Shown piece after piece: positions 1-64,000 of a stretch of 64,000 nucleotides of DNA. Made by a program: the position numbers and the translations under genes. Every line of letters begins with the position of its first letter. Position 1 is the first letter of the stretch. Origin of the DNA: Octopus vulgaris (lineage: Eukaryota); the NCBI GenBank assembly GCA_951406725.2, contig OX597814.1, forward strand, positions 98,642,001 to 98,706,000, given 5' to 3'. A model generated the notes under the pieces. That model did no database searches and had not been told where the DNA came from. It saw only the letters and a program-made list of their open reading frames with translations.

Positions 1-411
1 TCAGTGACCACATTATGAAATACATATGTCGGTACATGCGTAACATGCGTAATATGTACACACACACATACACACAATGTTTGATTTACGCATGTATCTC
101 GCATTTATTTATATGTATTCGTGAAAGCAACATCATTTACCAGACAAACAAGAATCAAATGATATTTACAAACAATGCTTAGCTTTGTTACAACCGTGCT
201 GATAGCTTATGCTTTGCGCGACAGATTGATTCATTATAGAATATTAAGGATTATTTACTTAACCCAAAACTGGTTTGCCGAATAAAGCTATACACACACA
301 CACACACAATAACACACACACCTACACCTACACGCATTCACAGATATACAGACATACGTAAGTATAAGCATGTAATGCATTTGTAAATATAAATACATAT
401 AGATCTCTCTT

Positions 412-452
<41 letters not shown>

Positions 453-717
453 TCTCTTATTCTACTCTAAACCAATTTAGCCACCTGCATAGTCTTTTCA
501 ATTGATTGAACTATTTTCCTTGAATTTTAATCTATATTTTCAATCATTCTTTGGGTTTTGTACATGATGTGTCACCACATTATTCTAAGCCACTTGGGGT
601 AAATTTACGTGACTGATCTTGTAAAAATTCAAGTAAAAATTACACAGGACCTTCACAATAAGAAAGCGACATTCAATAAAGCAATCCTTGACTTCCTATT
701 TTACTCTTTTTTTTTTC

Positions 718-1108
718 ACTCTTTTACTTGTTTCAGTCATTTGACTGCGGCTATGCTGGAGAACCGTCTTTAGTCGAGCAAATCGACCCCAGGACTTATT
801 CTTTGAAAGCCTAGTACTTATTCTATCGGTCTCTTTTTCCGAACCGCTAGGTTACGGGGACATAAACACACCAGCATCGGTTGTCAAGCAGATGTTGGGG
901 GGACAAACACAGACACACAAACACACATATATATATACATATATACGACGGGCTTCTTTCAGTTTCCGTCTGCCAAATCCACTCACAAGGCTCTGGTCGG
1001 CCCGAGGCTATAGTAGAAGACACTTGCCCAACGTGCCACGCAGTGGGACTGAACCCAGAACCATGTGGTTCGTAAGCAAGCTACTTACCACATAGCCACT
1101 CCTACGCC
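718..1108 (-). mobile_element. tRNA-derived SINE, family A, full length
   Basis: Reverse strand begins GGCGTAGGAGTGGCTATGTGGTAAG (A box) then GGTTCAGTCCC (B-box-like). Near-identical copies at 8945 and 37909. Ends in a GTAAAAGA-type tail. Confidence 0.9.
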
Positions 1109-2989
1109 CTTTAAAAATTATTGATGGTCACAGCTGAAACGCCTTTGTCAAAAGCCAACTCGATCAGATATTAACATGGAGCTAAAAAAAAGCAACAATT
1201 TAATCTGACGAGAGAGCCAATGATAGACCTATATGAAGTTGTTCAACTTTAGAAATAACAGCAAAATCCTTCTTAAATTTCATCCCATCATCTTAAGAAA
1301 TTTGGATTATGTATTCCTGGATGCGTTGTCTCTGAATAAAAGAAGGGATGGAGCACTTTTGGCCATAAATCTATTGAATCAGAACAGACATAGAGTGATG
1401 CAACAAAAACTATGACGACGGCGACAATAACATCAACAGAAACAGAAGCCAAAAACAACCTAAACTGATATATAATGTCCTTGCTACTACAAATCCTAAA
1501 ATCAGATTTGTAAATCACCCTGGCCCACTAAGAAACAATCCATTTTTTGGTGTGTGCTATTAGCCTACTAAATCAACACTGCTTCTGAGATGTTAAAACT
1601 TATCGTTAAAAGATCTAGGGCTAAATGCTCGATTGAATAAATAGTTCACGCAGCACGTGGAGAATATATCAGGAAGTTGGCCCGATCAAAAGTTATTCAC
1701 TGAATTAAAAATCGCCTCTTTGATCATGAAGTCCCCCTCAAAATGATCAAATACTCGAAATTTTTCACTTAATTGAAGAAATAGAGATCATATAACTTTT
1801 TGTGTACGTCTGTCACCAGCGACCTGATTTATGTAAATTTTTGTCCTAGCTCCATTTGAGTTATGTCTCTTAGCTCATTCCTTTTCGTAAAATTAGAGGT
1901 AGTCTGTGTAGTGAGGAGTGTATTATTTTGATTGATCTCTCTGAACTATTATTAACTCCTGTTACACGGCAGAAAATGGTATGAATCAGTCTAGTAAGAT
2001 CTTATAACTCGCACTTGTAACTCGACAAAGTATAAGCTCCAGCACCAGCTCCACAACCACCACTACCACCACCACCATCACTTCCACATCTCTGGATGGG
2101 GATGTATGCCGCCTTATGTAATAGCACGTCTAGAGTCAAGCATGCCTTCAGTGTAGTCCATTTTACTGTAAACATCGACTGAGAAATATAGGAGACTTAT
2201 CACGTGCCGATATCTACTGCATGCTTGAGAGTGGGTACACGTTGAAAAGGTCTTTCAACAGAGGCCCTCAGTCAGATAGAGGCATAGGCCGGAACTGTGG
2301 ATGACGCATCGGGAGGCTACCTTACCAGCAAGTGCATAGTCTCACATCCTTTCAACTCTAATGTATGACTGATGCCCGACCAAGTGGCAAATTTTCAAAG
2401 GAACCAGTCAAGGCTACTGATATCCAATTAAATGTCAATAGCCTCGGTTGTAACTCATAATTATATGAATTGAGATAGTGGTTAGCGGTAGTCGTGAGTC
2501 ATATTTTCTATTCCGCACCCACATTTGAACCAAACTACCATTTTTTAAATAACGAACTGTTAGAAAATTCAAATATACTTTTGCAACTGCTGGTCGATTA
2601 TCTTTACTTTCTTCAAACATTCTTAGACTCCAGTTTACAGATACACAGAAATATGTGTGTTTGTGTATTAAAGACACACCAAGCAGCAATGATTAAAATA
2701 AAGCTGTCTACATTTATATTTAACAGGTTTATGTACACTCAAGTAAGGAAAGACCTTCGCTGTGGTAACAGTCTGGGAAGAGATATACGTGTTTCTGCGT
2801 TACGAACTATCAAGTACTGACATCGAATCCTCCGTTTACAGCCCACTAAAGAATTATCGTTCTATATCTAAACGGCAAATAACAAACTTACTAGTGTGTG
2901 CAAAGCTTTGTGAAGTTGGAATTAAGTAAATGCAGACTAAGTAGCAAAGATGGAAAAATCTTTGGTGCGGTAAATTGGAAAATAACTTC

Positions 2990-3350
2990 TTACAGACTGT
3001 GTATTTATACACTCCTCCTTCGAGAACATTTAACTTATTACTCTCTGAATTCATCGTCCTAGGTAACTTCAACGCTCAAAACGGTTTAAAGTTATCACAC
3101 GTTCCATACTTATGACATTGATGACAAACCTATTTTTCACAATCATCAACTCACCACGTCAATTAGTTGCATACCCTATACATATGTCTAACCAACACAC
3201 ATGCACTTCAAACACCTTTGGTCTTTCCCACGCCTCCAAAACCAGCATTTACCAAGTCATCACCGTCTCGGTACATTTCGTTTATACAATCATTACCTTG
3301 CTGCGATTAAAAAATGGTTCTCAAATGCAATTTCCTACCGTTAGTCTTCG
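2990..3350 (+). pseudogene. Highly decayed LINE AP-endonuclease remnant
   Basis: gaattcatcgtcctaggtaacttcaacgct reads EFIVLGNFNA (GDFN motif); downstream QLVAYPIH resembles QLVxxPTH. Frame is broken. Confidence 0.35.
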
Positions 3351-3509
3351 CTTGTCCGATTAACTGAATTACCAGGTTAATTGAATTAGTTGATAAGCGA
3401 CTAGATATTCCAAAGTCAAAGATACTCTCTCAGCGTAACTTTCAAGTTGACTTAGCGTGACGTATAGAGTAATAACGCTGGATCTTTTAATTAGAAATAC
3501 AATCCATCC

Positions 3510-3665
3510 AGCAGGCTTTCACGCAACTTCCGTTTAACCAAGTTTTTCTCGCAAGACTTGAGTCAACTCGACGCTATAGCAAAAGGCACTTGCACAGGAT
3601 TCCATACGATGACTGACGCCACAATCCCGTGACTGCAAAAAGAATTTTTTAATCATTCATCCATA
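3510..3665 (-). mobile_element. Old, diverged SINE family A fragment
   Basis: gctatagcaaaaggcacttgcacagg aligns by eye to gctatagtagaagacacttgcccaa of the 718-1108 copy. Confidence 0.45.
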
Positions 3666-4896
3666 GTCTCTCATGAGCATCACATACTACGCATCGTCTC
3701 GACCTTTCAAACCCTATGGCATTTCAAGCCAGCTTGTCTAGTCGGAGCTTCTCAAAGCTCCGCAAGCACTTATTGAATCAAATCCCTTACCCCTTAGTGA
3801 CACATTAGCAAGTAACAAAATCTATCCTCTAAGTTATACCCCTTCAAATCCTCTACACAACCAAAACTCACAGCCCACATCTCCAAAGATGTTCAGTCAT
3901 AGCTGTGCTTCAATAACTCAATCATATAATAAATGTAGGAATTCATTTACTCTAACTGTAAACAGTATTCCGCAATGAAAAGCGTCACATTAGCTGTCTT
4001 CATTGTAATCATCTTCAAATTGTATATTGTGAGCTAATCTCAAAAGCTTCCCTAAACCACTCCCTCATTTTCAGTATCACAAACAGTTATAATGTATTCC
4101 ATTTCCGAGAAGCTCAACAGTTACCTACCACTTGCTCTCACTTACAATATCTCAAAGTTTGTAACGTTTGCTGTTAACAACTAGTTTCTGCAACATTTTG
4201 ACTCCCTTTCGTTTTTGAATGACAACATTATGGAGAACGCTAGAATTTAGGTAGTTTACACCTGATGAATCGAGTCTGGGCTCCAGAATCAATTTCTATT
4301 TTTGGAAAAAAGACAGTAAGGCGAAACCTAGGGTTTATAGCTCCTCTGGTAGTTGTATTTCAATAATTTAACAGATATAATCCTGTAAATTTTAGGAATG
4401 AAGTGTTTATTATAATATTTCCGTATTTTCTCCTTTGTATTTAAAAGATCTCAAGCATATGACGTTGCGTCAACTGGTACTTGACGTCAGTGATGCTTGC
4501 CCGGGTTGCTTGCACCTTCATACATCCCTGGCTCCCAATTTTATAAACCACTTTGTTTGTTCTGTGAGTCACATGTCATACACAGGCCATATCTCCTTGG
4601 CATCTCTGCATCATATATGATACACATTTTCAATTTATTTCAATCACCAGAGTAACTCAGAACCTATGAAAGGAAAGCTTTATATTACTCAGAACATATG
4701 AAACAATGGCAAACAGAAATTCTGAAAACAGGCATGAACATGTGGGACAAACTTATGAAAATGTTTTGGACAGGCAACAGGATAACATTCCAGGATCAGT
4801 ATTGATTAATGTTTATTGTCACGAAAGGTTAAGTAACTATAGATCTTGTACGATTTCACAAGATGTGCATTCGTACAAGATCTACTATATGGGAAA

Positions 4897-5210
4897 GGTA
4901 GAGGCGCAATGGCCTAGTGGTTAGGGCAGCGGACTCGCGGTTAAAGGATCGCGGTTTCGAATCCCAGACCGGGCATTGTGTGTGTTTATTGAGCGAAAAC
5001 ACCTAAAGCTCCACGACGCTCCGGCAGGGGGTGGTGGCGACCCCTGTTGTACTCTTTCGACCCAATTTTCTCTCACTCTCTCTCCCTGTTTCTTGAGTAA
5101 TGCTGCGATGGACTGGCGTCCCGTCCAGCTGGGAGGAACACATACGCCACAGAAATCGGGAAACCGGGCCCATAAGCCTGGCTAGGCTTCATAAGGGCGC
5201 ATAAATAAAA
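4897..5210 (+). mobile_element. tRNA-derived SINE, family C (alternative 3' half)
   Basis: Head GGCGCAATGGCCTAGTGGTTAGGGCAGCGGACT...GGTTTCGAATCCC is shared with 41545 and 51522. The 3' part differs (GCGATGGACTGGCGTCCCGTCCAG). Confidence 0.85.
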
Positions 5211-5650
5211 TATGGGAAAGAGACCCTACAGACTCATTATTTGCTTTTTGGCAAGAAGCAGACCTCATATGGAACACCACTGTTAGCAACTGTTTTTGCC
5301 TTAGCATACATCCTCAATGGTACAGTTGAAGTGGGAGTTAGTTCATATAAAGCTAAACGGAGTACGACACCGAAAAACCGTAATTTATTGGTATGTAATG
5401 TTTTACAACTGTGACATTCGTGTAGTCCAAGGAAGTTGCACCACTGACAAAGAGACTTTTGACTTCATAAGCGTCTCGTCTGTTTGAAGTATTAGTTGAT
5501 GCTGATGAAGATGCCTGAATGTGCCATCGTCTCAACTACGTTTCCATTCGCGGCAGTGCAGTATGTTGAGTGTGTTGCATTACCTTAACAATTTTCAGGG
5601 AGCAATATTTGAGTCGCCTGACGCAGGGTATTATTAGCGAAATGAGCTAA

Positions 5651-5856
5651 GGCCGTGAGCTGGCAGAATCGATAGCACGCCGGGCATTTTGTCTGTCTTT
5701 ACGTCTTGAGTTCAAATTCCGTCGAGCTCGACTTCGCTTGTCATCCTTTCGGGGTCGATTAAATAAGTACCAGTTGAGCACCGGGGCCGATGTAATAGAC
5801 TATTCCCCCTCCCCACAAAATTGCAGGCTTTGTGACTATAGTAGAAAAGATTATTA
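5651..5856 (+). mobile_element. SINE family B (short-tail subfamily)
   Basis: GAGCTGGCAGAATCG...GAGTTCAAATTCC head; core TCATCCTTTCGGGGTCGATTAAATAAGTACCAG. Confidence 0.85.
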
Positions 5857-6225
5857 GAGAAATGAGCATGCCTATATATTTTGTTTAATTCATGGTACCT
5901 TTACCATTTTCCCCTTCTTTTCCAGTTTATTTTTGTAAACTGTGTTCTTAAAAGTTATTAAAACAAGAATGAACAATCAATACATTTTTGTTCAAGTACA
6001 ACGAAGGTGGAGAAAACACAATTGATTAATGAATGAATGAATCAATCAATCAATTAATCTATTTATGCATTAAACTAAGAATTATTTATGAACCAGTTTG
6101 ATTGAATAATTAAAAAAAAGAAGTTGAGCGATGCTTGTTGTGAAGTGACACCGCAAAGTAATCTATTTGTTTTAATCGTCTGATACATGCGGTATCAGCT
6201 ACAAAACGGATCTGTACATAACATT

Positions 6226-6300
6226 ATGTATGTATGTATGTATGTATGTATGTATGTATGTATGTATGTATGTATCTACGTACGTATGTATGTATGTATG

Positions 6301-6361
<61 letters not shown>
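6226..6361. repeat. (TATG)n microsatellite
   Basis: Read directly from the sequence. Confidence 0.95.
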
Positions 6362-6364
<3 letters not shown>

Positions 6365-6539
6365 GCAAGGATAAACAAATATAGTAAATAAATAAGCTAA
6401 CTTATATTCAGAACGTCTTTCACCTTTGCCCGTACGAGGTGTTTGTTGAATACACATTGGCCGCTGACGGTGTCAAATAAAAGCTGAGACGTTTGCTTAT
6501 GTCAATTCGTTTATTTATCATTTGGGATGGATTTTTTTT

Positions 6540-6870
6540 CTTCTAGCAAATCAGAAAAATGCTTCCCGGTATTTCTTCCGGCTTTATGTTCCGAGATCAA
6601 ATTCTACTACTGTTTAACTTTGCCTTTTATCCTTCGGGTTCGATAAAATAATTACCTTTTGATCACTGGGGTCTCTATAATCGACGTACTTCCTATTCTA
6701 AAATTTCTGGCCTTATATAAAAATTTGAAATCATTATTAGAGGGTAGCGACTTGGCAGGATCGTCGGGCAAAATACTTAGCGACATTTCTTCCGACTCCG
6801 AGTTCAAATTCTGCCGAGGTCAACTTTGCTTTTCATCTTTTTCGGGGTCAGTAAAATACGTACCAATAGA
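6540..6870 (+). mobile_element. Two adjacent diverged SINE family B copies
   Basis: Two degenerate occurrences of TCAAATTC...ACTTTGC.TTT.ATC.TT.CGGG.TC. Confidence 0.6.
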
Positions 6871-8251
6871 GCTCTGCTATACTGTGAACTCTGCTAAAAG
6901 CACCCAAGTTCAGTTAGAAGTGTTAAACCGTGAGGCGTATTAAGTTTACCACGCAAGGTGAGCCCAATGATTCCCTATCTATATTAACCAAATGAGAATA
7001 AAAGCCCTACTTTCAACAGATATTGTAATATTGGACTCGTAAAAACAAATCTTCTACATGCTTGTAGAAGAAATATTCTAGTAAAATTAACGTGTTTGAA
7101 CATATATATTTCAAGATAATTTTCAAAAGTAGAAGCGTCAAGTACATCTTGTACGATTTTTATTAATCGAAACCTGACTGAACTTGGTTACGTAACATTA
7201 TCACATTCATCATATTGCTTAGATCTGTGACGTCCTATTTTTTTCCTAGGATTGTACCACATATTTTAAATAGAAAAGCCCCGGTAACAGACCAGATACT
7301 CAGCATTACTTGAATGATATTGCGTAGTAGCCACATTATAATTGGCAAAAATGTATAGAATCAATTTTGATTTTATAACGCTCTTTACATATTTATACAA
7401 GACAGCTCAGATTTGGTAATTTTCCGAAGAACTTAATAATTAAGCTGCAAAGAGTAGATAGTATCAATAATTGTAAATGAAAGGGAAAATGTAAATGATC
7501 TCCGAACAAATGAGGAAGGGTTTATTCTGAAAGAAGCTGATCGTATTCTGAGTGGTAGCCAAAAAATTTTTTTTTCATATTTTCTGGTGTCTCTCTTCAT
7601 ATAAAATGACAACAACTATCGGTGACCATGGACCTTCATGGCAAAGTCTGAACGTTCATGGTTTTTCTTAGTAAGCATACAGCAATAGTTTTGCCGAAGC
7701 CTTCTGCCAGTCTATTTACAGTTTACTCTACAAGTTTCCTGCTCTACCGAACTTACCCTTGAGTCATTAGGTTTAGTTAAATCGTAGACGAGGAAACTGG
7801 TTAACGTCACATCAGAAAATGTCCAAACACAGGCGTATCTATTTGACACATGTCAAGGTGCCGGCCCTTCTCCAAGTCTTCTAGATCTTAGCCATAGAAC
7901 CACCTTCTACTACTGGACCTATAAGTAGGTCCTTGGCAGATATTATCACCTCAAGCCATTGCGGACTGTGAAGTAAAGGTAGCTCCATACTCCCCAAAAC
8001 TTCTGAATTCTCGAATTAGATCCTTGTCACTGGATGTAGTTAAATGTCAACATTCCTAAATAAGATAATGTTGAGAGAAATAAGAAATCACAGCTACAAC
8101 GGTGTTATTTAATCAACATGGCTATTGCAAGTGTTATTTCTCCTTCAAAATACTAATTCATAAGAATGATATTTCTATAGAGCACCACAAAATGTTATAT
8201 CTGTAATCATGGGAGATTGATATCCACTCATCTTAGATTCAGAGAAATTCA

Positions 8252-8310
<59 letters not shown>

Positions 8311-8660
8311 GTTTGACTTTTGCTTTGCATTTGTACAAGTTGGCTCCAAGTCTCACCCAGAGACCTCAAGAGACAAGTTAGATGTTCATGTTGGTGTTAT
8401 GCCTAGGCTGCCATATATTTGGTTTTGTACATAGTGTTGTTATAGAGAATGTTTAAGAAACCATAAGAAAATTATGTGTTTGTTTTAAAATTTGAGATTA
8501 CATAGAAAGTACTTTGCGTAGGATATGGGCAGTTCCCATGAGCACTATCTTTTGAATTTCTGCCATTTTGAGGTTTCCTGGTATCTGAGCTAGGTAGCAA
8601 TCAGCCCCTTTTGCTATCATTCCCAGGGCACCTATGACAAGAGATATTGTTTTAGTCTTA
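8311..8660 (-). mobile_element. 5'-truncated Dong/R4-like RLE non-LTR retrotransposon, 3' end
   Basis: KTISLVIGALGMIAKG...EIQKIVLMGTAHILRKVLSM* is homologous to the C-terminus of ORF 31717-32529. Flanked by (ATT)n at 8252-8310 and (ATC)n at 8662-8745. Confidence 0.85.
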
Positions 8661-8662
8661 TT

Positions 8663-8728
<66 letters not shown>

Positions 8729-8944
8729 GTCATCATCATCATCATCTTCTTCTTCTTCTTTCAATTCTGTTTCCATTTCTTGCTGAGTGTCTTCCTGAAA
8801 CCTAGGGCAGAGAAACTCACTGTATACATTGGTAGGCCATTGAAAAAAACACAGTAGATTGATAATTTACAAAGTCGTGATAGAGAAAAGGGGGAAAAGA
8901 CAGAGGAGAAAGAGGAAAAAATTAAAATTAAAAAAGTAAACATA

Positions 8945-9107
8945 GGCGTAGGAGTGGCTGTGTGGTAAGTAGCTTGCTTACCAGCTACATGGTTCCGGGT
9001 TCAGTCTCACTGCATGGCACCTTGGGCAAGTGTCTTCTACTATAGCCTCGGGCCGACCAAAGCCTTGTGAGTAGATTTGGTAGACGGAAACTGAAAGAAG
9101 CCTGTCG

Positions 9108-9154
<47 letters not shown>

Positions 9155-9345
9155 GTATGTGTGTGTATATGTTTGTGTGTCTGTGTTTGTCCCCCCCCCC
9201 CCATCACTTGACAACCGATGCTGGTATGTTAACGTCCCCGTAATTTAGCGGTTCGGCAAAAGAGACCGATAGAATGAGTACTAGGCTTACAAAAAAATAA
9301 GTCCTGGGGTTGATTTGACTAAAACAAGTAAAAGAGTAAAAGAGT
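8945..9345 (+). mobile_element. SINE family A
   Basis: A/B-box head, internal (TA)n, GTAAAAGA tail; reverse complement of 718-1108. Confidence 0.9.
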
Positions 9346-9781
9346 AAAGAAAATAAAGAGAAAAAAGGGACATTCACAATGGCAGTACTCTTCTCAGGAT
9401 GTGTGACGTACCAGTTAAGACAATCTTTTGCAATTCCTGCGTAGATAGTAAGCCAGTAATCATTCTTAAAAAATTGTCAGTTTTCCTTTATTATTATTAT
9501 TATATTAACTTTAACTGCTGAACACGACAGACGTATTTTCGAACGTCCTAAATAAATCTTGTTTAAAACTTTAATTTACACCCGTTTGTTACCGTTTCTT
9601 TTTTCGTTTAAACATTGTTACAGTTTGTTAATAGAAATACTAAGGACCTGGTATAGGGTTCCTGTAGTTGTTTAGCTCCTAGCAGGGCTATATTCGGCCC
9701 CCAAATAAATTCGGTAGGCGTTTTAATTCAATATAAATAAATAAGAAGGCAGAACTCATCTTGGAAGAGTTAAGAAAAAAC

Positions 9782-10205
9782 GGATCTTTTCGGTTTGAAC
9801 AGCAGTTTTTTTCTACCGGTGTCATATGAAATTGTCACCCATAATTATGACCCTAGTGTCGATCTATTGCATTTCAATCTGTTTTAGGGTTAGGGTTAGG
9901 GTTAGGGTAGGGGGAAGGGTATCTTTTTTTTCTTCACAAATGTAAATAAACCCAATCTGTTTCTTAAACGAGGGGCATATTCATACGGCACAGAATGTTT
10001 CCACCTCAATAGACGTCATTGATTGTTTGAAATTGCAGAAATTGAAGAAAAAAAGCAATAAATATCTTACAAACTATAGAAATTTCTCAATAAAGCCAAG
10101 AGAAAAAGATGTTTTATAAACACATTCTACCAGTATACGAAGTTTAAAAGTGTTTAGTTACGTGGAAATTATTTTTAAAAACTGCCGTTCAAACCGAAAA
10201 GATCC
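9782..10205. mobile_element. MITE with ~28-bp TIRs and internal (TTAGGG)n
   Basis: GGATCTTTTCGGTTTGAACAGCAGTTTT ... AAAACTGCCGTTCAAACCGAAAAGATCC. Flanks gaaaaaac/aaaaaaac fit an 8-bp TSD with 1 mismatch. Second copy at 19191. Confidence 0.9.
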
Positions 10206-10344
10206 AAAAAAACTGCCCCTCTTGAAAAACATTTTTTGAATACTGAAGATTTCCCTCAGTTACTGGCAACATTACAGGAGATGGGGAGGAGAAAAGGAAG
10301 GGCAAAATATTCAAAGTAGTAGCAGGAGTGAAACCATTGGAAAC

Positions 10345-10650
10345 AGCAGTGACGGCAATGATAGCGACGGCGGTGACAGCAGCGGTGGCGGCGACAGCAG
10401 TGGTGGCGGCGACAACAGTGGTGGCGACAGCAGCGGCGACAACAGTGGTGGCGACAGCAGCGGCGGCGACAGCAGCGGCGGCGACAGCAGCGGCGGCGAC
10501 AGCAGCGGCGGCGACAGCAGCGGCGGCGACAGCAGCGGCGGCGACAGCAGGAATGGCGACCAGCATTGGCTGCAACAGTAGTGTAGGCGACAACAGCGGC
10601 TGCGACAACAGCGGCGGCGACAGCAGCGGTGGGGACAGCGGTGGCAGTAG
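10345..10650. repeat. GC-rich 15-bp minisatellite (GCGGCGGCGACAGCA)n
   Basis: Read directly; it produces the spurious poly-Ala ORFs on both strands. Confidence 0.9.
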
Positions 10651-10660
10651 TAGTAATAAT

Positions 10661-11114
10661 TATTTCTTTACTACCCCCAAGGGTCTAAACATAGAGGGGA
10701 AAAACAAGGACAGACAAACGGATGAAGTCGATTACATCGACCCCAGTGCCTAACTGATACTTAATTTATCGAAGGCGGCGAGCTGGCAGAAACGTTAGCA
10801 CGCCGGGCGAAATGCTTAGCGGTATTTCGTCTGCCGCTACGTTCTGAGTTCAAATTCCGCCGAGGTCGATAAATTAAGTACCAGTTACGCACTGGGGTCG
10901 ATGTAATCGACTTAATACCTATGTCTGTCCTTGTTTGTCCCCTCTATGTTTACCCCCTTGTGGGTAATAAAGAAATAGGTACTTAATTTATCGACCCCGA
11001 AAGGATGAAAGGCAAAGTCGACCTCGGTAGAATTTGAACTCAGAACGTAACGGCAGACGAAATACCGCTAAGCATTTCGCCCGGCGTGCTAACGTTTCTG
11101 CCAGATCGCCGCCT
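10661..11114 (-). mobile_element. SINE family B (minus) interrupted by a plus-strand copy of the same family (10774-10977)
   Basis: The inner copy is flanked by the 15-bp duplication TACTTAATTTATCGA (10758-10772, 10980-10994). Confidence 0.9.
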
Positions 11115-11899
11115 TAAGTAGTAGTAATAATGTTAGCAAAAACAATGCATTTCAGAACACAATGGATTTTAGCGAAGAAAATAATACTACATTTGAAGGC
11201 GCTGACGGCGGTGTGGAGAGTGGCAAAGGTGGAAGTGGCCATAACTCCACCACAATCACCACCAACAGCAACATCATCAGCAGCAGTAGTAACAACAACA
11301 ATAGCAGCAAAGTCGACAAACAATAACAAAAACAAGAGGTTTGTTTATGTAGCAAACACACCTGTAGGGCCACTAGATACCTGTGAGCCTTCTGCCCCCA
11401 AAATTCGAGAGGTACGCGGCCACACCTGCAGCTTACAGCGCAACCCCACAAATGGAGATCTTTTAATAGAACTGCAACCTCAACCCCAACAACAACAGGG
11501 AAATGGGAAACCATACAACGGGAAAAACTACCCGCGGTATCTGTCAAACCAGTCCCCTCAGGCCATCTCTCAAGCATACACTCACACAAGACACACTCAC
11601 TCTCCCCGAGGCAGCCCATACAGACACTAGCCATTACTCATGTAGTGTAGACGAGGAAGAACCCTGCAAAGCTAAAAACGCCCGAAAACACAGAAACCAC
11701 CAACACATCGAACATAGACACAGCAAAAACAACACCAGCACTACCATCCCCACAACCACTAATGCACCCACAACTACACATAGCTCCCTAAAAGAAAACT
11801 CACAGTCAATACGGAAACACCGAATTATATGCTCGTAAGGTGTCATCTGTACCGTCAACACAGGATCCATAAACAGGGCCCTAGATACTGGAATCTGAA

Positions 11900-12719
11900 C
11901 GCGCCGTTCCCAGTGCACCAAGCTTTCGAGACCGAGTTAGCAAGTTAGTCTATCGAGAGTTGGCAGGCGAATCGTCAACAGCTGTTGGTGGATAGCGCTG
12001 AAAAGGGCTATTAGAGAAGAGGCGGTAGGTTTTCGTAAGGAAATAGCCCTAGAGGAATATAGGATAGAGGGAAACCTAGTTAGGAAGCTGGAAGAGGTGC
12101 TTAGCAACCGACGTGCTAGCGGCAAGATTGACTTTTGATCAATTCTTCAATGTCAAGCATGAAGGTGCGTTGTCAGAGCTAGTGCGCGTGCACTGAAAGC
12201 TGTTCGATGGGTCCAGGGTGGCAGAGGCACTTCGTGGAAACAAAGACACATTTCGGTCTTTGGTGAGCTGTGATGGGCGCATAATGACCGAGTCAAAGCA
12301 GATGTAAGCGGAATTTCAGCGGTACATCGCCGAATTGTATGGGGCGTGCAGGGGTTCTGGAACGGTGGTGGATTTCACCTACTATCTCAGCCAGGTATTC
12401 GGAGTTCTGCGAAATACTGATAACAGCCGAAGATATACGGGACGTGATGAAGGCCTGCGCAAGATAGAAGTCTCCGAGGCAGGATGGTCAGTCCTTCGAG
12501 CTTTACTTTCATATGCCAGACTTGTTCGGTGGTCTCTTGGTAGGCGTCTACCACAATGGGAAAATTCCCAGTGCTGTGAGCCGTGCAGTGGTGGTGCTAT
12601 TGAAAAACGACCCGAACAAGTGGCTGGGAAGAAAAGGCAGTTTTCCCCTGTCTGGTGACTATGGCGAAGGAGGTAGTGTGGTGGACGAGATTCAAAGGAC
12701 TGAAGACATACTTTCCTCT

Positions 12720-12720
<1 letters not shown>
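11900..12720 (+). mobile_element. Decayed Tx1/L1-like LINE ORF2 fragments
   Basis: MPDLFGGLLVGVYHNGKIP matches MSDLFGGLLADIYHN at ~31260(-). 12661-12720 matches ATGGCGAAGGAATGTATCTGGTGGACG at 32801. Confidence 0.65.
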
Positions 12721-13242
<522 letters not shown>

Positions 13243-13256
13243 CCATCATCATTATT

Positions 13257-13287
<31 letters not shown>

Positions 13288-13887
13288 ATATTATTATTAG
13301 TTTGGAATACCTTTAACTTTAAATACTTTATCTTATGTAGACGGTTGAATTGACGCCTGTCTGTCCCAGAATGATGAACTGTAAAAATCAACTATGACGT
13401 GATTTAGACCTAGATATGTATCTAACCAATCGAAAACACGCAATAAACAAACTAAAGCAGCCATGAAAGGTCGGGGATGGGTGGCGTAATACCGTAGCTT
13501 TTGTATCTGCGAACCCTTTCTGTTGAGATAATAGATTAGAGTTTAGAATTTGTACTTGCAGCGAAAGCTTAAATAAAAGCGATATTGATCACTAATGACC
13601 ATGAGCTGGAGCTATAATTAATTAATTATTGTTATCTCATGTAATTAGTCAGCAACAGATAAATTATCCTTACAGTTGCTAAGGGACATGTTGAAAATCT
13701 GGAGTTATCCTAACAAGTGGCTAACAACATCACCAAGTTGTGCTGTTATCAGCCTCTAGCGTTGCAGTATTTGTGTTTTGGTGCGGCTGATACACAATCC
13801 CCTAAACTATAATTTCCTCTCTTAAATATTTAACATATAGACATTTAATCCCCGAGACAACACAATTCATTTAATTTCTAACATGTT

Positions 13888-14108
13888 TCTTTATTACCCA
13901 CAAGGGGCTAAACATAGAGGGGACAAACAAAGACAGACAAACGAATTAAGTCGATAACATCGACCCCAGTGCGTAACTGGTACTTTATTTATCTACCCCG
14001 AAAGGATGAAAGGCAAAGTCGACCTCGGTGGAATTTGAACTCAGAACGTAGCGGCAGACGAAATACCGCTAAGCATTTCGCCCGGCGCGCTAACGATGCT
14101 GCCAGCTC
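13888..14108 (-). mobile_element. SINE family B (long-tail subfamily)
   Basis: Reverse complement of the 19840 and 53986 copies. Confidence 0.9.
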
Positions 14109-14671
14109 AATAGTCTAAACAGGCTGCTTTCTGTGACTATCTACATTTTTCGTAAAGTACACACTCTGGCCCTTGTACAATGCACTAACCAGATCTTGTA
14201 TTTTGCAGGACTACCTCATTGTTTCTGAGAATTAAAGTTGTATGGAGCAAGCTATAAATACTTGTTTTCTTTTCAACAAATTACTTCTGGACAATAATAA
14301 TGCAGGTTAGCTGACTAAGATAAATTAATTTTTCCTTCTTCGCCTTTAGTGTGCAATTATTCATTCTGGTTTCAAAAGATTAGGTCGTAGAACTATTAAC
14401 TCAACAAATTACACATCAATTTCCAATTCAGTACACCTTTGTTAAATCTCTGCCTCTTTTCCTTCCTTTTTTTTTTTCTCATAGCTAAATCGCAATGCAA
14501 TATCGTCTTACATAAGAATCAGCGACACGTCAGTGGCAAGATACAAAATTGCAACTGCGTAAATGTAATTTCCGCAATTGTGTAGTAATCTTAATCATTC
14601 GGTCATTAATTACTACTGAAATGTGTCTATTCAGAAAAAAAAAAAGTATTTCATAGGTCGTGAATGAGAAT

Positions 14672-15552
14672 TACGAGTACCCAAAAGAAACCGGAAGTTT
14701 GCAATATTATTTCATTTACTTTGTTTTACATCTTTACACTTTTATCGCCTTCAACGTATTCTCCATTCTAAGCAATGCATCTGTTTAGGCGCGTTTTCCA
14801 CTATTCGAAACAGTGCTAGACCTCTTGTGAAGTGATGCCTTTTAACATCTCCGTGTTTTTTTTTTTTCTTTTTTCTCTTTTTTTTTTGTTGTCACCTCTT
14901 CCACGTCTGAAAATTCCGTAGCACCAGCTTTTGTCACCAGTGCTGATCTTCGAAAGAAGGTTCGGATCAACTTCCAACTATTCTTTCAGCTCACGAAACG
15001 CATTCAGTCGTGACTACTTTTGATCTTCCGTGAGCAAGTGAGACACAAATTTTGCTGCAACTCTTTTCATTTGCAATTCCTCGCTCAAAATTCGTTGGCA
15101 AGAGCTCCACTACACGGTCCTCCAAGATTTGTTCATGAATTTTCATGATATTTTCATTCGTTCGGGAGGTCGACAGTCGTCCTGAACGAGGTAAGTCATT
15201 AAGCGACAAGTGACCATTCCTAAAGCATGGAAACCACTCGTAAACTCGTGTTTTTTCTCATGGCAGTGTCCATGTAAGCTATTTGAAGCATGACAACTGT
15301 TTCGGCCGTTAGTTTCCCCGGCAGAAAACAGAATTTCACGGAAACTCGCTGTCCTTCGTTTTATTCATTGCAAAAATTGACGAACAGGGGAGAAGCACTG
15401 CAAAACAAAGATGCACCAGTACGACCTCAGACGACGACGCTGATAGGTAGACTGATGCTTGAGGGTCGTATCAAGGGTCTTCCAACGGCGGAAGCCTGAA
15501 CTACCACGTGCTTGTCCCACAGAGAACGTTTCCGGTTACTTTTGGGTACTTA
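14672..15552 (-). mobile_element. Internally deleted mariner-like DNA transposon
   Basis: TIRs AGTACCCAAAAG(A/T)AACCGGAA at both ends. Remnants VYEWF..FRNG..SLNDLPRSGRLSTSRTNENI and C-terminal WKTRLNRCIA..GEYVEGD. Confidence 0.85.
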
Positions 15553-16278
15553 CTAACCCGTTTTCTCCTCTAACAGGTTTGTAACATATTTTAACAGCTT
15601 ATCATTACAACGATTTCAAAAACAACACAACCTTCTTTACCATACATTAAGTAATACAGTCAATTGTATTTACATAAGCGTATCATTTGTTTCTATATTT
15701 TATCAATAGTGATCTGTAGTAAAATCAAGCACAATGTGATTTAGACACAGGAATATGAGGTTGATTACTAGATACATAAATTATCTCAAGTGGAATGCAC
15801 TCTTCATATTGTAATATAACAATTTCTAATACAGGCAGAAGGAACAAATTTGTAGAGCAGTGATTTGGTAGATTATGATTGGTTGATATTTTATCTTTGT
15901 CCACTGTTCTCTATTACGTCATAATATGACAATAACTTAACGAATACTAACAGATAATGATAAGAGTATCATGGTAATGTGATTATGTCATTGTCCGTCA
16001 ATAGGACTCTATACAATTAATTGGTATAATCGAGAACTTTCGATAGTGATCATTCTAAGATTAGATAAACCAAATATTTTAAATAACATACAATTAAATT
16101 TTAATATGTGTGCGTGCGTGCGTGCGTGCTTGAGTGTGTATAAAATATTTTTTATCGTTAATCCAATAATATATATTTCGCCTATGGTTCATCACTTATT
16201 CTAAATTGCAGGACATAGCTTCTTTTAGAGCATGTCACCCCACGGAGTATATATATGTATATATTTAAAAAAAATATT

Positions 16279-16420
16279 TTTACTTGTCTCAGTCATTTGA
16301 CTGCGGCCATGCTGAAGCACCACCTTAAAGGGTTTTATCCGAAGAAATCAACCCCAGGATTTATTTGTTAACCCTAGTACTTATTCTGTCAGGCACTTTT
16401 GCTGAACAGATACAAACACA
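16279..16420 (-). mobile_element. SINE family A 3' fragment
   Basis: tacttgtctcagtcatttgactgcggccatgctg matches 725-760. Confidence 0.7.
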
Positions 16421-16440
16421 TTGATATATACATACATATG

Positions 16441-16519
<79 letters not shown>

Positions 16520-16530
16520 ATGTTGACATA

Positions 16531-16633
16531 AGTTCCTTGCTTTTCCTGATGAGAAAGCGGCATAATGTACTCCTTATTCCTTCGCAATTAGGAATATGCA
16601 GCCTTCGAAACATATGTCGAAAATAAAGGAATT
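16531..16633 (+). ncRNA. Type I hammerhead ribozyme motif with minimal palindromic stem III (Penelope-type)
   Basis: TTTTC-CTGATGA-GAAAGCGGCATA...TATGCAGCCTTC-GAAA-CATATG-TC-GAAAA. Core is intact; stem I TTTTC/GAAAA is extendable by TTCCTT/AAGGAA; stem II is long. Confidence 0.7.
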
Positions 16634-16659
16634 TTGTTAATTCGTCGTTCAGCTCCATT

Positions 16660-16736
<77 letters not shown>

Positions 16737-16738
16737 TG

Positions 16739-16769
<31 letters not shown>

Positions 16770-17052
16770 CTGGCACTCCCTCGGTTACGACGACGAGGAT
16801 TCCAGTTGATCCGATCAACGGAACAGCTTAAAGTACGAATGACCGAGCATGTAGTTCTCGGGGAGATTCAGCGTGACAGAATATAACAAAGCTAGCTCTT
16901 TCAAATACAGATACCATTCATTTTTTTCCAGCCAAGTGGACAGGAGCAATGTGAGAGAAAGTGTCTTGCTCAAGGACAAAATGCACCACCAGTTTTCGAA
17001 CTCATAACCTTACGATCACGAGCTGAATACCTTAACCTCTCAGCCACGCGCT
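16770..17052 (-). mobile_element. SINE related to family C
   Basis: Tail GGCACTCCCTCGGTTACGACGACGAGGATTCCAGTTGATCCGATCAACGGAACAGC is the reverse complement of 41870-41925; tRNA-like head at ~17050. Confidence 0.8.
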
Positions 17053-17074
17053 TTCTCTCTCTATATATATATAG

Positions 17075-17524
17075 GAGCAAAACGCCCCTCGTCCAATGGA
17101 CGGTGCTGAGTTGTCAAACATTTAAACCAAATTTTCTCAAAACAACTTTTCCGACCGTCCCATAGGCCTTCCCTTTGAGAAACACTGATTTAACCTAAAT
17201 TTGAGACACCAGCAAAAGAAGAAATAAAGGTAGACTACTTTTCTATTCCAAAGAAAAACGATTTTATTCACACAAATATGCAACCGAAGAGTTTAAAGTA
17301 CCAGTAAGTACATCGCAACAGCTGATGTACTTGCGCGTACAAATGCACGTTCCCACGGCTTAATCGATCGCATTCTCACCTGGAATAGATTTTTGTAATT
17401 TTTTCAAGACTTATACACACCCTGATACCGTCGGTATCTACATATCAAATTTGAGCACAATCAGATGGAGGGTGCCCGAGATCCTAGAAGACACATACAC
17501 AGACAAACAGAACGGATTTTATAT

Positions 17525-17525
<1 letters not shown>
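17075..17525. mobile_element. Non-autonomous Helitron/Helentron-like dispersed repeat
   Basis: The first ~200 bp recur inverted at 56850-57045. The right end read on the minus strand is TATATAAAATCCGTTCTGTTTGTCTGTG, like the Helitron 5' ends elsewhere in this window. Confidence 0.5.
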
Positions 17526-17591
<66 letters not shown>

Positions 17592-18339
17592 CGATGATGA
17601 TGAAGATACAATTGTGGTACGATTCTTTCTTTTTTGTTGTGCAGATAAATGGACTTGGGGGATTTGTGATTTAAACGTCCCTTACTTGATCTCTTTACGG
17701 AGCCCGATTCCGACAGAAGAGAGAAACATTGGAGAATTTGATCCAGTACTTAAACTAGTAGTTTATTCATCGATTCCAAAGAGAATGGTGAAATCAACTA
17801 CTGTGGTATTCGAATTCAGAAGCCAGAGGGCCAGAAAAAAACCCCAGAAAAACATCAGCTATTCAATCCTATATTCTACCGACTCTACCAGTTCGGTGCC
17901 TTGCCTCCGATAACCAATGAATATTCTTCAGTGCATTACTGTTATCTAATCTAGCGTTCCCAGAATAACCAAAAGGAAACATGACTCCCGCAGAATGTCA
18001 CTTCACAATGTTAACTAAGAAACTAAATGCAGTTATACTTTTAGTCTTGCATTCTACCATTTTTGTCGAGTCAGCATCTAAATAACAGTAATGATTTCGA
18101 ACAGACGCATGGCTACGAAATTTTGGTGGACATAGCCGTTAATTGAATTGAACTCGCTAATTGACTGGTACCTATTATATTGACCTCAAAGGAAATGAAA
18201 AGTAAAGTCTACCTTTGTCAACACGTGACGTCACTGACAACGACGGTGACATCGGCGATGACAACGGCAACGATGACAACAACGATGGCGATGAGGATAA
18301 TGATGATGATGATGATGATGATGTTGATGATGATGATAT

Positions 18340-18385
<46 letters not shown>

Positions 18386-19190
18386 CGACGACGACGACGG
18401 TGAGTTTTTAATGTATTTATCATTCTTTACAGGTTATAAAGTGACCGTGATGACCTTCATAAGTTTTGGATTTAACAAAACGCTGAAACCGGCTGGCATG
18501 TTTTTTGCTGCTCGTGAAGACGAAATACGGGGGAAGCGAGAAATGAACAAACAGTAAGGGTAGGAAACAAAAAATTTCAAGAATTTTATTTGCAGTGACC
18601 ATATCCGGATCAAACCGGAACTTCTATCGACCGTTTCAACAAATTGCATTTTTTCCCCTTTTCTTCTAGTTCTTTTTGCATGTCTTTTACTCGTCTTCTC
18701 CCCCTCAACAGGTTTTCTGGCCAACCTATGAATCAGACAAGACTTAAAATGGAATTTTACAGGTGCTGTTTCTTTTTCTTTTCTTTTTCTATGTAATTGC
18801 CATTGTTTGATAAAGGCTTTACCCGCGCGATTACCAAAACACCTTGGCGCAAAGTTTTCACAAGGTGTATTCGAACTGGTATTACAAGATAGTAATATAA
18901 GACGTGATGTTATTTGTTCTGTGCTGTTATTTCCCCTTTTTCTTTGCATAAAAAAATATTTTCCTTCAAGTTATCTGTATTTTCTTACACTTATTGCTAT
19001 TAATGTTCATGTTGTTAAGAAAACTACTCTTCTTCAAGTTCTTAATTCTATTCCTTTACGGTATAACACGAAACGAAACAAGAATATATTTTAAAAAAAC
19101 TGAAACCGTAAAATGTATATTATATCATTAGCATATCATATATTGTTATCAGCGTACGCTCCGGATAAGCATATCTACCATGCAGTTTGG

Positions 19191-19620
19191 GGATCTTTTC
19201 GGTTTGAACGGCAGTTTTTCTAGCGATGTCATATGAAATTGTCACCCATAATTATGACCCTAGTATCGATCCATTACATTTCAATCTGTTTTAGGGTTAA
19301 GGTTAGTTAGAGTTAGGGTTAGGGGTGGGGGGAAGAGTATCTTTTTTTCTTCACAAATGTAAATAAACCCAATCTGTTTTTAAACGAAGGACATATTCAT
19401 ACGGCACAGAATGCTTTTTACCTCAATAGATGTCATTGATTGGTTGAAATTACAGAAATTGAAGAAAAAACAACAAATAGCTTACAAACTATAGAATTTT
19501 CTCAATAAAGCCAAGAGAAAAGGATGTTTTATAAACACATTCTACCAGTATACGAAATTTAAAAGTGTTTAGTTACGTGGAAATTATTTTAAAAAACTGC
19601 CGTTAAAACCGAAAAGATCC
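19191..19620. mobile_element. MITE, second copy of the TTAGGG-containing family
   Basis: Same TIRs and body as 9782-10205. Flanks cagtttgg/cagttttg fit an 8-bp TSD with 1 mismatch. Confidence 0.9.
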
Positions 19621-19839
19621 CAGTTTTGATTCTTGCTTGACACAGTAAGCTCTAACTTCCTTATCTCCTTCCACTAAAGAAAAGGATATTTAAAACTAAT
19701 TAAGATATTAGCGCCAAGATTAATTGAAATAACTCCTTGCTTATTTCGAATCCCATTTAAATAATTTCACTTAACGTCGTCCACAAATTCAGGCAAATCA
19801 TCAACGTCACAATATTTGCTTTCTATTAATACTTCGCTA

Positions 19840-20280
19840 GGGCAGCGAGCTGGCAGAATCGTTAGCACGCCGGGCGAAATACTTTGCTGTATTTCGTCTG
19901 CCGCTACGTTCTGAGTTCAAATTCCGCCGAGGTTGACTTTGCCTTTCATCCTCTCGGGGTCGATTAAATAAGTACCAGTTACGCACTGGGGTCGATATAA
20001 TCGACTTAATCCGTTTGTCTGTCCTTGTTTGTCTCCTCTATGTTTAGCCCCTTGTGGGCAATAAAGAAATAAGAAACGTTAGCACACTGGGCGAAATGCT
20101 TAGCGATATTTCGTCTGCCGCTACGTTCTGAGTTCAAATTCCGCCGAGGTCGACTTTGCCTTTCATCCTTTCGGGGTCGATTAAATAAGTACCAGTTACG
20201 CACTGGGGTTGATATAATCGACTTAATCCGTTTGTCTGTCCTTGTTTGTCCCCTCTATGTTTAGCCTCCTGTGGGAAATA
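19840..20280 (+). mobile_element. Head-to-tail dimer of SINE family B
   Basis: Two near-identical units, 19840-20070 and 20072-20280. Confidence 0.9.
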
Positions 20281-21106
20281 GGTACCTTCTTTCTACTTTG
20301 CTCAAAATTTATCATTTTGAGCCTATGCTCAGAAGTCAGCATTGGCATTTTTCATATTGAAACAAACCCATCTTTTCTATCAGTTATTATTATTGTTGTG
20401 TAGTGTCAATTTACATAAGGTTGAGCAGATCTAAAAAGTGTGCCAGCTTTAAAGATCCAGTCTATATTTTTAGACACTGACTTTGTCCTGTTTAGAGACA
20501 ATAAGGTGTGATATGAGCAAGATTTTGCCTTTATCTGGAGCGGATCAGGCGTTCACGTATAGTCTTCCTCATTTTCTTCTAGAGCTATATGGTTAAATGA
20601 AATTCCAACTCTGGAACTAAATGAACATACTGTGCCCTCTTCTTTCTATCATCCCACAACTGTACGGAAACTAATTTTGGATCTGTTATATAGATAGAGG
20701 GCCATGAATTACAAAGGAAGAATATAATGATGAGCATATTAAAAAGAGTGCTTCGTTCGAACTACTTTGAAATCTGAACAGAAAAAAGGTATAACTGAAT
20801 ACTGGATGGTAGTTTAACGGCATCTCTACCGCTCGGTGAGTCGACATATTGACAAACGACCACTCATTTTGTAGGGAAAGAACATCATCGAATAAAGCCC
20901 CAATCCAATTTCATGCATGATAATTATCTTATCGAATACTCTTGCTAGATTGTCACCTTTAAGGGGTCGGAGATTAGGCGATCAAATCGGCCCTAGTACT
21001 ACATGTGGTACTTATTCAATCGTGATAGTTTTATCAAAACGGTAACTTACGGAAACGCAAATAAAACGACATCGGTTTCCAAGAGATGAGAAGCAAATAC
21101 AAATGT

Positions 21107-21178
<72 letters not shown>

Positions 21179-21720
21179 GTAATTTCTCTACCTTTAGACA
21201 GAATTTTCTATAGTATGTAAACGAAAGTGCCTACACACGACGGAAAGAGGATCAGAGAAACTGTAAACCAAATCCCTTTTTTACTATCTTCATTTCTCCC
21301 TTGTTTTTCCCTCACATAATTCAATATGAGTGAAACTTTGATGATATTCATTTCTTGTCGATCACTACTAACACTAATGAGCTTTGTACATTCAAACAAA
21401 TTGATGCACAGTTTTAATATTATTGACTGTTATGAACATTTAAACTTGTCAGCGTCGAAATTTTTGAACATGTTTTTCTAATTCATAATTCTAAATTTGT
21501 TATGGACATTTTAATTTGTCAACATTGAAACTTTTAAAGATGTTTTTCTAATTCATAATTTCTAATTTTCTAATTGATAAACAAAAAAATATTGTTCAAA
21601 CTAGTGTGGTATATATGTAAATCAATTTATTTTAAACAATTACAAGTTTTTCAAATTTAGGTACATTTTCAACAACAAATTTGCCTATATATATATATAT
21701 GTAAATATATATATATATAT

Positions 21721-21945
21721 TTCTTTACTACCCACAAGGGGCTAAACACAGAGGGGACAAACAAGGACAGACAAACGGATTAAGTCGATAATATAGACCC
21801 CTGTGAACTGGTACTTAATTTATCGACCCCGAAAGGATGAAAAGCAAAGTCGACCTCGGCGGAATTTGAACTCAGAACGTAACGACAGACGAAATACGGA
21901 TACGCATTTCGCCCGGCGTGCTAACGTTTCTGCCAGCTCGCCGTC
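21721..21945 (-). mobile_element. SINE family B (long-tail)
   Basis: Reverse complement of the family B sequence. Confidence 0.9.
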
Positions 21946-21989
21946 TTTGTAAATATATATATATATATGTGTGTGTATGTGTGTCCGTG

Positions 21990-22190
21990 TTTTTTGTATC
22001 GTCTTCTAAATGTTTTACGTTCTTGTCCCAGTTTGTATTTTTCTACATATAATATATATAGCGACGTCCGTACCCTCGTTGGCCTTATGTAAGTACATAT
22101 TCCTGTAAATTTGGTACGACTCTACACACTGTCTCTCTCTCTTCTACATTTCTCTGCCTTTCACACTTTGCACTCTACTTTGATCTGTCC

Positions 22191-22236
<46 letters not shown>

Positions 22237-22888
22237 TTCTCCTCCTTTTCTCTTTTCTTGCCTCTGATTCTTTGGTCTACTCTTTCCCCCACTCTCTCAC
22301 ATTTCTCTGTCTTTCTCACTTTGCACTCACAAGCCAATCCTTGGCACGCACTCTTTCTTCTCCCCTCTTTAATTCCTTCTTTCTCTCTCTTCTCCCCCTT
22401 TGTTGCCTTCGTCCCTCTTTCTCTCTCTCTCTTTGTTTCCTTTGCCCCCTTTCTTTTCTCTCTCTTCTCTCACGTGACCGCTGGTCAAAATCAGCTTTTT
22501 GACCTCCGACCACTGCTGTGAGAACATCGTTGTCTTCGTCTGCCGATAAAGGCATTTTTTCCAAATACGCCAGCTAAACTTGTACTGTTTATTAGTCGTA
22601 AGACACCCGCTGTTTTTGTCCTGTTTTTACCATTATTGTTTTTTGTATTTTATATTCGTGTGGCATCGTCCGTTTTTCTGTCCATGTTTCGTATACATTC
22701 GATCCTTCTTCCAAGAAATCTAATGCTCGTAGCTTAGGTTTTCCTTGGGGCTGGCCGGATCGGAGCGATCTCAAGATTAATCAGCCGAAATTGCTAGGAT
22801 GATCCGGTTCTTGACTGAAGATTTTTTGTATCGTCTTCTAAATGTTTTACGTTCTTGTCCCAGTTTGTATTTTTCTACATATAATATA
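21990..22888 (+). mobile_element. Terminally redundant CT-rich dispersed repeat (family P), copy 1
   Basis: The ~65-bp segment GTATCGTCTTCTAAATGTTTTACGTTCTTGTCCCAGTTTGTATTTTTCTACATATAAT is present at both ends. Body recurs at 33556 and 56328. Confidence 0.75.
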
Positions 22889-22897
22889 TTTATATAC

Positions 22898-23647
22898 TGT
22901 CTGGATGTTTTGCGTTCTTGTCCCATTTTGTATTATATATATATATAGCGGCGCATGTACACTTTGGTCTCTTATATATAAGTATATATCTATCTAAATA
23001 TTGTACGACTCTATTCTTTCTTTCTATCAGCCTTTTCACGCTTATTCATTCATTCCACTCTTCGTTCTTTCGTTTTCTCACATTTCCCTACCTTATCTTC
23101 TTGCTCACTTTCCCTTCTCTTTTCACTTCACTGTGTCCTTGTCATTTATTCTCGCCCCTCCTTAATTCTTCTGTCCCTCTGCCTCTACCGCTCTCTCTTC
23201 TCTCCCCACGTGACCGGTGTTCGGCCAAGCCTGATCTTTCTTTCTTGGTTCGGCCGTCGTCCGTGCAACATCTGCATTCCTCCCTGTGCCTGTAAAATCA
23301 TATATCCCTGCCGTAAGGCTTTATTTCCACTCACGCCAGCTTAATTTAATTCGTCCTTAGTCGAAAGACACCTGTTATGTCCTATTATTTGTATTTGTGT
23401 AACATTTTCTGTTTTTTTCCGTCCTTGGTTTCTTATACGTTCGCTGCTTTCTTCCAAGGAATCTAATGCTCTTGGCTTAGTTTATCCTTGGGGCTTTCCA
23501 GATTGGAGCAAGCCAAAATTGAAAAGATAATCTGGAACTCGACTGAGGAAAGAAAACTCTGAATGACTCGTCCTTGTTTTCTTTGTATCGTCTATCTGGA
23601 TGTTTTGTTGTCCCTAACTGCCTGGATGTTTTGCGTTCTTGTATTTT
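22898..23647 (+). mobile_element. Family P related subfamily, copy 2
   Basis: CTGGATGTTTTGCGTTCTTGT at both ends; same TAGCG start, CACGTGACCG, ACGCCAGCT and AGTCG.AAGACACC landmarks. Confidence 0.7.
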
Positions 23648-23677
23648 ATATATATATATATATATAAATGATGTGTG

Positions 23678-23998
23678 AAGGTGCGTGGCTTAGTGGTTAG
23701 GGGTATTCGGCTCACGATCATAAGGTCGTTAGTTCGATTCCGACTTACTATGTCCTTGAGCAAGACACTTTATTTCACATTCCTCTAGTCCCATCGACCG
23801 GCAAAAATTAGTTGTACCTGAAATTCAAAGGGTTAGCTTTGTCACATTTTGTGTCACGCTGACTCACCTTGAGAACTACGTTATGGGAACGCGTGTCTGT
23901 GAAGTGCTCAACCACTTTCACGTTAGATATTACGAGCAAGCTGTTCCATTGATCGGATCAACTGGAATACTCGTCGACATAACCGATGGAGTGCTAGT
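23678..23998 (+). mobile_element. SINE related to family C
   Basis: GTGGCTTAGTGGTTAG...GTTCGATTCC head; tail matches 41770-41925. Confidence 0.8.
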
Positions 23999-24164
23999 TA
24001 TGAATGTATACTGACATGTGTATGTGTGTGTGAACAAACAAGTCCCTTTCATGGTAGCTTGACATGTTAGGAATACCAATCAATTCTGCCTTATAGTATA
24101 CATTTCTACCTTTTACAAGAAACTGGAATTACAGGACATCTTTGCTAGTTATAGCATATATTAG

Positions 24165-24372
24165 TTTCAAATTTTGGCGCAAAGCCAACAATTTTGTGGG
24201 AGAGTGCAAGCCAATTACATCGCCCTCAGTGCTCAGCTGGTATTTACTTTGTCGACCCCTAAAAGGATGACAATCAACGTCGACCCCGGTGGCATTTCAA
24301 CTCAGAATATGAAGTCAGAAGACATAACGCTAAGTAATTCTTCCGGTGCGGTAGCAATTCTGCCAGCTTGCT
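24165..24372 (-). mobile_element. Diverged SINE family B
   Basis: gtcgacccctaaaaggatgacaatcaacgtcgaccccggtggcatttcaactcagaa. Confidence 0.65.
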
Positions 24373-24572
24373 GATTGTAATATAGTACATATTGAAGCAC
24401 AACTTAAAAAATGTTGCCTCTGACCTTTAACGGTATTTCTCTCCTCCTACACTACAATTCCATCGAAGTGTGCTTCAAGTAAGAACTCTGTATATATGTA
24501 TATATATATATCTATATATATATATATATAGATAGATAGATATATAGATATATATATATGTATGTATATATG

Positions 24573-24631
<59 letters not shown>

Positions 24632-24767
24632 CTATATGTATATATATATATGTATATATGTATGTATATGTGTGTGTGTGTGCGTGTGTGTGTATATATA
24701 TATATGTACACACACACACATATCCCTTCATCTTTCTGTATTCGTGTCTGTCCGTCTCTCTCTCTCA

Positions 24768-24821
<54 letters not shown>

Positions 24822-25510
24822 AGTTCGTATTCATTTTCCTTTTCTTTTTTTTCCTGCTTCCCTGACGTGTTTCGTATTTTCTCTTTCGACTTTCTTTTCT
24901 CCTCCACCATCCTCTCTTTCTCTCTCTCCCCCCACCCATTTCTCTCTCGTCTCTGAACTGTACTTTCTCCCTTGCGTGTACGCTCGCTCTTGTACGCAGA
25001 CTCACACTTACTTGCGCGTAACACATACACAAACCCTCACAGACTTACACACAAACAGACTCGCGTGCGCGCCAAAAACTTGCACGTTCACGCTTTCCCC
25101 ACTTTTTGTCCTTTTTCTAATTTTCATTCGTCTTTTCTCTATCACGATTTCTCTTACTCGTTCCCTCTTTCCTTCTTCCTTCTCTCTTTCTTCTCTCTTT
25201 CTTTCCATCTCTCTCTCTCTGCTCCCATATCTCACTTCCTACAGCAAACTTTTTTCTATGATTCTCCTCAAGCGGAGTCAAGTTTCAAGAGCATTCTTTG
25301 TAACGGGATATTACATGGCAAGCGAACAGTTGTATTGATTCATAAACAATAAATCGGTCATTCCTTTTTGCTGTTGTTACAGATTCATTTGTGCTATTTC
25401 TGTCTGATGAATTTGAGATGAAGCTTTGGCTCCTTCCTTTATCATTCGATTCGCCTTGAAATTGGAAGCCATTTTTGTCTCGACGGTCGTCCGTAGTAAC
25501 TTATCCTGTT

Positions 25511-25557
<47 letters not shown>

Positions 25558-25566
25558 ATATATATA

Positions 25567-26223
25567 TCTTTATATATAAAAGTGAAGTTGTGTGTCTGTC
25601 TCCTACGATTTAGATTCCTAACTACTCCCACATTTTGCGGTGCAGTTTAACCAAAAGCGGATATCTTATAGTCGTGATTCATATCAAGCCCTCCTGGGTA
25701 TTAGCGCGCGTCTACAATGAGTCTACGATTTAAAAAAAAAATTACCATCATTTTTTCCCATTTTTAATGCATTTTTTGCTATTATATAAGGGAAGTAACT
25801 CTTTAAAACTGCTTATATAGTTATTTCCCTTACAAACTCGAGCAACGCCGGGCGATACTGCTAGTATATATATAAAGCTGAAGTTGTCTGTGTATGGCAG
25901 GTTTGGTAGCCTTCAACTGACACAATCTCCTCCGAGACCCTGCGGCGCAAGTTGACCAAAATTGAGAGTATGATAGAAGACTTGCTCTTCCGTCCGTAGA
26001 AGAAAAAAATTCAAATCGGACCATATTAACACCAAAAATCATTTACATCAAAAAGATGCTTTTTTTTTTCTATGAAAATGCCTATTTCTTACGATTTTTT
26101 GACTGCTGTGTCGCCATTTTTCGGTATATTTCAACCAGCTACATAATGCAAAATTTTTACTTTTCAAAAAGTCCAATTCTAAAAGGTCGAAACAAACCCG
26201 AGCAAAACCGGGCGATACTGCTA

Positions 26224-26224
<1 letters not shown>
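25567..26224 (+). mobile_element. Two tandem non-autonomous Helitrons (25567-25864, ~25865-26224)
   Basis: 5' a|TC..TATATAAAA; each ends in hairpin CCCGAGCAACGCCGGG then CTAG|t. Confidence 0.85.
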
Positions 26225-26301
<77 letters not shown>

Positions 26302-26339
26302 TGAAGAGCTTTGTTGTGTAAGGTCAGAAAAATGCGAGA

Positions 26340-27260
26340 TGATATAAAGTAAGCTACAGAAAGAAAACAAAACTAAGTCGTAAGTTTTATCTTATAATTC
26401 TGTATTTTGAGGCTATGGTCCCTTCTTCAGGAATAGGAAAAATCGTTATTGAGATGTGTAGGGAGCAAGAAGGAAGGAGAAAGGAGGAAGGTGGCATGCG
26501 CAGACTGTTGTTGTTATAGCAACCAGTCTTCTGCATGTTGTTCCTTCTTGTTGTTTATAGCTGGTCTGAGTTTGTTGATAAGTACCTCCATGATTCTGAG
26601 ATTGCTCCTGTTGCGTTTGTGGCCCTGATGGGCACCTTGAAATCCTATGTCTGGCACCTCTTTTGGTATTTTTTTTATTGAAGTATCTATGGGCTTATGT
26701 TCTTTTATTTGAACGTGGAATTTCCTGGAGCTGCTCCCAATGTAGGATGCATCACATTTACTGCTGACTACTTCCTATACCACATAGGCATTCGGGCACG
26801 TTTTGAAGTCGTTGATAGAGCGATTAGATAGTTTTCAACCCACGATGCTATTTGTGGAATTATTTCTAGACAGAAATTTTCTCAGGAATAGACTGATGTG
26901 CACCACCTGTATGTGGAATTCCTCCCTGCGGATCGCAAGTTGTATAGCCGCAATGGTTTTGTCATTAAAATAGTTTAAGGAAGAACATATATATCATTTA
27001 GTAAACCCCAAAAACCCCTGGCCCATACTTAAAATCACACCTACTATCTCGGGAATTGACGGTCCCTTTAATAAAATGTCTTGCCTTCTTTCTAAACTCT
27101 TCAAACCCTTACTACACACATCAACAAGCTCCAACGAATAGCGACCTCACTTAGAAATAATTAACAACCTTTCAGCTTGATACACTATACTAAAAGTCCT
27201 GAAGAATGGATCATAGCTCCGAAATATAGGAATAGAAGATAATACAACTTTTCTTTTCAC
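26340..27260 (-). mobile_element. Decayed Penelope-like element (GIY-YIG remnant with inverted pLTR-like ends)
   Basis: Minus strand ~26790-26700 reads NAYVV*EVVSSKCDASYIGSSSRKFHVQIKEH. CCTGAAGAA.GGA.CATAGC..C.AAATA occurs inverted at ~26400-26435 and 27197-27235. Confidence 0.65.
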
Positions 27261-27344
27261 CCTCTGACTAAATTTGGATCGGTTGAGTCATCTGGCACTA
27301 TATACTTATTCTTGAAAAGCTTTCATTGTTAATCCTTACTTGTA

Positions 27345-27446
27345 TTCACCTGATGAAAACGGCTTTTTTCTTTTCTTTTTTTTTTTTGCATGATATAACT
27401 CTTGTTTATCAATAAAAAAAGACATGGCTGAAACAGCTGTAGTGAA
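27345..27446 (+). ncRNA. Degenerate minimal hammerhead motif
   Basis: TTCAC-CTGATGA-(~70 nt, poorly paired)-GAAA-CAGCTG-TA-GTGAA. Related copy on the minus strand at 38410-38512. Confidence 0.45.
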
Positions 27447-28444
27447 CCACAATTCATCTATTGGTATTACATACACCGTCGATTCCAACTTCTTTGACTT
27501 ACCAACGTTAATGACCCCGATGTTACAAAAGACCATATCTAGGAAAATTAACGAGATAGTTTGTTTCCGAGGATTCTTTACTTATTTTTCCTACCGATCG
27601 TTCATCAATTTGATATTATTTATTGCTATACAAGTTGGCGAAGTAGTGAAATCGTTTACGTGCTTGTCAAACTGTTTAGCGACATTACGCTCGTCTCTAT
27701 GTTCTGAGTTCAAATTCCGCTGAAACCAACTTTGCCTTTCATCAATTCACTGTCAATAAAATAGGTACCAGTTGAGCATTGGGGATCGATGTAATCGACC
27801 TACTCCCTTCAATGAAATTACTGCCCTCATGTCAAAATTTTGAAACCAATATTTTAAATTTCTATTTTTATTCCTATTCACCAAGCTGTCCCTATTCTCC
27901 CCAAAATCACCGTACACACACGCGCGCACGCACCACATATATGGGTGTATAATAGAAGTGAATTTCCATCGCTAGATGATAAAGACTTAGTTGCTTGATA
28001 ACTGAATTGCCTGCTTCTCATTTAACGTCCGTCTTTACGTTCTGAATTCGAATTCTGCCGAAGTCGACTTTGCCTTTCATCCATCCACTGGCGGTCGATG
28101 TAATCGGCCTACTACCTTCCACGAAATTTCTGGCCTTGTGCCAAAATTTGAAACCAATATTATTTATTACTATGACCTTTTCTATGCTACTCTCATTTAT
28201 TGTATTTATCAGACCACATCGGCTTATACTCTGTCAATTTTTTGATAGTTGTGATGAGAATACCGCTGCTATTTTCATTTACTATTGCATGGATTTTCTA
28301 AATATTCGTTTAGTTTCAATGATCTAAGGATGTTGATTGATGTAACAATTCCTCTGATCGTCACTGATTAATAAATATGTTACAACCGCCTCTATTCTTT
28401 GACCGTTTTATAAATAAATTAACTATTTCAATGAAATCGGGCAA

Positions 28445-28818
28445 AGCTGAAGTTGTCTGTGTATGGCAGGTTTGGTAGCCTTCAACTAACACTATCTCCT
28501 CCGAGACCCTGCGACGCAAGTTGACCAAAATTGAGAGTATGATAGAAGAAGGCTTGCGCTTCATTCCGTAGAAGATAAAATTCAAATCGGACCATGTTAA
28601 CACCAAAAATTATTTACATCAAAAAGGTGCTTTTTTTCTATGAAAATCCCTATTTTTTTACGATTTTTTGACTGCTGTTTCGCCATTTTTCGGTGTATTT
28701 CAACCAGAAAAATGTTCACTCAAAGAGAATAACAAGCTACATAATGCAAAATTTTTACTTTTAAAAAATTCCAATTCTAAAGGGTCGAAAAAAACCCGAG
28801 CAACGCCGGGCGATACTG
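28445..28818 (+). mobile_element. Non-autonomous Helitron (same family as 25865-26224)
   Basis: Near-identical body with the 3' hairpin; terminal CTAG is absent. Confidence 0.85.
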
Positions 28819-29290
28819 GCAGAATTTTATGATTATTATTTAATTACGATACCAAAACCAAATAGATTTATAAATCTTACATCGAAACGTCATTGAAAAT
28901 TTTCAGCATATGCTCCATCTGTATCCTTGCAAATTTTTAATCAATCCTTCACATTTTGAAGCATTTCAGAGGTTATCCCCTGCACTGCTGACTGAATGCG
29001 TTTTTTAAGATCAGCAATACTACAGCTCCATCCTTGTGATGGAGGTAGAGAGAAAATGATCGCAGCCAAATTGAAAAAGATAAAAAAAAAAAAAAGCGGG
29101 ATCCAACTGGAATGAAAATAAAGCTATTAAAAAAATTATATAAATCATAAAATTATATACACTTTAACACATATTAAACATGATAAACATAAATAGAAGT
29201 GAGTTTTTAAAAAAATTGTCCGATTTCACTGAAATACATAGTTAATTCTGAGACACTGTATTATAATGGATGCATTATACAATGGATGCA

Positions 29291-29450
29291 AGGCAGCAAG
29301 CTGGCAGGATTGTTAGCAGGCGGGAGGAAATGCTTAGCAGTATTTTCGTTCGCCTTTACGTTCTGAGTTCAAATTCCACCAAGGTCGACTTTGCCTTTCA
29401 TCCTTTCGAGGTCGATAAATTAAGTACTAGTAAAACTCTAGGGTCGATGT
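29291..29450 (+). mobile_element. SINE family B, 3'-truncated
   Basis: Head and core motifs present. Confidence 0.8.
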
Positions 29451-29809
29451 AGATACATTATAGAATGTAGATACATAATAGAATGGATGTATTATACTTA
29501 TAATCGGTAATTTCCTGAGTTTTCTACTTGTGTTGAATATTTTTGAATTAATGGGAAGATTTATCGCTCTATACATCCTGTTTGTCGATATTTCTTACGA
29601 TTATCTGATGTATGTGTGTGTGAGTGTGTGTGAGAAAAACGCTATACGTATATACATATGAACGCCCCCCCCCCCCCTCACATACACACATACACAGAGT
29701 TGACCAAAAGTCACGCACAAAGAAGGCCAATACGCTCCGGAATTGCCAAATACATGCTAAAATAAATAAAATAATTATGAATACATACGTACTTATACAT
29801 GATGAACAA

Positions 29810-31574
29810 AATAACCGGATCCGCGACAGCAGGTGTCCGACACAAACCCACAGGTCAGCAATGCTTGTGTCTGTAAAGTTTATCCCGAACGGGCAGCGCC
29901 CTTCGGTAGCATTGCCAGGCCAGGGATTTCTGAAAATTATCCATAGGCCTCGCCTCGGAAGTCCTCCGAAACAGACCAGTAAGTTGATCTTCGTCGACGC
30001 CCAGAGCTTCCCCGAAAACGTCGTCGCACTTTTTCTCTCCACTAACCCTCTATAGAACATTAGAGTGAAACTACCACCGACCGCATTACTTGACTGGCAG
30101 AGGGTTGTGAGCGCTTGACGGCACTCGAAACGTCAAGTGCACCACCTCGGTCTACGTCTAATCCAGGATTGCAGCTTAGTCAAAGAAACGAGCTGTGGGA
30201 GAGCGAGTCTAACAAGCAGCGACCACACCTGCTTATCGTTAAGGAAACGCTTGAGATGTCGTATCCTGAGCGCATGTCTACGCAGCAGCAATCACGGCTG
30301 TCGACAGCAGATGGAGCGCATGAACAGCGGCACGCATCCCCTCCTCAGAAAGCGAAAGAGTAAGCGCACCAACTTGTTAAGCCAACATACGGAGTAAGGG
30401 ACGACGGTCAAGCAGGGTTGATGACGGATGCGATGTATGCATTCGCCACCTCAGCTCGACCTTTCAAGGACACCTTCCTCTAGGCCCATTTCTGGGTGAG
30501 ATTGGCCACCCTGCTCATCACCTCGTCCAGTTTTTTCCACCTAGAGGTCCGGGCCGAATCAGACCCCGAGCAATTTAACCGGACCATCTGTCAAGCGCCG
30601 CACTATGTTGTTGGATGGTATAAACTTGCCTCTGCAGATGCCGAGTTGCAAGCCCACTGATTTTTCTGTGTTGGTTTTTGCTCCTGTCACTGCTTCATAT
30701 TCTTTTAGTGTGGCGCCTATCAGGTTTATATGCTTGTGGTTCAACATTATAACGATGACAATGTCGGAATAAGCAGATACGCTTCTCTCCCGTCCTAGAT
30801 CACGTGGGATGCCCCTCAATGCCTCCAGCTTCTGCAGCAGTGGCTCAAGAGTCAGTACATACAGAAGGGAGGAGTGAGGGCACGCATGACGGACCGAGGA
30901 CAAGATACTGAATGGTTTTGACAGGATTTAGACTGATCTAAATTGATCAGTCCCACCCATGCCAAATTCGTTACCTACCCTCTCTATGATGTAACGCATA
31001 AGGTGGAAATTGTGTATAGCCCTGCTTGGTATGGCGCATGTTTGCGCATCGCCAATCAGCTTGTCCACGACGAGTGCAAACTCTTGGCCAACATTTTGGC
31101 CAAAATCTTCAACTCTGCATTGAACAGAGTGATGGAACTGAAATTCTTTATAACGTCCCCCTTGTTTGAGTCCTTTCTCAACAGTGCCACTGCCCCTCGA
31201 CAAACGAAAGTGGGAATTCTCCCATTCTGTTGTGGTATATATCTGCTAAGAGGCCTCCAAACAAATCCGACATAGAAATATAAAGCTCGTAGGACAGAGC
31301 ATCCAAACCTGGCGATCTGCCTCTCGCGCAGCCCTTCATCGCCTTCTGTATTTCCGCGGCTGTTATCAGCCTTTCACAGCACTCCACCTCACTGATCGAG
31401 AGTCGCGATAGGCCGTCCAAGTAGACACCGAAGTCTGCCCCGTTATCCGTCCTAACACTTGTCCCGAACAGTCGATCGAGCAAAGTACTGCTGAAAAACT
31501 GCTCACATCTGCTTCGGCTCAAACATCACGCGCCCGTTTTGGTCCAACAAAGACCGAATGGTGGCTTTGTTCTC

Positions 31575-31575
<1 letters not shown>
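29810..31575 (-). mobile_element. Decayed Tx1-like LINE ORF2 (RT region)
   Basis: GRSPGLDALSYELY, AQTCAIPSRAIHN, SVRHACPHSSLLYVLTLEPLLQKL (QGCPLSP-like) and VSAYSDI (YADD-like). FYRGLVERK is homologous to FYRRLVEGR at 34270. Many frameshifts. Confidence 0.85.
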
Positions 31576-31631
<56 letters not shown>

Positions 31632-31632
<1 letters not shown>

Positions 31633-32708
31633 CCAAACTGAACAACCCGAGGGAAGTACGGCAACTCCCAAACTGAACAACCCGAGGGAAGTACGGCAAC
31701 TATTGTTGCAAAGAAGGTGAAAATGATGGCAATGAAGAAAGCACACGAGCAATTGGCTGATAGGTGGGAGGAGAAACCTCTGCACGGCAAATATGTGACC
31801 CGCAGCAAACAAGCTGATGTTGACCAGAAGCAAACCCATCAGTGGCTACGGAGCTCAGGGCTAGAAGCAGAGAGCGAAGGTTTCATCCTGGCTGCTCAAG
31901 ATCAAAGCCTATTAACCCGGAACTACCAGGCCAATGTGATGAAAAATGGAGCAGACCCAAAATGCCGATTCTGCAACGACATGATTGAAACAGTGGACCA
32001 CCTAATCTCTGGATGTAAAGTCTTAGCACCAGTGGAGTATAAATTAAGACATGACAGAGTTGGCCAATATCTCCACTGGCTAATAAGTCGGCATTACAAT
32101 ATCAAAACTGCCGACAAGTGGTATAATCACCACCCTGAGGCTGTAACTGAAGGAGAAAATGTAACCATTCTGTGGGACTTTCCAGTACATACAGACCGAA
32201 CCATCAAGGCCAATAAACCAGATATTGTTGTGAAAGACCAAAACAATAAAGTTTGCTTATTGATTGACATGAGCATCCCCTGTGATCATAATATCTCAGC
32301 GAAAGAGTTTGACAAGCTCAGAAAATATAAAGACCTACTCATTGAAATTGAGAAAATGTGGCATCTCAAGGCGGTTACAATACCAGTGATCGTAGGAGCA
32401 CTAGGAATGATCAAGAAGGGAACCGAAAATTATATGAGAATGATCCCTGGCTTACCATCCCTGCAAGAAGTGCAAAAGATTGTCTTAACTAGTACATCAC
32501 ACGTATTGAGAAGAGCATTGTCGATGTGAGAACTGTTGCTGCTCATGTATTTTAATTTAACTTTAAAAAAAAAAAAAATTAAAAAAATGAGCGAACTACT
32601 GAGTTTGGTTTAATGGCCTACCAATGTATGCTATGAGTTTCTTTGCCCTAGGAGTCGGGACGACACTCGGCAAGAAATGGAAGCAAATTTGAAAGAAGAA
32701 AAAAAAAG
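31632..32708 (+). mobile_element. 5'-truncated Dong/R4-like RLE retrotransposon in a (TAA)n tract
   Basis: (TAA)n on both sides (31576-31631, 32709-32732); A-rich 3' end; 35-bp tandem duplication at the 5' junction. Confidence 0.9.
31717..32529 (+). CDS. C-terminal fragment of a non-LTR retrotransposon protein: CCHC zinc knuckle + restriction-like endonuclease
   Basis: CRFCNDMIETVDHLISGC, RHD, KPDIVV..LIDMSIP..K..KY; open for 270 aa. Confidence 0.9.
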   Translation: MKMMAMKKAHEQLADRWEEKPLHGKYVTRSKQADVDQKQTHQWLRSSGLEAESEGFILAAQDQSLLTRNYQANVMKNGADPKCRFCNDMIETVDHLISGCKVLAPVEYKLRHDRVGQYLHWLISRHYNIKTADKWYNHHPEAVTEGENVTILWDFPVHTDRTIKANKPDIVVKDQNNKVCLLIDMSIPCDHNISAKEFDKLRKYKDLLIEIEKMWHLKAVTIPVIVGALGMIKKGTENYMRMIPGLPSLQEVQKIVLTSTSHVLRRALSM

Positions 32709-32800
32709 TAATAATAATAATAATAATAATAATGTAATATAAAAATGTCAAATGCGTGACTTTTGGCCCACCCTGTATCTATCTATCTGTCTGTCTATCT

Positions 32801-33488
32801 ATGGCGAAGGAATGTATCTGGTGGACGCGTCTGAAAGGATTGGAGACAAACACTTTCCTCTCTGGTCAATCTCTCATCAACTTCTTCAAGTACCACTTGA
32901 AAAGGAAAGTGAGAGTAGAGAGGCAAGCTTTGTCTAGCGAATGTTTTAAAAAAAGATGGGTGAATGTAGCAAGGATGGCACGTATGAATGACGAAGCCAC
33001 CTTGAGCATAATCCTATGAACCCAGAAATTGAAAACAGAGGGTTACCCACTTGCAAACAAATGTGGTAACATGTAACAATATTGACCGAGGTTACCGTGG
33101 TCTTTTTCGTAGGCTTTTCTTCCCACGGATAAACCTTACTTGCTTTACCCTTTACACCATATATCATAACACTGTGATACACGATCCCTATTGATCGTTT
33201 TTTTTCCTCTTCCCCTTTTTTCCCCTTTTTTCTTCTTTTTTCATTTCTCTTTTCTTTTGTTCCTTTTCCTTTTCTTTTTTTTATTTTTATTTTTTATTTT
33301 TTATTTTATTTCTTCTTATTTTTTTTGTTCTTTTCTTCCCTTTTACGATCCCTCTTGATCGAAAACCTACGCCACCCCTTTTTTTTTTTGTTTCTTTTGT
33401 TTTTTTGTTTTTTTCATCCCCCAAAAGAAAAGCTCTACCTTGTAACTTGTCCCATCTGTGTGCAGCCCTGTGTGGCCAATAAAGAAAG

Positions 33489-33490
<2 letters not shown>
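32801..33490 (+). mobile_element. Tx1-like LINE 3' end in (TATC)n
   Basis: MAKECIWWTRLKGLETNTFLSGQSLINFFKYHLKRKV, then a T-rich 3' UTR ending AATAAAGAAA; TATC repeats on both sides. Confidence 0.8.
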
Positions 33491-33555
<65 letters not shown>

Positions 33556-33557
<2 letters not shown>

Positions 33558-33912
33558 TCGTAAGACACCTGCTGTTTTTACCATTATTGCTTTTGTATTT
33601 CATGTTCTTGTATTTCATTATTGTTTTTGTTTTTTATATTCGTGTGGCACCGTCCGTTTTGCTGTCCCTGTGTTCGTATGCATTCGATCCTTCTTCCAGG
33701 AAATCTACGCTCCTAGCTTAGTTTTTCTAATGCTCGTTGCTTATTTTTATCCGGAGAGCTGGCCGGATCTAGTAATCTCAAGATTAATCAGCCGAAATTA
33801 CTACGATGATCCGGTTCTTGACTGAAGACTGAGGGCTTCGAATGTCCTGTCTGTGTTTGTTGTATCGTCTTCTAAGTGTTATGCGTTCTTGTCCCAGTTT
33901 GTATTTTTCTAC
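33556..33912 (+). mobile_element. Family P repeat, 3' half
   Basis: Matches 22592-22880. Confidence 0.8.
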
Positions 33913-33920
33913 ATATCATA

Positions 33921-33999
<79 letters not shown>

Positions 34000-34005
34000 T
34001 GTGTG

Positions 34006-34074
<69 letters not shown>

Positions 34075-34142
34075 ATATATATTCATATCTATCGATTTAT
34101 CTTCATATCTATCTGTCTGTCTATCTATCTATCTATCGTCTC

Positions 34143-35180
34143 CATGACCGAACTGCAGTCGTGGATCAAAAAGAGGCCGAGGAAGGGCGAATGGCACCGC
34201 GAGTGTCGCGTTGCTCTCAAGCAACTCTGCCGTCCCGGGTCGACCTTGAGTGACTCCAACCCAACTAAAGCATTCTATAGGAGATTAGTGGAGGGGAGGT
34301 ACGACGACGAGCTCAGGGCGAACCTGGACGTCGACGAGGAATACCTGACCCGCCTGTTAAGGACGACTTTCGGGCCAGGGCCCATGAACAACTTCCAGAG
34401 ATCCCTGGCCTGGCAGTGCTACCGAGAAACACGGGGCCGACCTGCCCGAGATACGTTCTGCACGCACTCGTGCAGTGTCCAACAATTTCCGACCTGCGGG
34501 CTGCTGTCACGTGTGGGACGAGTCGGTTTATCAGCCGAGTCTATCGTCAATAGTGTCACGCCTCCTTCCTTCAAACGGGAAGGAAGAGCTATTTTCATCA
34601 TCCTTGTGGCTATGGCGAAAGAATGTATCTGGTGGACGCGTCTGAAAGGATTGGAGACAAACACTTTCCTCTCTGGTCAATCTCTGGTCAAGTTTTGTCT
34701 AGCGAATGTTTTAAAAAAAGATGGGTGAATGTAGCAAGGATGGCACGTATGAATGACGAAGCCACCTTGAGCATAATCCTATGAACCCAGAAATTGAAAA
34801 CAGAGGGTTACCCATTTGCAAACAAATGTGGTAACATGTAACAATATTGACCGAGGTTACCGTGGTCTTTTCCGTAGGCTTTTCTTCCCATGGATAAACC
34901 TTATCTGCTTCCCCCTTTACACCGTACATCATGACACTGTGATACATGATCCCTATTAATCTTTTTTTTCTTTTTCCCCTTTTTTCCTTTCTTTTTTCTT
35001 CTTTTTTTCTTTTTTCTTTTCTTTTGTTTCTTTTCCTTTTTTTCTTTTTTTTATTCTTTCCCTCTTACGATCCCTTTTGATCGAAAACCTACCCCTTTTT
35101 TTTTATTCTCCAAAAAGAGAAAAGCTCTACTTTGTAATCTGTCCCGTCTGTGTGCAGCCCTGTGTGGCTAATAAAGAAAC
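34143..35180 (+). mobile_element. Tx1-like LINE 3' end in (TATC)n
   Basis: Same ORF end and 3' UTR as 32801-33490, with a longer 5' extent; flanked by TATC repeats. Confidence 0.8.
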
Positions 35181-35181
35181 A

Positions 35182-35216
<35 letters not shown>

Positions 35217-35271
35217 ATATCTATCTATCTATCTATCTATCTATCTACCTATCTATCTATCTATCTATCTA

Positions 35272-35562
35272 AAGGGATCGTAAAAGGAAAGAAAGAGGAC
35301 AAAAAAAGGGGGGGTTAAAAAAAAGGGGGAGGGAAAAAATTGATCAATAGGGATCGTTATCACAGAAATGTCAATATGAAGTGTAAAGGGGAGGACAGGT
35401 GAGGTTTACCCGTGGAAAGAAAAGCCTACGGAAAAGACCACGGTAACCTCGGTCAATGAAGTCACATGTTATATTTCTTTTTTTTTTTTACCCCCAAAAG
35501 AAAAGCTCTACCTTGTAATTTGTTCTATCTGTGTGCAGCCCTGTGTGGCTAATAAAGAAACA
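35272..35562 (+). mobile_element. Tx1-like 3' UTR with 5' inversion
   Basis: 35272-35470 is the reverse complement of the 3' UTR; 35480-35562 is the sense terminus. TATC flanks. Confidence 0.75.
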
Positions 35563-35613
<51 letters not shown>

Positions 35614-36028
35614 TTATCAGTCTGTCTGTCGTTCTGTCTGTCACCCACTTGTTTCTGTCTCTTTTCTTTTTCTGCTTTAAGGTCCATACTTCGTTATTTC
35701 TCAGATCATTAAGACTTTTTTCCTTTGAAGTTAATCTAACAAGCGCGTCTCAGTTGATATATGACATTCTGTGCTTAACACAGTTTTAATTATACTTTAA
35801 TTTCCTGATGAGACAACTGTTTGAAAATACAGACTGATGAATGAATTCAACCTCTGAAATATTCTTGTCTAATGATTTACTAAAACCATCATCGTTCCCT
35901 CTTTTAAAAATTTTTATATTTTACTTTTTACTTCAAACAAAATCTCTTCCTTCCCGTTAAATGATGGACATTATCTACCACACCATCTTTACTTATCTCT
36001 CTCTCTCTCTATTTCTCCCTCTCTATCA

Positions 36029-36062
<34 letters not shown>

Positions 36063-36243
36063 ATTTATGTATCTCTATCGATCTATCTAGCTAGCTAGCT
36101 AGCTGTCTGTCTGTCTACCTGTCTTTCTGTCTGTCTGCCTGTCTTTCTGTCTGCCTGCCTGCATCTGTGCTTGTGTGCGTATGAGTACCTATGTATGTGT
36201 GTATATATGTGTGTGTTTGTGTATGAGTGTGTGTATATATGTA

Positions 36244-36282
<39 letters not shown>

Positions 36283-36376
36283 TTGCATATGTGTGTATGG
36301 TGTGAGTGTCGGTGTATGTGAGTTTTTCGTTCGTGCTTATGATAGGTTAACGTGTGTGAACGGACTAGATATGTAT

Positions 36377-36421
<45 letters not shown>

Positions 36422-36559
36422 GTATGTGTATGTGTGTATGAGTGTGTGTGTAAGTTATGTGTGTAGACGAAGGGGAAAACAGGGGAAAGGAGGAGATTGG
36501 TGAGAGAGATGGCGGTTAGAAGCTGTTACAAGAGGGCTATATTAAGTCCAAATGTCATA

Positions 36560-37020
36560 TGAGACCGTAATAAGAAGATATAGCGTTGCTCCTTGGGAAG
36601 TCTGGTTGTAATTGATCCAAACCGAATATTGTAGTAGATTAAGCAGAAATGGCAGGCAACAGGATATTTTCCTGAAGGTGGATATCGGGTAGGCATTTGT
36701 TAAATCTGTCGGCTCGAGTGCGGCTAGACTTTCCAACATACAAAACCCTGCAAAGAGTATATTCAAAGCAATAAATGACGTTAGATAGGTGCATGAGAAA
36801 GAACCACGGATGTAAACAGTGCGATGATTGGCTCTTGTGAAGGAAACGATATTGGTGATGCAGAGGTTCCGCGACGGATGTCCGGAACAAGAGAAAGATC
36901 CGGATTGGGCTGGAGTGGAGGAGAGAAGAGAGCCACGAACCTGTAAGGTTTTGAGCACGCTTGAGGGGGGTAGTGGTGGCTTGGGGGAAACAGTGGTGGG
37001 GGTGGTTCTAGGAACCACGA
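36560..37020 (-). pseudogene. Penelope-like GIY-YIG endonuclease remnant
   Basis: IRGSFSC / SNVIYCFEYTLCRVLYVGKSSRTRADRF (GIY-YIG motif), frameshifted. Confidence 0.8.
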
Positions 37021-37465
37021 TCAAGCAAACACATACATGAACCATTTTCGATCGCTAATGTTTACAACACTAGCGCCGTTTTTAAATCGTAATTGAATTG
37101 AATTTTACGTATGCATTCTCATGCTATACCAGCAAATGGTTCTTATACTATTTCTATATAATCATAAACTGGCGATCCAATTCATCCCGGGCCCGATTCA
37201 GGTACGTGATGTTGATAAACCACAAAAATGGCAAAATAAGGGTGGGATTGGAGGTGAGTTGTCTCGCCTATCTATGACTGTCAGGTGTTTTAACAGCCAG
37301 TGCTATGAGGGAGTCATCACCAAAGCGCTCTGCCGCAGCGAACCGGTAAACAAGCAAACGCATACACTTAGTTTGTGCGGTGGATAATATGTATGTGTAT
37401 GTATATATTTATATATGTATATATGTATATATATGTATATGTATGTGTATATATAGGTATGTGTA

Positions 37466-37513
<48 letters not shown>

Positions 37514-37552
37514 TACACACACACACACATACATACACACATATGTATGTGT

Positions 37553-37588
<36 letters not shown>

Positions 37589-37908
37589 CTGAAGTTCTCC
37601 GCCAACAGGTATTTCGGGTCATTTATCACATATAGCTGTTACGTGGTAGCAGGGCGTGCTAGAAATAGCAGCCAAATCTTCAAAGTTAATATACGTTGAA
37701 GGCACTCAAAGAATCCCATGGAAAAAATCTATTTCACACTGAGGTTACGAAATATATACCGTATTTTTAAAGTTAGTTTCGCTTTAGAATATCTTTTAAA
37801 TATGCCAAAAAAATGTTTGTAATGGTATTTACTTGAAAGTAATTTAAAGAAAACTAAAATAAAAATACTTACTGTAAACAAGTTACATTCACTTAAAAAT
37901 ATATTTAA

Positions 37909-38311
37909 AGGCGCGGGAGTGGCTGTGTGGTAAGTAGGTTGCTTACCAACCACATGGTTCTGGGTTCAGTCCCACTGCGTGGCACCTTGGGCAAGTGTCT
38001 TCTACGATAGCCTCGGACCGACCAAGGCCTTGTGAGTGGATTTGGTAGACGGAAACTGAAAGAATCCCGTCGTATATGTATATGCATATATATGTCTGTG
38101 TGCTTGAGTGTCGGTGTTTGTCCCCCAACATCGCTTGACAACCGATGCTAATGTGTTTACGTCCCCGTAACTTAGCGGTTCGGCAAAAGAGACCGATAGA
38201 ATAAGTACTAGGCTTACAAAGAATAAGTCCTGGGGTTGATTTGCTTGACTAAAGGCGGTGCTCCAGCATGGCCGCAGTCAAATGATTGAAACAAGTAAAA
38301 GAGTAAAAGAG
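37909..38311 (+). mobile_element. SINE family A, full length
   Basis: A/B boxes, body and tail GGCGGTGCTCCAGCATGGCCGCAGTCAAATGATTGAAACAAGTAAAAGAG. Confidence 0.9.
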
Positions 38312-38515
38312 ACTTCCAAGACTGTACCTAGGTACAAACACTGCACCAACTGTACTATCCATTTTAATTGTAGGTTCTGAGTTAGGTGAATAAAAACAAA
38401 TAACAACATATGGATAGTGGTTCACTCCCTACAGCTGTTTCAGGTATGTTTTTTTTATTGATGAAAAGAGTTGTTACAGCATGTGGAAAAAATACATTTT
38501 CATCAGGTGAATATA

Positions 38516-39763
38516 AAGGGGTTGGACAAAATAATGGAAACACCATAAAATTTCAAGCAAATTAATTTTAATATGGGGGAGGACTGCTTTGGCAGTAATT
38601 ACAGCTTGAATTCTACAAGCTATGGACTCATACAAAGTTTGAATTCTTTCCAAAGGAGTTTTATCCATTCTTCAGTTAGAACAGTCTCCAGTTCTTGTAG
38701 TAATGTTGGTGGAGGATTTCGACTCCTTAAATGTTCAATAAATGTTCAATAATATTGAGATCTGGGGACTGTGGTGGCCAAATAAGATGTTCAACTTCAC
38801 TACAATGTTCCTTGTGTCATTCAGTAACAATTTTAGCTGTGTGAATTGGTGCATTATCATCCTGAAAGATTGCGTTTCCCTCCGGAAACAGTACCGCAAC
38901 CATAGGATGAATTTGATCAGATAAAATGTTGAAATAGTCTTGACCATTAATTCTGTCATGAAGGAAAACCAATGGGCCGACGGATTTCCAAGATATAGCC
39001 CCCAGATCATCACAGATCCTCCACTATGTTTAACAGTTGGAAGAAGGCAGTGTGTGTCAAATGCTTCTTTTGGCTGTCTTCACACATATACTCGGCCGGT
39101 GGTCGGAAATAAAGTAAAGGCTGATTCGTTCGAGAAAATAACATTTTTCCAATGCTCTAGGGACCAATTCTGTAGGATTTTACTTCACTCTAAACGCTTT
39201 GCAACGTTTGTTTTTGAAAGTAGTGGTTTTCTGATTGCAGCCGTCCCGTGAAATCTGGTTTTGTGCAGCTCCTGGCGAATAGTTTTTGTGGAAACTAGAT
39301 TCTTGAGGTGGACATAAAGCTCTGCCTTAATTTTGGGAGCTGTACCTTTGTAAACCTTTCTAACAATTCGCGTAAGATCCGACGGTCCTTATCTGAAAGT
39401 TTTGGTTTTCTTTCGGGGTTTTCTTTCGACGAGGAGGTTCTTCCATCTTTCTCAAAGGCTGTCATTACTTTTGAGACAGTACTTATTGATACACCAAACA
39501 TTTCGGCTGTTTTCGTTACGCTAGCGTCTACCATACGAGCAGCAGCAATTCGACCTCTTTGAAAGTCTGATAGATCTGTCATTTTAATGAATTTTAATTA
39601 CCTTTTTATGATGATATCTGAAAAGAAACAACAATTTTAGCAAAACATATTAAGCAAAACTAATAGTAAATAAGAAAACATCAAAATAAACGAGCTTTTG
39701 ACGGTTTTATAGATATTTCAAAATTATGATGCTTGGTGTTTCCATTATTTTATCCGACCCCTG
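38516..39763 (-). mobile_element. Full-length decayed Tc1-like transposon
   Basis: TIRs (C/A)AGGGGT(T/C)GGA(C/T)AAAATAATGGAAACACC with TA flanks. Transposase MTDLSDFQRGRI..FGVSISTVSKV, QDDNAP, PQSPDLNIIE; frameshifted. Confidence 0.93.
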
Positions 39764-39988
39764 TATATAACATGTGTGTGTGTGGGTGTGTATGTATGTA
39801 TGTATGTATGTATGTATGTATGTATGTATGTATGTATGTATGTATGTAGGTAGGTAGGTAGGTAGGTAAGTATGTATGTAACCCCCCAAAAACATCAATT
39901 TTATATAAATGAACAAGCTGTTTGTACATTCACAAAATTATTTTTGACAAGTTCGAGAAAGGACGACTTTTTTCTTGATATACATACA

Positions 39989-40051
<63 letters not shown>

Positions 40052-40053
<2 letters not shown>

Positions 40054-40245
40054 CGGGAAGGTTTACGAAAATAAACAAGAGACGAAGGCAGGTGGAGTAC
40101 ATACAAACAATGTATTAGTATGGCGCTCAGGAATAGAAATAAAACAAGTCTTTTACGTTTCGAGCCTACGCTCTTCGACAGAAAGATACACAGAAAAGAA
40201 ACAAGGAGAGAAAAAAATTGCGTGTAGGGGCTAACGATCCAACAG
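40052..40245 (-). mobile_element. Short Penelope pLTR-like repeat (family H) with hammerhead-like motif
   Basis: Minus strand CTTT-CTGTCGA-AGAGCGTAGGCTC-GAAA-CG-TA-AAAG. Copies at 57690-57890(-) and 55540-55650(+). Confidence 0.6.
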
Positions 40246-40334
40246 GAAATATATATATATATATATATACATACATACATACTGGCAGAGATACCCGGTC
40301 TTACTCGGAATTACAATGGCATGTTTTGTTTTTT

Positions 40335-40717
40335 TTTTACTTGTTTCAGTCATGTGACTGCGGCCATGCTGCAGCACCGCCGTTCGTCGACATATCAAGC
40401 ACAGGATTTATTCTTTGTAAGCCTGGTGCTTATTCTACCGATATCTTTGCCGAACCGAAAATTTTATGAGACATAACCACACCAACATCGATTACTAAGC
40501 GATGGTAGAAGGAAACAAACACAAATGCACACGCGCGCGCGCGCATATATAACTTCAGTTACGGACTTTTTCAGTTTTCGTCAACCAAATTCACTGAAAT
40601 GGCCTGGTCGGCCGAAGGCTATAGTATAAGACACAGGCCGGAGGTACCACGCAGTGGAATTGCACCCGGAACCATGTGGCTGGGAAACAAGCTTCTTAGC
40701 ACGCAGCCACACCCGCG

Positions 40718-40720
<3 letters not shown>
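40335..40720 (-). mobile_element. Diverged SINE family A
   Basis: Colinear with 718-1108. Confidence 0.85.
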
Positions 40721-40756
<36 letters not shown>

Positions 40757-40898
40757 TTTGATACTTTGATAGGTTTCGGCCATTATTGGCCCAGGCCATG
40801 TCTAACTTAATAGCACCACCTATATATATATATAAATGGATGGATGGATGGATGGATGGATGGATGGATGGATGGATGGATGGATGGATGGATGGATG

Positions 40899-40971
<73 letters not shown>

Positions 40972-40974
40972 GCA

Positions 40975-41310
40975 GAAAGATCCCAGCAATGCCGTTGCAC
41001 TTCAGTTACGGTTACTGCAACAGCTTGGATTTCAGGAGCCCACAGCTTTTTAATATTTTTCCAAAGATTTTCAGAGACCTATACAAAGTGGATGTAGGTG
41101 TTTTCAAATCAAAAGTGGATCTCTTCCAGTCGAGAGTCCCAGATGATGATGATCCTACCTCGAGGTAGGAGGCGTAAATGAGGGTAGAGACATCAAAATT
41201 CTCTTATTCACCAAATGTCACATATCAGAGGAAGCTCTCAATAATAACAGTGTAGCAAAACGGCGGTGCCCCAGCATGACCACAGCTTTCAGCTGAGACT
41301 GATGAATTAA
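40975..41310 (+). mobile_element. Diverged CR1-like LINE 3' end
   Basis: Colinear with 52600-52910, including GGCGGTGCCCCAGCATG.CCACAGCT. Confidence 0.75.
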
Positions 41311-41330
41311 GAAAATATATATATATATAC

Positions 41331-41930
<600 letters not shown>

Positions 41931-42082
41931 ATATATAGATGTATATACATATGTATATGTATATATACATATATATGCGTATATATACATATATATATAT
42001 TTATATATATATGTATATATACATAGATATATATACATATCTATTATATATACATATACGTACATATATACATATATATATA

Positions 42083-42147
<65 letters not shown>

Positions 42148-42150
<3 letters not shown>

Positions 42151-45100
42151 GCTCGATGACCGCAGCAAGTTCTTAAAAATTTATCTTACTATTTTTTGTA
42201 TTCGTTGTTACTACGTTTATTCATACACTGTTACGAAAATTTAACCTTTTTTAGGCTACTTTCAAGCCTTCGCCATAACTTGATTTATCTTTCCTATCGC
42301 TCTCTCTACAATATTTAACCGTAGGCTGCCTCAAGCCGTAATCCCATCTTTTCCCATCTTTCAGCCATTGGCGGTCTTCTTTTTCCTCCTCTTCTTCTTC
42401 ATATGCTAAAACTTGAAAACCGCCATTACTATTACTATTACGATTCTGCAATTTAAATTCCCAGTTCAACTTACTTTCTTCTTCAATTTCAACTCCCGCT
42501 CGATGACCGCAGCAAGTTCTTAAAAATTTATCTTACTATTTTTTTTATTCGTTGTTACTACGTTTATTCATACACTGTTACGAAAATTTAACCTTTTTTA
42601 GGCTACTTTCAAGCCTTCGCCATAACTTGATTTATCTTTCCTATCGCTCTCTCTACAATATTTAACCGTAGGCTGCCTCAAGCCGTAATCCCATCCTTTC
42701 CCATCTTTCAGCCATTGGCGGTCTTCTTTTTCCTCCTCTTCTTCTTCATATGCTAAAACTTGAAAACCGCCATTACTATTACTATTACGATTCTGCAATT
42801 TAAATTCCCAGTTCAACTTACTTTCTTCTTCAATTTCAACTCCCGCTCGATGACCGCAGCAAGTTCTTAAAAATTTATCTTACTATTTTTTTTATTCGTT
42901 GTTACTACGTTTATTCATACACTGTTACGAAAATTTAACCTTTTTTAGGCTACTTTCAAGCCTTCGCCATAACTTGATTTATCTTTCCTATCGCTCTCTC
43001 TACAATATTTAACCGTAGGCTGCCTCAAGCCGTAATCCCATCTTTTCCCATCTTTCAGCCATTGGCGGTCTTCTTTTTCCTCCTCTTCTTCTTCATATGC
43101 TAAAACTTGAAAACCGCCATTACTATTACTATTACGATTCTGCAATTTAAATTCCCAGTTCAACTTACTTTCTTCTTCAATTTCAACTCCCGCTCGATGA
43201 CCGCAGCAAGTTCTTAAAAATTTATCTTACTATTTTTTTTATTCGTTGTTACTACGTTTATTCATACACTGTTACGAAAATTTAACCTTTTTTAGGCTAC
43301 TTTCAAGCCTTCGCCATAACTTGATTTATCTTTCCTATCGCTCTCTCTACAATATTTAACCGTAGGCTGCCTCAAGCCGTAATCCCATCTTTTCCCATCT
43401 TTCAGCCATTGGCGGTCTTCTTTTTCCTCCTCTTCTTCTTCATATGCTAAAACTTGAAAACCGCCATTACTATTACTATTACGATTCTGCAATTTAAATT
43501 CCCAGTTCAACTTACTTTCTTCTTCAATTTCAACTCCCGCTCGATGACCGCAGCAAGTTCTTAAAAATTTATCTTACTATTTTTTTATTCGTTGTTACTA
43601 CGTTTATTTATACACTGTTACGAAAATTTAACCTTTTTTAGGCTACTTTCAAGCCTTCGCCATAACTTGATTTATCTTTCCTATCGCTCTCTCTACAATA
43701 TTTAACCGTAGGCTGCCTCAAGCCGTAATCCCATCTTTTCCCATCTTTCAGCCATTGGCGGTCTTCTTTTCCTCCTCTTCTTCTTCATATGCTAAAACTT
43801 GAAAACCGCCATTACTATTACTATTACGATTCTGCAATTTAAATTCCCAGTTCAACTTACTTTCTTCTTCAATTTCAACTCCCGCTCGATGACCGCAGCA
43901 AGTTCTTAAAAATTTATCTTACTATTTTTTTTATTCGTTGTTACTACGTTTATTCATACACTGTTACGAAAATTTAACCTTTTTTAGGCTACTTTCAAGC
44001 CTTCGCCATAACTTGATTTATCTTTCCTATCGCTCTCTCTACAATATTTAACCGTAGGCTGCCTCAAGCCGTAATCCCATCTTTTCCCATCTTTCAGCCA
44101 TTGGCGGTCTTCTTTTTCCTCCTCTTCTTCTTCATATGCTAAAACTTGAAAACCGCCATTACTATTACTATTACGATTCTGCAATTTAAATTCCCAGTTC
44201 AACTTACTTTCTTCTTCAATTTCAACTCCCGCTCGATGACCGCAGCAAGTTCTTAAAAATTTATCTTACTATTTTTTTTATTCGTTGTTACTACGTTTAT
44301 TCATACACTGTTACGAAAATTTAACCTTTTTTAGGCTACTTTCAAGCCTTCGCCATAACTTGATTTATCTTTCCTATCGCTCTCTCTACAATATTTAACC
44401 GTAGGCTGCCTCAAGCCGTAATCCCATCTTTTCCCATCTTTCAGCCATTGGCGGTCTTCTTTTTCCTCCTCTTCTTCTTCATATGCTAAAACTTGAAAAC
44501 CGCCATTACTATTACTATTACGATTCTGCAATTTAAATTCCCAGTTCAACTTACTTTCTTCTTCAATTTCAACTCCCGCTCGATGACCGCAGCAAGTTCT
44601 TAAAAATTTATCTTACTATTTTTTTTTATTCGTTGTTACTACGTTTATTCATACACTGTTACGAAAATTTAACCTTTTTTAGGCTACTTTCAAGCCTTCG
44701 CCATAACTTGATTTATCTTTCCTATCGCTCTCTCTACAATATTTAACCGTAGGCTGCCTCAAGCCGTAATCCCATCTTTTCCCATCTTTCAGCCATTGGC
44801 GGTCTTCTTTTTCCTCCTCTTCTTCTTCATATGCTAAAACTTGAAAACCGCCATTACTATTACTATTACGATTCTGCAATTTAAATTCCCAGTTCAACTT
44901 ACTTTCTTCTTCAATTTCAACTCCCGCTCGATGACCGCAGCAAGTTCTTAAAAATTTATCTTACTATTTTTTTATTCGTTGTTACTACGTTTATTCATAC
45001 ACTGTTACGAAAATTTAACCTTTTTTAGGCTACTTTCAAGCCTTCGCCATAACTTGATTTATCTTTCCTATCGCTCTCTCTACAATATTTAACCGTAGGC

Positions 45101-45487
45101 TGCCTCAAGCCGTAATCCCATCTTTTCCCATCTTTCAGCCATTGGCGGTCTTCTTTTTCCTCCTCTTCTTCTTCATATGCTAAAACTTGAAAACCGCCAT
45201 TACTATTACTATTACGATTCTGCAATTTAAATTCCCAGTTCAACTTACTTTCTTCTTCAATTTCAACTCCCGCTCGATGACCGCAGCAAGTTCTTAAAAA
45301 TTTATCTTACTATTTTTTTTATTCGTTGTTACTACGTTTATTCATACACTGTTACGAAAATTTAACCTTTTTTAGGCTACTTTCAAGCCTTCGCCATAAC
45401 TTGATTTATCTTTCCTATCGCTCTCTCTACAATATTTAACCGTAGGCTGCCTCAAGCCGTAATCCCATCTTTTCCCATCTTTCAGCC
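42148..45487. repeat. Tandem array of a 347-bp unit, ~9.6 near-identical copies
   Basis: Unit CCCGCTCGATGACCGCAGCAAG...TTCAACT recurs every 346-348 bp. Differences are T-run lengths plus a few substitutions. Confidence 0.98.
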
Positions 45488-48400
45488 TTACTCATCTACA
45501 CTGGGTACGCCCTACTCCCTCCTCCTCCCCCCACTACCCCTTCTCCTCATATGCTTAAGACAAGCTGCTAGCGCCATAGCTCATCAACTGCCCACCGATC
45601 TTACGCTTCCTCCTGACACTGCCTCAATCCGACCATCCCCTTTTAGTACCCTCCCGCCTCGTCAATCCGACCATCCCCCTTTTAGTACCCTCCCGCCTCG
45701 TAATATCCTACGTTTTTATTTCTTAGGAACCTACACCAACCCTTCCTGCCATCGTTCCTCCTTACCCCAACCTTCCCCACTGGTTGCTCCCCTATATTAC
45801 CCGCCTCAACTGGACCCCCCTCCCCAACTCAACTCTAGAATATCTGTATTTCTTTCCTCTACCTAATTACGTTACTCAGTGACGATAACAAATGTCCACT
45901 GCTAACACCAGCTCCTGCCCACGGCGTGGTCAGGTTGGAAGAGAGATCAAAAGAAAAATACCACGAAAACTATCACCACCACTACAACCCTCCTCTTCTC
46001 AGGCGCCGAATCCCCCCTGTCCCCCCCACATCTTCCCAGTTTTCAGAGTTGGCACTATCAATGTTGGTACATTGACAGGCAAGTCTAGTGAGATTGTAGA
46101 GATGCTAGAGAGAAGACAGGTTGATGTATGCTGCATACAAGAGGTAAGATGGAGAGATGCTTCGGCTAGGGTCCTCACGGGCAAGGCACTTAGATACAAA
46201 CTCTACTGGCAAGGTAACGCGGAAGGTGTAGGGGGTGTAGGCATTCTCCTTGCGGAGGAATGGGTGGATAAGGTCATAGAGGTTGTCAGGGTTTGTGATA
46301 GAGTGCTTAAGCTCAGGTTGGTCCTACAGAGTGGCACAGCTATGATTATCTCAGCCTATGCCCCACAAGCGGGACTACCAAATGATCAGAAGGACAACTT
46401 TTATGATACCCTTCTGCAGGCTACTTCAAATACTAGTAACAAGGACCTCATCTTTGTAGGTGGAGATTTTAATGGGCATGTTGGGCGGGAATCGGGTATC
46501 TTCACTGGGGTACATGGTGGATATGGTATTGGCACCAGAAATGATGAGGGAACTAGACTACTGGAATTCTGTGATGCATGTAACCTTTCAATCTGCAACA
46601 CTAACTTCAAGAAGCCAGTCTGCCACCTTATAACTTATCAGTCAGGAGACTCCGCTAGCCAAATAGACTTCATCCTCACCAGACAACGGGATGCAGGGTT
46701 GCTCTTGAATACAAAGACCCTCCCGGGTGAAGAATGTATCCCTCAGCATAGACTAATCATCAGTGACTTTAAGCTTGAGGCCAGAAGGACTCCAAGAAAC
46801 AAACCAATCCAGAAAAGAAGGATTTGGAGGCTAAAGAACCCTTCGCATGGTCAGAAATTTAGGGACATACTCATCAAGAAATTTGATGAGAGGGAAGAGG
46901 AGCTTCAGACGTCAGACATAGAAGGTAGCTGGGAATTCCTACGGGACAGCTTGTTGAGTGCCACAGACCAAGTTTGTGGATGGTGCAAAGTCCCTTCCAG
47001 ACCTAGAATTACGTGGTGGTGGAATAGTGCAGTAGATAAAGCCATCTGTGAAAAGAGACGGGCCTGGAAGGATGGGGGCAGCAGGGAACTGTACCAGATA
47101 GCCAAAAGGGAGGCTGGGCGGCAGGTATACATTGCCAAAGATGTAGCAGAAAAGAAGAAGTTTGCCAATGTCCAGCGTCGCGAGGATCAAAGAGCTGAAG
47201 TATTTCGGATTGCCAGACAGTGTGTCAGAGAAAATAGCGATGTTATAGGAGAGAAATGTGTCCGCATGGATGATGGGGCACTTGCTTTTACTACTAGTGA
47301 AAAGAAAGAGGCTTGGAGAAGCCATTATGAAAGACTGCTAAATGAGGAGAATGAATGGGAGGAGGAGAGCCTGCCAAATGTTGACCCAGTAGAGGGACCA
47401 GCTACCCGAATAGACAGCTCCCTTGTAGATAAGGCAATTAAGGATATGAAACCAGGCAAAGCCCCTGGCCTATCAGGAATCACTGCTGAGATGCTTAAAA
47501 CAGCTGGCTATGTGGGCCATGCCATAGTCACCCGCATTGTAAACCAGGTAGTTCACAATGGAGCCATACCCAATGACTGGTGCAGCAGTACCATAGTCAA
47601 CTGCTACAAGGGTAAGGGTGATGCTCTAGATAGAAATAACTACAGAGGTATCAAACTGTTGGACCAGGTGATGAAGGTCTCAGAGAAGGTCATAACCAAT
47701 CTCATTAGGGAGAGAATTTGTTTAGATGAAATGCAGTTCGGTTTTGTACCAGGTAGAAGCACCACTGATGCTATATTCCTGGTCCGACAACTGCAGGAGA
47801 AGTACCTAGCTAAAGATAAACCCCTCTACATAGCTTTTGTAGACTTGGAGAAAGCCTTTGACAGGGTTCCCCGTTCCCTTATCTGGTGGTCGATGCGGAA
47901 ACTGGAGATTGAAGAATGGCTAATAAGGGCTGTACAGGCTCTATACAGAGAGGCTGTTAGCAAGGTTAGGATTGGCAACGAATATAGTGAAGAATTCCGA
48001 GTAGAAGTAGGTGTGCACCAGGGCTCAGCCCTCAGTCCCCTTTTGTTCATCATAGTCCTTCAAGCAATAACAGAGGAATTCAAAACGGGATGCCCCTGGG
48101 AGCTCCTCTATGCCGATGACCTAGCTCTCATAGCAGAATCACTACCGGAACTAGAAGAGAAATTTCGGGTATGGAAGCAAGGGTTGGAATCAAAGGGCCT
48201 TAGAATAAATGTAGCAAAGACCAAAGTATTAGTAAGCAGCAAGAGGTACTCAACACACATCCCCTCGGGTAGGTGGCCCTGCTCAACCTGTAGGAAAGGT
48301 ACAGGTAGAAACTCCATAAGATGCACCCAATGTAAGTTATGGACACATAAGAGGTGCAGCAACATTAAAGGGAAATTAACAGATAAGATAGCTTTCATGT

Positions 48401-49434
48401 GCGGCAGATGCACAGGGACAATAGACACAACAGACACTCAGAAAACAGATTCCATCACACTCCAGGGAGAGAAACTAGAAGTAGTTGATAGTTTCCGCTA
48501 CCTGGGAGACCAAGTTAGTAGCGGAGGTGGATGCACAGAGAGTATCACCACTAGAATACGAATAGCCTGGGCAAAGTTCAGAAAGCTCCTACCCCTACTG
48601 GCAACAAAAGGCCTCTCCCTCAGAGCAAAAGGTAGATTATATGATGCATGTGTGCGAACTGCCATGCTTCACGGTAATGAAACATGGGCTGTGACTGCAG
48701 AAGACATGCGTAGACTTGAAAGAAATGAAGCTAGCATGATCCGCTGGATGTGTAGTGTCAGTGTGCACGCAAAACAGAGTGTAAGTATCCTGAGAGAAAT
48801 GCTGGATATAAGAAGCATCAGATGTGGTGTGCAAGAGCGACGCTTGCGATGGTATGGTCATGTGCTGCGGATGGATGAAGAGAGATGTGTGAAGAAGTGC
48901 CACTCCCAAACAGTTGAAGGTATCAGGGGGAGAGGTAGACCCAGGAAGACATGGGATGAGGTGGTCAAGCATGACCTCAGAGCATTGGGCCTCACTGAGG
49001 CAATGGCGAAGGACCGAGATCTCTGGAGATATGCTGTGACTACAAAGACCCGGGCTGCTTTCTGCAGCAATTCCACATACCCCCTACCCATTCTAAGTAC
49101 CCCGGATCCCCAAAGTACCCCGGATCCCCAAAGTACCCTGGATCCCCAAAATACCCCGATCCCCAAAGTACCCCGGACCTCGCTGACACGTTAAAATGCT
49201 CGAACCGATCGTGACGATGCCGGACCCTCCGGCCCCTGTGCAGGTGGCACGTAAAAAGCACCCAATCCACTCACGGAGTGGTTGGCGTTAGGAAGGGCAT
49301 CCAGCCGTAGAAACTCTGCCAGATTCAGACTGGAGCCTGGAGCGGCCCCTGGCTTCCCAGACCCGGTCAAACCGTCCAACCCGTGCTAGCGCGGAAAGCG
49401 GACGTTAAACGATGATGATGATGATGATGATGAT
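45488..49434 (+). mobile_element. Apparently intact RTE-clade LINE
   Basis: C-rich 5' UTR, single APE+RT ORF, 3' UTR with GGCGTTAGGAAGGGCATCCAGCCGTA, and (GAT)8 tail at 49411-49434. Confidence 0.95.
45892..49194 (+). CDS. RTE-type AP endonuclease / reverse transcriptase with inserted PHD finger
   Basis: APE: GTINVGTL, CIQEVRW, SAYAPQ, GDFNGHVG, QIDFIL, QH. RT: NYRGIKLL, QFGF.PGRSTTDAIF, FVDLEKAFDRV, GVHQGSALSPLLF, LYADD, FRYLG. No stops in 1100 aa. Confidence 0.97.
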   Translation: MSTANTSSCPRRGQVGREIKRKIPRKLSPPLQPSSSQAPNPPCPPHIFPVFRVGTINVGTLTGKSSEIVEMLERRQVDVCCIQEVRWRDASARVLTGKALRYKLYWQGNAEGVGGVGILLAEEWVDKVIEVVRVCDRVLKLRLVLQSGTAMIISAYAPQAGLPNDQKDNFYDTLLQATSNTSNKDLIFVGGDFNGHVGRESGIFTGVHGGYGIGTRNDEGTRLLEFCDACNLSICNTNFKKPVCHLITYQSGDSASQIDFILTRQRDAGLLLNTKTLPGEECIPQHRLIISDFKLEARRTPRNKPIQKRRIWRLKNPSHGQKFRDILIKKFDEREEELQTSDIEGSWEFLRDSLLSATDQVCGWCKVPSRPRITWWWNSAVDKAICEKRRAWKDGGSRELYQIAKREAGRQVYIAKDVAEKKKFANVQRREDQRAEVFRIARQCVRENSDVIGEKCVRMDDGALAFTTSEKKEAWRSHYERLLNEENEWEEESLPNVDPVEGPATRIDSSLVDKAIKDMKPGKAPGLSGITAEMLKTAGYVGHAIVTRIVNQVVHNGAIPNDWCSSTIVNCYKGKGDALDRNNYRGIKLLDQVMKVSEKVITNLIRERICLDEMQFGFVPGRSTTDAIFLVRQLQEKYLAKDKPLYIAFVDLEKAFDRVPRSLIWWSMRKLEIEEWLIRAVQALYREAVSKVRIGNEYSEEFRVEVGVHQGSALSPLLFIIVLQAITEEFKTGCPWELLYADDLALIAESLPELEEKFRVWKQGLESKGLRINVAKTKVLVSSKRYSTHIPSGRWPCSTCRKGTGRNSIRCTQCKLWTHKRCSNIKGKLTDKIAFMCGRCTGTIDTTDTQKTDSITLQGEKLEVVDSFRYLGDQVSSGGGCTESITTRIRIAWAKFRKLLPLLATKGLSLRAKGRLYDACVRTAMLHGNETWAVTAEDMRRLERNEASMIRWMCSVSVHAKQSVSILREMLDIRSIRCGVQERRLRWYGHVLRMDEERCVKKCHSQTVEGIRGRGRPRKTWDEVVKHDLRALGLTEAMAKDRDLWRYAVTTKTRAAFCSNSTYPLPILSTPDPQSTPDPQSTLDPQNTPIPKVPRTSLTR

Positions 49435-49462
49435 ATATATATATATGCATGTATGTATAGAT

Positions 49463-50955
49463 CAGGCACGTGCCGTCAGTAATTATTCAGTGTAGGCAGT
49501 TGGTGACCTTTATGTAGTAAACTATCATCAAAAGATGACTGAGAACAAGATTTAACTTATGAGCATAGCAGTGAGTAAATAAACCTGCTGATGCCTTTTT
49601 TTCACACTTTAACTTGAACACCATTTAAATTGAATGCCATCACTATGGCCCTATCGTAAGTCTGTACTACAACTTTCTCACAACAGTCGTATTTATCCAA
49701 ATTATTAAATATACGCTCTTTTACACCTTCAACAGTTCTGTCCTTAAGAATGTCAAATCCTATAAAGACTTCTTTGATATCAGAGTCCAACATGTATCTC
49801 ATACTGTAGGACACTGAGCTGTACATGAAATATCAGTCGTTTCATTCACTTCTATGGCAATGAACGAGGCTTGTGCGACTTCTTTAATATTCTTTTCTAC
49901 GATAGTGCCTACTACTTCTATCAAGCCATTTTGTATCTTATTAGAAAGGCCAGAAAAAGTGATGAATTCTGTAAATGTTGTACCAATATGTCATCAAATT
50001 TTGCAGTATAGTTCAATAACTCAACATATTTTCCGCAATTTAACGATGATTTCTCTTCCTTATATCCGCGAAAAGCAAGTTCCTGTTTAATCAAGAAACA
50101 AGTGGCACAAATCAATTTTTTAAATATATCGCTGTTCTCTTTAACCTTTTTGTTGTGATCTTCAATGCTGACAGACTTCTGTTTATCTAAGAGAAAGTTG
50201 ATTCGTGTACATTCAAATATTTTCAATGATATTTGGCTTTCATAATGCACTGCTGATCGCTCGTGTTTACTTAAAGCATTGGGCAAATTATTTAAATCAC
50301 AATATCCTCCTTTTACCTACATATTTTCACTAGATACATAAAATAGCAAATATGAGAGACAAAAGAGCCTTTCTGTTGTAGTACAGCTGCACAACCACTC
50401 TTTCTTGATGTACCAACCAGTATGAAATGTAATAATTGTTGGCCCTTTCTGTTGTTTTAGGTCCTTAAGTTCTGGTGTTGGTCTACTATTTTTTATAATT
50501 TGTCTCTTTTCTTCATAAGCTAGCTTTGAAAATGTCTTAAGATAGTCACTATCCATTGCTGGAAAGGAGGGAAAATGTAACTAGATGGAAATTAACTAAA
50601 ACTGAAAGTAAAATACACAAAACATAAGTGAACACAGGCGCGTGACTGAGCTGGAGGCAGATTTACTTCTACCTCTATAACACTTATAGAAAGCGGTGTT
50701 GTAGGAGTATACACGGTAGGTGTACTACAGTAGTACTATGCGTAGCTTAAATACTGATATTGAAAGACTGTGTTGAATTATGCCTACCTAATCAACAAAA
50801 GAAAAATTGTATTTTATTCATAGTAATCAGAGTAACTTTCATAGTTTTATTGAATTAGGTGCATCATACTTTGCCATAAAAGGAAAATGTTCCTATCGAT
50901 CTATGTTATTCTAGGTAGGCACTACCTACCTTGCCTACCGAATTGGCACGTACCT

Positions 50956-50956
<1 letters not shown>
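49463..50956 (-). mobile_element. Internally deleted hAT transposon (TTF zinc finger / DUF4371, ZMYM1-like transposase)
   Basis: TIRs CAGG(C/T)ACGTGCC. Remnants WY..KEWL..C...ERLFCL, LSKHERSAVH, KQELAFRG, DETTDIS, QTYD.A.VM, HCYAHKLNLVL. Confidence 0.85.
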
Positions 50957-50994
<38 letters not shown>

Positions 50995-51012
50995 TGTATG
51001 TATGTATGTATG

Positions 51013-51115
<103 letters not shown>

Positions 51116-51134
51116 GTGTATACATTCTTGTGGT

Positions 51135-51522
51135 ACTCCATCGTTTAATATTTTACGACAATGAGAGTTCCAGTAGATCGGATTAGCGGAACAGCCTACT
51201 TTTGAAATTAACGTGCAAGCTGCTGAGTACTCCACAGACACATGCACCCTTAACGCAGTTCTCGGGGAGATTCAGCGTGACACAGAGTGTGACAAGATTC
51301 GCACTTTGGAAGAATACAGGTAGAAAAGAAACAGGAAGAAAGAGTGAGAGAAAGTTGTGGGGAAAGAGTACAGAGGGCTCACCACCACCACCTTGCAGAG
51401 CCCCGTAGAACTTTAGATGTTTTCGCTCAATAAACACTTACAACGCCCGGACTGGGAATCGAAACCGTGATCCTATGACCGCGATTCCGCTGCCCTAACT
51501 ACTGGGCCATTGCTCCTCCACC
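51135..51522 (-). mobile_element. SINE family C
   Basis: Reverse complement of 41545-41930. Confidence 0.88.
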
Positions 51523-51892
51523 ATATATACATATATACATATATATACACATAAATCTATATATATATACATCTATACATATACATCTATATATATACAT
51601 ATATATACATACATATACACATATGTATACATACATATATACATATACATCTATACATATACATATACATCTATACATATATACATCTATACATATACAT
51701 CTATGTATATACATATACATGTATACATATACATCTATGTATATACATCTATACATATACATGTATACATATACACGTATAGATATACGTATATATATAT
51801 ATATATGTATAAGTATACATAAACATTTGCAGATATATGCACATATATACATGCATACACGCGCACACACACATATATATATATGTACGATA

Positions 51893-52289
51893 TCTTAATA
51901 TATATAAAAGTGAGGTTGTGTACTGTCTGTCTCCTACGATTTAGATTCTTAACTACTCCCACATTTTGCGGTGCAGTTTAACCAAAACCTGGTATCTTAT
52001 AGTCGTGATTCACATCGAGCCCTTCTGGGTATTAGCGCGCGTCTACGATGAGTCTACGATTTTAAAAATAATTTACCATCAATTTTTCCCATTTTTAATG
52101 CATTTTTGGCATATATAAGGGAAGTAACTCTCTAAAAATTTATTATTAAATCTCAGAACGTAAAAAGCTACAGTAACACCCCCCCTTGTGGTTAGCCATA
52201 TTGAGATGGCTATTATACTTTACATCTCTAAAAATGTTTATATAGTTATTTCCCTTACAAACCCGAGCAACGCCGGGCGATACTGCTAG
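51893..52289 (+). mobile_element. Non-autonomous Helitron (family of 25567-25864, longer form)
   Basis: a|TC start, CCCGAGCAACGCCGGG hairpin, CTAG|t end. Confidence 0.88.
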
Positions 52290-52325
<36 letters not shown>

Positions 52326-52409
52326 ATAATAGTTTCACTTTTAATAGTTTAATAGTGAAACCGTTAGAAGTGAAAAATATTTATCTCAGATTACAATAGA
52401 GATGTTATT

Positions 52410-52940
52410 GTTTCACTTTTGACACATAAGCTATTGGGAAAGACTCAAGAGATTGAGATTCTATTCCTTAGAGCGTAGGCGAGAAAGATATGCCATAATA
52501 TACATCTGGAAGATCCTAGAAGTACTTGTCCCAAACTTTGGCATCGAGTTACACAAATGCCAGAACTGGGCGCCACTGCATAGTGTCAAGGACTACAAAT
52601 TTGCCATCAAGATGTAGGACAAGATACTGTGATAGCCTGGGCTTCCGAGGCCCACAGCTCTTCAATATCCTCCCGAAGAATCTAAGAGACCTGCATGGGG
52701 TGGATGCAGATGTCTTTAAAATGAAACTGGATCTCTTCTTGTCAGGTGTTCCAGATGAACCAACTTCACGGCAGGAGGTGCAGATGAGGGCAGCTGCATC
52801 GAATTCTCTCATGCACCAGATGGCATTTGCTAAAAAGCATTCGTGAAGTAAAACCATGTAGCAACACCAAATGGCGGTGCCCCAGCATGGCCACAGCTTG
52901 TGAGCTGAAACTAAATAAAATAAATAAAAAATAAAATAAA
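52410..52940 (+). mobile_element. CR1-like LINE 3' end
   Basis: SYWERLKRLRFYSLERRRERYAIIYIWKILE; GPQLFNILPKNLR..FKMKLDLFLSGVPDEP; (TAAAA)n tail. Confidence 0.85.
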
Positions 52941-53002
52941 TAATAGCGAAACAGTGTAAGAGGGTCATGGTTTAAAAACAGTTGAAATTCCGTGTGAAAG
53001 AA

Positions 53003-53722
53003 CGGCTGGATTGTAAAAATCAATTCAAATGTCTATGTATTATGAGCGTGTGCATTAACTATTCAATCTTACATCAATTACAATTAAAAAACACTTTAAC
53101 GCACGATACTCTCAATTCTCAATTAAGTGCAATCCACACCATCGAAATTCATTTCTTTACCTCTCGAACACATAACAATTGAAACACTTTCATGTCCAAG
53201 ATAATCCCTTGTCACAATAACATACAACAATAAGATATGTGTATATATAAATGTATATAATTAATTATCTAAGTTTTGCGCTATGTATAACTGCAACAAA
53301 AATATATAAACAATTTCATCTTCAATACAACTCTATTGTTTATTTAAATTAATTAAGATAAAAAAAAATTATTGTTTAAAATCAGTTGATTTAAATAAAT
53401 AAAAGAGTTCTATTGAAGATGTAGTTGTTTGTATATTTTTTGTTGCAGTTATACACAGGGGAAGACTTAGATAATTAATTATATACATTTATATATACAC
53501 ATATCTTACTGTTGTATGTTGTGGTGACAAGGAACTATGTTAGACATGAAAGGGTTTCAATTAGTATGTGTTTGAGTGAATTTCGATTGTTTTGGATTGC
53601 ACTTACTTCATTGTATCGTCCGTTAAAGTGCTTTGTTATTTTTTAATTGTAATTGATGTATAATTGAATAGTTGACGCTCATAATACATAGATATTTAAA
53701 TTAACTTTTATAATCTGGCCTT
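53003..53722. repeat. ~720-bp imperfect palindrome (foldback/MITE-like)
   Basis: TAAGATATGTGTATATATAAATGTATATAATTAATTATCTAAG (53231) pairs with its exact reverse complement at ~53466. Arms pair outward to both ends; centre at ~53370. Confidence 0.9.
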
Positions 53723-55235
53723 TCTAATAAGATACAAAATTACTTGATAGAAGCAGTAGGCACGATCGTAGAAAAAAATATTGAAGAAGTCGCAAAGCCT
53801 CGTTCATTGCCATAGCAGAGGATGAAACGACTGATATTTCATGTACAGCTCTATGTTCTACAGTATTGAGGTACGTATTGGACTCTGATATCAAAGAAGT
53901 CTTTATAGGAATCGGCAATCTTAAGGGACAGAACTGTTGGAGGTGTAAAAGAGCGTATATTTAATAATTTAATATTTTAATTTAAGGCGGCGAGCTGGCA
54001 GAAACGTTAGCACGCCGGGCGAAATGCGTGGCCGTATTTCGTCTGCCGTTACGTTCTGAGTTCAAATGCCGCCGAGGTCGACTTTGCCTTTCATCCTTTC
54101 GGGGTCGATAAATTAAGTACCAGTTGCGCACTGGGGTCGATGTAATCGACTTAATCCCTTTGTCTGTCCTTGTTTGTCCTCTCTGTGTTTAGCCCCTTGT
54201 GGGTAGTAAAGAAATATATATTTAATAATTTGGATAAATACGACTGTTGTGAGAAACTTGTAGCACAGAATTACGATGGAGCCATAGTGATGGCATCCAT
54301 TTAAATGGTGTTCAAGTTAAAGTGTGAGAAAAGGAATCAGCAGCTTTATTTACTCACTGCTATGCTCATAAGTTAAATCTTGTTCTCAGTCAGCAGAATT
54401 CATACCTGAATGTACAAGCGTTTTCAAGACCAGTGAGGTACTTGCCTCATTTTTCCATCACTCTACAAAACGAACGCAATGTCGTGATGATTTAGTGAGA
54501 ATACGCATTCCAAAGGCAGCACCAACGAGATGGAGTTCGAATTCAAAATTAATCCAGACTATTTTATAATCCCATGGTGACCTTTGCAAACTCTTCAACA
54601 GTATGAACAATAATCCTAAGTTGTGGGATCCAGATACGTTAGTGAGAAGCAATGGGTTTTATGAGTGGCAAACAAAAGACTCAACATACTTTTTTCTGAT
54701 TGTTTATAATGAAATTTTCATTAAAACTGACTTTCTTTTTAATGTCCTACAAACCAAAATGATAGGCATTTCTTTCTGCATTAAGAGTATTAATGGAACA
54801 TTAAATTTACTTGAGAATCTACACAAAAGTTTCGAGGATTTGAATGTAAAGTTTGAAGAATGTTGCAGAGAAAATAACTTAACTCAATCAAAATCTCATA
54901 CGAAAGGTTCAGTTAAAGAAAAGTGAATGGGAACTTTTGGTGCAATTTTGGATGACATACTGAAGTATATGAAAGCAAGATTTGCCGATTCTAAAATTTA
55001 AAGTTCATTTCATAAGTTCACGAAAATAAATTTCAAGATCTTTCTTGCTATGTAGATAAGGATGCATTTGAGAGTTTAAAAAATAAGTATGGAAATTTTT
55101 TCGACATCATAAGACTGAAAGCGGATTTAGCTGGAATTTACAAAGCACAAGTGTTTCCAGATAAATCCGTTAAAACTTTGTTTGATTTTATATTCGAAAA
55201 TAAGCTGGCCCAAACTTTCTACGAAGCTGTGAATT
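53715..55235 (+). mobile_element. hAT transposase internal fragment (same family as 49463-50956, opposite strand)
   Basis: 53715-54392 is the reverse complement of 49538-49953 and continues with IPKAAPTRWSSNS. Multiple stops. Confidence 0.85.
53986..54215 (+). mobile_element. SINE family B (long-tail) inserted in the hAT fragment
   Basis: 15-bp TSD TATATTTAATAATTT (53956-53970, 54217-54231). The empty site is visible in the paralog at ~49700. Confidence 0.93.
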
Positions 55236-55428
55236 ATATATACATATATATATGTGTGTGTGTGTACATATACATATATGTATGTATATACGTATATAGA
55301 TATGTATGCAAATATGCATATATATGTATATATATGTATGTAAATATATATGAATATAATTATGTATATGCATATATATATATATATATATACGTATGTA
55401 TGTATATATATATGTATGTGTGTATGTA

Positions 55429-55510
<82 letters not shown>

Positions 55511-55539
55511 TATGTATGTATGTATGTATGTATGTATGT

Positions 55540-55649
55540 ATAGGCTCGAAACGTAAAAGACTTTCTCACTTCCCAAGAGTTAAACTAATGCACCTGTTTG
55601 TTGTTTACACACCCGTCTTCGTCTTTTGTTTTTTTTTTGTAAATTCTCA

Positions 55650-55650
<1 letters not shown>
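55540..55650 (+). mobile_element. Family H repeat fragment
   Basis: TAGGCTCGAAACGTAAAAGACTT...ACTAAT.CA..TGTTTG...CACC.G.CTTCGTC. Confidence 0.6.
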
Positions 55651-55695
<45 letters not shown>

Positions 55696-55698
55696 ATA

Positions 55699-55737
<39 letters not shown>

Positions 55738-55863
55738 ATATATATATATGCATATATGTATATATATGTACGTATTTTGTATATATGTATATATATGTAT
55801 GTATATATATACACGTATATATATATATATATATGTATATGTATATGTGTTTGTAAATTCTCA

Positions 55864-55923
<60 letters not shown>

Positions 55924-55926
55924 ATA

Positions 55927-55989
<63 letters not shown>

Positions 55990-56327
55990 ATATATATGCA
56001 TATATGTATATATTTGTATGTATTTTGTATATATGTATATATATGTATGTATATATATACACACATATATATATATGTATATGTGTATGTATATATATGT
56101 ATGTGTGTGTATGTATGTATGCATGTATGTATGTATGTATGTATGTATGTATGTATGTATGTATGTATGTATGTATGTATGTATCTTTGTATATAGTTAC
56201 ATATTTATAAATATGTGTGTTTGTGTGTGCGTGTGTGTGTGTGTGTGTGCATTTGAAAAAAAGAAACGTTAGTGAGAAGAAAAAGAATGACTTCACTGGT
56301 AGTTATGTATATATATATATATATATC

Positions 56328-56460
56328 AAGATTAATCAGCCGAAATTGCTAGGATGATCCGGTTTGACTGAAGATTGAAGGCTTCGATTGAAGGCTGTGT
56401 TTTTGTATCGACTTCTAAATGTTTTACGTTCTTGTCCCAGTTTGTATTTTTCTACATGTA
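56328..56460 (+). mobile_element. Family P 3' fragment
   Basis: Matches 22772-22880. Confidence 0.8.
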
Positions 56461-56530
<70 letters not shown>

Positions 56531-56539
56531 ATAAGTCTT

Positions 56540-57043
56540 GAAAAAAGTACAAAAATCAATTCCAAGTGAGAAAGCGATCGATAAAGCCGTGGGAACGTGC
56601 ATTTGTACGCGCAATTATCATACTCTTCCATCTAGATTTACCTCCAGCTAACCCATTTGCATGCATCGTTTTTGTCCTGCTTTTCATCCGTCAACCCGTA
56701 CCTAACTGCACCTAATATTTTTGTTGTTTTTGTACTGCTTAAAGGCACGTTTCTTTCCTGCCAAGCTTACTATTTAAACCATGTTTGTGTTCTCCCAGTC
56801 AACAGCCTTATCATTACTGGTATTTTAAACTCTTCGGTTGCATATTTGTATGAATAAAATCGTTTTTCTTTGGAATAGAAAAAGTCTATCTTTATTTCTT
56901 CTTTTGCTGGTGTCTCAAATTTAGGTTAAATGAGTGTTTCTCAAAGAGAAGGCCTATGGGACAGTCGGACAAGTTGTTTTGAGAAAATTTGGTTCAAATG
57001 TTTGACAACTCAGCACCGTACATTGAACGGGGGGCATTTTACT

Positions 57044-57045
<2 letters not shown>
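56540..57045. mobile_element. Repeat related to 17075-17525 (inverted)
   Basis: TTGAGAAAATTTGGTTCAAATGTTTGACAACTCAGCACCGT is the reverse complement of 17100-17140. Confidence 0.7.
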
Positions 57046-57081
<36 letters not shown>

Positions 57082-57083
<2 letters not shown>

Positions 57084-57108
57084 GGACCAAAGTGTACGTA
57101 CGCCGCTA

Positions 57109-57155
<47 letters not shown>

Positions 57156-57177
57156 GAGCAAAGTGTACGTACGCCGC

Positions 57178-57216
<39 letters not shown>

Positions 57217-57620
57217 CAAAATGGGACAAGAATAATAAACATGCGGATAGCTAGGTGATACAAAAAGGGACAACAAAACATCCAGATAGATGATACAAAT
57301 AAAACAAGGACAGGTCATTCGAAGCCCTCTATCCTCAGTGAAGCACCAGATTATCCTCGCAATTTCGGCTGATTATTTTTGAGATTGCTCCAGTCTGGCC
57401 GCAAGAAAAAACTAAGCTAAGAGCATTAGATTCCTTGGATGAAAGCGCCGAATGTATACAAAAACAAGGACGGAAAAAACGGACAAAGTTACACAAATAT
57501 AAATACAATAAAAATAATAACAGAACATAACAACAGGTGTCTTTCGACTAAGGACGAATTTAATTAAGCTGGCGTGTGTGGAAATGAAGCCTGACGGCAG
57601 AGATACAGTAGTTTCACAAA
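57082..57620 (-). mobile_element. Family P copy (permuted)
   Basis: Reverse complement of 23310-23645, followed by (TA)n and two copies of the unit start TAGCGGCGTACGTACACTTTG. Confidence 0.75.
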
Positions 57621-57658
57621 CACAGGTATGTATGTATGTATGTATGTATGTATGTATG

Positions 57659-57689
<31 letters not shown>

Positions 57690-57890
57690 CAGGAAGCTTT
57701 ATGAAAATAAACAAAAGACGAAGGCAGGTGGAATACAAACAAACAATTGTATTAGTATGGCGCTCAGGAATATAAATAAAACAAGACTTTGACGTTTCGA
57801 GCCTACGCTCTTTAACAGAAAGATACACAGAAAAGATACACGGAGAGAAACAAGGAGAGAAAAAAAATGCGTGCAGAAGCTAGCGAATCA
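57690..57890 (-). mobile_element. Family H repeat
   Basis: Colinear with 40052-40245. Confidence 0.75.
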
Positions 57891-57923
57891 ACTGTATCTA
57901 TGTATGTATGTATGTGAGTGTGC

Positions 57924-57990
<67 letters not shown>

Positions 57991-58199
57991 GACACATTCA
58001 TACATATGTACACACATCCCTCACTGTCACCATCAATACCACGCCACATTTATAGATATGACATTTCCCATAAGCATATTTACGAGTGTTGCCTTTGCTA
58101 TGGGACGCTTTGTAACATTTTCTGCTTCAGTAAACATGAAGATATTATCTTGTGAACTATTTACTCTGCTCATCACAATGTGTGACTTGTTACAAATGA

Positions 58200-60340
58200 C
58201 ACTGGTATACAAAATTTTGCTTTTAGTCTGAAGCAAGGGCGAAGAATAGGTGTTTTTTTTTGTTTTTTTTTAGTAATTGTGATGTGGTGAATTCAATCTT
58301 CTGAACAGTTTTGTTCTATTACCACTAGTTTTTTTGCTTTTATGTCTCCCATTTCAATTATACTGCATATAAAATATAAGGTGATTTTACTTTATCTGTT
58401 ACAAAGGCATATTACATGAGGAGAAAAAAAAACAGCTTAGATACAAAACATTGATAAAACGAAATTACTTGGATAATACAATACACACAATTCATAGTAC
58501 AGCAGACAGTTAGAAGTTATTTTTTTTAGACGATCATGTGTACTTTGCTTCCAGGATGTCACACAAGAGCATCCAGTAGGGTATCCCATCATGCTAGGGT
58601 TCCACTTGCCTTAGTAGTTGCTCTCTATCTTAGTAATATCTCGGTGGAACCTTTCTCCGTGATCATCACTCTCTGCTCAAAGCTTCGGAGGGAAGAAGCT
58701 GAGGTGGGAGTGGAGAAGGTTAAATTTGAGTACTAACAACTTCTCAATACACTCTTAGTAATCTAGTACCCGTGTGTTACCAAGGAAGCCATGACAGACT
58801 GACTTAAATGCTTCTCATGCTCTCTGTTCCTTTAAGGTAAGACGCTCCTTCGGCACCTTTTGGATCTGAGGTCCGACGAAGATGCCCTCCTTAAGCTTAT
58901 CAGAATTCAGAGCTGGGAGCAGAGTGTGCAAATGTTAGAAGGCAGCGCCATTTTTGCCCATGGCCTTCACAAAATTCTTCATTAAACGAAGCTTAATATG
59001 AAGAGGAGGAAGAATCACCTTGTTCATATCCACCAGAGGATTTTCTTGGACACCGTATTCCCCAGGCGCGAAAGGGCTCCTAGATCCCCAGTTCTGCTTG
59101 TAGTGCTTGGACACAGCCCACCTGTCCCAGAGACAGAGAAAGCAACAGTACTTTGTGAAACCCACTTGTATACCTATAAAGAGCCCAATGACTTTGAGGT
59201 CTCTGCAGAGACTCCACTGTTACTGGTTGTACTTGACAGCTTCCAAAAGGAGCTCGATATTATCATATGACTCCTTCAGATGGACTGAGTAAGCAATGGG
59301 AATACTGAGATATTTATTCCCATTGTTCTGGAGCACAGCCTTCAGATTTCGCTTGGAAAGGTCTATGAAAAAAACGCCAGTCTGAGGGATTGCATGGGAA
59401 ACCAAGGAAGATGAACAAGCCAGAGACATTCGTACAGTAGCACAACCTGTTTTCCATGTCGAAGAATGAAGCAAAGTCCTGGTTCCGTGTCCTGAAACTG
59501 GTGATCCTTACATCTGCCTTGACCAGGTTCCACTGCTTAAACCGGGATGCCGGGAGCTCTAACTGCTGATAGATTCAAATCACGGACAAGGTCATTCAGG
59601 TCTTCTTGCGTGACCCAGGTCTTCTTCTTCATTTCCACTTGCTCCTGAATAAACAGAGACGTTGTCTTCAGAAGAGATCGACTTGGCAGAATCTTACCCT
59701 GAAGGCATTTCTTTTCCTGATGAAGGAACAAGATCTTTATTTGCTGGGTGTGTAGGGACTGGGAAATCATCTGAGTGGGGAACATGTCTCATAACAGGGA
59801 AGGTTGGGGTATTTGATCTTTTTTCAAGAAAAAGTATGAACCCTGTTATACTTGTTAGATAACAATAGCAAGCATCTGCAATTCGTGACTTTCTCCAGAC
59901 CATCGGGACAGCAAAGTTGAAGGCTGCATTCTTGCCGTTAAAAAATGCAGTGAGTCCATTGTAGCAAGGTTTACAACAGATGTGTGAAGCCCAGGATTTG
60001 TCCTGATCTCCACTTTTACAGTCAAAATAATGTAAGTAAGCAGTTCTCAGGAGGGAAGTAATTGTTCGGCTCTGTGCAACTGTCGTGAAATCGCTACACA
60101 CGTAGCAGAATGAATTTGCCTTGTTGATTCATCCTCGATGCTTTGAAGTAACTGAAGCCATTGTAGAGATATATATCACTAAAATCTGGAAAAGAAAAGA
60201 AAAATTGATCATATATATATATGGTTACATGAATTGTCACAAAATTGTAATAATGTGTATCTCAAAAACTAGAGGTGATGAGTGAAAACTGGTTTTGTAT
60301 TTGAAATCAGCACTCCAAATTAGCTTAGAGCAACTATTTT
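58200..60340 (-). mobile_element. Decayed Chapaev3-like (CMC) DNA transposon
   Basis: FCYVCSDF..YFDCKSGDQDKSWASHICCKPC, QEDLNDLVRDLNLS, FIDLSKRNLKAVL.NNGNKY, GFTKYCCFLCLWD, LPPLHIKL.LMKNFVKA, DDHGERFH.DI. CACTG terminus at 58200; inverted subterminal repeats at 58280-58335 and 60265-60320. Confidence 0.8.
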
Positions 60341-60348
60341 TATTCCGT

Positions 60349-60592
60349 TGTGTTTGGGGAGAGTCATTTTCTTTTTGTGCCTTATAATATAACACACTCA
60401 CCGGTAAAATTTCCACTTTTTTCTTATTTTTATTTTCCTAAAATTTTCGTTGCATCTTGCAACCTTTTCAATAGTTTTGAAAATAAAAATAAGAAAAAAT
60501 TAAAATAAGAAAAAATAAGAAAAAAGTGGAAATTTTACCGATGGGTCTGTTATATTATAAGGCACAAAAAGAAAATGACTCTCCCAAGACAC
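60349..60592. mobile_element. Palindromic MITE-like element
   Basis: GGGAGAGTCATTTTCTTTTTGTGCCTTATAATATAACA...GGTAAAATTTCCACTTTTTTCTTATTTT and its reverse complement; arms ~90 bp. Confidence 0.85.
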
Positions 60593-60699
60593 GACAAAAT
60601 ATGCTTCAAGACACGAACTCATATAAAGAATCTTGCAAACCAAATCCAAAAACGAAACTATTTTTATGTTTATCTCAATTTCTCTTAAACATATGCATT

Positions 60700-61460
60700 T
60701 TGGGAGGAGAAACCCAGCGTCCACTTACTCCCTCCACAACACTAATCTCAAAAAGTCTTCGTGTGAACGTGACCTTGGTGTTATTGTCGACGGCAATTTG
60801 TGTTGGACAAAGCATATCGCTAAAATTGCCAAGAAGGCTGAGGGTGTCTTGGCATCACTCACCAAGTCCTTTGTGAGCCGCTCTCCAGGTATCTATCTGC
60901 GGCTTTATATAGCTATAGTAAGACCTCACCTGGAATTTGCATCACCGGTCTGGAACCCCTATCTTGCTTAGGATATTAATCGTCTGGAAGCCGTTCAGCG
61001 ACGTGCAACTAAAAGAATACTCTCCATCAGGCATTTGCCATATTCTGAATGCCTTACTTCCGTGGGCATGGATACATTGAAACTCCGACGTCTGGCAGCT
61101 GACTTGGCAGACACCCATAAAATTGAGCACCTTTTCAAACTCCACCCGTCTAACACCCGTGGACATATTTACAAAGTCAGAAAACAGCACAGCTCCCATG
61201 AGTTTAGGAAACATTTTTTCACGCTGAGAGTTGCTGAAGCATGGAACAAACTGCCGGCATCAGTTGTTAGTTGTCGGAGCACTGCATCCTTCAAAACTTC
61301 CATGCTTTCTGAGATTCACCAACACTACACCTGATTTTCTCCCCTCCATACACACACAAGCATGTATCTGACTCATACATTGTTCGCTTTCCAGACTTTG
61401 TACGCACTTTCTGACAAGTTGTGGTGCACCTGAGCACTGTATACAATAATTTCATTATTA
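60700..61460 (+). mobile_element. 5'-truncated CR1-clade LINE
   Basis: ERDLGVIVD..L.W.KHI, LYIAIVRPHLEFASPVWNPY, LEAVQRRATK, TRGH.YK, RKHFFTLRVAEAWNKLP; (ATT)n tail. Confidence 0.9.
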
Positions 61461-61678
61461 TTATTTTATATCCTACTTAACTCGATGTAGGGGAAGCAAG
61501 CTATTTATTACTGTATCAAGTAAGGGAGCTAATTCGGTTTTATAAATAGATTGGGATTAAGCGCAAGAATCGCAACTCTTCCATATTCCTCATCGTATCT
61601 AAAACATGCTGAAAAATCCCGAAATTATGTTTAAGACCGTCTCAGATTACTTGTGCGCCGACAAGCAAGCATCTACAG

Positions 61679-63853
61679 CAGGGGTCGGCCAACGGGGTAA
61701 ATTACCTCAAGTTGGTTAAAAAGGAAATTCTTGTGGGTAATGAGGACTCATTAGACATAAGTAAAATTATATTTAAAAAATGTGTCCCTTCTTACGACAG
61801 AAAATTTTCTTCTGGTATGAGGAGACAATCAAAAGGTGATAAAAAGGTATATCAACCGTAAACATCCCTTTTTATTTGGGTTTTTTTTTCTTTTTTACAG
61901 ACAACGTATCAAAGTTATTGTATCCAATATATCTTTTTGGGGGCGGGGGTGGTTATGGTGAAAATCTAACACAGTGAACGATCACGTGGGCTTCTTCAGA
62001 ACTTTTCTCCCCTCGATCGAGAGGCATTAATATACAAGTGTGACCCACCACCTTTGTTTCTTCACAAGATTCTGGAAAACGAATGTTTTTTAATTTTTTC
62101 CGCAAATACGTTTCAGATGGTGTAATTTGCGATTATATAGGAATTTGGGTACTTTTTGGTTATCTCACCCCCCGATTCAAACATTGGATTATCTCCCCCA
62201 GTTTTACGAGAAATATCCTTCAACTCAAAAAATTGTTTAATCCTCATTAAAAAAAATCTAAAAAAATGAAAAAATTAATAAACATAAAAAGTGGAGAGAT
62301 GAAACATCGTTTTGAATCTGATAATATTTTTAAAACAAATCATACAGAACTGAAAAATTGATAAACATGAAAACGGAAAAAATTAATAAACATGGACAAT
62401 TTGCAACTTGACTGGGAAAGAGTTTCATGTTTTAGTGCAGATAATGCAAATTACAAATTTGGAATAAAGCATTCTGTATATACTAACATTCTCACACTAA
62501 ACGACAGTGTTATTAAAGTTATTAAAGACAGTGCAATGCGCACATTTTACATAATTCAGTAAAAAGTGCTTTGGAAAACTTGAATTTAGATGTAGAAAAA
62601 ATCCTAAAGATATATGGGCATTTTTCAGTATCAGCAAAAGGAACTGAAACTCATAAAGACTTTCATTTATTTGTAGAAACAGAATGTAGAGAGATTCTTC
62701 AGCATGTACCTGCTAGATGGTTATCACTTCAGCCAAGTATTGAAAGAATTTTACTATCTTAGAAAGCCTTGAGTTCCTATTTCTTAAGTAGACCAACTGC
62801 TTGTTCTAAATGATTATATAAACTTCTTTCTATTGATGATGATTCCACAGAAACACCCCAAATTATTGAACTCTGTCTGATGTTTGTGCAACATGTAATG
62901 GAGGCATTGAAATTATCAATTAAAGAACTTGAAAAGACTGAAACTACAGCAGTAGATATTTTCAATATCACAACAGATTTAAGAAACACGTTAAGATCTC
63001 GATATGTAGAAGAATTTTTCGGCTATCAAGTTCAACAACAATTGAAAAATTTAGGTACTGATGAGGCTCGAAAGTTAGTTGAAGACTTTAAATTTTTTCT
63101 TACTTCTGCCATCACATATTTGGAAAATAGAATAGATTTCAATGAAAATTCAACGTTTGGAAAATTATCAAATCTAAGTTTCTTAGGCCCTTCATTCCCA
63201 AAGTTTCAGAAATTTGTAGAAGTAGTAGTACATTTGAAGCTAGAAGGAAAGCTTAGATTAAAGATGGATGAACTTTTTAATGAAGTAGTATTAATTTAAT
63301 GAAACTTCGGCACTATCAAAAACTCTGAACTCTTCATAAGCTCAAAACAAGGAGAAAGTGGTATTTTATTTTGAAATCTATGGACTTTAAATGCATCAAT
63401 GTTTTCAAAATAGTTTCTTTTGTACTATCAATTCCTGGAACATTATCTTATTGTAAGAGAGTTTTCTAGTTTAATGTCATCTAAATGGCAAGATGAAAGG
63501 AACCGATGCTCTGTAGAATTAATTGAGAATGAACTTCTCATATATTTTAACATAAAAGATAGTTGCTTGGAATTCGCTAAAAACATCAAAGATGATACAA
63601 ATTTTCTGAAGGCAGCAAAAAGCCAGGGTAAATATAGTTTTAGAGATTAGAATCTTTTGATCAAGTTAAAATAAATGTCTTCTCATTCTTGTTTTGTATT
63701 TTCATTTAGGTAAGAGAAATGTAATTTTGAACTGCATTTAATATTGGCATCTATTATAATCTATAGGAATTTAATCAAAATTTGTGCAATTAAATAAATG
63801 TCAATAAAGTTTTTATGTCCTTTATTGTAGTTAAACAGAGTTGGCGACCTTAG
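61679..63853 (+). mobile_element. Decayed hAT transposon
   Basis: FSADNAN, CNAHILHN, LQHVPARWLSL.PSIERIL and C-terminal FS.LMSSKWQDERNRCSVELIENEL (62390-63650). Candidate ends CAGGGGTCGGCCAAC / GTTGGCGACCTTA; the left boundary is uncertain. Confidence 0.75.
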
Positions 63854-64000
63854 AGGTAAATGAAGTGTAACCAGACATCACTTGCAAACATGCATGTACG
63901 ATGTTTTCGCTAATTGCTTTAAGTCTTCTACTGTAGCTGACATGAACACACTCTGGATCCATACACTCTTGATCCAGCGGAACATGCAGAATACTACAGC

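What the first reader, a model, noticed from the sequence alone, without database searches (positions are those of the whole stretch)
42148..49434. Intact RTE LINE carrying a ~3.3-kb array of 347-bp monomers at its 5' end, apparently one insertion in (TA)n
Seen: ~9.6 almost identical 347-bp units run with no spacer into the LINE 5' UTR (junction TTCAGCC|TTACTC at 45487). The combined block is bounded by (TA)n on the left (42147) and (GAT)8-(AT)n on the right. About 55 bp past the junction the unique UTR has TTCTCCTCATATGCTTAA, echoing TTCTTCTTCATATGCTAAAA, which follows the same point in the unit. Known: tandem 5' promoter monomers characterise rodent L1; I do not recall them for RTE elements. 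Inference: the array is part of the element (renewable promoter monomers), a product of reiterated template jumping during target-primed reverse transcription, or a satellite being seeded by the LINE.
Basis: partly seen in the sequence, partly recalled or inferred. Interest (0 to 1): 0.85.

Follow-up and report, generated by a model that had tools for sequence, protein, structure and literature searches.

The report
Octopus RTE with repeated front end
An intact jumping gene in a probable octopus genome begins with 9.6 near-identical 347-base repeats that are likely its own stacked promoters, as in mouse LINE-1, but this copy joins repeats and gene at a point that most sister copies do not use, so the link is inferred rather than shown.

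Summary
In detail: 9 full 347-bp units plus 219 bp (6 variable columns of 348) run into a 404-bp unique leader, an intact 1100-aa endonuclease/RT ORF and a (GAT)8 tail, between (TA)n runs. The unit is a high-copy tandem family (head-to-tail joint in 4 of 4 runs). But in 5 of 7 runs laid, sister copies continue the leader upstream with other sequence, and no listed contig bridges this copy's junction, which sits on a 3-bp GCC microhomology. Best reading (0.6): a mouse-L1-like monomer-plus-tether 5' end whose tether was shortened in this copy. Support is indirect: unit-to-leader contig depths of about 1-13, a leader/unit echo that is weak alone (128 of 1000 shuffles) and longer in sister copies, and equal youth. 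Promoter activity is untested; no TATA box or ribozyme was found. Chimera or adjacent-insertion origins remain open. Nine paper searches found no RTE with such arrays. The scan already noted this design on other DNA (613-bp units in this genome; a 43-kb array in another octopus), unchecked here.

The parts
41931..42147 (.). Compound (TA)n/(TATG) microsatellite, left target sequence
42148..45487 (+). Tandem array: nine 345-348-bp units and a 219-bp partial unit; 36% GC, CpG o/e 1.46, T/C-rich + strand; candidate promoter monomers
45485..45487 (+). GCC shared by the unit end and by the usual leader of sister copies: microhomology at the junction
   Evidence: loose ends before 45485 in X1, X3 and X3, X15, X16, X19
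45488..45891 (+). Unique leader ('tether'), 404 bp here, longer in sister copies; one 6-codon upstream ORF, no ORF1
45537..45558 (+). Echo of unit positions 45162-45184; sister copies carry 10 more letters behind 45556 that lengthen it
45624..45701 (+). Two copies of a 39-bp repeat; copy number and position vary among sister copies
   Evidence: joints skipping 38-48; loose end before 45538
45892..49194 (+). Intact single ORF, 1100 aa: APE endonuclease, reverse transcriptase, PHD-like finger (about 48280-48411), C-terminal 18-bp repeats (49095-49177)
49195..49410 (+). 3' UTR; its last 65 bp are 85% identical to the 3' end of a distant relative (L001)
49411..49434 (+). (GAT)8 tail
49435..49446 (.). 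(AT)6, right target sequence; possible target-site duplication, not resolvable

Best explanation
This is an intact RTE-type LINE whose 9.6 tandem 347-bp units are likely the family's own 5' promoter monomers, copied together with the coding part in what was probably one insertion into a TA microsatellite. Shown: the anatomy, the near-identity of the units, that the unit is tandem and abundant in other individuals, and that sister copies have a longer leader than this one. Inferred: the family layout is [monomers]n - tether - ORF; transcription starting in a far monomer gives an RNA with many units; reverse transcription primed at the (GAT)n tail copied ORF and tether, and the front of the tether (at least 24-27 bp) was lost by a slip across the shared GCC, here or in the donor copy. 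The units would be kept alike and renewed by unequal exchange or slippage in donor copies; some growth after insertion is possible. Promoter activity is untested.
For: (1) Equal youth: 3 private substitutions in 3340 bp of array; ORF intact, and three long X3 contigs over the ORF start differ from it by 1, 0 and 1 letters. (2) Tandem state is family-wide: joint 45487->45141 in 4 of 4 runs, with a 226-nt X2 contig identical to this copy across it. (3) Depth of single long contigs, unit against leader or ORF start: X12 192.5/20.4, X2 168.2/36.9; X15 289.8/59.7, X19 281/104.8, X16 1630/122.5-634.8, X3 3748/3918-4982: about 2.6-13 in 5 of 6 runs and about 1 in X3, as expected for a few units per 5' end and not for a large free satellite. 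The tool warns that depth is no copy number, so this is weak. (4) Leader/unit echo in the same orientation: one contig in each of 4 of 4 runs carries 10 extra letters behind 45556; they match the unit's continuation at 7 of 10 places (reached by 181 of 3913 element 10-mers, 7 of 404 leader 10-mers), suggesting the tether holds a decayed monomer. (5) The array does not resume after the LINE, and both ends lie in TA microsatellite; an X12 contig shows another copy starting at 45549 behind (AT)n. (6) Short internal deletions with 1-2 shared letters occur among unit variants, so such slips are common here. (7) CpG-rich unit (o/e 1.46; ORF 0.35) with CCAT cores enriched (5 against 1.5 expected, 20 of 2000 shuffles; CGCCAT 2, 9 of 2000; one of ten motifs scanned, uncorrected).
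Against: No call shows a monomer joined to the tether in any other copy. The usual upstream sequence (27 letters seen at most, X19) does not match the unit, and what lies beyond it is unseen. The contig with that other upstream sequence gives 59.7 of 65.0 (X15), 104.8 of 139.3 (X19) and 122.5 of 201.8 (X16) of the depth at 45492-45498. None of the 32 listed pieces bridges this copy's junction (108 not shown; contigs drop rare variants). The echo alone is not significant (128 of 1000). No TATAWAW, TCAKTY or special fold in the unit (z -0.03); the array begins at a T|C step, not the pyrimidine-purine start recalled for most initiators; GC is only 36%. Twenty upstream ATGs lie before the ORF, which would hinder translation of the longest RNA. 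More than 10 monomers is rare in mouse L1 (7 of 5765 loci, PMC9022269 passage). No target-site duplication can be read.
Confidence: 0.6

Rival explanations
1. Chimera or promoter swap: a nearly full-length RTE cDNA jumped at the GCC onto the RNA of an independent tandem-repeat family, or onto the monomer array of another LINE family, so the join is private to this copy or founds a new subfamily.
For: The junction is a minority form on a 3-bp microhomology, and the usual upstream letters do not match the unit. L1 lineages repeatedly recruit new 5' UTRs (PMC5381506, passages). An earlier scan note describes an RTE-made RNA chimera in this genome (e1-8670349, unchecked).
Against: It needs a 3.3-kb transcript of the repeat, in sense orientation, met at the very end of a near-complete cDNA. 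It does not explain the leader/unit echo that is longer in sister copies or unit-to-leader depths near 1-13.
Confidence: 0.17
2. Adjacent insertion: the array was already in the TA microsatellite, and a slightly 5'-truncated RTE landed next to it and was joined by microhomology with loss of the DNA between.
For: Both would favour TA runs, which are abundant here. Microhomology at 5' junctions of truncated LINEs is established knowledge (recalled). The leader is truncated relative to sister copies.
Against: It needs two very young, same-oriented elements to meet within a few bases, with truncation inside the first part of the leader; near-complete copies are the minority of LINE insertions (recalled). 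The echo and depth ratios are unexplained.
Confidence: 0.11
3. The array was made at this insertion by repeated template jumps or rolling-circle copying of one unit, or grew after insertion from one or two units as an incipient satellite.
For: All units carry one haplotype, including alleles that are a minority in the reads (G at 45238 and 45420), and share no derived substitution.
Against: The head-to-tail joint is abundant in all 4 runs, so tandem units are not peculiar to this locus. No hammerhead core, no HDV-like match by my descriptor (no positive control), no Rfam hit at gathering score, no stable fold, so nothing points to an RNA circle.
Confidence: 0.07
4. Assembly artefact: the unit count is inflated, or a chimeric read joined an array to a LINE.
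For: No listed contig bridges the junction; half of the variable columns are homopolymer indels typical of long-read error.
Against: Three units carry private substitutions; the tandem joint is real in independent runs; 3.3 kb is within single long reads (general knowledge); unitig assemblies drop single-copy variants of high-copy repeats.
Confidence: 0.05

Closest known systems
Mouse and rat LINE-1 5' UTR (A, Tf, Gf monomers of about 200 bp; rat about 650 bp; tether of about 250 bp)
   Same: Tandem monomers, then a non-repeated tether, then the ORF; the last monomer partial; CpG-rich units; CCAT cores on the sense strand like the YY1 site GCCATCTT of Tf monomers; the Gf tether holds a truncated monomer (PMC5381506, PMC9022269, PMC10620060; passages).
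   Different: Single-ORF RTE-type element without ORF1; (GAT)n tail; 347-bp, 36% GC units without positional divergence; 9.6 units against a mean of 1.5-3.7 in mouse; promoter activity and clustered starts not shown here.
Octopus RTE-2_OV and the O. bimaculoides RTE of PMC9115989
   Same: Single ORF of about 1100 aa with endonuclease, RT and a zinc finger; microsatellite 3' end; apparently young; 5' UTR about 600 nt in RTE-2_OV.
   Different: Not the same family by the tests possible: 4 of 4 published primers tried mismatch at 6-8 places; 21 published reference letters of the O. bimaculoides consensus fit no offset better than 13 of 21. The paper's main text does not hold the word 'tandem'.
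RTE elements with HDV-like ribozymes; retrozymes and hammerhead satellites
   Same: RTE-type body; tandem units of a few hundred bases.
   Different: Those RTEs are described as lacking their own promoter and being cut out of co-transcripts (PMC6765202, passage). No ribozyme was detected in unit or leader here; the missing front of the tether was not seen, so a ribozyme there is not excluded.

Membership tests
RTE-clade LINE | One long ORF with APE endonuclease followed by reverse transcriptase | tested here: met
RTE-clade LINE | No gag-like ORF1 | tested here: met
   404-bp leader has one ATG with 6 codons; the 153-codon stop-to-stop frame has no Met and no Pfam hit
RTE-clade LINE | 3' end in a short microsatellite-like repeat | tested here: met
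   (GAT)8; feature described in PMC6007223 passages
RTE-clade LINE | RT phylogeny places it in the RTE clade | not tested
   No labelled reference set at hand; homologues are unnamed or generically named. The label rests on architecture and recalled C-terminal motifs.
RTE-clade LINE | Target-site duplication | tested here: inconclusive
   Both flanks are (AT)n; up to 12 bp would fit but cannot be told from the microsatellite
Rodent-L1-type monomer promoter | Tandem monomers directly 5' of a tether and ORF in the same orientation | tested here: met
   this copy only
Rodent-L1-type monomer promoter | Monomers present, in variable number, on most full-length copies of the family | tested here: inconclusive
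   No genome held; contigs too short to link unit and leader; junction differs in sister copies; depth ratios compatible
Rodent-L1-type monomer promoter | Each monomer has promoter activity, and starts cluster at one phase | not testable with these tools
   Only assembled contigs were offered; needs CAGE, 5' RACE or a reporter
Rodent-L1-type monomer promoter | CpG-island-like units with YY1 site | tested here: inconclusive
   CpG o/e 1.46 but GC 36%; CCATNTT twice (79 of 2000 shuffles), no exact GCCATCTT
LINE-1 clade | ORF1 plus ORF2 and poly(A) tail | tested here: not met
Retrozyme / hammerhead satellite | Hammerhead ribozyme in each unit | tested here: not met
   No CTGAnGA core on either strand; no Rfam ribozyme up to E 10; fold z -0.03

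The most novel reading that the evidence does not exclude
Octopus RTE families carry and exchange long arrays of promoter monomers (347 bp here) that travel with the element, evolved independently of rodent L1, reach greater lengths, and seed satellite arrays at new sites; this copy records a template slip that rewires array and tether, the step by which a LINE could gain or swap its promoter.
Probability: 0.3. Interest if true: 0.75.

Novelty: new variant of a known kind. Interest (0 to 1): 0.56.

Why it matters
How LINEs keep a promoter when each copy loses 5' sequence, and how monomer arrays are regained, is known mainly from mouse L1, where daughters lose 0.6-1.8 monomers (PMC10620060). 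A second, independent case in an invertebrate RTE with longer and more uniform arrays would make gain and loss countable across many young copies in one long-read genome. It would also mean that octopus repeat libraries split such elements into a 'LINE' and a 'satellite', and that octopus LINE expression studies may have missed the real promoter. If the link is only a private chimera, it is a modest curiosity.

Tried and rejected
Own genome not held, so the decisive genome-wide count could not be made. No RNA holder listed; runs marked RNA are guesses and were not used as evidence of transcription. Look-ups of unit, leader and locus among earlier scan windows: 0 look-alikes. Unit motif in metagenome contigs: 0. 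Relatives in metagenome contigs: 36 loci, only 1 reaches the ORF start, with 150 bp upstream, so they say nothing on arrays. The O. vulgaris transcriptome supplement of PMC9115989 was held as 84 characters only and could not be searched; two more of its files are too large to read; the one supplement of PMC13282606 was listed, not opened; the repeat libraries could bear on the claim. The 93-codon minus-strand frame in each unit is chance (236 of 1000 shuffles, no Met, no Pfam hit). Rfam sR52 match (24.4 bits against cut-off 50) rejected as compositional. A 4-letter overlap between a loose end behind 45487 in X16 and one before 45493 in X15 could be the usual unit-to-tether path but is too short and comes from mixed contigs; not used. 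Summed depth per bin was not used, because overlapping contigs inflate it. Identity with the two published octopus RTEs rejected. No second copy of unit or element in the window.
Full report
Observation. The block is as described. Ten unit starts lie between 42148 and 45269; nine units are 345-348 bp and the last is 219 bp, ending at 45487 (TRF 9.6 copies). Only 6 of 348 columns vary: three homopolymer indel columns and three substitutions, each in one unit. A 404-bp unique leader follows without spacer, then an ORF of 1100 codons (45892-49194) with endonuclease, RT and a PHD-like finger, a 216-bp 3' UTR and (GAT)8. A compound TA microsatellite lies on both sides. No other copy of unit or element is in the window. 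The host is probably an octopus: the closest named relative is an Octopus vulgaris protein, 76% identical over 303 aligned positions, and earlier scan notes on this genome say octopus; the species was not determined.

The element. Architecture fits an RTE-type LINE: one EN-RT ORF, no ORF1, microsatellite tail. A tree with labelled references was not made, so the clade name rests on architecture and recall. It is not either RTE of PMC9115989 by the tests possible. PMC13282606 counts 13 recently active RTE families in O. vulgaris (passage).

Other copies. Seven runs from seven studies were laid: X1, X3, X2, X12 on one unit plus leader and ORF start; X3, X19, X16, X15 on 45415-45600. The head-to-tail joint 45487->45141 appears in 4 of 4 runs, and a 226-nt X2 contig matches this copy exactly across it, so the tandem unit is real and common. 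Variants with shorter periods also occur. The contig with that form gives 59.7 of 65.0, 104.8 of 139.3 and 122.5 of 201.8 of the depth just behind the junction in X15, X19 and X16. None of the 32 pieces listed bridges this copy's junction (108 not shown; rare variants are dropped). The three letters GCC at 45485-45487 belong to both the unit end and the usual leader. So this copy has a shortened leader joined by microhomology, and what precedes the usual leader beyond 27 letters is unseen.

Indirect evidence for a family link. Single long contigs give unit-to-leader (or ORF-start) depths of 9.4 (X12), 4.6 (X2), 4.9 (X15), 2.7 (X19), 2.6-13 (X16) and about 1 (X3); X1 had no usable pair. That suits a few units per 5' end, not a large free satellite, but the tool states that depth is no copy number. 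The echo scores 24, reached by 128 of 1000 shuffles of the whole leader. One contig in each of the 4 runs carries 10 extra letters behind 45556; these match the unit's continuation at 7 of 10 places, a level reached by 181 of 3913 element 10-mers. Together this suggests, without proving, that the tether holds a decayed monomer, as the mouse Gf tether holds a truncated one (PMC9022269). Array and ORF are both very young, share orientation, and the array does not resume after the LINE.

The unit. It is non-coding (the 93-codon minus frame is reached by 236 of 1000 shuffles), unstructured (z -0.03), without Rfam match, hammerhead core or HDV-like match (descriptor from recall, no positive control). 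It is T/C-rich, 36% GC, with CpG o/e 1.46 against 0.35 in the ORF and 0.84 in the rest of the window. CCAT cores are enriched (20 of 2000 shuffles), one of ten motifs scanned; TATAWAW and TCAKTY are absent. Promoter function is therefore a likely reading by analogy, not a result. Twenty ATGs precede the ORF; protein would more easily come from RNAs starting in near monomers.

Mechanism. Most likely (0.6): family layout [monomer]n - tether - ORF; an RNA begun in a far monomer was reverse transcribed from its (GAT)n tail into a TA run; the front of the tether was lost by a slip at GCC. Rivals: chimera or promoter swap (0.17), adjacent insertion (0.11), array made at or after insertion (0.07), assembly artefact (0.05). 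The first two predict that sister copies lack the unit; one genome-wide count separates them.

Comparison and novelty. It would work like the rodent L1 monomer promoter (PMC5381506, PMC9022269: passages; PMC10620060: passages and Discussion) but is not an L1. Some RTEs are described as promoterless and ribozyme-cut (PMC6765202, passage). Nine paper searches (open-licence library only, listings seen) showed no RTE with a 5' monomer array; passages of PMC9115989, PMC13282606, PMC12051294 and PMC6007223 showed none either. Repbase and Dfam entries could not be checked. The scan has noted the design before on other DNA: 613-bp units in this genome (e1-8670260), a 43-kb array in another octopus genome (e1-8673048) and a CR1 in a ray (e1-9048407). 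These are unchecked notes and are not counted as support; e1-8670260 reached me after my first reading and agrees with it, e1-8670043 and e1-8669730 prompted the TATA and hammerhead checks (both negative here), e1-8670349 prompted the chimera rival, and e1-9306959 is a case judged to be local expansion.

Verdict. Real feature; new variant of a known kind if the family link holds; interest 0.56. The anatomy is striking, but the central claim, that the array belongs to the family, rests on indirect evidence, and the junction itself is atypical.

Noticed in passing
window 48280-48411: PHD-like Cys/His finger directly after the RT core; many relatives from other animals carry the same Pfam domain, so it marks a widespread sub-lineage.
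   Followed up: partly
window 45141-45487, runs: The unit family has variants with shorter periods (returns 45487->45336 and 45483->45350, a deletion of about 45164-45205, a jump to 45275) and common alleles that this array lacks; at least two unit subfamilies exist.
   Followed up: partly
window 41546-41931: SINE-like repeat (tRNA-like head by eye) whose TA-rich tail hosts the block; an 86% identical copy lies at 51153-51521 on the minus strand.
   Followed up: no
window 31575-32733: 5'-truncated LINE fragment with a zf-RVT match (E 6e-4), a perfect 35-bp tandem duplication at its 5' end (31632-31701) and (TAA)n on both sides.
   Followed up: no
window 10661-11130: Palindromic repeat with many 75-95% identical copies across the window, MITE- or SINE-like.
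   Followed up: no
window 9782-10639: A 424-bp stretch 91% identical to 19191-19620, next to a GC-rich 15-bp minisatellite.
   Followed up: no
P0123: A protein 71% identical to this RT is labelled as from a bacterial metagenome bin; probably animal DNA in the bin.
   Followed up: no
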